DNA of 51,806 nt from Chiloscyllium plagiosum (GCF_004010195.1 NC_057760.1:2325158-2376963); one strand, 5' to 3'. Shown: positions 1-51,806, counted from the first letter of the stretch. Program-made: numbers and translations. Notes: a model not told the origin generated them from the sequence alone.

Positions 1-40
1 CAGAGAGCACCTCTGGGCCATCCGGACGAACCAACCCAAC

Positions 41-340
41 CAACCTGTGGCACAGCATTTCAACTCCCCCTAACCTGTGGCACAGCATTTCAACTCCCCC
101 TAACCTGTGGCACAGCATTTCAACTCCCCCTAACCTGTGGCACAGCATTTCAACTCCCCCTAACCTGTGGCACAGCATTTCAACTCCCCCTAACCTGTGG
201 CACAGCATTTCAACTCCCCCTAACCTGTGGCACAGCATTTCAACTCCCCCTAACCTGTGGCACAGCATTTCAACTCCCCCTAACCTGTGGCACAGCATTT
301 CAACTCCCCCTAACCTGTGGCACAGCATTTCAACTCCCCC
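41..340 (+). repeat. Tandem repeat, 10 x 30 bp (taacctgtggcacagcatttcaactccccc), inside the PLE
   Basis: Directly visible identical units with no spacers; the first unit starts with c. Confidence 0.97.
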
Positions 341-695
341 TCCCACTCCACCGAGGATATGCAGGTCATTGGACTCATCCACCGCCAAACCACAACAACC
401 CGACGGTCGGAGGAGGAGCGTCTTATCTTCCGACTGGGAACCCTCCAACCGCAGGGGATGAACTTGGACTTCACCAGTTTCTTCATCCCCCCTCCCCCCA
501 CCTTGTCTCAGCCGGATTCCTCCAGCCCGGCACCGCCTTCCTGACCTGCTGTCTTCTTCTTGACCTCTCCGCCTCCACCCTACTTCGACCTATCACCCTC
601 ACCTTGACCTCTTTCCACCTATCACATTTCCAACTCCCCTCCTCCAGGTCCCTCCTCCCTACCTTTTATCTTCTCCTGCTGAACACTCTCTGCTC

Positions 696-731
696 ATTCC
701 TGAAGAAGGGCCTGTGCCCGAAACGTCGAAT
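696..731 (+). ncRNA. Minimal type I hammerhead ribozyme motif (PLE family A)
   Basis: attc-CTGAAGA-a-gggc(ctgt)gccc-GAAA-c-GTC-gaat. Stem I attc/gaat, stem II gggc/gccc, intact CUGANGA and GAAA core, GUC cleavage triplet ending at 727. Confidence 0.75.
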
Positions 732-829
732 CTCCTGTTCCCTGGATGCTGCCTGACCTGCTGTGCTGTTCCAGCAATAAAGTTTCAACTTTGATCTCCA
801 GCATCTGCAGACCTCACTTTCTCCTCTCA

Positions 830-1830
830 ATTCTCAACTCCACTTTCCTGCCTTGTCTCTATAACCCATGATTCCCTTTCTGATTAAAAATCTATCTATC
901 TCAGCCTTGAATATACTTAACAGTGCTCTGCGGTAAAGAATTCCACGGGTTCAGTACCCTCTGAGGCAAGAAATTCTTCCTCATATATGTCTGAAATGTG
1001 CAACCTTTTATTCTGAGATTATGCCCTTATAGTCCTCGACTCTCCCACCAGGGGAAATAGCGTCTCCATGTCAACCCGTCGAGTCCCGTAAGGTTCTTGT
1101 ATGTTTCAAAAAAAGGTAGTCTTTCATTCTTCAGGAAAGAAGCAAAAGTGAAGGAAAGGTTCTCCTCTGAGAAGGAACAGTTATGTGGCTATGTGGTTAC
1201 GTGGCTAGCTTGGAGAAGTTGAAGCTGCTCTTCTTGGAGAGAAGATCTGATAGAGATATTGAAAATCATGAGGGGTCCAGACAGAATGGAGAGGAGCTTT
1301 TCTTGGTGGGAGGATTGAGAACCATCAGGTACTGATTAAGGGTGACTGGCAGCACAAGGAGAAACTGTTTTAAATGCAACAAATGTGTATGATTAGAACT
1401 GTGCTATCTGAGGTTGTGGTGGAAGCAGATTCATTCATAGAGTCACAAAGCACAGAAACGGACCCTTTGGTCCAACCAGTCCATGCCGAATATTATCCCA
1501 AACTAAGCTAGTCCCACCTGCCTACTCCTTGCTGATACTGTTCCAAATCTTTCCTATTCATGTATATATCTAAATGGCTTTTAAAAACTGGGATTGTACC
1601 ACTTCCTCGGGAAGTTCATTTCACACGTGAACCACCCTCTGTGTAAAAATAAAATTCCTCATGTCTTTTTTTAAATCTCTCTGGTGATTATCTCAAGGGA
1701 GATAATCAAGAAAAGTTACCCGGCTATGGGGGGAAAGGCAGGGGTTTGGGAATGAGCAGGTTGTGCTTCCATAGAGCCAGCATGAATCAGGTGGACTGAA
1801 TGAGCTTACCCTGTGCTGTCTCCATTCGAG
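830..1830. mobile_element. Cluster of decayed CR1-group LINE 3' fragments in both orientations
   Basis: Characteristic 3' motifs (gatctgatagag..aaaatcatgagggg; cacagaaacggaccctttggtccaacc) that recur throughout the window. Confidence 0.65.
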
Positions 1831-2072
1831 AATTTTATCTGATCTCAGTGGCAGCAGGGCAAACAGTAAATAGAAGGATATGTTGATGGGGTGATGTGGA
1901 GAGAGATATGGGAAGGGGAGGTACATGTGTAGAGCAGAAATACTGACATAGATCTTGTGGGTGAAATAATCTGTTTTTCTGCTGCAGAGCAGCCTTCAAG
2001 TGACAAAAAGCCCACTTCTGCTCCTATGTCTTACGGATTCTGTGTAATTCTCTGCAAAATGTCTTTGTCCAG

Positions 2073-2220
2073 GAGTTTGACCTTGGTGCAGATGCTGACC
2101 AGCTGTTTCAAGGACATTGGCTGGATGACAGAGAGCATAAAGGTGCACGGGGACGTTGGGCTGATGGTCATGGACACATTCCCCCACATGCCTTATTTCT
2201 GGGCCATGAACCTGACTCCG
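2073..2220 (+). CDS. TDRD10: Tudor domain-containing protein 10, internal coding exon (first visible)
   Basis: Acceptor tctttgtccag|G, donor CCG|gtaagg. Encodes (R)SLTLVQMLTSCFKDIGWMTESIKVHGDVGLMVMDTFPHMPYFWAMNLTP, resembling recalled mammalian TDRD10 RGSFLVLLLRECFRDLSW...PFFWAMHVTE. Confidence 0.85.
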
Positions 2221-3285
2221 GTAAGGGAATAGGGTGATGGGTAAAAGCACATTTAAATGACTTGTTGCCGTTTGTGGGACTGTTTGAAGATTGGGCTAGG
2301 CTATGTTTGCAGCTCCAAGGGAGCGCTGCATTGTCTGAGGGCTTCCTTGTCTGCACTGTTATGCCAGCCACTAATGAATTGGAAAGCATCGGGTTATGGG
2401 GGCCAAACTGCACAGACTAGAGCCATATTTCCTCCAGTTCAGATCACTAAAAGGTGATCTAGCTGAACTGTTCAAGATGAACAAAGAATTTGATAAAATA
2501 GATAGAAACTGCTCCCTCTAGTGGTGTGACTACAGGGGGCATGGCAAATTTTGTTGTGCTATAAACACTAGATGATAATTTTCCATTGACACCAACTTGA
2601 GGCTTGGAGATCCTGCTATGCACCCGTTTGGAATTTTGTCACTCAGCAGGTGGTGAATTCCTTACTGTCAGTGTCCCAGGGAAGGGGAACAGTTGCCATT
2701 GACCAGAAACTGAAACAGACAATAGCAATATAAATGTTGTCCTGTAGCAAGTAATTTATCCTTGCATTTCCCCAAGGTCTGTTCACATTTTACAAGGCAC
2801 AAGTCAAGAGGGTGATTTAATGCTCCCCAGCTGCCTGGATGAGTGCTAGTCCACAGGAGGCTCATGGGCACCCCATCCATCTCCTTCAATATTTACTCCC
2901 TCTGTCACCAACGATCAATAACAGCAGTGTGCACTGCAGCAACTCACAAAGGGTCCTCAACAGCACCATCCAAGCCATCTTGAAGGACCTAGGCAGCACA
3001 TATATGGGGACACCATCACTGGCAAGTTCTCCTCTGAGCCACCCACCATTTTGACTTAGAAATGTATCACCAATCCTTCATTGTTGATGGGCAATAATCC
3101 TGAAATTCCCTTCCTAGCGGCACTATGGGTGTATCTACACCACGTGGACGGCAGTGGTTCAGGAGTGCAGCTCACCATCACTGCCTCAAGGGCAATTAGA
3201 GATGGGTAATAAACATAGTGACACCCACATCATGAAAGAAAACTGTCCCAGGCAACTATTGAAACTCAATCTTGAATATTTAAGA

Positions 3286-3570
3286 TGTGAAGGTGCCAGT
3301 GTTAGATTAGGGTGGACAGAGTTAAAAATAACACAACACCAGGTTATAATCCGACAGATTTATTTGGAAGTACAAGCTTTTGGAGTGCTGCTTGTATGTC
3401 AGGTAGCTCTACGTCATATGATACTTTGATCATTTACTTGCAAATTCTGTGTCCTATGTATCCTGTCCCACTAGTTACCAGACGAAGGAGCAGCGCTCCA
3501 AAAGCTTGTACTTTCAAATAAATCTGTTGGACTATAACCTGGTGTCGTGTGATTTTTTTTTAACCTTGTG
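3286..3570. mobile_element. Short fold-back element (family C, hammerhead-bearing), degenerate
   Basis: Inverted arms (aacaccaggttataatccgacagatttatttggaagtacaagcttttggag and its reverse complement at about 3495-3565). TSD tatttaaga at 3277-3285 and 3571-3579. Confidence 0.75.
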
Positions 3571-3897
3571 TATTTAAGACAGAAGTTAATCTCAGTGTTA
3601 TTTTAAGTTAAAGGTAATGGGGATAGCGCAGGAAGATGGTGTCAATGTAGATCAGCCATGATCTCATTCAATGCTGAAGCAAGTTCCTAATTGTTCCCAC
3701 TTATATTTACCTACATGACACCACTGTGGGTGGTTGTGAGACCCTACTTTAGAGATGCATGTTCATTGGTTGTGCCTGATGATGAGTCGAGGATTGGTGG
3801 TGGGTTGAAGAGGTGGAGATATACAAAGTGACACAGAGGAGCAGAGGTCAGATCTGTTGGCCTTGGGGTTTAATGAGAATGATGACCCTTGTGACAG

Positions 3898-4037
3898 GAG
3901 ACCTATGTGAAGATGTGCCAGCTGTTCAACACACTCTCTGTGGTCACCTTGGAGAAGCCCTTCCTCAAGGAAGAGGAGGTACGGAGGGGCCAGCGCTGTG
4001 TGGCAGAGTTCCCAGGAGAGGGCGGAGAATGGAACAG
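3898..4037 (+). CDS. TDRD10: TDRD10 coding exon (start of Tudor domain)
   Basis: gacag|GAG ... AACAG|gtcagt, phase 0 in and phase 2 out. Encodes ETYVKMCQLFNTLSVVTLEKPFLKEEEVRRGQRCVAEFPGEGGEWNR. Confidence 0.9.
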
Positions 4038-4359
4038 GTCAGTGAGCTCCTTTATTGCTTCCCTAGCAATAAAATTGACAACAGACTCGTTGCTTTGATC
4101 CCAAAGGGATTTACATCCTGCCCGGTTGATGCTGGAGGCATGTCATTTGAAAACTTGCCAATGTTGAACCACCGTTGTAGAAATACCCAGCACAGGAGAA
4201 GGCCATTGGCCCACTCCACCTGTGTCAGCTCTTTGACAGAGCAATCTTCATAGATCCCTCTGCTTCCCCCCTAGGATTGACGTAATGAATGCATGATGGG
4301 GCATTTAAATATCCTTTGCACCTTTTATGATATCCATTAGCAACGTCTCTAAATCTTAC

Positions 4360-4580
4360 TCGTGCCTCAAGAGTCAGAAAGTTGGAAGGTTGAGTCCCAC
4401 TCCAGAGGCTTGAGCCAGCACTGAGGGAGTGCCATGTTGTTGGAGGTGCTGTTTTGTGGGCGAGACAGTCTGTGCAGATCTGTTCACAGGTGTGCGAATG
4501 TGCACACGTGCACATACCCACTTCTTCAAGAGAGTAACAGGCATGTTCTCTCTGGTACGCTGGACCATTTTTAATCGTTA
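4360..4580 (+). mobile_element. Deu-domain SINE (SacSINE1-like), decayed
   Basis: tRNA-like head ggttgagtcccactccag followed by cagcactgagggagtgcc...tggaggtgctg, resembling the recalled DeuSINE consensus. Confidence 0.55.
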
Positions 4581-4676
4581 AATCACCAAGGTGCTGGGGC
4601 CAGATGTGCTCCTGAATCTGTCTGAACTCCAGTTGGTTCCTGCCTTGTTACTTGCTCCCATTCACCTTTAATGTGG

Positions 4677-4817
4677 ACAAAGTTTAAAAAATCAGACAAC
4701 ATCAGGTTATAGTCCAACAGGTTTATTTGGAAGTATAGCTTTTGGAGCGCTGCTTCTTCATCAGGTGACTAGTTAACTTTGTCCACCCCAGTCCAACACT
4801 GGCACCTCCACATCATG
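4677..4817. mobile_element. Short fold-back element (family C), asymmetric
   Basis: Same arm sequence as 3286-3570. Near-perfect 13-bp TSD acctttaatgtgg (4664-4676) / acctttattgtgg (4818-4830). Confidence 0.75.
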
Positions 4818-4918
4818 ACCTTTATTGTGGGGTCTGGTGCAGCTACTGATGCACAGTGCCACCTGCAGCTCCAAATCAGTATTACCAATCAAAGTCTTGG
4901 TCAACATAATTCAGAAAT

Positions 4919-5140
4919 GCCAGTGTTGGACTGCGGTGGACATCAGTTAAAAATCGCCCAACACCAGGTTATAGTCCCAACAGGTTCATTTGGAAGCACT
5001 ATCTCTCTGAGCACTGCTCCTTCATCAGGTAATTGTGGAGTGACTCCACAACCATCTGATGAAGGAGCAGCGCTCCGAAAGCTAGTGCTTCCAAATAAAC
5101 CTGTTGGACTATAACTTGGTGCTATGTGATTTTTAACTTG
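4919..5140. mobile_element. Short fold-back element (family C), near-perfect palindrome
   Basis: Arms about 4945-5040 and 5044-5138, centred on ttgtggag-tga-ctccacaa. Confidence 0.8.
5053..5087 (+). ncRNA. Minimal hammerhead ribozyme motif (family C)
   Basis: cat-CTGATGA-a-ggagc(agc)gctcc-GAAA-g-CTA-gtg. Intact core, 5-bp stem II, stem I cat/gtg. Confidence 0.7.
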
Positions 5141-5801
5141 GTCAACGTAGACACATCCCAAAACCCAGGTGGGCCTGAACGAAAAGAATCTCTGGTCTTG
5201 CTGTCATCAGCCACCTCTGGATGGGCAGTGGTGATGGATGCACACAAGTTTAAAAAAAAAATCCACCCCCAGGTCAGGTGTTGGTGTTGCCATTGCCTTC
5301 CAGAGCTGATCAGCTAGCAGACGTGCCATCAGCTGCCGAGGTTTGGAGTTATTTAAGATGGTCCTTAAAACTGGCCTGTCTGACTGAGTCTTTGGTCACC
5401 TGGCCCCAAACTGTCCTTACCCAGCTCAGTTTTTATTCTTGTTCTGATTTAAGCTCCCAAGAGTCACCCCGTCCAGAAGCAAGTTCTTGCACACGGACTC
5501 ATGGATGACAGTCGCATTCATTGAGATTGTTAACATCTTTAGGAACTTGGAGGTGGTGAATCTGGCTAAAATAGAAGCCTGCGATGATTGGGAGGAGGGG
5601 GAAGAGGTTGCTGTAGACAGCAGGACACTGCATACTGGTCTCCCTCAGCCCCACCCGGCAATGCTTGAACATCACAGCCACAACAGATCGCACTTGACCT
5701 TGCTGAGTGTTCTCTCTATTTGGTATTCTCTCTTTTTCCCCTCAGTGCTCCAAAAAAGAGGATTATATCTCATTGCCCACCTTGCTCCTTTCTGTCTGTA
5801 G

Positions 5802-5956
5802 GTGCTGGATTGTGGATGTGGTGGAGAGTCGGGTCATCCTATTTTATGTGGATTCAGGGAGTACAGCCTGTGTCCCAGCATCATCCGTGAAATCTCTGGA
5901 CAGCGATGAGTTCTGGACCATCCCGCCTCTCGTTCAGCCCTTTGTCCTACAGCAAG
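5802..5956 (+). CDS. TDRD10: TDRD10 coding exon (Tudor domain)
   Basis: tctgtctgtag|G ... CAAG|gtgagt. Encodes CWIVDVVESRVILFYVDSGSTACVPASSVKSLDSDEFWTIPPLVQPFVLQQ; SLDSD.FWTIPPL.QPF is a TDRD10 hallmark as recalled. Confidence 0.93.
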
Positions 5957-6179
5957 GTGAGTCTCCTCGTCATGTTGGCTTTCTGTTCTGGTTTGTCTTC
6001 GGCAACCATCCCACTATACTGTCCTTGGCCCCCCGGCACAACATAACAAGCAGGGCATTTCACCCTCACCAATTTGTCCTTCAATCTGTGATGCAACGGG
6101 GATGGTATGGTGGCTGAGTGATTAGCACTGCGCTCTCTCTCCGCCAGGGACCAGGTTCAATTCCAGCTTTTGGGTGACT

Positions 6180-6842
6180 AGAGAAGGTGCAAAACTTGAC
6201 CTACTGTTGGGAAATAAGGCAGGGCAGGTGACTGAGGTGTCAGTGGGGGAGCACTTTGGGGCCAGTGACCATAATTCCATTAGTTTTAAAATAGTGATGG
6301 AGTAGAATAGATCAGATCTAAAAGTTGAAGTTCTAAATTGGAGAAAGGCTACTTTTTGATAGTATTAAGCAAGAACTTTCAAAAGCTGATTGGGGGCAGA
6401 TGTTCGCAGGTATAGGGACAGCTGGAAAATGGGAAGCCTTCAGAAATGAGATAACAAGAGTCCAGGAACAATATATTCCTGTTAGGGTGAAAGGAAAGGT
6501 GTAGGGAATGCTGGATGACTAAAGAAATTGAGGGTTTGGTTAAGAAAAAGAAGGAAGCAAATCTAAGGTATAGACAGGATAGATCGAGTGAATCCTTAGA
6601 ATATAAGGGCAGTAGGAGTGTACTTAAGAGGGGAAAAAAGGGGACATGAGATAGCTTTGACAAATAGAATTAAGGAGAATCCAAAGGGTTTTTACAAATA
6701 CATTAAGGACCAAACGATAACTAGGGAGAGAATAGGGCCCCTCAAAGATCAGCAAGGTGGAACCGCAGGAGATGGGGCAGATACTAAATTAGTATTTTGC
6801 ATCAGTATTTACTGTGGAAAAGGATATGGAAGATATAGAATA
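6180..6842 (+). mobile_element. CR1 LINE ORF2 fragment (endonuclease C-terminus and linker)
   Basis: Translates to LDLLLGN...VGEHFGASDHNSISF and RIKENPKGFYKYIK...RERIGPLKD, with frameshifts. Confidence 0.85.
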
Positions 6843-6844
6843 TA

Positions 6845-9800
6845 GTACTCTTAAGTGTACTCTTCTAAGGATTCACTCAATCTTTGCTGTTTATACCTGA
6901 CATATGCTTCCTCCTTTTTCTTGACCAACTTCTCTAGCCCTCCAGCTTTCCCTACATCCACCAGCGTTTCCTTTCAACCTAACAGGAATATACTGTCTCT
7001 GGACTCATTTCATTTTTGAATGCTTCCCATTTTATAGTTGTTGCTTTATCTGAGAACATCTGCTCCCTGCCCCCATTAACTTTTGTAAGCTCTTGCCTAA
7101 TACTCTCAAAATTGGCCGCCTCCAATTCAGAACTTTAGTACAATCCCAATAAGGTGATCATCCCTTTCTAATTTCTCAGTTCCACCCAAATAATTTCCCT
7201 GGACCTACTCCCAGGAATATCCTCCCTAAATACAGCCATAATGTTATCCCTTATCAAAAATGCTGCTCTATCTTTCCCATAGCATTTGTATCCTGGAACA
7301 TTAAGATGTCAGCCATGTCCATCCCTGAGCCACCTATCTGTAATTACTGTGATTCCCAGTCCCATATTTCGAACCATGCCCCGTGTTCATCTCCCCTCCC
7401 TGTTAGGCCTGCATTGAAATAAATACAGTTTAATTCATCAGTCCTACCTGGTTCTCTGCTTTGTTTTTGCCTGCCCTGACTGTTTGACTTGCTTGTTTTC
7501 CCAACTGTACCATTTTCAGACTGAGCTCTTTCCTCACTATCTCCCTGGGTGCCAACCCCCAGCTTACTAGTTTAAATCATCCCAAGCAGCTCTAGCAAAT
7601 CTCCCTGCCAGTACATTAGTCCCCTTCAGGTGCAATCTGTCCTCCTTATACACGTCACTTATACTCCAAAGTGTAATGCTGGAAAAGCACAGCAGGTCAG
7701 GCAGCATCTGAGGAGCAGGAGAATCGACGTTTCGGGCATAAGCACTTCATCAGGAATGAGGCTTGTGGATCGGGGCTGACAGATAAATGGGAAGGGGGGT
7801 GGGGTTAGGGGGAAGGTAGCTGGGAAAGCGATAGGTGGATGAAGGTGAGGGAGAAGGTGATATCAGAGGGGGGAGTGATGTAAGGGTCTGGACAGTGGTG
7901 CTAAGTTGGAGGCTTGGAGATGCAGGTAAATTTCTGACGGATGTGGAAGCATCCGTTCCCAGGATGACCAATTCTATCTCAGAAAGTCCCAGATGACCTC
8001 CTGCTTCCATGATCGCAATTTCCCTTCCCACGTGGTGGTTGATGCCCTCCAGTGCATCTCCTCCACTTCAGGTACCACTGCCTTTTGAACCCAACCCTTC
8101 CCAACTCACAAGGACAGAACCCCCCCCCCCCTGTTCTTCACCTTACACCCCACCAACCTCTGCATACAATGCATCATCCTCTGCCACTTCCGCCACCTCC
8201 AAATGGACCCCACCCCTATCAGCGTTCCAGAAAGACGATTCCGTCCGCAACTCCCTCGTCAGGTCCACATCCCACTCCTGGCACCTTTCCTTGCCACCAT
8301 AGGAAGTGCAAAACCTGCGTCCACACCTCCATCCAAGGCCCCAAGAGATCCTTCCACATCCACCAGAAATTTTCCTGTCACCTACTGCATCCATTGCACC
8401 CAGTATGGTCTCCTCTACATCAGGGAGACAGGACACCTTCTTGCGGATCATTTCAGAGATCATCTCTGGGACACCCGCACCCACCAACCCCACCGCCTCG
8501 TGGCTGAATACTTCAAACTCCCCCTCCCACTCCGTCAAGGACAATCGTTACCACCCAACGCCTGGAGGAGGAATGCCTCATATTCTGCCTTGGGACCCTA
8601 CAACCACACAGGATAAATGTGGATTTCAACAGCTTCCTCATTTCTCCTCCCCCTATGTTATCCCAGTCCTAAGCCTCCGACTCGGCACTGCCCTCCGGAC
8701 CCATCCATCACTTCCCCTCTGACCTATCACCTTCATCCACCTATCGTTTTCCCAGCTGTCTCCCCCCGCCACCCCCAAACCCACCCCCTTCCCATTTATC
8801 TCTCAGCCCCAATCCACAAGCTTCATTCCTGATGAAGGGCTTATGCCCAAAATGTAGGTTCTCCTGCTCCTCGGATGCTGCCTGACCTGCTGTGCTTTTC
8901 CTGCACTACACTCTCGACTCTGAGCTCCAGCATTTACAGTCCTCATTTTCTCCTTCCACTTCTACTCCAGAAGAGATTCCAATGATCCAAAAATATGAAC
9001 CCTTGTCCCTTGCACCAGCTCCTCAGCCACGTATTCATCTGCTCTATCCTCTTATTATTACCCTCACTAACTCATAGCCTCGAGAATAATCCAGATATTA
9101 AGACCATAAAGCCATAGGAACAGAAATCGGGCGATTCGGCCCATAGAGTCTGCTCTGCCATTCTGTCATGTCTGATAGGTTTTTCAATTTCTTTTTCCCA
9201 CTTTCTCTCCATATCCTTTGATTCCCCTGGCAATCAAGAACTTATCTATCTCTGTCTTTAAATATACTCCATGCCCTGGCCTCCACAGCCCCCTGTGGCA
9301 ATGAATCCCACAGATTCCCCACTCTCTGGCTGAATCAGTTTCTCCTTATCTCCGTTCTGAAGAGTCTCCCCTTTACTCTAAGGCTGTGCCCTCGGGTCCT
9401 CGTCTCTCCTGCCAACGCAAACATCTTCCCAATGTCTAATCAAGGACTAACCTTGAGGACTTCCCTTTTTAAATTCCTGCCTAACTTCCTATATTGTCCC
9501 TTCAGAATGTCATCCTTTTCCCTTCCTGTGTTGTTACTTCCAATGTTTACAACAACCTCCTGCTAGACCCTCTCCCCTTTTGAGAACATTCTGCACTCTC
9601 TCAGAGATATCCATGATCCTGGCTCCAGGGAGGCAACACACCGTTCTGATTTCTTGCTGTTGGCCACAGAAATGTCTATCTGTGCCTCTGACTGCAGAGT
9701 GCCCTATCGTAATTGATCACTTGGAACCTGACGCACCCCTCATTACAATAGAGCCAGTCTCGGTATCAGAAACTTGGCTGTTCATGCTACATTCCCCTGA

Positions 9801-10450
9801 GTCCATCACTCCCTACATTTTCCAAAACTGATACTTATTTGAGGTGGGGATAACCACAGGAGACTCCTGGACTACCTGCCTCCCTCTCCTACCTTTCCTG
9901 GAGGTAACCATCTAACTGACTGTATCTGCAGTTTTTCTCCCTTCCTGTAACTGCCATCCATCTCATACCCCCAGCTCCTGTAAATTCCTCACTGCCACTC
10001 CAACCTATCTGATAGGATTCGCAACCAAACGCACTTCCTGCAGACAAAATCATCAGTAACATGGAGACTCTCTCTAATCCCCTATGCCCTGATAGGAAGA
10101 GCACGTCACTCTACTGAAGGCCATCTTTGCACCTTGACAATCTACAGACCCAGAAAATAGCACAGTCTTACTGGTCTAAAAAACACTGCTCCAGGCTAAC
10201 TTGGTATCTAGGTTTTATATTAAAATTTAATCAAGTCAGATCTCAATAAAAACATATAATTAAAAAAACCCACTCTACCTTACAAAGAAAAAGAACAGTA
10301 TAGTTACACTTAAAAACTTAGTTGCTCTTGGGCTATGAGCTCTCCCACACAGGTTCCTTCAAGGTCAGCTGTGAACTTTGCTGTTTGTTAGTTTTTCTAA
10401 GACGCACTCCAATGTCCAGAAAGACTTGAACTCAAACAGCAAAGGCAGTA
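6845..10450 (-). mobile_element. CR1 LINE, 5' half (ORF1 with zinc-finger and SGNH-esterase-like region, ORF2 N-terminus), interrupted by a PLE and another CR1 tail
   Basis: 6845-7050 is the reverse complement of about 6430-6630. The minus strand at about 9450-9640 reads PGARIMDISERVQNVL...VVVNIGSNN, typical of CR1 ORF1. Confidence 0.75.
7671..8956 (+). mobile_element. PLE (family A) with inverted 5' pseudo-LTR copy (7671-7920) and GIY-YIG remnant
   Basis: 7671-7920 is the reverse complement of about 8665-8910. Remnant YCIHCTQYGLLYIRETG. About 15-bp TSD cacttatactccaaa (7656-7670) / cacttctactccaga (8957-8971). Hammerhead motifs at 7722-7757 (-, core intact) and 8825-8860 (+, GAAA>AAAA). Confidence 0.85.
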
Positions 10451-11060
10451 ACTGTGCAGATTCACTGCTGTCTCTTTCTCATTTGATTCACTGACCATGT
10501 AGTTCCTGCCTTAGTGTCTCTTTGTCCTTTTGAAAGTGCAGTTGTTTTGATCTCCCCCCCTCAAAAAGTTCCAAAACTTTTGTAAACTTGTAAACATCAG
10601 CTTGTAAAACACTAGTTACTGTTCCTGTGACTGGCACAAGCTTTTTACAAATGCCTGCCAATCCAGGGACACTTTTCTCGAGCAACCGTCATTAGCTTCC
10701 TGACACAGCTCAAATGTGCCCATTTAGAGCACTTGCTCCACAAGTAGGCATCCTAAAGTGGGTTTAACCAGGCCTGTCATTTCAACACACAGAATAAGGG
10801 GTCTTCATACTTTGTAAGGAAACCTGAATCCAGTACAAGATGTTTTGCCTTGTGCAATGTGGCATTGAGCATTTGAAGTTAAGAATGATACAAATCTGGG
10901 ATCAAAAGTGAAACATTTGCTGCGTTTAGTGGTCACCGAGGATGGAAGGATTGTAGGGGAAATTTGCAAACTTGGATACCGTTTGTTTTAACTTGGCCAA
11001 AGATCTGACAGTTAAATTCACCGCTGTAAATCAACTTAACTTTTCTTTTTAAATAAGCAG

Positions 11061-11131
11061 GTGTGATGGGCAATCGCAAGATGGATGGAATCATTCTGAA
11101 AGGAAGGATTGTCGGATTCCACGAGGCAGAG
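11061..11131 (+). CDS. TDRD10: TDRD10 penultimate coding exon
   Basis: ttttctttttaaataagcag|GT ... GAG|gtaaat, phase 1 in and phase 0 out. Encodes GVMGNRKMDGIILKGRIVGFHEAE (cf. recalled mammalian ILKGKITG). Confidence 0.85.
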
Positions 11132-11369
11132 GTAAATTGAAAAAAAGCACGGCTGGAATGAAATATGGAATGTTGAGATCCTTCCTATCTCGCGCTCTCC
11201 CTCCCCCTCTCTTCCCTGAGGCACTGGCTCCCACTGTAGGATGGCTGCCTGCTATCTGGTCCCTCACCTGGGCAGGTAGGTGACCAGGCTGTAGACAGAG
11301 TCCCCTCCTATCTGGGGTCTCTTTAGAATCGCTTGGCATCCTTTGGAGGAGAACTTCTTGCTTTGTCAA

Positions 11370-13040
11370 AAAAAGGCAAATCTCCATGTGACTAGAGATA
11401 GAAGTTTGATTAGTCTGGATCACGTTGACATAAGTAGGGAAGACGTGTTCGGTATGCTAGAGGTTATTAAGGTGGACAAATCCCCAGGACTGGATGGGAT
11501 CTATCCCAGGTCGCTGAGGAAGGCGAAAGAGGAAATAGCTGGGGCTCTGACAGATATCCTTGTGCCATCCTTAAATACAGGTGAGGTGCCGGAGGACTGG
11601 AAGGTTGCTAATGTTGTCCCCCTGTACAAGGGTCATAGGGATATTCCAGGTAACTACAGACCAGTGAGCCTGATGTCGGTGGTGGGAAAGTTGCTGGAGA
11701 GGGTACTGAGGGATAGGACCTATTTATATTTAGAAAAGAATGGGCTTATCAGTGATAGGCAACATGGTTTTGTATGGGGGAGATCGTGCCTTACCAACTT
11801 AATAGAGTTCTTCGAGGAAGTGACCAAGTTGATAGATGTTTTGATAATCCCTGATGTCATAACATGGACTTTAGTAAGGTGTTTGATAAGGTTCCCCATG
11901 GTAGACTAATGGAGAAAGTGAAGTTACATGGTGTGCAGGGTGTTCTAGCTAGGTGTATAAAGAACTGGTTGAACAACAGGAGACAGAGTAGTAGTTGAAG
12001 GGAGTTTCTCGAAATGGAGAAAGGTGACCAGTGGGATTCCACAGGGGTCAGTGTTGGGGCCACTGTTGTTTGTAATATACATAAATGATCTGGAAGAGGG
12101 CACTGTTGGTATGATCAAGTTTGCATATGACGCAAAGATTGGTGGTGTAGCAGAAAGCACAAGGGACTGTCAGAGAATAAGGAGGACATAGATAGACTGG
12201 AGAGTTGGGCGGAAAAGTGGCAGATGGATTTCAATCCAGACAAAGGCGAGGTGATGCATTTAGGTAAGACTAATTCTAGAGCGAATTATACAATGAACGG
12301 AAGAGCCTTGGGAAAAGTTGATGGGCAGAGAGATCTGGGAGTGCAGGTCCATTGTACCCTGAAGGTTGCTGCACAGGTGGATAGAGTGGTCAAGAAGGCA
12401 TATAGTATGCTTGCCTTCATTGGTCAGGGTATTGAGTATAAGAGCTGGCAAGTCATGTTAACATTGTACAAGACATTGGGTCGGCTGCATTTAGAATACT
12501 GTGTGCAGTTCTGGTCGCCACATTACCAAAAAGATGTGGACGCTTTGGAGAGGATGCAAAGAAGGGTACGAGAATGTTGCCTGGTATGGAAGGTACTAGC
12601 TATGAAGAGAGGTTGAGTAGGTTAGGTTTATTTTCATTAGAAAAAAGGAGATGGGGGGGACCTGATTGAGGTCTACAAAATCATGAAGGGTATAGACCGG
12701 GTGGATAGAGACAAGCTTTTTCCCAGGGTGAAGGATTCAATAACGAGAGGTGAAAAGGATTCAAGGTGAGAGGTGAAAAGTTTAAGGGCGATACACACTG
12801 CATGTACTTCACACAGAGGGTGGTGGGCATTTGGAACGTGTTGCCAGCAGAGGTGGTAGAGGCAGATACAGTAGATGCATTTAAGATGTGTCTGGACAGA
12901 TGCATGAGTAGGTAGGGAGCAGAGGGATACAGATGCTTAAGAATTGACCAACAGGTTTAGACAGTGCATTTGGATTGGCTCAGGCTTGGAGGGCCGAAGG
13001 GCCTGTTCCTGGGCTGCAAATATTTTGTTCTTTGTTCTCC
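11370..13040 (+). mobile_element. CR1 LINE ORF2 RT domain to 3' end, frameshifted
   Basis: KSPGLDGIYPR...GNYRPVSL...QHGF...[30 protein letters not shown]; 3' tail ggagggccgaagggcctgttcct. Confidence 0.92.
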
Positions 13041-13442
13041 CTCAGTACCCGCCCCAACATGTTATGAATATGTCGTAGAGGGATAGGAGGATATTGGGAC
13101 AAAGAACCAGATCCTGGCCTAGGGGAAGAAGGTTAAGTTTCCCAGCAGGGAATGATGGTGTGTTGATGGGAGAGGGGATGTAAGACCTGCTGAGAAGGAG
13201 CCTGGTCCAGCTAAAACATCCCTCTTTGGGTCTCTGAATTGCCAGATCTTCCAGGTAACATGTTGCACCTTCTGAGCAGAAGATCTGGTAAGAGAGAGGG
13301 ACGGAGAGTGATGAGAGGGGTGTGGTTGGTGGTGGAGCAGAGACAGGGAGGTTCAGGCAATAGTCACATTATCTGAGTGTCAACCCACCTTGCACCTTCT
13401 TTGGAGTAAGACTGTCTTATGTGTTTTGTTTTTAAATGAAAG

Positions 13443-13481
13443 CCTCACATCCTGAGATTCTCCATCACAGATGAGGACTGA
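13443..13481 (+). CDS. TDRD10: TDRD10 terminal coding exon
   Basis: gtgttttgtttttaaatgaaag|CCT. Encodes PHILRFSITDED* (cf. recalled mammalian C-terminus HILKFEESK); phase matches the previous exon. Confidence 0.8.
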   Translation, partial: PHILRFSITDED

Positions 13482-13529
13482 AGGCAGCCTAGTCACACGG
13501 GAACAAACCTGAACACTGGTGAAAACAAA

Positions 13530-13647
13530 AATAAAGTAATTGTCACAACCAGATTATATGCTAATCGACCACCGATCTTTAGAGCTCTGAGCTGTAGAGG
13601 GATAGGGAAGGGGGAATAATTGCCACAGCACTGAATAAAAGAATAAA
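13530..13647 (+). promoter_or_regulatory. Candidate TDRD10 polyadenylation signals (AATAAA at 13530, 13634, 13642)
   Basis: Three canonical hexamers 50-165 nt after the stop codon. Confidence 0.55.
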
Positions 13648-14354
13648 TGTATCACTAGAATGAGCACATGAAATGAATCAGTGTGTCAAGGGATTATTTT
13701 TGTCTATGCCTGATATCCCCAGTTCTTCTACAGAATAAGGGGACGCTTGTTTAACACTGCGATGTAGAGGATTTCTTCTCTGGGAATAGTGAGTATCTGG
13801 AAATCCCTATCCTTGTGAGTTGTGGAGGCTAGATCATTAAAACATTCGAAGAGGAGGTAGAAGACATAGGGGAGCTGAAGGCATTGAGGAGATCAGGCCT
13901 GGGGTAGATCAGCCATGATCTTGCTGAATGGTGGGGCTTCCTTGAGCTGAACGGTTTACTCCCAGTCCTCTTAAGTTCTTATGCCCTTCTCTGGGTGACA
14001 GTACTGGTGGGAGAAAGGAGTGACTTGCCACCTCCTCAAAACCCAAGGTATCAGTTTGCTGTGGTCTTCTCCCTTCGCAAAACAGGGGATGTCCTCTCCA
14101 AAGTGCAACTTCCATCCTGGCAGAATTGGATTTACCCTTCACAGGAGGGATGGTGGGTAATGGGAAACCCCTGCTGCTTCATTGTTATTGTTTACATGCA
14201 CCCCTGACATGTTGTAACTCTTCTAAAGTAGCTTTAAAATGCAGGAAACGAGCCGAAGTGCATCTTCAGTGAGTCAGTGTGGCCACAATGAGCTTAAAGG
14301 ACTCATCTGTTTAAAAACAGCCGTGATCTAGAAAATGCTGTAAAATCCTCTTGT

Positions 14355-14560
14355 CACTGTCCCTACCAAATACTCACAGGACAGATACAGCACGGAATTA
14401 CTACAGAGTGAAGCTCCCTCTGCATTGTCCAAATCAGGACAGGGACAGCATGTGATTAGATACACAGTACACCTCCCTCTGCTATTTACACTCTCCCCGT
14501 CAAATACTCCCAGAACAGAATCAGCACAGAGTGATGTACTGTGTTAAAGCTGCTTCCACA
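14355..14560 (-). repeat. Degenerate copies of the ~75-bp minisatellite also seen at 47690 and 51115
   Basis: aaatactcccagaacag/caggacagggacagca...gattagatacacagtacacctccctct is the reverse complement of the unit. Confidence 0.6.
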
Positions 14561-15089
14561 CAGATGTTGCAAGGAAAGTAGAGTAAAAGCCAAATGTTAA
14601 GCATGCTCTTTTTAATTATCAGGAACTGAGGAAACAGCTATTTTGCAAGGCTGAAAATAAAGTTGAACTGAAGCTTGTTCCCATTGGTGCCCAGCTGAGG
14701 GAGTCTCTAGGCCTTGGAGCTGTAGAATTCTCAGCACAAAAGCAAGGCCCAGTTAATCTGAGTTATCAATCACAAGCCTCATCAACATTTCCTATTCCTC
14801 TCTCCTTTGTGTTATCCAGCTTTTCCCTTAAATGCATCTGTCATTCACCTTGACCACTCCCCCAATCAGTGCATTCCCCCAATCTTCCCACTTCCCAATA
14901 GAACAAGTACGCTATTCTCCCCACACTCTGGGAGAAGATATTGCTTTTTAATTCCTGGTTCGATTTATTAGTGAGTTGACTTGTGTTTATAATCTCCAAA
15001 AATTTCACCTTAACTGTTCCAAGTTCAACACATTTCCATACTGCTTTGCTAAACATCTACCTGGTTCCTTCTTGACTAAAAGCACTCCA

Positions 15090-15210
15090 GGCGAAAGTGA
15101 GGACTGCAGATTAGAGTCGGGTGTGTGGTGCTGGAAAAGCACAGTAGGTTAGGCAGCATCCGAGGAGCAGGTATTTTGATGTTTTGGGCAAAAGCCCTTC
15201 ATCAGGAATC
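15090..15210 (-). mobile_element. PLE family A terminal fragment with degenerate hammerhead
   Basis: Reverse complement reads gattcCTGATGAagggc(tttt)gcccAAAAcatc followed by the family A tail. Confidence 0.75.
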
Positions 15211-16701
15211 ACTCTATTCCAGATACAATTCCAACTAACTAAATTGTAGATCCAGTGCACAACTGAGGGAGAACAAGACTGTCATTTTGCTGAAATAGTA
15301 AAGCCAAGAACCCCTCAGCAGCTTGTAAAAGAACCCAGCACTTGAATTATATTTCTGAGGAGAGGTGGGAGAGGCAAGGATAGTGTTGGGGGCAGGGGTG
15401 TATCTCTCTCTCTCTTTCTCTCCTCTCCCCCCCCCCCCCCCCCCCCCAGCTTTCTCCTGTGGCCCAATAATTGTCCCTCACAATCTATGTCAAGGCAGAT
15501 TGTTTGGCCATTCCCATATTATTTATGGGACCCCGCTGCGCAATGAATTGGTTACTGTTATTTGACATTAATAGTGGCTATGCTGCAGAACACTCCATTG
15601 GCTGAGGGGGAATGCTGTGAGATGGTGAAAGGTGCTAGGGAAATGCACATCATCCTTTTAGTGTCTGCCACATTTTTATGCAGGTTTCCACTGCCCCATC
15701 AAGCAGCACATTTCAGATTATAACTCTGACAAGAGACAGTCTTGTCTCACCTTGCTGGTCCTTTTGCTGAACAGCTTCAATCTACATCAATCTGGTTATC
15801 AACCCTCCTGCCTGCAGGAATAGTTTCTCCTTATTTATTATCTCCAAACCCTTTCATGATTTTAAACACTTCTGTCAACCTCTTAACCTCCCTGCTCTAA
15901 AACCGGCTACCCTATTTTGTTCAAGTCCCTCATTGTTGCTGCTGTTCCAGTAAATCTCTTGTACCATCTAAATCCTGCTCCTGTCACAAAGGTTTCAATG
16001 AAGAGATTGTGATTATGTCTCGTTCATAAACCCTTCCACCACTGCACATGGTTGATACATTCTTTCTCTAAAAAGAGTAGGCTATTCAAACCAAGCTTGT
16101 TCTCTCATTCAGTCAGACCATGGCCTACACAGCTTAGTCCATTAAAAAAAACAATTAAACCAAAGTTTGACAGATTTAATTTATTTGGAAAAAAAATAGA
16201 ATTCCACATTTGCATTTGTATGAAAATGCTTCCTAAAATCCTTCAACAGTCTAATTCCAACTTTAAAGGTTATTTTCCTCACCTAAAGGATCTCATCCAA
16301 TCTACAAAATCCTTTAATCATCATCTTAAACTCCTCAGTTCGATCAGATTCCAATCTTCTGTACTTGGGGAATACAAGCCTAGTCTGTCCAGTCTGTATT
16401 CGTAACCTTTCTTGAATTGTTCTGGGGCATCTCTGAAAGGCCAATATATCCTTAACAAGGTGCGATGCCCAGCATTGAATGTGGTTAGACTAGCTGGGGT
16501 CCACTAGAGCTTTGCTAATGACCAGCACATTCACAATAACTGCATCCTACTGCCTGGGAGCAGTCCAAACTACTCCAACGCTGACCACAGAAATATTTAG
16601 TGAACAGACACACCCACTCATACCGATCTGCAACCATCATGTGTGTCTTTATCTTGCATTGTTATGGGCGGTTCATGTGTGTCTTTATCTTGCATTGTTA
16701 T

Positions 16702-17020
16702 GGGCGGTACGGTGGCACAGTGGTTAGCACTGTTGCCTCACAGCACCAGAGACCTGGGTTCAATTCCCGCCTCAGGCAACTGTCTGTGTGGAGTTTGCAC
16801 ATTCTCCCTGTGTCTGCATGGGTTTCCTCCGGGTGCTCCAGTTTCCTCCCACAGTCCAAAGATGTGCAGGTTAGGTGAATTGGCCACACAAAATTGCCCA
16901 TAGTATTAGGTGAAGGGGTAAGCATAGGGGAATGGGTCTGGGTGGGTTGCTCTTCGGAGGGTCGATGTGGACTTGTTGGGCCGAAGGGTCTGTTTCCACA
17001 CTGTAAGTAATCTAATCTAT
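16702..17020 (+). mobile_element. HE1 SINE (tRNA-derived V-SINE), full length
   Basis: A/B-box head ggcacagtggttagcactg...ggttcaattcc, V-domain gtgtggagtttgcacattctcc...gggtttcctccgggtgctcc, LINE-derived tail gggccgaagggtctgtttcc. Confidence 0.9.
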
Positions 17021-17656
17021 AATCTAAATAGTCTCAAAATCATCTTTGTCCTCCCAAGCTCTTCTGGCTGGCAGTGTGCTAACTTGCACCAGACTCTGTG
17101 TGTGCAGCAGCTTCTGTGCTCAGCGACCTAGCCTGGCTCCCAGTCCTGCAAGACCCCTTTAAAATCCTCAGTCTCTTCTTCCAAATCCTTCCTGTGCTTA
17201 CCTACCCCCCCCCCCCCCCCAGTTCTGGCCTCTTGCTGTTCCTTGACCCTTAGGTACCACTATGCTTAGCCAAGCTGCCGAGTTCCAAAGTTCTACAATT
17301 ATCTCCCAAAACCCCTCTGCCTTATTCTCTGCTTAAACAATTTAACCACTCCTCAGTGAGGCAGTTTATCATAACTAGAATGCCAACAGAACCTTAACCC
17401 CAAAGAGCTCGAAGTAACATCTGGGATCATATGGTACTCCAGCCCTTCCCATATGATAGATTCTACATGCTTTCTCTTGCCAGACGTCTGCTGCCTCCTT
17501 TTAAGATTTAATCTAAAGCCTGCTATACTGTAATGTCCTTTATGATTCTGTCAATTTTTATAATGACTCTGGTTACACTCCCTGATGTGTGACTACATCA
17601 AAAGGCACAATATAAGAGGAAGTTGCTGTGACTTCTTATTAGTGGCACATTCACCG

Positions 17657-18230
17657 AGTTATAGAGATGTACAGTATGGAAACAGACCCTTGGGTCCAAC
17701 CCGTCCACCTTCCTATTCATATACCCATCCAAATGCCTCTTAAATGTTGCAGTTGTACCAGCCTCCACCACATCCTCTGGCAGCTCATTCCATACACGTA
17801 CCACCCTCTCCGTGAAAAAGTTGCCACTTAGGTCTCTTTTATATCTTTTCCCTCTCAACCTAAACCTATACCCTCTAGTTCTGGACTCCCCGACCACAGG
17901 GAAGAGACTTTACCTATTTATCCTATCCATGCCCCTCATAATTTTGTAAACCTCTATAAGGTCACCCCTCGGCCTCTGGCGCTCCAGGGAAAACAGCCCC
18001 AGCCTGTTCAGCCTCTCCCTATAGCTCAGATCCTCCAACCCTGGCAACATCCTTGTCAATCTTTTCTGAACCCTTTCAAGTTTCACAGCATCTTTCTGAT
18101 AGGAAGACCAGAATTGAATGCAATATTCCAACAGTGGCCTAACCAGTGTCCTGTACAGCCACGACATGACCTCCCAACTCCTGTACTCAATACTCTGCCA
18201 ATAAAGGAAAGCATACCAAATGCCGCCTTC
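17657..18230 (-). mobile_element. HER1/CR1 LINE 3' end
   Basis: Minus-strand ORFs LYRTLVRPLLEYCIQFWS...LERVQKR and NFFTERVVRVWNELP; tail shared with HE1. Confidence 0.88.
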
Positions 18231-20559
18231 AGAGAAAGAGGCAATGCAAGAAATAGGAGTGGACATAGTCCATTCGACACTCAATGCTGCACCATTTACT
18301 GAAGAGAATGTTCTTCAATCTTCTGTTTTCCTCAGACTCAATTCCCTTAGTTACCACAAACTCAGCCTTCAACACACAAACGATTGAGCAACCACAAATC
18401 TCTGACATGGAGGATTTCCAAAGATTCAAGAACCCTGAGTGATGAGATTTCCCCTCTCTTTACCTCCGTTCCAGATGGCCAAACTGCAGCCCATTTCAGA
18501 CATCTTCAGAGAGGGGAAAGCATTTTGTTTGAGATCAAGCTATAGAGGTCATAGGCAGTCAATACAATTGTTCTTCATATAACAATCCCAGGAATTTGTC
18601 TTGTAAACTATGCTGCTGTCCTAAAAGTCTAATATGTTCATCCTTGGGTAAGGAGAATAAAACTAGACATACTCCAGCTGTGATCTTAGCAAGGGCTCTG
18701 TAGAATTGCAGCAAGTTTTTTTTTCCCCCTCCCTCACTGTTGCAGTGATGGAAGACTAACGTGCCGTTGCTTTCTGGACATGCATTTTAGAATCCCTACA
18801 GTGTAGAAGCAGATCATTTGGCCACTGAGTCCACACCGACCCTCTGAAGAGATAATTCTGAGATTTATGTACAAGGACAATCCCTGAATACCAGCATCTC
18901 CCAGTTGCAACACAGTGTATTAAGAAAAACAAAGCCTGCTTTTCTGTTTTCCCTCAAATGGAAAATTGCATATTTGCATATGATATTCCACCTGGTCTTG
19001 TTCATTCATTAAATCTATGCAATTCCTTCTACATCTGCCTCAGTTAACATTCCAATTTGGTTTTGTCCAGATCAACAGAAAAATGATTTTCTGTTTCTTT
19101 ACTCAAGTTCTATAATACCAATTGATGTTTTTAGGCTGCCTGTTCAATTCTGTTATATCAATGGATTTAAACCCAGGCCTTCTGGCCTAGAGATATGAAC
19201 ACTACCACAGCAGCAGTGCCTACTTGTAGATTAAACACAAAATAATGCAGCTGCTGAAAATCTAAAATACAAAAGTAGTGCTGGAGAAACTCAGCAGGTC
19301 TGGCAGCATCTGTCTGATACGACACCTTGTGAACTATTTGTCGACTTTTGTTTAAAAATCAACCTATTCAAGTGTGTAAAGCAGCACCTCTGGAGCAGGG
19401 CCTTCTTGCTCAGAGGTGGGGACACTACCACTAGAGCATGAGATCCAAATGATTCAGGTAGGTTGGAGCCATGACTGGAATGATTGGGACTTGAACTCTG
19501 ACATGCTGGAGGGAGACACCAACACTGCACCTGTAAATCTTCATAAATTGCATTCTTCATCTTTATTGATGCCGACCTCAGTTTAAGACCACGCATTAAT
19601 CCTAAAGCTAATCAACTAGTAATGGCCTGCTATTTTGAAAATATCCTGTTTATTCCAACTTTGTTCTGGTCTTCAACTAATTTGCATTCCAAGCAAATAT
19701 AATACTTCCAATCTTGAGAGTGCTGAAGTCAGTCTCATTAAATCCACTGTGCACTCTGTTGGTTACAACTCTAGAACGTTTTCTCAGCAAATCCAGTTTC
19801 CCTTTAAATGTAGTTATTTGTTTTAAGCACCCAGTTAAAACATCCTTGTTAATAAAATGCAAGGTCATCATAGTCTTACTAGACCTTAGGGCTGCTCTGT
19901 GATGATCACATTCATCATGCCTCAGCCAAGGGGAGAGCTCTTCATGGTAACCTCAGCCAGTGCAGGATTGAACCCACACTGTAGGCATCACTCTGCAATT
20001 CAAAACTAGCTAACTCGCCCCCATCCTTGTTGATAGCATAAATGCTGCTAAGGTGAGGGTTCGTGTAACACAGTGGTAGTGTCTATTCTCTGAGCCAGGA
20101 GATCTGGGTTCAATCCCATCTGCTGCAGAGGTATGTAACATCTCTGATCAGGTTGATTTGAAAATACCTTTACCCTAACTGGTGTCCGGCTCGCCCCTTT
20201 ACTCTGTCCCACTGATGTAGAAGAGCAAGGTTACACTTGCTACAATTCAGAGGATCTAACTGGAATCCCAAAGATGTAACAGGACAAAAAAAAACACATT
20301 GGCAGCACGTCCTCAACAGAATCAGGCCTATAGGATGAAAAAAAAAAGCAATCTTTGCAGAATTAAAGCTACATACTATTTGTCGATATGGAAAGAGCTG
20401 CTTCAGTACTGTAAAATCTCACCATTACCCTTCAAGTTCAAAAGGATCTGCCTCCAGCAGTGCGTTGAGAATGCATGTTGGATTTGAATGGCTGCCTGCT
20501 CCTCGATCTTGTCACCTATTCACTTGCAATATTCACAGTTGTAACAGATGTAAAGATCT

Positions 20560-20860
20560 TCCATTATCTATGATCCCAATGGACCCAATCCCTTTCCATT
20601 TACTCCCACTGTGCATAATCCTAATGGAATCCAAACCCCTTTTTTTATTTCAAATTATACACAATCCCAGTATATTCAAACTCGTGACCATTATAACCAA
20701 ACCCCTCACCATTCACTCCCACTGTACACAATCGCAATAGATCAAATCCCTTAAGTTCACTTTACACGATCTGGAGTGAACCAAAACTTTTTCATTCATT
20801 CCCAATGTACATCATCCCAACGCATCCAAACCACTTCCCACTCACTCCCATTGTCCCATT
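20560..20860. repeat. Degenerate ~45-bp tandem repeat (cacaatcccaatggacccaaacccctttccattcactcccactgta-like)
   Basis: About 6 diverged units; the same family occurs at 21655-21820. Confidence 0.65.
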
Positions 20861-21379
20861 TCCAGCTACTAGTTTTCTGGACAAAGGAGCACCTGGAACA
20901 AGGAGGAGAGAGATACAGACCAAAATTATAAAAGATAAAACAGCCACAAGCTTGGTTCCTGGCTGTCTGCTGTCCCAGCCCACCATGGTCTTCCGTGTTA
21001 CAAACACTGGCACAGAGAGACATCAGGCAGAAGTCCATAAACTGCAGTCATTAATAAACTGTAATTATCAGTTCAGAAAGATACACATCTTCACAAAACC
21101 AGCATACATTTTAAACAAAAAAAAAAGATAAAAAGGTGCATGTGAAGATAGGGAAAAAATAAATTAAAAGTCCACATTGATACCTAGTTAGAGGTGAGGT
21201 GAGGGAAGGCCAAAAAAACTAGATGCAAAAATTGATCCAAATCTATTCAAAATCCAGTTTATATGAAGTGGATTTAAGAGTCTGCAGGAGCAGGATACCC
21301 AGTACACGGGGCCTGGCAAGAGAAAGGATTTGCAGTATTTGTCCATGTGTGTACAGATGTATACTTGTATATACAGGGT

Positions 21380-21385
21380 TTTATT
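21380..21385 (-). promoter_or_regulatory. Proximal candidate UBE2Q1 poly(A) signal (AATAAA)
   Basis: tttatt on + about 140 nt past the stop. More distal candidates at 20644, 19562 and 16180; true 3' end unknown. Confidence 0.3.
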
Positions 21386-21521
21386 TTATAATAAGTATAT
21401 GATCCAAGGTTCCGGCTGAAGCCCATTCGTGTCTCAGGGGAAGAGGCAGCTATCGATAAGATGGAGTTTTCCCAATCGGTGCAGCTTAAGTTGGTCCTGA
21501 AGCATGTGGCACCTGGCAAGG

Positions 21522-21553
21522 CTAGCCATCCTCTTTGGGTGGGGTATACCAGC
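21522..21553 (-). CDS. UBE2Q1: UBE2Q1 exon 13 (terminal coding part)
   Basis: cag|GC TGG TAT ACC CCA CCC AAA GAG GAT GGC TAG = (G)WYTPPKEDG*. Confidence 0.96.
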
Positions 21554-21654
21554 CTGCGGGTACAAAAGTCAGAGTGCTAGATAGTTCTGGAAGACACTGC
21601 CTTCTCTCATTCTTCATATCAAACAGTGATCATCTTAATGTCAAACAGCGGCAC

Positions 21655-21820
21655 TGCCATTGTACAAGATCCCCAAGGGCAAAAAATACATTTCTATTGT
21701 CCATAATCTCAATGTACCCAAACCCCTTTCCATTCACTGTAGACAATCTCAATGGACCCAAACCCCTTGTGATTCATTCTCTTTGTACACAATACGAAGC
21801 TCTTCCCATTTACTCCCTCA
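21655..21820. repeat. Degenerate ~45-bp tandem repeat, second block
   Basis: aatctcaatgtacccaaacccctttccattcactgtagacaatctcaatggacccaaacccctt. Confidence 0.65.
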
Positions 21821-23009
21821 GGGCTGGCTGGTGTACATCACTCCCACAGACATGGCTGATGTACATTGATTGATAATGTGCAGCAGCTTTCTACAGACAA
21901 AGCAGCTGAACACCAAGCTTAAAGCCACCTGATGCTTTTATTTTCCAGAGCCTCAATACAAACAGAGGCTGTGCATCAAGACCAAATAGCAGCAACTGAG
22001 CTAAGGTCACCCACACCTGTTTATTTTACAGCTAACAGATGAGAGATCTGGGCTGGAATCCTAGCAGGACACAGGTGAAAGTACACTGTACTAACTCAGT
22101 GTGCCACCCAGTCTCAATAATACAAGCCATTGTGCTGTAAATCATACTAACAGCTAGCAAATAAAGTAGACATTACTGCTGTTATGAATTGTCAGATCAT
22201 ACAGTGACAGATCTGATTCCACAAGTACACTCAGCATTGTATAGCAATACTCCTGTCTCCAGTGTGCCAAATACCAATATTGCAAGGCTAAAAATAGTCT
22301 CTCCTCAGACCTAATCTAGAAATGGAGCACAGTGCATTATGTACATTAGAAATGGACACTTGCATAATATCTTATAACATTAACTTTGCACCTTATGTCA
22401 GCCTTGCCTCAAAGCACTTTGCACAGTTCATTGTTTATTGGGGCACAGTGACAGTGATGTGGGGAATTCCCACAACTAGAGGTGATTGACACTTGGCAAA
22501 CTGTGTTTCAGCTACATGCCCCAACCAATTGAATTCCCACAGGATTTTTAACATCCAGAAGACCATCCACTGGGAATGGTCAGTGTCCAGCATCTCCTGT
22601 AGAAGAATGGTTATCTCCTACACTCGGCACACCTTCAGCTGTAACTTCACACCAGGACAATGGGTTCACAAGGCCCGAGTATTGGGTGAAGACAAACAGG
22701 CCAGGCCAGGCAATGGCGTAGTGATATTGTTAGTGAATGAGTAATCCAGAGACCCAGGCAACGTTGCGGGGACCTGGGTTTAAATCCCATAGTGGCAAAA
22801 CAAAAGTCCGACAATGACCACGAAACTATTTTCATAAAAACCTGCCTGCTATTAACACTCTTCAGGGAAAGCGATTTGCTGTCCTTATTTCATGACTTTG
22901 TATGACCTAGCGCAGGTTTGGTAGGCTGAAGGGCCTGTTCCTGTGCTGTGTTGTCCTTTGACTCCAGATGCACATAAATGTGGTTAGCTCTCAACTGCCT
23001 TCTGAAATG

Positions 23010-24794
23010 CAAACCATCATCTCCCAGCCTGTACACAACCTCATCACCTCAGGGGATCTCCCACCCACAGCTTCCAACCTCAAAATTCGAGAATCCCGCA
23101 CTGCCCGGTTCTACCTCCTACCCAAGATCCACAAGCCTAACCACCCCAGCCGACCTAATTGTCTTAGCCTGCTCCTTCCCCACCGAATTCATCTCCACAT
23201 ACTTCGATACTGTCCTATCACCCCTGGTCCAGGAACGCCCAACGCCCTACACCACCTCCAAGATTTCTGTTTCCCTGGCCCCCCCATGCCTCATCTTCAC
23301 CATGGACATCCAAACCCTATACACTTCCATCCGCCATGACCAGGGTCTCCAAGCCCTCTGTTTCTTCCTTTCCTGACATCCCTATCAGTACCCTTCCGCT
23401 GACATTCATTTGACTGAACTGGTCCTCACCCTCAACAACTTCTCCTTCAAATCCTCCTCCAGACGAAAGGGATAGCCATGGGCACCCGTGTGGGCCCAGT
23501 ATGCCTGTCTTTGTCGGCTATGTGGAAAAGTTTATCTTTCGCAGTTACACCGGCGCCACTCCCCAGTTTTTCCTCCGCTACATTGATGACTGCATCGGCA
23601 CCATCTCACGCTCCCATGAGGAGGCTGAACAGTTCATCAACTTCACCAACACATTCCACCCCGACCTTAAATTCACCTGGACCACCTCTGACAGCTCTCT
23701 CCCCTTCCTGGACCTCTCCATCTCCATCAATGACGACCGACTCAACACTGACATTTTCTACAAAGCCACCGACTCCCACAGCTACCTGGATTACACTTCC
23801 TCCCACCCTGCCTCCTGCAAAAATGCTATCTCCTATTCCCGATTACTCCACCTCTGCTGCATCTGCTCCCAGGAGGACCAATTCCACTACAGAACACATC
23901 AGATAGCCTCCCTCTTTAAAGGCTGCAATTTCCCCTCCCACGTGGTTGATGATGCCCTCCAGCACATCTCATCCACTTCCCACACCTCCACACGCCATCC
24001 CTCCAACCGCAACAAGAGCAGACCCAACAAGTCCTCACCTTCCACCCCACCAAACTCCGCAAACATCACATCATTCTCGACCATTTATGCCACCTACAAA
24101 TGGATCCCACCACCAGATATATTTCCCTCCCGACCCTATCCGCTTTCTGTGAAAACTGTTCCCTTGCAACTAACTTGTCAACCATCCTCCCTTCTCTTCC
24201 CCCTCCTCCCCAACAACCCACCCTCTCCTCCTGGCACCTTCCCCTGCCACCACAGGAATTGCAAAACCTGCACCCACACCTCCTCACCTCCATCCAAGGC
24301 CCCAAAGGAGCCTTCCACATCCAAAGTTTCACCCACATTTCCACACATCATTTACTCTCCGTTGCTCCCGATGCGGTCTCCTGTATGTTGCCTACTTGCA
24401 GAGTGCTTCAGAGAATATCTCCGGGACACCCGCACCGACCAACCCCACCACCCTGTGGCCGGACACTTCAACTCTCCCTCACATTCTGCAGGAGGTCATG
24501 CAAGTCCTGGGCCTCCTCCATAGCCACTCCCTTACCACCCAACACCTGGAGGAAGAACCCCTCATCTTCTACCTTGGGACCTTCCAACCCCATGGCATCA
24601 ATATGGACTTCACCAGTTTCCTAATTTCCCTTACCCCAGTTCCAACCTTCCAGCTCAGGACTGTCCTCATCCATCCATCTTCCTTCCCACCTATCTGCAC
24701 TCTCACCTCCCCCCTCACCTCCGACCTCTCACCTTTTACTCCTGTTCCTCGGATGCTGCCTGACCTGCTGTGCTTTTCCAGCACCACTCTCTTG
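23010..24794 (+). mobile_element. PLE (family A), 5'-truncated, RT plus GIY-YIG remnant
   Basis: RFYLLPKIHKP; GIAMGTRVGP; FLRYIDDCIG; LPFLDLSISI; PVAGHFNSPSHS. About 16-bp TSD actgccttctgaaatg (22994-23009) / actactttctgaaatg (24795-24810). Confidence 0.9.
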
Positions 24795-24810
24795 ACTACT
24801 TTCTGAAATG

Positions 24811-27230
24811 GCCCAACAAGCATCAACTACTACAAAGTCAAACACAAAAGGGTTGAAACCTGACAGAGCACTTCGCATTGACTGAGGCACCGATGACAAT
24901 GGCCAATTCAGCCCTTCAGGTCTTATTAACATCCGGGAGCTGGTGCACAACTGGAAGAACAATCCGACACACCAGTGAAGCCCGACATGTCCAGTCTACA
25001 CTCTATTATCTAAGTAAGGGGAGACGTCACCAGCAGTGCTATCAAGCAACGCTGACTTGGCAATAACCTGTTCATCGATTCCCAGTTTGGGTCTGGTCAG
25101 GACCACTGAGCTCCTAACCTCATTACAGCCTTGGTTCAAAGATGGAGAAAAGAGTTGAATTCCAGAGGTGAGCCTGAAACCCATGGCATCATATCTTACA
25201 ATGCCCCAGCCATACTGTCACTGTCCCTGGGTATCTGCTTCTTCATGTTGTTCATGTCAAATAATGCTTGGAGGAAGCATGGAGGGTCTCAAGGGCAAAG
25301 AACATACTGTGGGTGGGGGGGGGGCCTCAGTGTCCACCATCAAGAGTGGCTCAGCAACAGCTGATACGCTAGGTGCTGGGGGAACCAATAAAATGGAAAA
25401 ACATTAACTGACCTCATTCTTGCTGAGCTGCTTCCCGCAGATGCATCATTGGGGTGGCCACTGCACACTGCCATTGTGGAGACAAAGTTCATATTGAGAA
25501 AACCCTCCACGCGTAGCACCATCGCCATCCTAAATGGCACAGATCTCCAACAGATGGAGCAACTCCAGACTGGGATCCACGCAGCAGTGCAGGGCCCTCA
25601 ACAACCTGAATTGTACTCCAACATAACCTGCAATCTCTCAACCTGGCATAAGCTCCACTCAGCCACTACCATCAAGTTGGGAAATTAACCCTGGTTCAGC
25701 GGAGAGTTCAGAGGACACGTCAGGAACAGCAGCAGGCTTAGCCAAAAATGAAGTGTCAACCTGGTGATGTTACAACACAGGACGAAAGGCATGAAAAAGC
25801 ATAAGCAGCAATTGCTAGTGAACAAAGCAATTCCACAAACTGCATATCAGATCCAAACTGCAGTCATGCTATGTCCAGTTGTGAATGCTGGTGAACAGTT
25901 AAACAACTCACTGGAGGAGGCAGTTCACAAGTACCTCTATGAGGGGAAGGCTAGCGCAATATTGCAAAAGATAAGGCTGAAGCATTTGTACCAGAAGCGG
26001 CGAGTGGATGATCCATCTCAGCCTCCTTCCAAAGTCCCTAGCATCACAGGTGCCAGTCTTCAGCCAATCGATATCAAGTAATGGCTGAAGACATCTGATA
26101 GGGCAAAGACTCCTCCAATAAAACTGAAGATTCGTGCACAAGAACTTGTCACACCCCTAGCCAAGCTGTTTCAGTACACCAACCACACTGCCATCTGCTT
26201 GAAATAGTAGATAGCTGCTTGGTTATGTCCTGTACACACAAAGCCAAGACAAATTCAACCTATCAATTACTGCCCCAGTCTACACTCGATTATCAAAGTA
26301 AGGGGAGGCGTCACCAGCAGTGCTACCAAACAGCATTGACTTAGCAATAGAATTCAAACTGGGAATCACCAAGGACCACTATTCACCTGACTTCATTACA
26401 ACCTTGGTTCAAAGATGGAAAAGAGAGATGAGTTCCAAAGGTGAGGTGAGAGTGACAGCCCTTGACATCAAGGCTGCATTCAACCGAGTGTGTCATCAAA
26501 GCTGCATTATCAAAACTGGAATCAATGGAAATCAGGGCATTCATTCCGAACAATAAAGGGAGATGATTGCACTTGTTCGACGTCAGTCATCTCAGCTCCA
26601 GGACATCTCTGCAAGAGTTCCTTGAAGTAGTGTCCTAAAACAAACAATCTTCACCTGTCTCAGCAACGACCTTTCCTCCATCATAAGGTCAGGAGTGGGG
26701 GTGTTCTTCATCATTTGCAACTTACTAGTTACTGGAGCAGTCCATGACCAAATGGAGCAGGGTCCAGACAGTAACCAAGAAGATTCATACCAGGGAAGTG
26801 CCAGACAATGATCAGCTCCAACAAGTGAGAACCTAACCATCACTCCTTGACAGTCACATGAATTACCCCCTGAACCTTCCCACTATCAACATCTTGGAGG
26901 TTACCACTGACTTAAACAGGACTAGCCATATAAATACAGTGGCTTCAAGAGCAGGTCAGAGATGGGAATACTGCAGCGAGTAACTCCCCTCCAGTCTCCC
27001 CAGATCCTGCCCACCTTTAACGAGGTACAATTTAAGGACAGCGGTGCCGAGCTGCAGGACAAAACAGCTTACTTGATTGGTATCCCAATGTACCAGCTTG
27101 AACATTCACTCTCTCCACTCAGTGCTCATTGGTAGTAGTGTGTACCATCTAAAGAGGCACTGCAGGAATTCACCATCTTCCAAACCCATGACTGCTAACC
27201 CCTAAAGGACAACGGCAGCAGATACACAGG
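24811..27230 (+). mobile_element. Highly decayed CR1/L2-group LINE
   Basis: Remnants such as EVRVTALDIKAAFNRV and gttccttgaagtagtgtccta (VPQGSVL-like), with many stops. Confidence 0.7.
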
Positions 27231-27231
27231 A

Positions 27232-28610
27232 ACATTCCCCTAGAGACTGATTACTAAACTTAGTGATAGATTTTTTAGATTAGATTACAGTGTGAAAACA
27301 GGCCCTTCGGCCCAACAAGTCCACACCGACCCGCCGAAGCGCAACTCACCCATACCCCTACATTTACCCCTTACCTAACACTACGGACAATTTAGCATGG
27401 CCAATTCACCTGACCTGCACATCTTTGGACTGTGGGAGGAAACCGGAGCACCCGGAAGAAACCCACGCAGACACGGGGAGAATATGCAAACTCCACACAG
27501 TCAGTCGCCTGAGGCGGGAACTGAACCCGGGTCTCTGGCGCTGTGAGGCAGCAGTGCTAACCACTGTGCCACCGTGCCGCCCATACGGACTAAGCCCCAC
27601 CCTCTGCAACTGGATCCTCAGTTTCCTGACTACAGGCCACAATCAGTGAAGGTTGGGGACAATATTTCATCCTCATTAACACGCAGGACTGGAGCCCCCC
27701 AGGGGTGTGTACTCAGCCCCCTACTGCACTCACTGTATACCTCTGACTGCGTCACCAAATACCAGACTAATGCCATTTACAAGTTCACTGATGACACCAC
27801 CATAGTCTGACGAATCTCAGATGGCGACGAAACAGACTGCAGACGGGAGGTGGAAGACCTGGAAAAATGGTGCACTGAGAACAACCTAGCTCTCAATGCT
27901 GGCAAAACCAAAGAACCCATTATTGACTTTCGGCAGGATGTTACTCATGCCCCCCTACACATTAACAGCACAGAGGTGTAATGAGTGGAGAGTGTCAAGC
28001 TCCTGGGAGTGATCATCCACAACAAGCTTTCTTGGACTCTCCATGTGGACGCACTGGTTACAAAGACCCAACAACGTCTCTTCTTCCTCAGGCAGCTGAG
28101 GAAATTTGGCATGACGGTGAATACCCTCGCCAACTTTTATAGGTACGGCATCGAGAGCATTCTGTCTGGATGTATCACTACCTGGTATGGCAACTGTACC
28201 ATTCAAGATCGGAGACGGTTACAGAGAGTGGTGAACTCGGCCCGGACAATCACAAAGGCCAACCTCCCATCTATAGAATCCATCTCCCAGGCCCACTGTC
28301 AGGGAAAGGCCGCCAGCATTCTCAAAGATCCATCCCACCCTGGCAATGTTTTTCTACAACCTCTACCATCGGGGAGAAGGTACAGAAGCGTGAACACACG
28401 CACCAGCCGGTTTAGAAACAGTTTCTACCCTGCTGTTGTTAGAATACTGAGTGGACTCTCAAACTCTTCACATTCGCCTGGACCTGGTGATTTTGTTTTT
28501 GCTGCTGGGGACCTATTATTTACTATCTGTGCTACTTCACTCTGTGATCTGCCTGTATTGCTCACAAGACAAAGCTTTTCACTGTCCCTCGGTACACGTT
28601 CAACTCAAAT
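27232..28610 (+). mobile_element. Rex-Babar/L2-like LINE RT 3' part, interrupted by an HE1 SINE
   Basis: GLSPTLCNWILSFLT; TGAPQGCVLSPLLHSLYTSDC...YKFTDDTT; QQRLFFLRQLRKF...LPSGRRYRS...RFRNSFYP. Confidence 0.85.
27275..27582 (-). mobile_element. HE1 SINE, full length
   Basis: Reverse complement of the 16702-17020 element. Confidence 0.9.
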
Positions 28611-28939
28611 CAACAATCCTCCCCACCTCTAAAAATCCTCCTCCAAGCTAATCTTGACTTGGAAATACATTGCTGTTCCTTCCAGGTCCCAAACAGGACT
28701 ATGGGGGTGACTACAGCAGTTCAATACAGCAGCTCACCACAACCGCCTTCTCAAGGGCAACTAGCAACGTGCAATAAATGCTGGCCCAGCGAGCAACACC
28801 CCTATTGAGTTTTTTATTTAAGAGGTGCTGTGAAGCCTGCTCCAGTGAACTACACCCTCCCGACACAAAGGTTTTCCTGGACTCTGAACTGTTAAGTTGG
28901 GGGAGGTATGGCCAGCTGTAGGACCCGTATCTTTTTTTT

Positions 28940-29275
28940 TACCCTCACTGGTTAGACCAGCACTTGCTGCTCGTCCCTAATTGCCCAGAGGGCCGTTCAG
29001 AATCAACCACGTTGCTGTGGGACTGGAGTCACATGTAGGCCAGACCAGGTAAGGACAGCAGATTCCTTTGTCAAAAAGGACATTAGGGAACCAGGCGGGT
29101 TTTTCCAACAATCGACAATGGGTTGACGGTCATCATCAGACTCTATTCCAGATTTTTTTGTTTTTCCAAAATTGAATTTAAACTCTGCCACGTACCAAGG
29201 TAAATTCAAACCCGGAACATTCTTGGGTCTCTGGATGAACAGTCTAGCGATAATACCATCACCATCCCTTGCCAA
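28940..29275 (-). mobile_element. tRNA-headed SINE of a second family (related copies at about 22705-22900, 47430-47650 and 49445-49700)
   Basis: Shared gggactggagtcacatgtaggccagaccagg...ttcttgggtctctggat...gcgataatacca motifs. Confidence 0.6.
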
Positions 29276-29390
29276 AAAACGTACATGAGTACACAGAAAC
29301 CTCAAAAAGGAAAAACAAAATGAGGGGGGTATGGAAAGGACAGAGTTTGAACTGCGTAGACCTAGATTACAATTTGTCTGTAATTCATAC

Positions 29391-29457
29391 CGTTTTTCTC
29401 GTGAATCTGAACCAGTGATTTGTAGGACTGCTGGGCCCGAGTGAGGCTATATTGCGA
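29391..29457 (-). CDS. UBE2Q1: UBE2Q1 exon 12
   Basis: tag|TCG ... AAC G|gtatga. Encodes SQYSLTRAQQSYKSLVQIHEKN(G). Confidence 0.96.
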
Positions 29458-29499
29458 CTAGAATAAAAAAAGCAGAGGTTATGGTTTGTTAAAAAAAAA

Positions 29500-29825
29500 C
29501 AGACCTGCATTGCTGTAGCACCTTTCACAGCCCTGGATATCCTATTGCACTTAACAGCCAACAAGGCTTTTTGTTTTGAAAAAAAAACTAGTCACTGTCG
29601 AAGAGCTAACTTTCACACAGCAAGATCCTACACTGATAACAAGCTGGTAATCTGTTGGCGACATGGGGTTCAATACTGGTGCCAGGGAGAACTTAGCCTG
29701 CTCTTCAGAATATTGATGAGTGGCTCTCCAAAATCAACTCGAGGGCAGATGGTTTCAATTGATCATCTGAAAGACCATCTTGCGCTGACATTTCGATGCC
29801 CTCTGGGTACTACTGTCTGCTGAGT
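29500..29825 (-). mobile_element. Deu-domain SINE (SacSINE1-like), decayed
   Basis: Reverse complement contains gaagagcagg..gttctccctggcacc...aggatcttgctgtgtg...ggctgtgaaaggtgcta..aatgcagg. Confidence 0.55.
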
Positions 29826-30092
29826 AACTGTTGTTGCTGTGGTACTGAGATGATGATAACAGCCTGGGGTTTCTGAGGCCCCTGGCGTGGGTCCTGAAAA
29901 TGGGAAGGATAGAGACTCCACAAGCAAGGAGAGCACACACACACACACACGGGACTATGGAGGAAACGTACTCCATGGCACACGAGTCTACAGCAGCTAG
30001 AACCAGGAGTCACAGATTTGGGACACAGTAGGCTGTTTAGGACGGAGATAAGCATGGTGTAATTCTCTACCACAGAAGGCTGGATATTTTAA

Positions 30093-30263
30093 AAAGTTAA
30101 AAAATCACACAACACCAGGTTTAATTGGAAGCACTAGCTTTCGGAGCGCTGCTCCTTCATTAGGTGGTTGTGATTATACCAAATAAACCTGTTGGACTAA
30201 AACTTGGTGTTGTGTGATTTTTTAAACTTTGTACACCCCAGTCCAACTCTGGTATCTCCAAAT
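30093..30263. mobile_element. Short fold-back element (family C); hammerhead on - strand (30132-30166) with CTAATGA core variant
   Basis: Inverted arms visible. Reverse complement reads cac-CTAATGA-aggagc(agc)gctcc-GAAA-gcta-gtg. Confidence 0.78.
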
Positions 30264-30286
30264 CAGTATTATATAAAAAAAAATGA

Positions 30287-31030
30287 TAATTGCTTGCCTT
30301 CATTGGAAGGAGCATTGAGCATAAGGGTAGACAAGTTATGCTGCAGCTTTATCGAACTTTAGTTAGACCACACTTGGAATATTGCGTACAGTTCTGGTCG
30401 CCACACTACCAGAAGGAGGAGGATGCTTTAGAGAGGGTACAGAAAAGGTTTACCGGGATGCTGCCTGGTATGGGGGGATTTTAGTGATGAAGCAAGGTTG
30501 GATAGACTGGGTTTCACTGGAACACAGGAGGTTGAGGGGACAGCCTGATAGAAGTTTAAAAGATCGTGGATGGCAATGATAGAGTGGGAAGTATGAGGCT
30601 TTTCCCCATGGGTGGCAGGGTCAAAGATGAGGGGACACAGGGTCGAGGTGCGGAGGAGTGGTGGGAAGAGAGGGAGATGTGTGAGGCAAGGTTTTCACAC
30701 AAAAGTGGGGGTGAGTGCTTGGAACATGTTACCGGAGGATGCAGACACGACAGCAGTGTTTAAAAAGGCACCTGGACAAATACATGAACAGGACGGAAAT
30801 AGGGGATACGGATCCTGTAGATGGAGACAATTATAGTATGGAAGAGATAAATGTGTCAGCGCAGGCTTGGAGGGCTGAAGGGCCTGTTCCTGCGTTGTAT
30901 TGTTCTTGTATGGGGTATGGAGGGAAAACAGGAATGTGGCAGTGAGACAGAGGATCAGCCATGATCCTATTGAAGGGTAATGGAGCTCAAAGGGCTGAAT
31001 GGCCTATTCCTACTCCCCATTTCTATGGAT
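30287..31030 (+). mobile_element. CR1 LINE 3' fragments
   Basis: LAFIGRSIEHK...LYRTLVRPHLEYCVQFWSPHY. Confidence 0.85.
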
Positions 31031-31220
31031 GGCTAGCTGTTCAATTCGCTTGAAGTGCCTGGATAGAGGGGGTAAATACCTTGTGATATGAAAGACTCAG
31101 TCTCTTAACATTCCTTATTACTGTGAAGACAGCAGACAGACATAAACCTCACCACCCCTCCAAACACAATGGACGTCACCTGGCTTTCCCCCCGCCCCCC
31201 CCAATCCGAGCACAGCTCAC

Positions 31221-31316
31221 CTTATTGGCTCCAAACTGAATTCTTGCTTTTCCTTTCACCAGCGTTGCACTAATCTGCATAATGACAGACTCGATTGAGT
31301 AAGCACTACTCCAGCC
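31221..31316 (-). CDS. UBE2Q1: UBE2Q1 exon 11
   Basis: cag|GGC ... AAG|gtgagc. Encodes [32 protein letters not shown]. Confidence 0.97.
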
Positions 31317-32279
31317 CTGGGGTAGGGAAAGAGGGACCGTTGATAGGCAAAACAAAAACACAACGTAAGAGGTTAGTCTGGTGTAAGTCAGAGAGAGACA
31401 CAGACAGTCTCTTGGAGAAGTGGGGAGGCAGAGAAACAGTGGTTCCTGTGCTGTGGAACAAGAAGATCACAGGACATGGTCACTACTCTGCACGCAAGTT
31501 TGAGAGAACTGAACCTTACTCGGGATCTGGTAATAATCACGTGGGGGGGGGGGGGGGGGGGGGTCTCTTCGAATTCAGTTGCTCCCTTGTAGAATAGGAC
31601 AGGGCAGCACATCAAGCCCACGTGACAAATTGAAGCTCCCAGCATAGTCCCACCCCCACCTTCATATCAGGTAGATAAAGGATTAGGCTGAACTGTGATG
31701 CCTACCACAGCCAGATAGCCCTCAGCCTGGCCAGGGCAGAGATGGTGCTGTTGGACCTAACCAGGCAGAAGCTATTGCCCTGCAGGATGCAGTACTCTGA
31801 GGTATTAAAAAGGCAGTCGTGGTCATTCTAACTGGAGATACAACGCAGCGGGAGTTCAACTCCAAGGATGGCCAGTGGGATTGGATTTATTGATTCAAGT
31901 GAAAGTCATTAAAGAAAGCCTTTTAATTAAGGCATCGATATCCTCCAGAGCCAATCTGCCCTTTCAGTGCCCAAACTGCATGCTCAGGTTTCCTGTCAAA
32001 TCGCTTTGTTGGAACAAACTTACCTCTTAGTACAGGAACAGCATAGGAACTCTATGAAGGAGTAATTGGATTGGTGGGTGGAGGTGTGCCTGATAGTACA
32101 GGATTGCAGTACTTTGTTTCAATTCGGAATGGTCACACAGGCCTGTACTGGCTCTCTGAACGAGCCCTGAACAAGTTGAATGGATGGCACAGACCTGATG
32201 GGGTGAATTCTGAATCCCGCCAGAACCGGTTGGGACTCACAAAGGGTTTCCCCAGTTGAATAGCCTGCATCTCGCTCAC

Positions 32280-32328
32280 CTGTTTTGTCAGGAGCTCCAT
32301 GCAAATTGCACCTCCTCCAAGGACGTAG
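32280..32328 (-). CDS. UBE2Q1: UBE2Q1 exon 10 (contains the catalytic Cys)
   Basis: cag|C TAC ... CAG|gtgagc. Encodes (G)YVLGGGAICMELLTKQ. Confidence 0.97.
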
Positions 32329-32834
32329 CTGTGGAAAAAGGAAAAGTCAGTGAGGGGTGAGATACTGTGCAGGAAGTGCAGAATCAGAACTGGAAAGGGG
32401 GACCCTCAAGCCCACCCCCTTGCTCAGCACGATTGTGGTTGATCAGAGTGCAGCCTCTACTCCATTCTACTGCCTACTCCCAAAACTCATTAACCGCCTT
32501 GAAGCTGACATCCAAATTAGGAGGTCAATCAGGCCCCGCCTCCTTACCTCCCCCTCTTAAAGGCTGTCCCATCACTTCCTTCAGAACTGTCTCCTGTGTA
32601 CATTGCTTTTAGCGTTTGGAAGCTTGCACAAGAATCCACAAGTCTCCAAGGTGTTCAGAGTGGGACTCATGTTCTTCTTCCTTCCTGTCTCTAACCAACA
32701 CAGGATTCTCAATCAGAGCTCCTCTCTCAACCCTTCTGTTAGACCTGTGGGAAATTCAGTATCCATCTGAACATGAGTTTTAGTTCAACGCTTTAACTGA
32801 ACGTCATCCCCGACAATGCATGTATAGCAACCTA

Positions 32835-33090
32835 AAAAAAACCCCAGAAATCACTAGAGAAACTCATCGGGTCTGGTAGCATTCACGGAGACAGAAAGCA
32901 GAGAGTCAACATTTCAAATCCAGCGATCCTTCTGAAATTCCTGAAGAAAGCATTCTGGACTCTAAACATTAAACACTCTCTCTCTCTCTCTCCACAGATG
33001 CTGCCAGACCCACTGAGTTTCTCCAGCAATTTCTGGGGTTTTTTTTTGGATTGTTTCAGATTTTCAGTATCCACAGTTCTTTGCTTGACT
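32835..33090. mobile_element. Fold-back pair of PLE-type terminal fragments (related pieces at about 19245-19315 and 46395-46510)
   Basis: gagaaactcatcgggtctggtagcat inverted against atgctgccagacccactgagtttctc; decayed CTGAAGA motif at about 32941. Confidence 0.55.
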
Positions 33091-34107
33091 TTAAAGTTGT
33101 GAATTCCACCCCCCCCCCCCCCCGCCTCGATTATATCTGGAACTCTTGGGAGTTCACAACCTTGGCTCAAGTTTGCAGAAATATTTCTGAGAAATAGGAG
33201 GGCCTGACAGACAAAATTTCCGCTGGGATCAGAGTGGGCACAGGAGAAAACTTGGACACTTTCAGGCAGCTTTTGGTCAAGTCCCACACAAAAGGTTATG
33301 AACACAATTAAGACCACATGGGACTGAGGGAGGGATATAACAGCCTGAATTAAAAGCTGGTTAAAAAGGAGAGAGAGTAGAAGCATAGGATAAATGGATC
33401 ATTCTTGAATGAGTAAACTTTGAGCAGTGGGACGTCCAAGGATTGGATTTATTTACAATTCATATCAATGATTTGGCCGTCAAGATTAAATGCAATGTTT
33501 CCAAAGTTTGCAGAAGGCTCAAAGCTGGGCGGGAGTGAGATGTAAGGGGTTGCAAAGACACTGAGGAGATTTGGACAGGCTACGAGAGTAGACAAAAATT
33601 TGGCAGATGGAATACAATATGGAGCCATGGGAGATCATCCACTTTATTTGGAAAACAGAAGTATTTCTTAAATAGAGGAAGGCTAGGAAGTACTGGACTT
33701 CAGAAACAGCTGGGGTGCCCTTGTTCGGGAGCCACTGAAAAGGTAACTTACAGGCACAACAAGTCACGAAGAAAGTAAATGGGATGTTATCCTTTATTAC
33801 AGAGGATGTGAGGACAGGAGTGAAGATACAACTGCTATAATTAGAGTCTTGGTGAGACTATACCTGGAGAACGGAGTACAGTTTTGGCTCATCAGGATAT
33901 TTCCTTTGGTTTGTTTTATTTGGGGGCGGGGAGGTGCTCAGAATGAGGGACGGAGAAGAGGACGAATTTCTTCACTCAGGTAGTGGTGAGGAATTCTCTC
34001 TCACAGGGGCTGTGGAGGTTCAGTCAGTCATTGAAGATGATCAAAACACGGAGGTTAATGGATTTCTACATGTTGTGGTTCTGTTCGCCGAGCTGGGAAT
34101 TTGCGTT

Positions 34108-34147
34108 GCAGACGTTTCGTCCCCTGTCTAGGTGACATCCTCAGGTG
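34108..34147 (-). ncRNA. Minimal hammerhead motif (family B), inverted copy
   Basis: Reverse complement reads cac-CTGAGGA-t-gtcacct(agac)aggggac-GAAA-c-GTC-tgc. Confidence 0.6.
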
Positions 34148-34539
34148 ATTGGGAGCCTTCTGTGAGAATGAGGACATGCCGCAACCCAAAGGACTAGCCA
34201 CACTACCATACATCAAGAGCATTTCCGAACTGACAGCCAGACTACTGTGACCACTAGGACTCACAACAGCACACAAACCAACAGCCACTCAGACAACAAC
34301 TCACCAAAACGAAGGACCCATGAGCAAAACCAATGTAGTGTACAAAATCCCATGCAAGGTCTGAACACTACATAGGACAAACAGGAAGACAGCTAACGAT
34401 CCACATCCATGAACACCAACTAGCCACGAAACGACACGACCAGCTATCCTTAGTTGCTACACACGCAGATGACATGCAACATGAATTCGACTGGGACCTG
34501 GAGGAAACATCACAGAAGCGCTTCACAGGAGGCTCCCAA

Positions 34540-34579
34540 GCACTGAGGATGTCACCTAGACAGGGGACGAAACGTCTGC
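34540..34579 (+). ncRNA. Minimal hammerhead motif (family B)
   Basis: gca-CTGAGGA-t-gtcacct(agac)aggggac-GAAA-c-GTC-tgc. Stem I gca/tgc, stem II 6 of 7 pairs. Confidence 0.72.
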
Positions 34580-34977
34580 AACACAAATTCCCAGCTCGGC
34601 GAACAGAACCACAACAACGAGCACCCGAGCTACAAATCTTCACACAGACTTTGGATTTCTACATGTCAAAAATATGCAGGGATAGTGCAGGGGAACAAAA
34701 ACAAGATGTTGTTGAAATGAAAGATTGACCGCGATCTCACTGAATTGCGGAGTGGGCCCAAGGGGCTGTAAACCCCTCTACGGTTTCTTATGAAAGCTGG
34801 ACAGCTTGTGGTGTGACTGAACTGGAGACTGGCAATTCCTCACAATGCAGGACAGAGCAGCAGCAAAGTATCACGTGGCTTGTGGCCTCCATTTCCTACT
34901 GGAACTAATCGCTCATCGAACACTCAATTTCTAACAGAGATTTACAGAAAAACAAAACAGCAACTGCTGTTACTCAC

Positions 34978-35036
34978 CCTCCACTCAGAACTGGAGAAAC
35001 GACTCTTACAAAGGGTGGGTCAAAAGGAAAATTATC
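34978..35036 (-). CDS. UBE2Q1: UBE2Q1 exon 9
   Basis: tag|GAT ... GG|gtgagt. Encodes DNFPFDPPFVRVVSPVLSG(G). Confidence 0.97.
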
Positions 35037-35351
35037 CTAGGAGGCAAAAAAGTAGTAGTCATATACTGAGTCCATACTGCAATTTCAAAATAAGAATATT
35101 AATTTCATAACTCCCAATTCCCACTCCTTCCCCCTTCACTGACTGTCTCCACCCACAACCCCATGTAGACCGTCTCTCACCCAACCCACAGCCCAGTGTA
35201 CACTCCCCCCACCCCCCCCCCCCCCCACCAAAATCATGGACAAACCCACACCAATACCCTGTGTTGTCCCCCTCTCTGTGCCCTCCCACAGCTCTCCCTA
35301 GTCCTGTCAGCCTGCAGCTCCCTCGCTAGCAGCCCCCTTCCCGGTACTCAC

Positions 35352-35442
35352 TTTAAAAGAGAAATTTAACAAAATAAAGTCGATGCCTTCTTTCTCGTGA
35401 AGGATCTGGAGGTCATTATGCAAAGCGCTGTCTTGATCAACT
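35352..35442 (-). CDS. UBE2Q1: UBE2Q1 exon 8
   Basis: tag|A GTT ... AAA|gtgagt. Encodes [30 protein letters not shown]. Confidence 0.97.
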
Positions 35443-36178
35443 CTACAAGCAAAACAGCAAAATGTTAGTCAAGGAGACTAGGAGGGCAGCCTTTACAATC
35501 CTCAGTTGCTACCATAATGCCCACTCCCCACTACAGTTACAGCCTACCGAAGCTCAAACACAGTGGACTTAGATGCTGGCTACTTTCCCTGTCCCTCTGT
35601 CCTTTTGGACATACTGAGCTGCTGCAGCCGTCTGGGGGAGACAATTCCAAAGATTCCCCACCCTCCCAGTGAGGACATTCCTCCTTGCCTCAGTTAGTGA
35701 TTACCCAGCCCCTTACCCTCCCGTAGGGAGGTGGATTGCTAACCAGCTCCCGGCTTCTGCGTCAAACACTTTCAGAATCTTGCACGTTTCTAAGAGACCA
35801 TCTCTCTCTTCCAAACTTAAAGAGAATACAAGTCCACTCTGACAGGACAGCCCTCTCATTCTCGGGTATCTCAACAAAGCTTGACAAGATCTCTTTTGAT
35901 CTTTACAATGCGACCCCATACCATTTTCAGTTCACCCCCCTTGGTCCCCAACATCCCAGCACCGGCCAATCTTGTTGAGCTTAACAACGAAGCCAATCCG
36001 AATAGAATCAGAGGTCGTCTATTGAAGACGGAGATGAAGAGGAACCCCTTCTCTCGAAGGGGAGTGAGTCTGTGGAATTCTTCATTGCAGAGGGCTATCA
36101 AGGCTGGGTCATTCAGTATATTTGAGGCAGAGATGTTTTTAAATCAGCAAGCGGTGAAATTGAGGGTTATGGGGGAGG

Positions 36179-36262
36179 CAAAAGTGAGGACTGCAGATGC
36201 TGGAAATCAGAGTCTAGATGAGAGTGGTGCTGGAAAAGCACAGCAGGTCAGGCAGCGTCCGA
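36179..36262 (-). mobile_element. Isolated ~85-bp PLE family A tail
   Basis: Matches the family A 3' tail; 14-bp TSD ggttatgggggagg (36165-36178 / 36263-36276). Confidence 0.8.
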
Positions 36263-36898
36263 GGTTATGGGGGAGGGGTAAGGCTGGAGAATGGCGCCGA
36301 GGATGATCTCAGACTTGATGGGCTGGTGACTCCCACTTCTGCTCCTATGTGGGTCACATGACCAAGATGAGAGGACAGGAAAAGGAGAGGGTGTGAATGG
36401 GTGAGAGTGTGGGATCATGGAGGTACCTCAGGATGTTGCCTGGGGTTGGAGTGTTTCAGCCATGACAGAGATTGCACAGTGAACACGGAGGGGGGGAGGG
36501 GACACTCGACTGAGGTGAATAGGACCCTGAGGACCTTCTCCCCCTTAGCAGAGCGGTCAGTCAGCATTGGGCATAGATTTAAGGTAAACAAAGGGGCTGA
36601 AAGTTTAAAGAGGATGAAGAGGGCAGTGGTATCTGGGACACATGCCTGAAAAGGGTGGAAGAGGCTGGATTCATCACAATATTTAAGAATTAACTTGAAA
36701 TAGCCTTGGGGCAATTGCTGAATATTGAGACAATAATGTATAGATGCTTGACAACCGGCAGGCAGCGATACAGTGACGCAAAAGGCCTTTTTTAATGTTG
36801 CAAAGCTCAGCTATTACCATTACCCCTCTCTTCAGTGTAAACGGGACATGAATTACCTCATAATCGCAAAATAGAACCACTCACAGAGAGTCACTTAC

Positions 36899-36959
36899 TT
36901 GAGAATCTTTACGTTCCAGTCGTATAGACTGTCATTAACGAGTTCAACTGCATAGTTTC
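36899..36959 (-). CDS. UBE2Q1: UBE2Q1 exon 7
   Basis: tag|GA AAC ... AA|gtaagt. Encodes (G)NYAVELVNDSLYDWNVKIL(K). Confidence 0.97.
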
Positions 36960-36996
36960 CTATTGACCAGAGAGACAAGTCAATCAGCACACTTTC

Positions 36997-37312
36997 ATAC
37001 AATCCCTACAGTGTGGGAAGCAGGCCATTCGACCCACTGAGTCCACACTGACCCGCCAAAGAACATCTAATGCAGACTTACTCCCAACCTAGCCTGCACA
37101 TTCCTGGGCAATTTCAGCATGGCCAATCCACCCTAACCTGCACATCTTTGGACTGCAGGAGGAAACCGGAGCACCCGGAAGAAACCCATACAGACATGGG
37201 TGGGGGAAGAATGTGCAAACTCCACACAGGCAGTCACCAAAGGCCTGTAATCGAACCCAGGTTCCTGGTGCTGTAAGCCAGCAGTGGTAACCATTTATCC
37301 ACTACGTCACCT
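36997..37312 (-). mobile_element. HE1 SINE
   Basis: V-domain ggaggaaaccggagcacccggaagaaaccca...tgcaaactccacac. Confidence 0.85.
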
Positions 37313-37598
37313 CCGTGCTTGGTCAAAGGGGTGGTCTCAATGTGAAAAAGCTTTTCGTCTTCAGTGAACTGCCAGACTCTCTCACCACCCCTAAACTCTT
37401 TAATCTTCTGCATTTATTTAGATGCCAGTTCTAACCCTGTGACTTCACAAGTAATGGCTACTCCCTATTAGCAATGCCTGTTTAGATAGCAGCGGGATGA
37501 TTATTATATCAATCCTGTCCGCAGCTGACCCCTTCCACTTCTAATTACTTTTGTCTAACCACGTGGCCAGAGTTTAGTGCCCAACCCTAAATGCCCTT

Positions 37599-38315
37599 TG
37601 TTACGACATGGGGTAAACCCCTTTGCTAATTTAAACCATCAATACAGAAAAGATTCACCCCATGGTGTAATCTGTTAAAATTACAGAGGCAAAGAACTAT
37701 CCTAGAGGTCACTATTTAAAGTAAAAATTAACAACTTTATTCAAGTCCAACAGAGAATATTAAAGCAAACAACTATTTACAATTCCTTTCTCTTAAACCT
37801 ATCTTTTACCTCCGACTCTACAATACTAGTCCGATAAAATATCCCAATTTAAGATTTACAAGAAGAAGAAAATAATCATGTTTCAAACCCAGTCAGTTTT
37901 GCAGATTCTCCTCGGGAGATTCTCTCCAGGTCAGCCTCAGTGTTCTGCTGCACTCTGCCCACAGACAACTACCTTTCAGAGAGCTCTTGAAGCTAACAGT
38001 CTACATTTGTTGGTCTTTGGCAGTTCTCCCCTTAACTGCTCAAAATGTCCTGTTTTATACCCCAAAACATTGGATCCTTTCACTGGTTTTAATATTATCG
38101 AAATACTAAATTCAAATTTGATTGGATTTTGGTATCTTGGGTCATAATTTAAACTGATTGGCCGAATTTGAATTTGTTTTCCTTTCATGGCAACCCAGTT
38201 GCTGCTATTTGTCTTGACCCAAGTGTTACATTGCTCCCTTATTCAGGACTCTGTGCTTTGTCAGTCCTTGCTAGCTTTTCAACTCTCTTAAAAGGTACAG
38301 TACACCTTCATAATG
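37599..38315 (-). mobile_element. Probable solo LTR (Gypsy-like, 4-bp TSD)
   Basis: Starts tgttacga and ends tcataatg (imperfect inverted termini). TSD cctt at 37595-37598 and 38316-38319. Minus-strand TATAAAA (38053-38059) lies upstream of AATAAA (37736-37741). Confidence 0.6.
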
Positions 38316-38351
38316 CCTTGAACGCTTGACCATTGAGACTGTGGATCTGCA

Positions 38352-38995
38352 GTCACAGAGTCATACAATAATACAGCACAGAAACAGACCCTCCTGACCA
38401 ATCAGTCCATGATGACCATGTGCCCAAACTAAACTGGTCTTATGGAGGTTTATAAAATCATGAGGGGAATAGATAGGGTAAATAGGCTTTTCCCTGGGGT
38501 GGGGCAAATCAGAACTAGAGGTCATAGGTTTAGGGTGAGAGGAGAAAGATATAAAAAAAGGGACCTAAGGGAACGTTTTCCACATAGAGGGTGGTGTGTG
38601 TATGGAATGAGCTGGCAGAGGTAGTGGTGGGGGCTGGTACAATTACAGCATTTAAAAGGCATCTGGATGGGTATATGAATAGGAAGGGTTTAGAGGGATA
38701 TGGGCCAAGTGCTGGCAAATGGGACTAGATTAGGTTAGGATCTCTGGTTGCCGTGAACAAGTCGGACCGAAGGGTCTGTTTCTGTGCTGTACATCTCGAT
38801 GACTCTAGTCCCACCTGCCTGCTCCTGGCCGATATCCCTCCAAACCTTTCCTATTCCAAGTTTTTTTTTTTTAAAAACGTTGTAACCGCGTCCACGTCCA
38901 CCATTTTCTCAGAAAGTTCATGCCACACAGGAACCATCCTCTGTGTAAAACAAAATCTGCCCCTCATGTCTTTTTCAAAAACCTCTCTCCTCTCA
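38352..38995. mobile_element. Nested HER1/CR1 3' ends: a + copy (about 38438-38805) inserted into a - copy
   Basis: The minus-strand tail ...cccaaactaaact is resumed by agtcccacctgcctgctcc after the + strand insert. Confidence 0.75.
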
Positions 38996-39539
38996 CATCT
39001 GCCAGAATGTTCCCAGGGGTGCAGGCTAATGCTCTGTGGGTCACCGGTTCAAATCCCACCACAGCAGACTTCATTTCAGGAGGGTGGTTTTTCTCCTCCC
39101 ACACACTCCTTTTATAATTCCAGTTTCTTTTTAAGAAAAAATAATTCACTTTAAATTCCACCAGCTGCCATGACGGTGTCCCCACAGCATTAGCCTGGGC
39201 CCCTTGGGGACAGTGCCATTGGTGTGACTGTGCCTAAAGCACCTCAGGGAATTTTAAAATGGTGCCTACCAATGAAATATATTTCAAGTGTTGTCACTGT
39301 CTTGGACTGAGAAGCGATTTGAGCACAGTAAGTTCCCACTGAGAGAGACACGTTGATTGTGGGACACATTTTATAGAATCCCTACACAGTGTAAAAGCAG
39401 GCCATTCAGCCCATCGAGTTTGCACACCATTCCACAGCATGAGGAACTGCATTCATTCACTCCACACCAAAAGGAGCTTGGGGGTGTGGCGAATGGTACT
39501 TAGCAACTTGGAAAGGGGTGCACAGAGTCTTTTTTTTTT

Positions 39540-41840
39540 AAAAATGCATTCAAGGATTGAGAGTATAGCTGGCTGGGCCAGTATTTATTGCCCATCTCCA
39601 ATTGTCCCTATATACAGATAGGAGTTTCAGGATTTTGACCGAGTGACATTGAAGGAATGGCGATGTATTGCCAAGTCAGGACGATGAGTCTGCGTGGCCT
39701 TCTAGATGATAGTGGTCATAAGGTTTGGAAGATGCTGTCTGAAAGGAGTCACTGCAGTGCACCTTGTAGACAGGCACACTGCTGCGACTGAGTGGTGGAG
39801 GGCGTGGATGCGGTGCCAGTGATGTTGGCTGCTTTGTCCTGGATGGTGCTGAGCCTTTTGAGCATGGTAACTGAAAGAAAGACAAAGGCAGTGCGTATGT
39901 GGGAGAAGCAGTCCCTGCAAATTGCCCTTGATGCCACTCTGGGGAATATATCACTGTTCCTTCAGGTACCACTGGGTCAAAATACAGGAATTTCCTCCCT
40001 AACAACACTGTGGAAGTTCCTACACCATATAAACTGCAGCAGTTCAAGGCGGCAGCTCACCACCACCTTCGCAAGGGACAGTCAGAGACAGGGAATAAAA
40101 ACTAGCACAGGCAGTGACCCCACATCCTTTGAATAATTTTTGTTGCAAACTCCTGTATTGCAGATGACACCTAAATTGGTGGTACAGCGGTGGACAATGA
40201 AGGTGGTCATCTAAGATTACAAAGAGATCTTGATCAATTGGGTCAATAGGCTGAGGAGGGGCAGATGGAATTTAATTTGGATAAGTGCAAGGCGTTGCAT
40301 TTTGGTAACATAAACAAGGACAGATTATGCAGTTTAATGTGGAAAAGTGAGCGCTAGTTCACTTTGGAAGGAGTAACAGGAATGCAGAGTACTGGGCTAA
40401 TGATAAAACTCTTGGCAGTGTAGATGAACAGAGACCTCGGTGTCCAGGTGCACAAATCCCTGGAAGTTGACACCCGGGTTGATGAGGTTGTTAAGAAGGC
40501 ATACGGTGTGTTGGCGTTTATTGGTCGGGGGATTGAGTTTCGGAGCCACGGGGTCATGCTCGAGCTGTACAAGACACTGGTGCGACCACACCTGGAGTAA
40601 TGCATGCAGTTCTGGTCACCCCGCATTATAGGAAGGGTGTGAAAGCTTTGGAAAGGGTTCAGAGGAGATTTACCAGGATGTTGCCTGGTATGGAAGGAAG
40701 GAAGGTCTTACGAGGAAAGGCTGAGGGAACGGAGGCAGTTTTCATTGAAGAGAAGATGGTTGAGAGGTAACTTCATAGAGATGCATGAGATAATCAGAGG
40801 GTTAGACAGGGTCGATAGTAAAAGCGTTTTTCCTTGGATGGTGAAAGCTAACACGAGCGGACATAGCTTTAAATTAAGGAGTGATAGATTTAAGACAGAT
40901 ATCAGCGGTAATATCTTCAGAGTAGTAGGGGAGTGGAATGGCCTGCCTGAAACAGTAGGAAACTCACTGACGCTAAGGGCATTTAAATGAGCATTGGACA
41001 TACACAGATAATAATGTCCGGTGTAGGTTAGATGGCCATCAGATTAATTTCACAGGTCGGTGCAACATCGAGGGCTGATGGGCCTGTACTGCGCTGCAAT
41101 GTTCTATGTTCATTGTTCAAGCACTTACACAGTTAATGATAGGGCCCTGGGTAGTGTTGTAGAACTCACACACCTAGGGGTTCAGGTACATAATTCTTTA
41201 AAGTTTGCATCACAGATAGTCAGGGTGGATAAAGCGGCATTTAGTACGCTTATTCTAGGAGCTGGGACGTCACGTCCAGGACATTGGTGAGGCCTCTTCT
41301 GGAGTACTGTGCTCTTTGGGAATACTCACTTCTGATCATCCTGCTACAAGAAGGAATTTATTAAACTGGAGAGAGTTCGGAAAAGATTTACCAGGATGCT
41401 GCCAGGAATGGAAGGTTTGAGATATAAAAATAGACTGGATAGGCTGGGATTTATTTTTCCACTCGAGTGTAGGAATTTGAGGGATGACCTTAGAGGTTTA
41501 TAAAATCATGAGGGCATGTATAAGATGAGTGATTTGGGTCTTTTCCCACGGGTAGGGGATAGTTCAAAACTAGAGGGCATTTTGTTTAAAGAGAGAGGAG
41601 AAAGATTTGAGGACGTGAGGGAGAATATTTTTACACAGAGTGGTTTATGTATGAAACAAAGTTCCAGAGGAAGTAATAGATGCAGGTATAGTTACAACAT
41701 TTACAAGACATTTGGATAAATCCATGAACAGGAAACGTTTGGAGGGATATGGGTCGAGCGCAGGCAGGTGGATGAGTTTAGTTTGGGAATATGATTGGTG
41801 TGGACTGGTCTGTTTCCATACTGTACATCTCTGTAACCCT
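39540..41840. mobile_element. Nested CR1-group LINE fragments
   Basis: ADDTXIGG and LYKTLVRPHLE-type motifs; a second CR1 (about 40345-41110) interrupts the first. Confidence 0.8.
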
Positions 41841-41894
41841 AAAGACAAACTCTTGGGCTCACAACAAACAGTTTAGTCGATGGAAACTCCTTAC

Positions 41895-41979
41895 CTGCTT
41901 TAAAACTCTCTGACCGGTAAATATCCCGGAGCTCTTTCATTAGTCGGTCAGTGGCCTGAACAGAACCTGACACTGCCCC
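41895..41979 (-). CDS. UBE2Q1: UBE2Q1 exon 6
   Basis: cag|GGG ... GCA G|gtaagg. Encodes [28 protein letters not shown](G). Confidence 0.97.
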
Positions 41980-42449
41980 CTGCAAGAACAACAAGCAGTA
42001 TACAAGTCAGCAACAAAACGTTTAATTTTATCAACATGATCATGATTCAACACTCCACTCCCCCCTCCCTCACATTGCCATATTTCTCTTCAGTTCGGAG
42101 CTGTTTTGTTGCTGCCTCCTGCTGGCCACTTCTCTCCCTCGTTGCCGACAAGAACTTGGACTTGTGTAGCATGCTCAGTACAGGAAACCTGTAAGGGACC
42201 TTGTCAGAAGCCAAGTCAGGCTTGTTTCAGTGCATCACTTGAGCAGATGTTAGGGACAGGGGTCCAAAAGCTGGGTCTGACGAACAAGGAGGGAGGGGGC
42301 GAGGGAGGGGTTTAGGGAGACAATTCTGGATCATGCGATCTCCTGGAGGTAGGGCCCTCACTGGGAACCGGGGCAATGCATAAGAGGCCAGAGGTGGGAG
42401 TGCAGGGATCTGACTGCCTCCTCACTGGGAGGGGGGGGGGCAGTGTTAG

Positions 42450-42750
42450 CTTAGATTCTCCTACAGTATGGAAACAGGCCCTTTGGCCCAACAAGTCCAC
42501 ACCAACTCTCCGAAGAGTAGCCCACCCAGACCCCATTCCCCTCCGACTAATGCACCTAACACGATGGGCAATTTAGCACGGCCAATTCACCTGTGGGAAC
42601 CTTTGGAGTGTGGGAGGAAACCGGAGCATCCGGAGGGAACCCACGCAGGCACGGGGAGAATGTGCAAACTCCACACAGACAGTCGCCCGAGGCTGGGACC
42701 CTGGTGCTGTGAGGCAGCAGTGCTGACCACTGAGTCACCGTGCCGCCACC
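42450..42750 (-). mobile_element. HE1 SINE
   Basis: Head, V-domain and tail present on the minus strand. Confidence 0.85.
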
Positions 42751-42769
42751 TCATGGAATGTGTTGGAAT

Positions 42770-43063
42770 GGTTATAGTCCGACAGGTTTATTTGAAATAG
42801 CAGGAGGTGCACTGAAGGGATAGAACCTGCATAAACACACAGGGGGAAGAGGAAATGGGGGGAATGGAGAGAAGTGGAGCAAAGGGCCTCATGACCGTAT
42901 AGGCCAGTGGCTGCCAGGGAGTGGACAGATTTGGTGAGGAGGGAGCGAGAAAGCACGGGTAGAGTGGGAAGGGGTATCTGACAAGGGAGCAGCGCTCTGA
43001 AATGCTTGTGATTTCAAATAAACCTGTTGGACTGTAACCTGGTGTTGTGAGACTTCTGACTTT
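42770..43063. mobile_element. Fold-back element (family C), degenerate, longer spacer
   Basis: ggttatagtccgacaggtttatttgaaat inverted against atttcaaataaacctgttggactgtaacc; decayed core ctgacaagggagcagcgctctgaaa. Confidence 0.65.
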
Positions 43064-43428
43064 ATCATGGCAGGGGCAGGAGCTGGGCAGGAAGGGCATA
43101 GGGGTTTACAACGACAAGGTGGGGGAAAAAAAAAATCAGCAGTATGGTCACTGGGTGGAGTGGGGGTGGAATCTCAGCCCTACCCCCACCATCACCTCTG
43201 CCCAAAAGGGTGCCAATCGTCTCAGTGGGCAGAAGTGGTCTCCCGGCACCCGAACCGTGCAACGCCAGCAGGAATAGGAGCTTGGCATCTTGCCACTCTG
43301 CTTTGACTCAGCACTAAACCACAGCTGCCTTTAAAGTCCTGACACGCACCGGTAACCGAATGGAACAGCTACACTCGAGGGTCACACTAACTCCCGGCAG
43401 TTCAGTAGAGTCCCCTACAGACACGTAC

Positions 43429-43569
43429 ATTTAGATAATCTTGCCTCTGATTCCTCTTGATCTTCTCCAAGATAGCCAGGTTCTCCTTCCCAATGCCTTC
43501 ATCTTCTGATTTCTTGCCCTCTGCAGGCTCTTCCTCCTTCATTTCATAATGATCCAAGTCCTCATTGTC
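43429..43569 (-). CDS. UBE2Q1: UBE2Q1 exon 5
   Basis: cag|GAC ... AAT|gtacgt. Encodes [47 protein letters not shown]. Confidence 0.97.
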
Positions 43570-43981
43570 CTGTGGGAGCAGAAGAAGAGTGGTTAGCCCG
43601 TGACAGATAGATAGTCTCAGTACAACCACCTCCAAGTTTTCGGCCTATTCCCCCCCCCACCAATCTCTGTCGACTCCCTGGCAAGCATTACACCATTCGG
43701 GAAACAGGCCCCTCTGCTCCACGTCAGCCCCCAGTTCCTCTCCCCCTTGTGCATTTATGCAGCTTCTACCCCTTCAATGCACCTCTGCCTTGACCATTCC
43801 CGACTCCACATTTCCCACCCAGCCCGAGCTTTCTGGAGCGGGGAGAGGTTTCTTCTGAATTCATGGCTGGAGTTATTAGCTACTCGTCTGATAGACACCC
43901 TCCCTGGCTCCGGTATCCCCATACATGTGGGAACATCTGTGGACGTCCCCAGGTAAAAAGGGCTAGACTGAAGAAACTCAC

Positions 43982-44032
43982 CTCTGCCATCTCCTCATCC
44001 TCTTCCTCTGACGTCACGTCATCCCGGGTGCT
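43982..44032 (-). CDS. UBE2Q1: UBE2Q1 exon 4 (51 nt, acidic linker)
   Basis: tttcag|AGC ... GAG|gtgagt. Encodes STRDDVTSEEEDEEMAE (cf. recalled human CTQEDVSSEDEDEEMPE). Confidence 0.93.
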
Positions 44033-44044
44033 CTGAAAGCAAAG

Positions 44045-44080
<36 letters not shown>

Positions 44081-44750
44081 GAGACAGACAGAGAGACAGA
44101 CAGAGAGACAGACAGAGAGACAGACAGAGAGACAGACAGAGAGACAGACAGAGAGACAGACAGAGAGACAGACAGAGAGACAGACAGAGAGACAGACAGA
44201 GAGACAGACAGAGAGACAGACAGAGAGACAGACAGAGAGACAGACAGAGAGACAGACAGAGAGACAGACAGAGAGACAGACAGAGAGACAGACAGAGAGA
44301 CAGACAGAGAGACAGACAGAGAGACAGACAGAGAGACAGACAGAGAGACAGACAGAGAGACAGACAGAGAGACAGACAGAGAGACAGACAGAGAGACAGA
44401 CAGAGAGACAGACAGAGAGACAGACAGAGAGACAGACAGAGAGACAGACAGAGAGACAGACAGAGAGACAGACAGAGAGACAGACAGAGAGACAGACAGA
44501 GAGACAGACAGAGAGACAGACAGAGAGACAGACAGAGAGACAGACAGAGAGACAGACAGAGAGACAGACAGAGAGAGACAGACAGAGAGACAGAGAGAGA
44601 GACACACACACAGACAGACAGAGAGAGAGAGACACAGAGAGAGAGAGAGACACAGACAGAGAGAGAGAGACAGACAGATGGGGGGAGAAAGAGAGAGAGA
44701 GAGAGAGAGACACACACACACACAGACAGACAGAGCGAGAGAGACAGCGA
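44045..44750. repeat. Compound microsatellite, mostly (AGAGAGACAGAC)n
   Basis: Directly visible. Confidence 0.98.
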
Positions 44751-44943
44751 GAATGTCAACTCGATACTTGGACAACAGGGCAAACACACAACCTGAACAT
44801 GCAGCAGCATAGTGTCAGAGCAGGTGCGGGGAGAGACGCACTGAAACAGAAGTCCTTTACTGATGTTCAGGGTCAACTCTCCAGTGTCAGGGGGCTGATG
44901 GGATGAGGATAACCAAAGCAAACTGCTCACACTTAGAGATCTG

Positions 44944-45525
44944 ATGTGGAGGTGCCAGTGTTGGACTGAGGTGGACAAAGTCTGAAGTCACATGACATGA
45001 GGTTGTAGTCCAATAGGTTTATGGGTAATATCGATTATCCAAATAAGATCGAGGTCCCAGTGCTTGGGTAAACTGTACGACCTGAACATCAGATTATCCA
45101 AACAAAGTACCCTCCGTTCACGTTGTTCAGATAATTGAGGATGCCCTGTATTTAAAACCATAAGCTTCTAGAGGGCTAGCTCCTTCATTGGGGCGACACG
45201 GTGTCCGAGTGGTTAGCACTGCTGCCTCACAGCACCAGGGATCCAGGTTCGATTCCCAGCCTAGGGTAACTGTCTGTGTGGGTTTCCTCCGGGTGATCTG
45301 GTTTCCTCCCGCAGTCCAAGAGATGTGCAGTTCAGGTGAACTAGCCATGCTAAATTGCCCATTGTATTAGGTGCATTAGTCAGGGGTAAATATAGGGTAG
45401 GGGAATGGGTCTGGGTGGGTTACTCTTCAGAGGGTCAGTGTGGACTTGTTGGGCCGAAGGGCCTGTTTCCATACAGTAGGGAATCTGCATCAGCTGACCT
45501 GGTGTCGTGTGACTTCTGACATTAC
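44944..45525. mobile_element. Family C element with nested insertions (possible MITE fragment about 45027-45150; HE1 SINE about 45190-45485 on +)
   Basis: Left arm atgtggaggtgccagtgttggactgaggtggacaaag, right arm acctggtgtcgtgtgacttctgac. TSD agagatctg (44935-44943 / 45526-45534). Confidence 0.7.
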
Positions 45526-45925
45526 AGAGATCTGGCAGCTCAGCCCTGGGCTGTAAAGCAGGAGGCTCCACCTCAGCCAATCCAGCTCCACCTCCCCCAG
45601 GCCCCACGTAACTGCACCTCACACATTAGCTTCACCGAGCCCCTCCCTCGCAGTCTCAGGTGAACGGACATGGTCTTGAACAGGAGCACTGGGGGTGGGA
45701 ATTGGTCTGTGTCCCAAAGTTCATATGTATCCCTGATCAAACATCACTACCTCGCCCCGTCGTGGGATCTTGCTGTGCAGATGGGAAAAGTGCTGCGTGA
45801 TGCGCTGAGAATTGACCACAGCTCCCCCCCCTCCTCAGTCTCTGTCCTTCTTGCTGACCAACCCCTGCAGGACACAGCATTTCCCCCCCCCTCCCCCCGC
45901 CCCACCCATCCCCATTCCCTGTTAC

Positions 45926-46030
45926 CTGTTCCGTTGGCAGAGGCTGATCCAACATTTCCACATCCGGATGCTGCGGAAGGTTGTAAAGTTTGCACAGGTC
46001 GGAGATTATTCGTTTAAAGTGTTGAAGGAG
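45926..46030 (-). CDS. UBE2Q1: UBE2Q1 exon 3
   Basis: cag|CTC ... CAG|gtaaca. Encodes [35 protein letters not shown]. Confidence 0.97.
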
Positions 46031-46729
46031 CTGCACAGGGAGACAAGGAGACAACGGATCAATACAGGAAGACTGCTCAGCCCATCCAGGACATTCGAAC
46101 ACTGGCCATCTGCCTCACATTGAGCATGGTGGGTCAGATGTTTAAGCAGAGCTTCACGGCTATGACAGAAGGAACCAGGCGTCAGAAAACACCAAACCCA
46201 CTGATCCAACCTGAACACATCTCTTTCATCTTTGATCTCTTTACCCGTCTCTCTCTCTCGAGCAACCTGACTGAATCCTTCGGCAATTTCCACACCACCT
46301 GTGCAACCTGCCCTTCAACTTGTGGTGGTAGGATCACTCCGGAAAATCCGCTCAGCAATCACCTGAAGGAATCCAACGCGAGAATGGGAAAATAAAACAA
46401 CCTCCGAAATAAGAACAGGATATAGCTGGTGAAAATCAGCAGGTCCGGCAGCATCCATGGAGAGAAAGCAGAGGTAATGCTTCAAGGCTGGTGTCTCTGC
46501 AATGGAACTGAGAGCAGTGGGGGTTAAGCAGAAAGATGAGCTGGGTGGTTGGAGGAGGAGGGGGGAGTGGACAGGTGGAGGCAGAGCCTAGACACAGATA
46601 TGAAGGAGTTATGTCAGAATAGAAGGATCATAAGATCCCATGGTGCAGAAAGAGGCCTTTCAGCCCATCAAGCCTGCACCAAACCACCGAAGAGCATCCC
46701 AACCCCCACCCTATCCTTGTAAACCTGCA

Positions 46730-46974
46730 TTTCCCACGGCCAATCCACCCTAACCTGCACATCCCTGGGCACCATGGGACAATTTCCCACGGCCAATCCA
46801 CCCTAACCTGCACATCCCTGGGCACTATGGGACAATTTCCCACGGCCAATCCACCCTAACCTGCACATCCCTGGGCACCATGGGACAATTTCCCACGGCC
46901 AATCCACCCTAACCTGCACATCCCTGGGCACTATGGGACAATTTCCCATGGCCAACCCACCCTAACCTGCACAT
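46730..46974. repeat. 53-bp tandem repeat (about 4.6 copies) derived from the interior of an HE1-type SINE (-)
   Basis: Units start at 46730, 46783, 46836, 46889 and 46942; the SINE tail lies at about 46627-46730. Confidence 0.92.
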
Positions 46975-47164
46975 TTGTAGATGAGAAGCTGAATAAGTGA
47001 GCACGACGAGAGCAGAGGGCTGCAGACAATGGGTAGGCTGTATTGGAAGTAACCCATGACAGGAACACGATTGTCAGGGTGAACAAAAATCACCGACAGA
47101 TCAGGCTCTATAGTTAGTGAAATCAATGTGAAGTTCTAGAGGTTGCAGAGTCCCCGAGTAGAAA

Positions 47165-47194
47165 ATGAGATGAGATGAGATGAGATGAGATGAG
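47165..47194. repeat. (ATGAG)n microsatellite
   Basis: Directly visible, about 6 units. Confidence 0.9.
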
Positions 47195-47689
47195 GAGTAA
47201 GCCATTCAGCCCATTGGTGCCTGCCCCACTATTTAAGATGATCATAGCTGACAGAGTTCCTCAATGGCCTTTCCCCACCTCACCCCTGATCCACCACCTT
47301 CCAGAGGAGATGAACACACAGTGGACTGGGTACATTGTTGACAGGAGCCTTGCCTTGGGTTCTGGAATGGCTTCCAGCAATTGACGCAGCGTGCACAGAT
47401 TTAAACCTATCAACAACCATCAGATCACTACTAATAGGCCCAGGTCCCCAATACACTGACATTCTCATTGCTGTGGGCCTGGAGTCACACCTACGCCCAA
47501 ACCAGGCCACAGGAGATTCCCTTCCCTCAAGAACATTAAGACAATTGCCACTGGACACAGGATGGGCTTTTAATTCCAGAGTTTTACTGATTTCAAGTTT
47601 AACCAGCCTCTGCAGTGAGTATCAAACCCATGTCCCCAAGACATTAGACACGTGCTGTCCTTCTTCTGAGAGTGATTGATGGGGGCAGG

Positions 47690-47992
47690 AAAACAGTGTA
47701 GAGAGAGAGCTTTACTCTGTATCTAACCCCGTGCAGTCCCTGTCCTGGGAGTGTTTGATGAGGGGACAGTGTAGAGGAAGCTCTACTCTGTATCTAACCC
47801 CCTGCTGTCCCTGTCCCTGGGAGTGTTTCATGGGGAGGAGGGGAGGGGACAGTGTAGAGAGAGAGGTTTACTCTGTATCTAACCCCGTGCTGTCCCTGTC
47901 CCTGGGAGTGTTTGATGGGGGGGACAGTGTAGAGAGAGCTTTACTCTGTATCTAACCCTCTGCTGTCCCTGTCCTGGGAGTGTTTGATGAGG
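47690..47992 (+). repeat. Minisatellite, 4 units of about 73-83 bp (acagtgtagagagagctttactctgtatctaaccccgtgctgtccctgtcctgggagtgtttgatgggg)
   Basis: Directly visible; related copies at 51115-51280 and 14355-14560. Confidence 0.9.
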
Positions 47993-48246
47993 ATAGTGAT
48001 GTGGTTACTCCCCTTTGGGCTGTTACTGCTGAACAATAAATGCTGGCATAACCAGCGATGCCTGTATCCCAGGAAGGATTTTTCTTTTGTTGTAGTAGTC
48101 AGGTCCAGCCCTAACGACTGCCTGTCCCTTTCTTGTCGGAATCGGTGTTGTGAAGCTAGGGCTAGGGGAGGGATGTTGTGGGAGGTCTCCAGTAAACAAA
48201 TAGCACGCCCCCTCTTTCCCCCCCCCCTCCCCCACCGCAGACTCAC

Positions 48247-48351
48247 CAGAGTGCTACTTTTCTTAATGTCAGTCAGACGCTCCAGCACTGCGGCTAGGTT
48301 TGGGTCATCTGACTCCACAAACCATATGGGAGGCACCGAGGGATAGGATTC
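48247..48351 (-). CDS. UBE2Q1: UBE2Q1 exon 2 (RWD-like N-terminal region); exon 1 is outside the window
   Basis: gtttttcag|GAA ... CTG|gtgagt. Encodes [35 protein letters not shown]. Confidence 0.96.
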
Positions 48352-48619
48352 CTGAAAAACAGAAATACGGAACGTACAGTCAGCACAACGATGAATCCTC
48401 ACCTGACCAGCAACCCCCCAGCCCTACCCCCATTTACTCCAGCAAGGGAAAGCAAGCAGCAGTCACTGAACAGCAGGGTTCAGGCACAGGGACAATGGGC
48501 CGAAAGGCCTCTGTCTGAACCCCGAGTATTTGGGGAAAATAAAACATGCAGAGCTGAAGATGTAATGCTCCTGCGGAGGGCAGGGGGGGGGGGGGGGGGG
48601 GAATGCAAAGGCTCATGGA

Positions 48620-49087
48620 CAGAGATTCAGATTTATCAGGATGTTGCAGGGAATGGAGGTTTGAATTATGAGGAGAGACCGGGACATTTCCCCACTGGAG
48701 TTTGAGGTGACCTTATAGAGGTTTATAAAATCATAACAGGCATGGATAGGATTAATAGCAGGTGCCTTTTCCCTAGGGTAGGGGAGTTCAAGACTAAGGG
48801 GTAACTTTTTAAATGAGAGAGGAGAAAGATTTTTAAAAATGGGGGGGGGGGCTTTTTTTTCAAACATACGGAGGGGTTCGTATGTGGAACAAACATCTTC
48901 AGGAAGTGGTGGATGCAGGTACAATTACAATGTTTAAAAGACATTTGGAGAGGTTCATGGATAAGAATGGTTTGGAGAGATATAGGCCAAATGCAGGCAG
49001 GTCGGTAGGTGGGACTGGGTTAGTTTGGGATTATGGTCAGCATGGACTGGTTGGGCCGAAGGGTCCGTTTCCGTGCTGTATGACTCT
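48620..49087 (+). mobile_element. HER1/CR1 LINE 3' end
   Basis: gaggtgaccttatagaggtttataaaatcat...gttgggccgaagggtccgtttccgtgctgtatgactc. Confidence 0.8.
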
Positions 49088-50499
49088 TGCCAAATTAAGA
49101 CCACCCTTCACATCCCCGCCCATGTCTTAAGACACCAAGCTCAGATCGACTGGACGGAGGGAGGCAGATACAGGCAGAAGCCATTCTCTCCCCACTGGTG
49201 AAGCAAGGGTTAAAACGTGCCACATGGGAAAGTTCAATGCCTGCTCCTCACCACTGCCCAGGCCGAGCGAAGGGTGTCGCCTTGGACTCGGCACAATGCC
49301 TCGCCGAGCTGGGATGTCACTCAAGGAACAGTGCTTCCAACAAACCGCCAGCAGGACAAGGTCCTGAGGACGAGAGAGCACCACCACCACAGGCACAAGT
49401 CTGAACCCATCACGGGCTTTTACAAAGGGAAAACATGGCAGCTGTCACTGGGGAGCTGATGGCCAGTGCCAGACTATTAATCCAGAGACTCTGATAACGT
49501 TCTGGGGACCCGGATTTCAATCCTGTCACGGGATTTGCATTCAAGAAATATTAGGCATCTAATGATGACCATGAATCAATTCTCAGGAAAATGCCATCTG
49601 GCTTGAGGGGGAAGCAAACGGTCATCCTTACTTGTGCTGGCACTTAACTGGGCAATGAGGGACGGGTAATAAATGTCAGCCTGGCCAATGAATGAATAGG
49701 TCAAGGATCTGACCTTGCCCTCACTGGCACCAAGAGTAAGGTCACAAGGTAGTAATTAGGAATGGATTCCATTGCAAACTTTACATCAGAGATGGGCTGA
49801 ACAGCCTCCTGCTGTTCCCATGCAATGCACCCCAGCACAGGGACTCCTCCCAATCCTATGTAATACGCTCAACTGGATGAATGGCATGAGATGGGGCTGA
49901 ACAGTCTTCTCCTGTTCCTGTGGGAGCTGGATGGTTTCATACTATCCCTGCGTAATAAGCACAAGACGCAGGCTGAATGGCCTCCCCTGGTCAAAGAGCT
50001 GAGGCGGTAGTGGAAATACTTCTTCCAGTTCCTGCGTAATTCCAAATGTGGACCGGGAACTAGGTATGCTACTGACTCATCCTGTTTTCATTAGAGAGAT
50101 TCTGAAAAAAAATAATCCCTATTGACTAAGGTGGTGACATGGGAATTCAAGTTACCAGTGTTACAACTCGCAGCGCCAACAATGAGCTGTTATTTAATTG
50201 CAGGGTACAGGTGTGGTTTACATGCCAAAACCCCAGCTCCAGACAAGGCCTTGTCGTGACATAGCGTCCTCACCCTTGACACAACCACAAGAGTGTCTCT
50301 CCTCATCGCTGGGAGTCAGGGACTGAGCATGCAATAGGCTTTGGGAATAATTTCTGTGTGTTAGCAATGTCCCACCCGAAATCCAAACCATTAGCAACCA
50401 GATTCGAAAAGGAGAAAATGATGGCATAAACACTGAGCTTTGCACAACCTGACTTGTATCATCAGTTTTAAACTCTATACCTAACCCCATGCTCACCCT

Positions 50500-51090
50500 G
50501 TCAGAATTGTACAGTACGGAAACAGACCCTTCAGTCGAACTCGTACACGCTGAGTAAGTTTCCCAAATTAAATTAGCCCCATTTGCCAGTGTTTGGCCAG
50601 ATGCCTCCAGAAGAGGTCTCATCAGCATCCTGTACAATCTCAACATGACATCCCAACTTCAACACTCAGTGGTCTGAGCAATGAAGGCATATATGCCAAA
50701 CGCCTTCTTAACCACCTGTAGCGCAACTTACGGCAAACAACAGGCCTGAACCTCTCGGCCTCTCTACTCCGCAATACTCCCCAGGGGCCCACCATTAAAT
50801 GTGCGAGTCCTGTCCTTGTTCGTATTAACAAAATGCAACACCTTGTATTTATCTAAATTAAACTCCATCCGCCATTCCTTGGCCCAACTGATCAAGATCC
50901 CTTTGCAATCTTAGACAACCTTCCTCACTGTCCCCTCTACCACCAATTTGGTGTCATCTGCAAGCTTTCTAACCATCAAAATCATTTATATAAATGACAA
51001 ACAACAGTGGACCCAGCACCCATCCCTGAGGAACACTGGTAGGCACAGGCTTTCAGACTGAAAAAAATCAACCCTCCATTACCACCCGCT
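50500..51090 (-). mobile_element. CR1 LINE fragments
   Basis: Minus strand reads [19 protein letters not shown]...ADDTK and MLRLYRMLMRPLLE. Confidence 0.75.
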
Positions 51091-51114
51091 TTCAGGTCTG
51101 TGTGACGTGAAGAT

Positions 51115-51282
51115 GGTGTAGAGGGAGCTTTACTCTATATCATTCTGTCCCTGTCCTGGGAATGTTTGGTGGGGTTGTGGGGGGGGGAAAAAAAGAGTGT
51201 AGAGGGAGCTTGACTTTGTATTCAGCCCAGTGCTGTCCCTGTCCTCGGAGTGTTTAATGGGGTCAATACAGAGAGAGCATTA
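51115..51282 (+). repeat. Degenerate copies of the ~75-bp minisatellite
   Basis: gtgtagagggagctttactctatat...ctgtccctgtcctgggaatgtttgg. Confidence 0.7.
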
Positions 51283-51806
51283 CCTTCAGCTTAAAGAACA
51301 CAAGGATTTCACTGGGTTTTACATCTGTTGCTAGCTTTATCAAAACCATTAGAGTGCCTTTCACTAGAGTCCTTTTCCTCCCATTTCTGCAGAATAGGGA
51401 ATAGTCCTCTTGACATCTTTCAACATCATTTCAATTTTCAGGAGTAAAGCAATCACAGGCACGATAGGGTGACTGGCTGCCTCCTGTCCTTATTTGTGTT
51501 AGGAGTGTCACCTGTGCTCCAACTAACCCTTCGATAATCTCCCTATTTTACAAATGGAGATCAGAAGCCAGATAATAGCAAGAGCACAGTCCCAGCATGC
51601 ACAGGAAGAATGAAAGACCCCTATTACATTCAGGGGGGGTTCACTGCACTAAGTACAAGCTTGCATCGTCACAACACAGGGGTTAATTTACAGAAACAAA
51701 ACATTTGGCACAATCAGTTTCCATACCCCGGTGTTACACAGCAACAAACCTGCCCACCCCCCCCCCCCACCCCCCCCCCCCCCCCCCCCCCAAGTACCAT
51801 ACCCCA

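What the first reader, a model, noticed from the sequence alone, without database searches (positions are those of the whole stretch)
3286..5140. Short non-coding fold-back elements carrying minimal hammerhead ribozymes, with TSDs (family C, six copies in 52 kb)
Seen: one ~120-nt module (gatgtggaggtgccagtgttggact..ggtggacaaagttaaaaatcacacaacaccaggttatagtccaacaggtttatttggaagcactagctttcggagcgctgctccttcatcaggt) occurs as inverted pairs at 3286-3570, 4677-4817, 4919-5140, 30093-30263, 42770-43063 and 44944-45525. None has coding sequence, arm truncation varies, and three copies have 9-13-bp TSDs. The inner end of the module is a hammerhead (cac-CTGATGA-aggagc.agc.gctcc-GAAA-gcta-gtg), intact at 5053-5087. 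Established: Penelope-like elements carry minimal type I hammerheads in their pseudo-LTRs and often insert with an inverted partial LTR. Inference: this is a high-copy, non-autonomous, ribozyme-bearing retro-mobilised family that mimics a MITE. Variable long TSDs and asymmetric arms argue against a DNA transposon. I cannot tell whether it is already catalogued.
Basis: partly seen in the sequence, partly recalled or inferred. Interest (0 to 1): 0.72.

Follow-up and report, generated by a model that had tools for sequence, protein, structure and literature searches.

The report
Truncated fold-back Penelope retroelement ends
The six small hairpin-shaped repeats are real, but they look like the usual stump-sized insertions left by a Penelope-like jumping gene, each built from its ribozyme-bearing end piece, not a new kind of mobile element.

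Summary
Observation confirmed: six head-to-head insertions of one module, a minimal hammerhead intact only at 5053-5087, and 9-13-nt target duplications on 4 of 6. The asymmetry is not random: each insertion has one end with a 30-35-nt extension and one without (5 clear, 1 probable). This is the 'inverted pLTR plus tail' pattern published for Penelope-like elements (PLEs). Two other PLE families in the window show the same build with GIY-YIG remnants. Tens of thousands of contigs from three organisms show the long end sharply and the short end less cleanly. Family sequence runs at least 63 nt upstream of the hammerhead core. A coding PLE in a marine metagenome carries a 32/35-identical hammerhead 750 nt behind its endonuclease. 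The fold-back is probably made at each insertion; the two hammerheads lie on opposite strands and decay neutrally. New detail: the module's AATAAA is a used poly(A) signal (1,559 of 4,279 RNA reads), upstream of both insertion ends, so copying must start inside read-through RNA. The family's own parent ORF was not found; cleavage untested. The scan reported this same pattern on many other windows of this genome.

The parts
3277..3285 (+). c1 left target duplication (9 nt, exact; partner 3571-3579)
3286..3408 (-). c1 tailed arm: decayed hammerhead, AATAAA, short-end motif, about 30-nt tail; starts about 6 nt upstream of the core
3409..3570 (+). c1 tail-less arm; 3416-3478 is upstream family sequence, not a unique spacer
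   Evidence: contigs of three runs align from 3416-3419 onward and RNA loose ends at 5043/5044 resemble it
3571..3579 (+). c1 right target duplication
4664..4676 (+). c2 left target duplication (13 nt, 1 mismatch; partner 4818-4830); overlaps the arm end by 4 nt
4677..4772 (-). c2 tail-less arm with hammerhead (G12 changed to A), starts about 9 nt upstream of the core
4773..4817 (+). c2 tailed arm: last 45 nt only; its end at 4815-4817 is the family's long terminus
   Evidence: loose-end peaks at 4815, 4816, 4817 in X3, X12 and X15
4896..4905 (+). c3 left target duplication (10 nt exact, 13 with 1 mismatch; partner from 5137)
4906..5042 (-). c3 tailed arm with decayed hammerhead; starts 13 nt upstream of the core
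5043..5139 (+). c3 tail-less arm; starts 13 nt upstream of the core, so the centre is a near-perfect palindrome
   Evidence: (I24)
5053..5087 (+). minimal type I hammerhead: 3-bp stem I, CUGAUGA, extra A, 5-bp stem II, GAAA, palindromic AGCU instead of stem III, predicted cut after A5084
   Evidence: features as defined in PMC4209133; activity not tested
5094..5134 (+). poly(A) cassette: AATAAA 5094-5099, poly(A) addition at 5111-5114 in family transcripts, GU/U-rich stretch downstream
   Evidence: 646 + 913 RNA reads with poly(A) loose ends; sequence
30093..30265 (.). c4: tail-less left arm on minus (hammerhead with G5 changed, 16-nt deletion) and tailed right arm on plus without hammerhead; no clear TSD
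42763..43063 (.). c5: deleted left piece (probably tailed), about 175 nt of another repeat, tail-less right arm 42975-43063; 6-nt duplication at 42751/43065
44944..45525 (.). c6: tailed left arm broken by a 130-nt insert and a 300-nt SINE-like repeat, short tail-less right arm; 9-nt exact TSD at 44935/45526
7656..8969 (.). internal control, PLE family A: same fold-back with GIY-YIG remnant, hammerheads on both arms, tail on one end, 13-nt TSD (1 mismatch)
34059..34666 (.). internal control, PLE family B: same fold-back with a GIY-YIG-like remnant (read by eye), hammerheads on both arms, tail on one end, 15-nt exact TSD

Best explanation
The six elements are dead-on-arrival, very short insertions of the terminal repeat (pLTR) of a high-copy endonuclease-positive Penelope-like retrotransposon, probably of the Neptune type, in a shark-like genome. 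Shown: the module is hammerhead, then AATAAA, then a short end, then a 30-35-nt tail; each insertion joins a tailed and a tail-less arm head to head between variable 9-13-nt duplications; the AATAAA is used, with poly(A) added about 25 nt before the short end and about 60 nt before the tail end. Inferred: the element's GIY-YIG endonuclease nicks both target strands 9-15 nt apart; each nick primes reverse transcription at one of two internal start sites on an RNA that reads past the poly(A) site (the upstream pLTR of a tandem, or read-through); both cDNAs stop early, often just upstream of the hammerhead, and are joined head to head. The fold-back is therefore made anew at each insertion. The hammerhead belongs to the parent's cycle (it would need a same-strand dimer) and is inert in the fold-backs.
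For: One tailed and one tail-less end in 5 of 6 copies clearly and in c5 probably; tail 30-35 nt. Family-wide loose ends pile at 4815-4817 with unrelated A/T-rich flanks in 3 of 3 contig sets, and again near the short end at 5139 and 4687. Published PLE anatomy matches: inverted pLTR, 31-bp tail on one end, 8-10-bp TSDs (PMC3846280); inverted 5'-truncated copy and 30-40-bp tail (PMC8557442); two internal RT start sites that define the tail and nicks on both strands (PMC11167929); opposite-strand min-hammerhead pairs 100-700 bp apart ascribed to truncated PLEs (PMC4209133). Families A and B in the window have the same build plus coding remnants. L002 has a GIY-YIG ORF end, about 750 nt of UTR, a hammerhead 32/35 identical to family C's, then AATAAA; L001 has a head-to-head junction with RT; the top-scoring RT match among 121 proteins is a catshark PLE protein, P0035. 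Six different inner junctions; the two arms of c1 share variants.
Against: No direct (tandem) pLTR pair of family C is in the window. 6 of 7 hammerhead-bearing arms start within 13 nt of the core, which a short stand-alone RNA would also give. The short-end peak at 5139 is mixed with copies that simply run on into the tail. No empty site was seen among the 15 of 1,899 joints listed. PMC3846280 explains head-to-head junctions by self-priming on an antisense template, not by two primings.
Confidence: 0.78

Rival explanations
1. A stand-alone, non-coding pLTR-only RNA of about 130 nt (a SINE-like non-autonomous PLE derivative starting just before the hammerhead) is the template, mobilised in trans by a PLE protein; the fold-back is still made at insertion.
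For: 6 of 7 hammerhead-bearing arms start within 13 nt of the core; 82 contigs in X15 have unrelated flanks at 5056; no parent ORF found; pLTRs alone suffice for trans-mobilisation in rotifers (PMC3846280); non-autonomous PLE derivatives are known (PMC8557442).
Against: c1's right arm carries at least 63 nt more upstream sequence that many contigs and RNA reads share. A unit-length RNA would be polyadenylated at 5111-5114 and lose both RT start sites. Coding family A also leaves stubs that begin at its hammerhead (15104-15209).
Confidence: 0.16
2. The fold-back unit itself is the mobile, ribozyme-processed element (MITE-mimicking retrozyme).
For: All six are fold-backs; hammerhead present; high copy.
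Against: Six different centres and arm lengths; hammerheads on opposite strands, base-paired to each other; 3 of 6 copies (c2, c4, c5) hold at most one hammerhead arm; no head-to-tail repeats, which define animal retrozymes (PMC7229834; bioRxiv 2026.07.22.740005); cores decay like their flanks.
Confidence: 0.04
3. A MITE of a DNA transposon whose inverted repeats happen to contain a hammerhead-like word.
For: Short, non-coding, inverted arms, A/T-rich flanks.
Against: TSD length varies from 6 to 13 nt; the ends are systematically unequal by 30-35 nt; internal length and junction differ in every copy; the hammerhead has all four extra PLE min-HHR features and recurs beside PLE coding sequence.
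Confidence: 0.02

Closest known systems
Insertion units of EN+ Penelope-like elements: inverted pLTR, tail, TSD (Arkhipova et al. 2013, PMC3846280; Craig et al. 2021, PMC8557442; passages read)
   Same: Head-to-head inverted terminal repeat, 30-40-nt tail on one end only, TSDs of about 8-10 nt, heavy 5' truncation.
   Different: Here both arms are only 45-160 nt, with no ORF and no direct pLTR pair; the parent was not located.
Minimal hammerheads (min-HHR) of metazoan PLEs (Cervera and De la Pena 2014, PMC4209133; parts 1-2 of 4 read)
   Same: Type I core, extra base between positions 9 and 10.1, G10.1-C11.1 pair, palindrome in place of stem III; pairs on opposite strands 100-700 bp apart ascribed to truncated PLEs.
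   Different: Stem I is only 3 bp and stem II 5 bp (they report 4-5 and 7-8 in Schistosoma); palindrome AGCU and triplet CUA, where families A and B in this window have ACGU and GUC. The parts read name fishes, coelacanth, Xenopus and reptiles, not sharks; the supplements were not opened.
Poseidon PLE of Anolis (PAc) in vitro (Frangieh et al. 2024, PMC11167929; parts 1-2 of 4 read)
   Same: Two internal RT start sites bounding the tail, nicks on both target strands, no RNA reads ending at the hammerhead cut site.
   Different: In PAc the hammerhead and tail overlap the ORF start; here they are non-coding. PAc priming is described as homology-free, whereas 5 of 12 ends here overlap the TSD by 2-8 nt (small sample, untested).
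Non-LTR retrozymes of animals (Cervera and De la Pena 2020, PMC7229834, passages; Li et al. bioRxiv 2026.07.22.740005, parts 1-3 of 5)
   Same: Non-coding, hammerhead-bearing, PLE-pLTR-related, long TSDs.
   Different: Retrozymes are head-to-tail tandems of 150-450 nt that give circular RNA; these are head-to-head pairs.

Membership tests
EN+ Penelope-like element insertion | Inverted 5'-truncated terminal repeat joined head to head | tested here: met
   6 of 6 loci
EN+ Penelope-like element insertion | 30-40-nt tail on one end only | tested here: met
   30-35 nt; 5 of 6 clear, c5 probable; family-wide end peaks
EN+ Penelope-like element insertion | Variable target duplication of about 8-15 nt | tested here: met
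   4 of 6 with 9-13 nt; chance 50 of about 3000; no empty site seen to prove duplication
EN+ Penelope-like element insertion | Minimal hammerhead in the terminal repeat | tested here: met
EN+ Penelope-like element insertion | Parent with RT plus GIY-YIG ORF carrying this terminal repeat | tested here: inconclusive
EN+ Penelope-like element insertion | Partial tandem with direct pLTRs | tested here: inconclusive
   Not present among the six window copies; genome not searchable
PLE minimal hammerhead (min-HHR) | Core CUGANGA/GAAA/UH, extra base 9-10.1, G10.1-C11.1, palindromic 15.2-16.2 | tested here: met
   All present at 5053-5087; stems differ in sequence but pair in families A, B, C and L002; family-majority bases restore decayed core positions (table 3)
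PLE minimal hammerhead (min-HHR) | Self-cleavage as a dimer | not testable with these tools
   No read ends piled at 5084 (table 6), but a poly(A) single-cell library cannot show a 30-nt product
Rfam hammerhead families | Score above a curated model threshold | tested here: not met
   0 hits at gathering score in the window; none at E<=10 in 3000-9000
Animal non-LTR retrozyme | Head-to-tail tandem units each with a hammerhead | tested here: not met
   0 of 6 loci; all pairs are on opposite strands
Animal non-LTR retrozyme | Circular or monomer RNA | tested here: inconclusive
   No such joint among 15 of 1,899 listed; library unsuited
MITE (DNA transposon) | Symmetric TIRs, fixed short TSD, uniform size | tested here: not met

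The most novel reading that the evidence does not exclude
The template is a separate short RNA, or the 5' pLTR of a tandem, that starts about 10 nt before the hammerhead and escapes its own poly(A) site. Both target strands are primed from the two RT start sites of one RNA, helped by 2-8-nt microhomology, so thousands of palindromes record the still unknown second-strand step of PLE integration. As a by-product the family has seeded many working poly(A) sites in shark transcripts.
Probability: 0.2. Interest if true: 0.5.

Novelty: new member of a known kind. Interest (0 to 1): 0.25.

Why it matters
Little as a discovery: the architecture and the ribozyme class are published for PLEs. It has some value as material. 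How PLEs make their inverted ends is still open (PMC8557442), and this family offers tens of thousands of natural products with two fixed outer ends and variable centres. The position of the used poly(A) site upstream of both ends is in vivo support for internal RT initiation, so far shown in vitro for one lizard element. The family may also donate poly(A) signals to host RNAs. Such copies are easily mislabelled as MITEs by repeat pipelines.

Tried and rejected
Rfam: no hit. Pattern scans: viral contigs 0 in 4 scans; metagenomes 0 for the AATAAA word, 2 loci for the hammerhead pattern; prokaryote genomes 0 and 1 hit, L003, with no similarity outside the pattern, taken as chance. Pfam on 8 window ORFs did not name the PLE remnants; tblastn did. 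Monomer folding of the 41-nt hammerhead does not give the hammerhead fold and is not better than shuffles (z -0.92); unconstrained dimer folding did not give the dimeric ribozyme either; neither says anything on activity. MAFFT did not align stem II across families, so pairs were counted by script and no covariance model was built. No listed holder of the stretch was on record as RNA. The paper on dimer cleavage by Luense et al. was not held and was seen only as summarised in PMC6765202. Seven paper searches found no description of this shark family or of poly(A) use in PLE pLTRs; Dfam and Repbase could not be searched, so it may be catalogued. Summed contig depth was not used as copy number. 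Rejected: random arm truncation, unique spacer in c1, selection on individual hammerhead copies.

Full report
Setting. The window is repeat-rich vertebrate DNA of 41-53% G+C with RT fragments, SINE-like repeats and several PLE remnants. That it is a shark is taken from my recall of the repeats and from earlier scan notes; I did not determine the species.

Observation. All six loci are there. A 23-nt word of the module occurs 7 times against 0 in 100 shuffles. A profile search finds 13 arm pieces, all within the six loci, together about 1,109 nt or 2.1% of the window. Arms are about 74-97% identical in pairwise local alignments. Target duplications: c1 9 nt exact, c2 13 nt with one mismatch, c3 10 nt exact, c6 9 nt exact, c5 6 nt, c4 unclear; an exact word of 9 nt or more appeared in 50 of about 3000 random end pairs. 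The hammerhead at 5053-5087 has the full core, an extra base between positions 9 and 10.1, a G10.1-C11.1 pair and a palindromic AGCU in place of stem III. These are the features that PMC4209133 lists for PLE minimal hammerheads (parts 1-2 of 4 read). Rfam does not score it.

The ends are not random. Read in hammerhead sense, arms end either within a few bases of one motif about 55 nt past the predicted cut, or 30-35 nt further on. Every insertion has one of each: clearly in c1, c2, c3, c4 and c6, and probably in c5, whose left piece is internally deleted. c3 therefore begins at about 4906. Family-wide, loose ends with unrelated A/T-rich flanks pile at 4815, 4816 and 4817 (743, 1147 and 885 contigs in X3; also in X12 and X15). 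A second pile lies at the short end (5139: 794 contigs; 4687: 523 in X3), though it includes copies that run on into the tail (24 of 2,652 loose ends were shown). This is the PLE 'tail': a 31-bp extension on one inverted pLTR with 8-10-bp TSDs in rotifer elements (PMC3846280, passages), 30-40 bp in general (PMC8557442, passages), and bounded by two internal RT start sites in the Anolis element, whose endonuclease nicks both strands (PMC11167929, parts 1-2 of 4).

Internal controls. Family A at 7656-8969 and family B at 34059-34666 have the same head-to-head build, a tail on one end, TSDs of 13 nt (one mismatch) and 15 nt (exact), hammerheads on both arms and coding remnants: tblastn hits for A, a GIY-YIG-like frame read by eye for B. 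Their stems differ in sequence from family C's yet still pair in the least decayed copies (5 of 7 listed have stem I of 3 bp or more). So coding PLEs make these fold-backs in this genome.

Abundance and age. 82,039 contigs of organism A (X3), 99,058 of organism C (X12) and 10,687 of organism D (X15) were laid, nearly all depth on the arms; contigs are not copies, so this says only 'tens of thousands'. Unique contigs cross outer junctions of c1, c2 and c3 in a second individual and in organism C (table 8, records 1, 7, 8, 17, 22, 23, 24), so these insertions predate that split. No empty site was among the 15 of 1,899 joints shown.

Is there a parent? Not found. 121 PLE proteins gave no tblastn hit beside a family C arm. 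But the module is not self-contained: contigs from all three contig runs align to the c1 'spacer' from 3416-3419 on, and 332 and 593 RNA reads have loose ends at 5043 and 5044 that resemble it. A hammerhead pattern scan found two marine-metagenome contigs. L002 holds the end of an ORF with a CxxxxCxxC linker and GIY-YIG-type endonuclease, about 750 nt of non-coding sequence, a hammerhead identical to family C's at 32 of 35 positions, and AATAAA. L001 holds the same end joined head to head to RT sequence. A linker zinc-finger-like motif marks Neptune and Nematis PLEs. The best-scoring match to the L001 RT among 121 proteins is a catshark protein, P0035, at 52% identity; by identity alone several other proteins rank higher. 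Outside the hammerhead L001/L002 share no DNA with family C, so this is a relative, not the parent. It shows how a long UTR leaves short copies without coding sequence. I also recall long coding copies with this kind of end in shark assemblies; that is recall and was not tested.

RNA. In a poly(A) single-cell run of organism A (about 2% of the run read), 4,279 reads were laid. 646 and 913 of them carry poly(A) at 5111 and 5114, 12-15 nt after AATAAA (5094-5099), where the DNA is not A-rich and a GU-rich stretch follows. Only 55 reads were 99% or more alike and the unique DNA between the elements had almost no coverage, so the RNA comes from other copies; how many loci, and whether host or element transcripts, is unknown. 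1,329 reads cover 5055, upstream of the predicted cut, and no pile of read ends was found, so much of this RNA is uncut; the library could not show a 30-nt cut product. The poly(A) site lies about 25 nt before the short end and about 60 nt before the tail end. A polyadenylated 3' end therefore cannot be the template: reverse transcription must start inside RNA that reads past this site (inference), in line with the internal initiation shown for the Anolis element.

Inner ends. Six of seven hammerhead-bearing arms begin within 13 nt of the core; c1's right arm is the exception, and four other arms begin downstream of it. I counted this after earlier scan notes raised it. It fits run-off at the 5' end of a pLTR-initiated RNA or a block at the ribozyme fold; I cannot separate these. 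All six centres differ. The two arms of c1 share several variants, as expected if one template gave both, or if the arms were converted later.

Ribozyme status. Against c3's right arm, six other arms differ at 9 of 66 core positions and 50 of 297 other positions (p=0.59; the reference's private changes inflate the second number). The copies decay neutrally. The family majority restores the core where rows were shown (3394, 3396, 3480, 5002, 5005, 5055, 40 of 223 rows shown). In c1 and c3 a transcript folds into one long hairpin that buries the hammerhead. PLE minimal hammerheads need a same-strand dimer and cut poorly (PMC4209133; PMC6765202, passages), which an opposite-strand pair cannot supply.

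Mechanism and odds. Most likely (0.78): staggered nicks on both target strands, two primings at the two internal start sites, two short cDNAs joined head to head, giving TSD, tailed arm, tail-less arm, TSD. The anatomy and the poly(A) site are shown; the enzymology is carried over from PMC11167929; the two-priming step is inferred, and PMC3846280 favours self-priming on an antisense template. Rivals: a pLTR-only non-autonomous RNA mobilised in trans (0.16), a mobile fold-back or retrozyme (0.04), a DNA MITE (0.02).

Novelty. PMC4209133 already reports opposite-strand pairs of minimal hammerheads 100-700 bp apart and ascribes them to truncated PLEs. Seven searches found no paper on this shark family; repeat libraries and the papers' supplements were not seen and may list it. 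The scan's index shows 99 notes on this genome that fit the word hammerhead, and those displayed reach much the same reading; they are unchecked notes, not support. Verdict: a new member of a known kind, interest 0.25.

Noticed in passing
window:22944-24783 (+): About 1.8 kb of a 5'-truncated coding PLE of family A: RT, CxxxxCxxC linker and GIY-YIG remnants, broken by stops and frameshifts; the hammerhead is missing from its end.
   Followed up: partly
window:5-800 (+), 15104-15209 (-), 36220-36264, 19274-19310, 46437-46461: More family A ends, one with GIY-YIG remnant and intact hammerhead at 697-730, one stub that begins at its hammerhead.
   Followed up: partly
window:45023-45150: About 130-nt single-copy insert inside c6 with short imperfect inverted ends, possibly a true DNA-transposon MITE.
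   Followed up: no
window:45191-45487, 16702-17013, 27286-27582, 42453-42747, 37003-37293: A 300-nt SINE-like family, 72-75% identical; one copy landed at the hammerhead of c6. It resembles shark HE1/V-SINEs (recalled, not tested).
   Followed up: no
window:48245-48400 (-): A probable host exon whose translation resembles the N-terminal RWD domain of UBE2Q-type enzymes (recalled; Pfam gave no hit on the whole frame).
   Followed up: no
window:43900-44800: Long 12-nt tandem array, 99% identical units; also 30-nt (12-401) and 53-nt (46676-46993) arrays.
   Followed up: no
ends of c1 left, c2 left, c3 right, c5 left, c6 left: The target duplication overlaps the element's end sequence by 2-8 nt in 5 of 12 ends, hinting at microhomology-assisted priming; no null test made.
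   Followed up: partly
L002:1-109 and 983-1091: Part of this PLE's 3' UTR is an inverted, 94% identical copy of its own coding linker region.
   Followed up: no
window:5084 (table 4): 358 of 2,885 RNA reads, but under 1% of DNA depth, carry a 2-nt insertion just after the predicted cut site that would lengthen stem I: a highly expressed locus or subfamily.
   Followed up: no
window:42804-42943 and 43651-43785: The middle of c5 is 74% identical to an inverted stretch 700 nt away: another repeat or an old local duplication.
   Followed up: no
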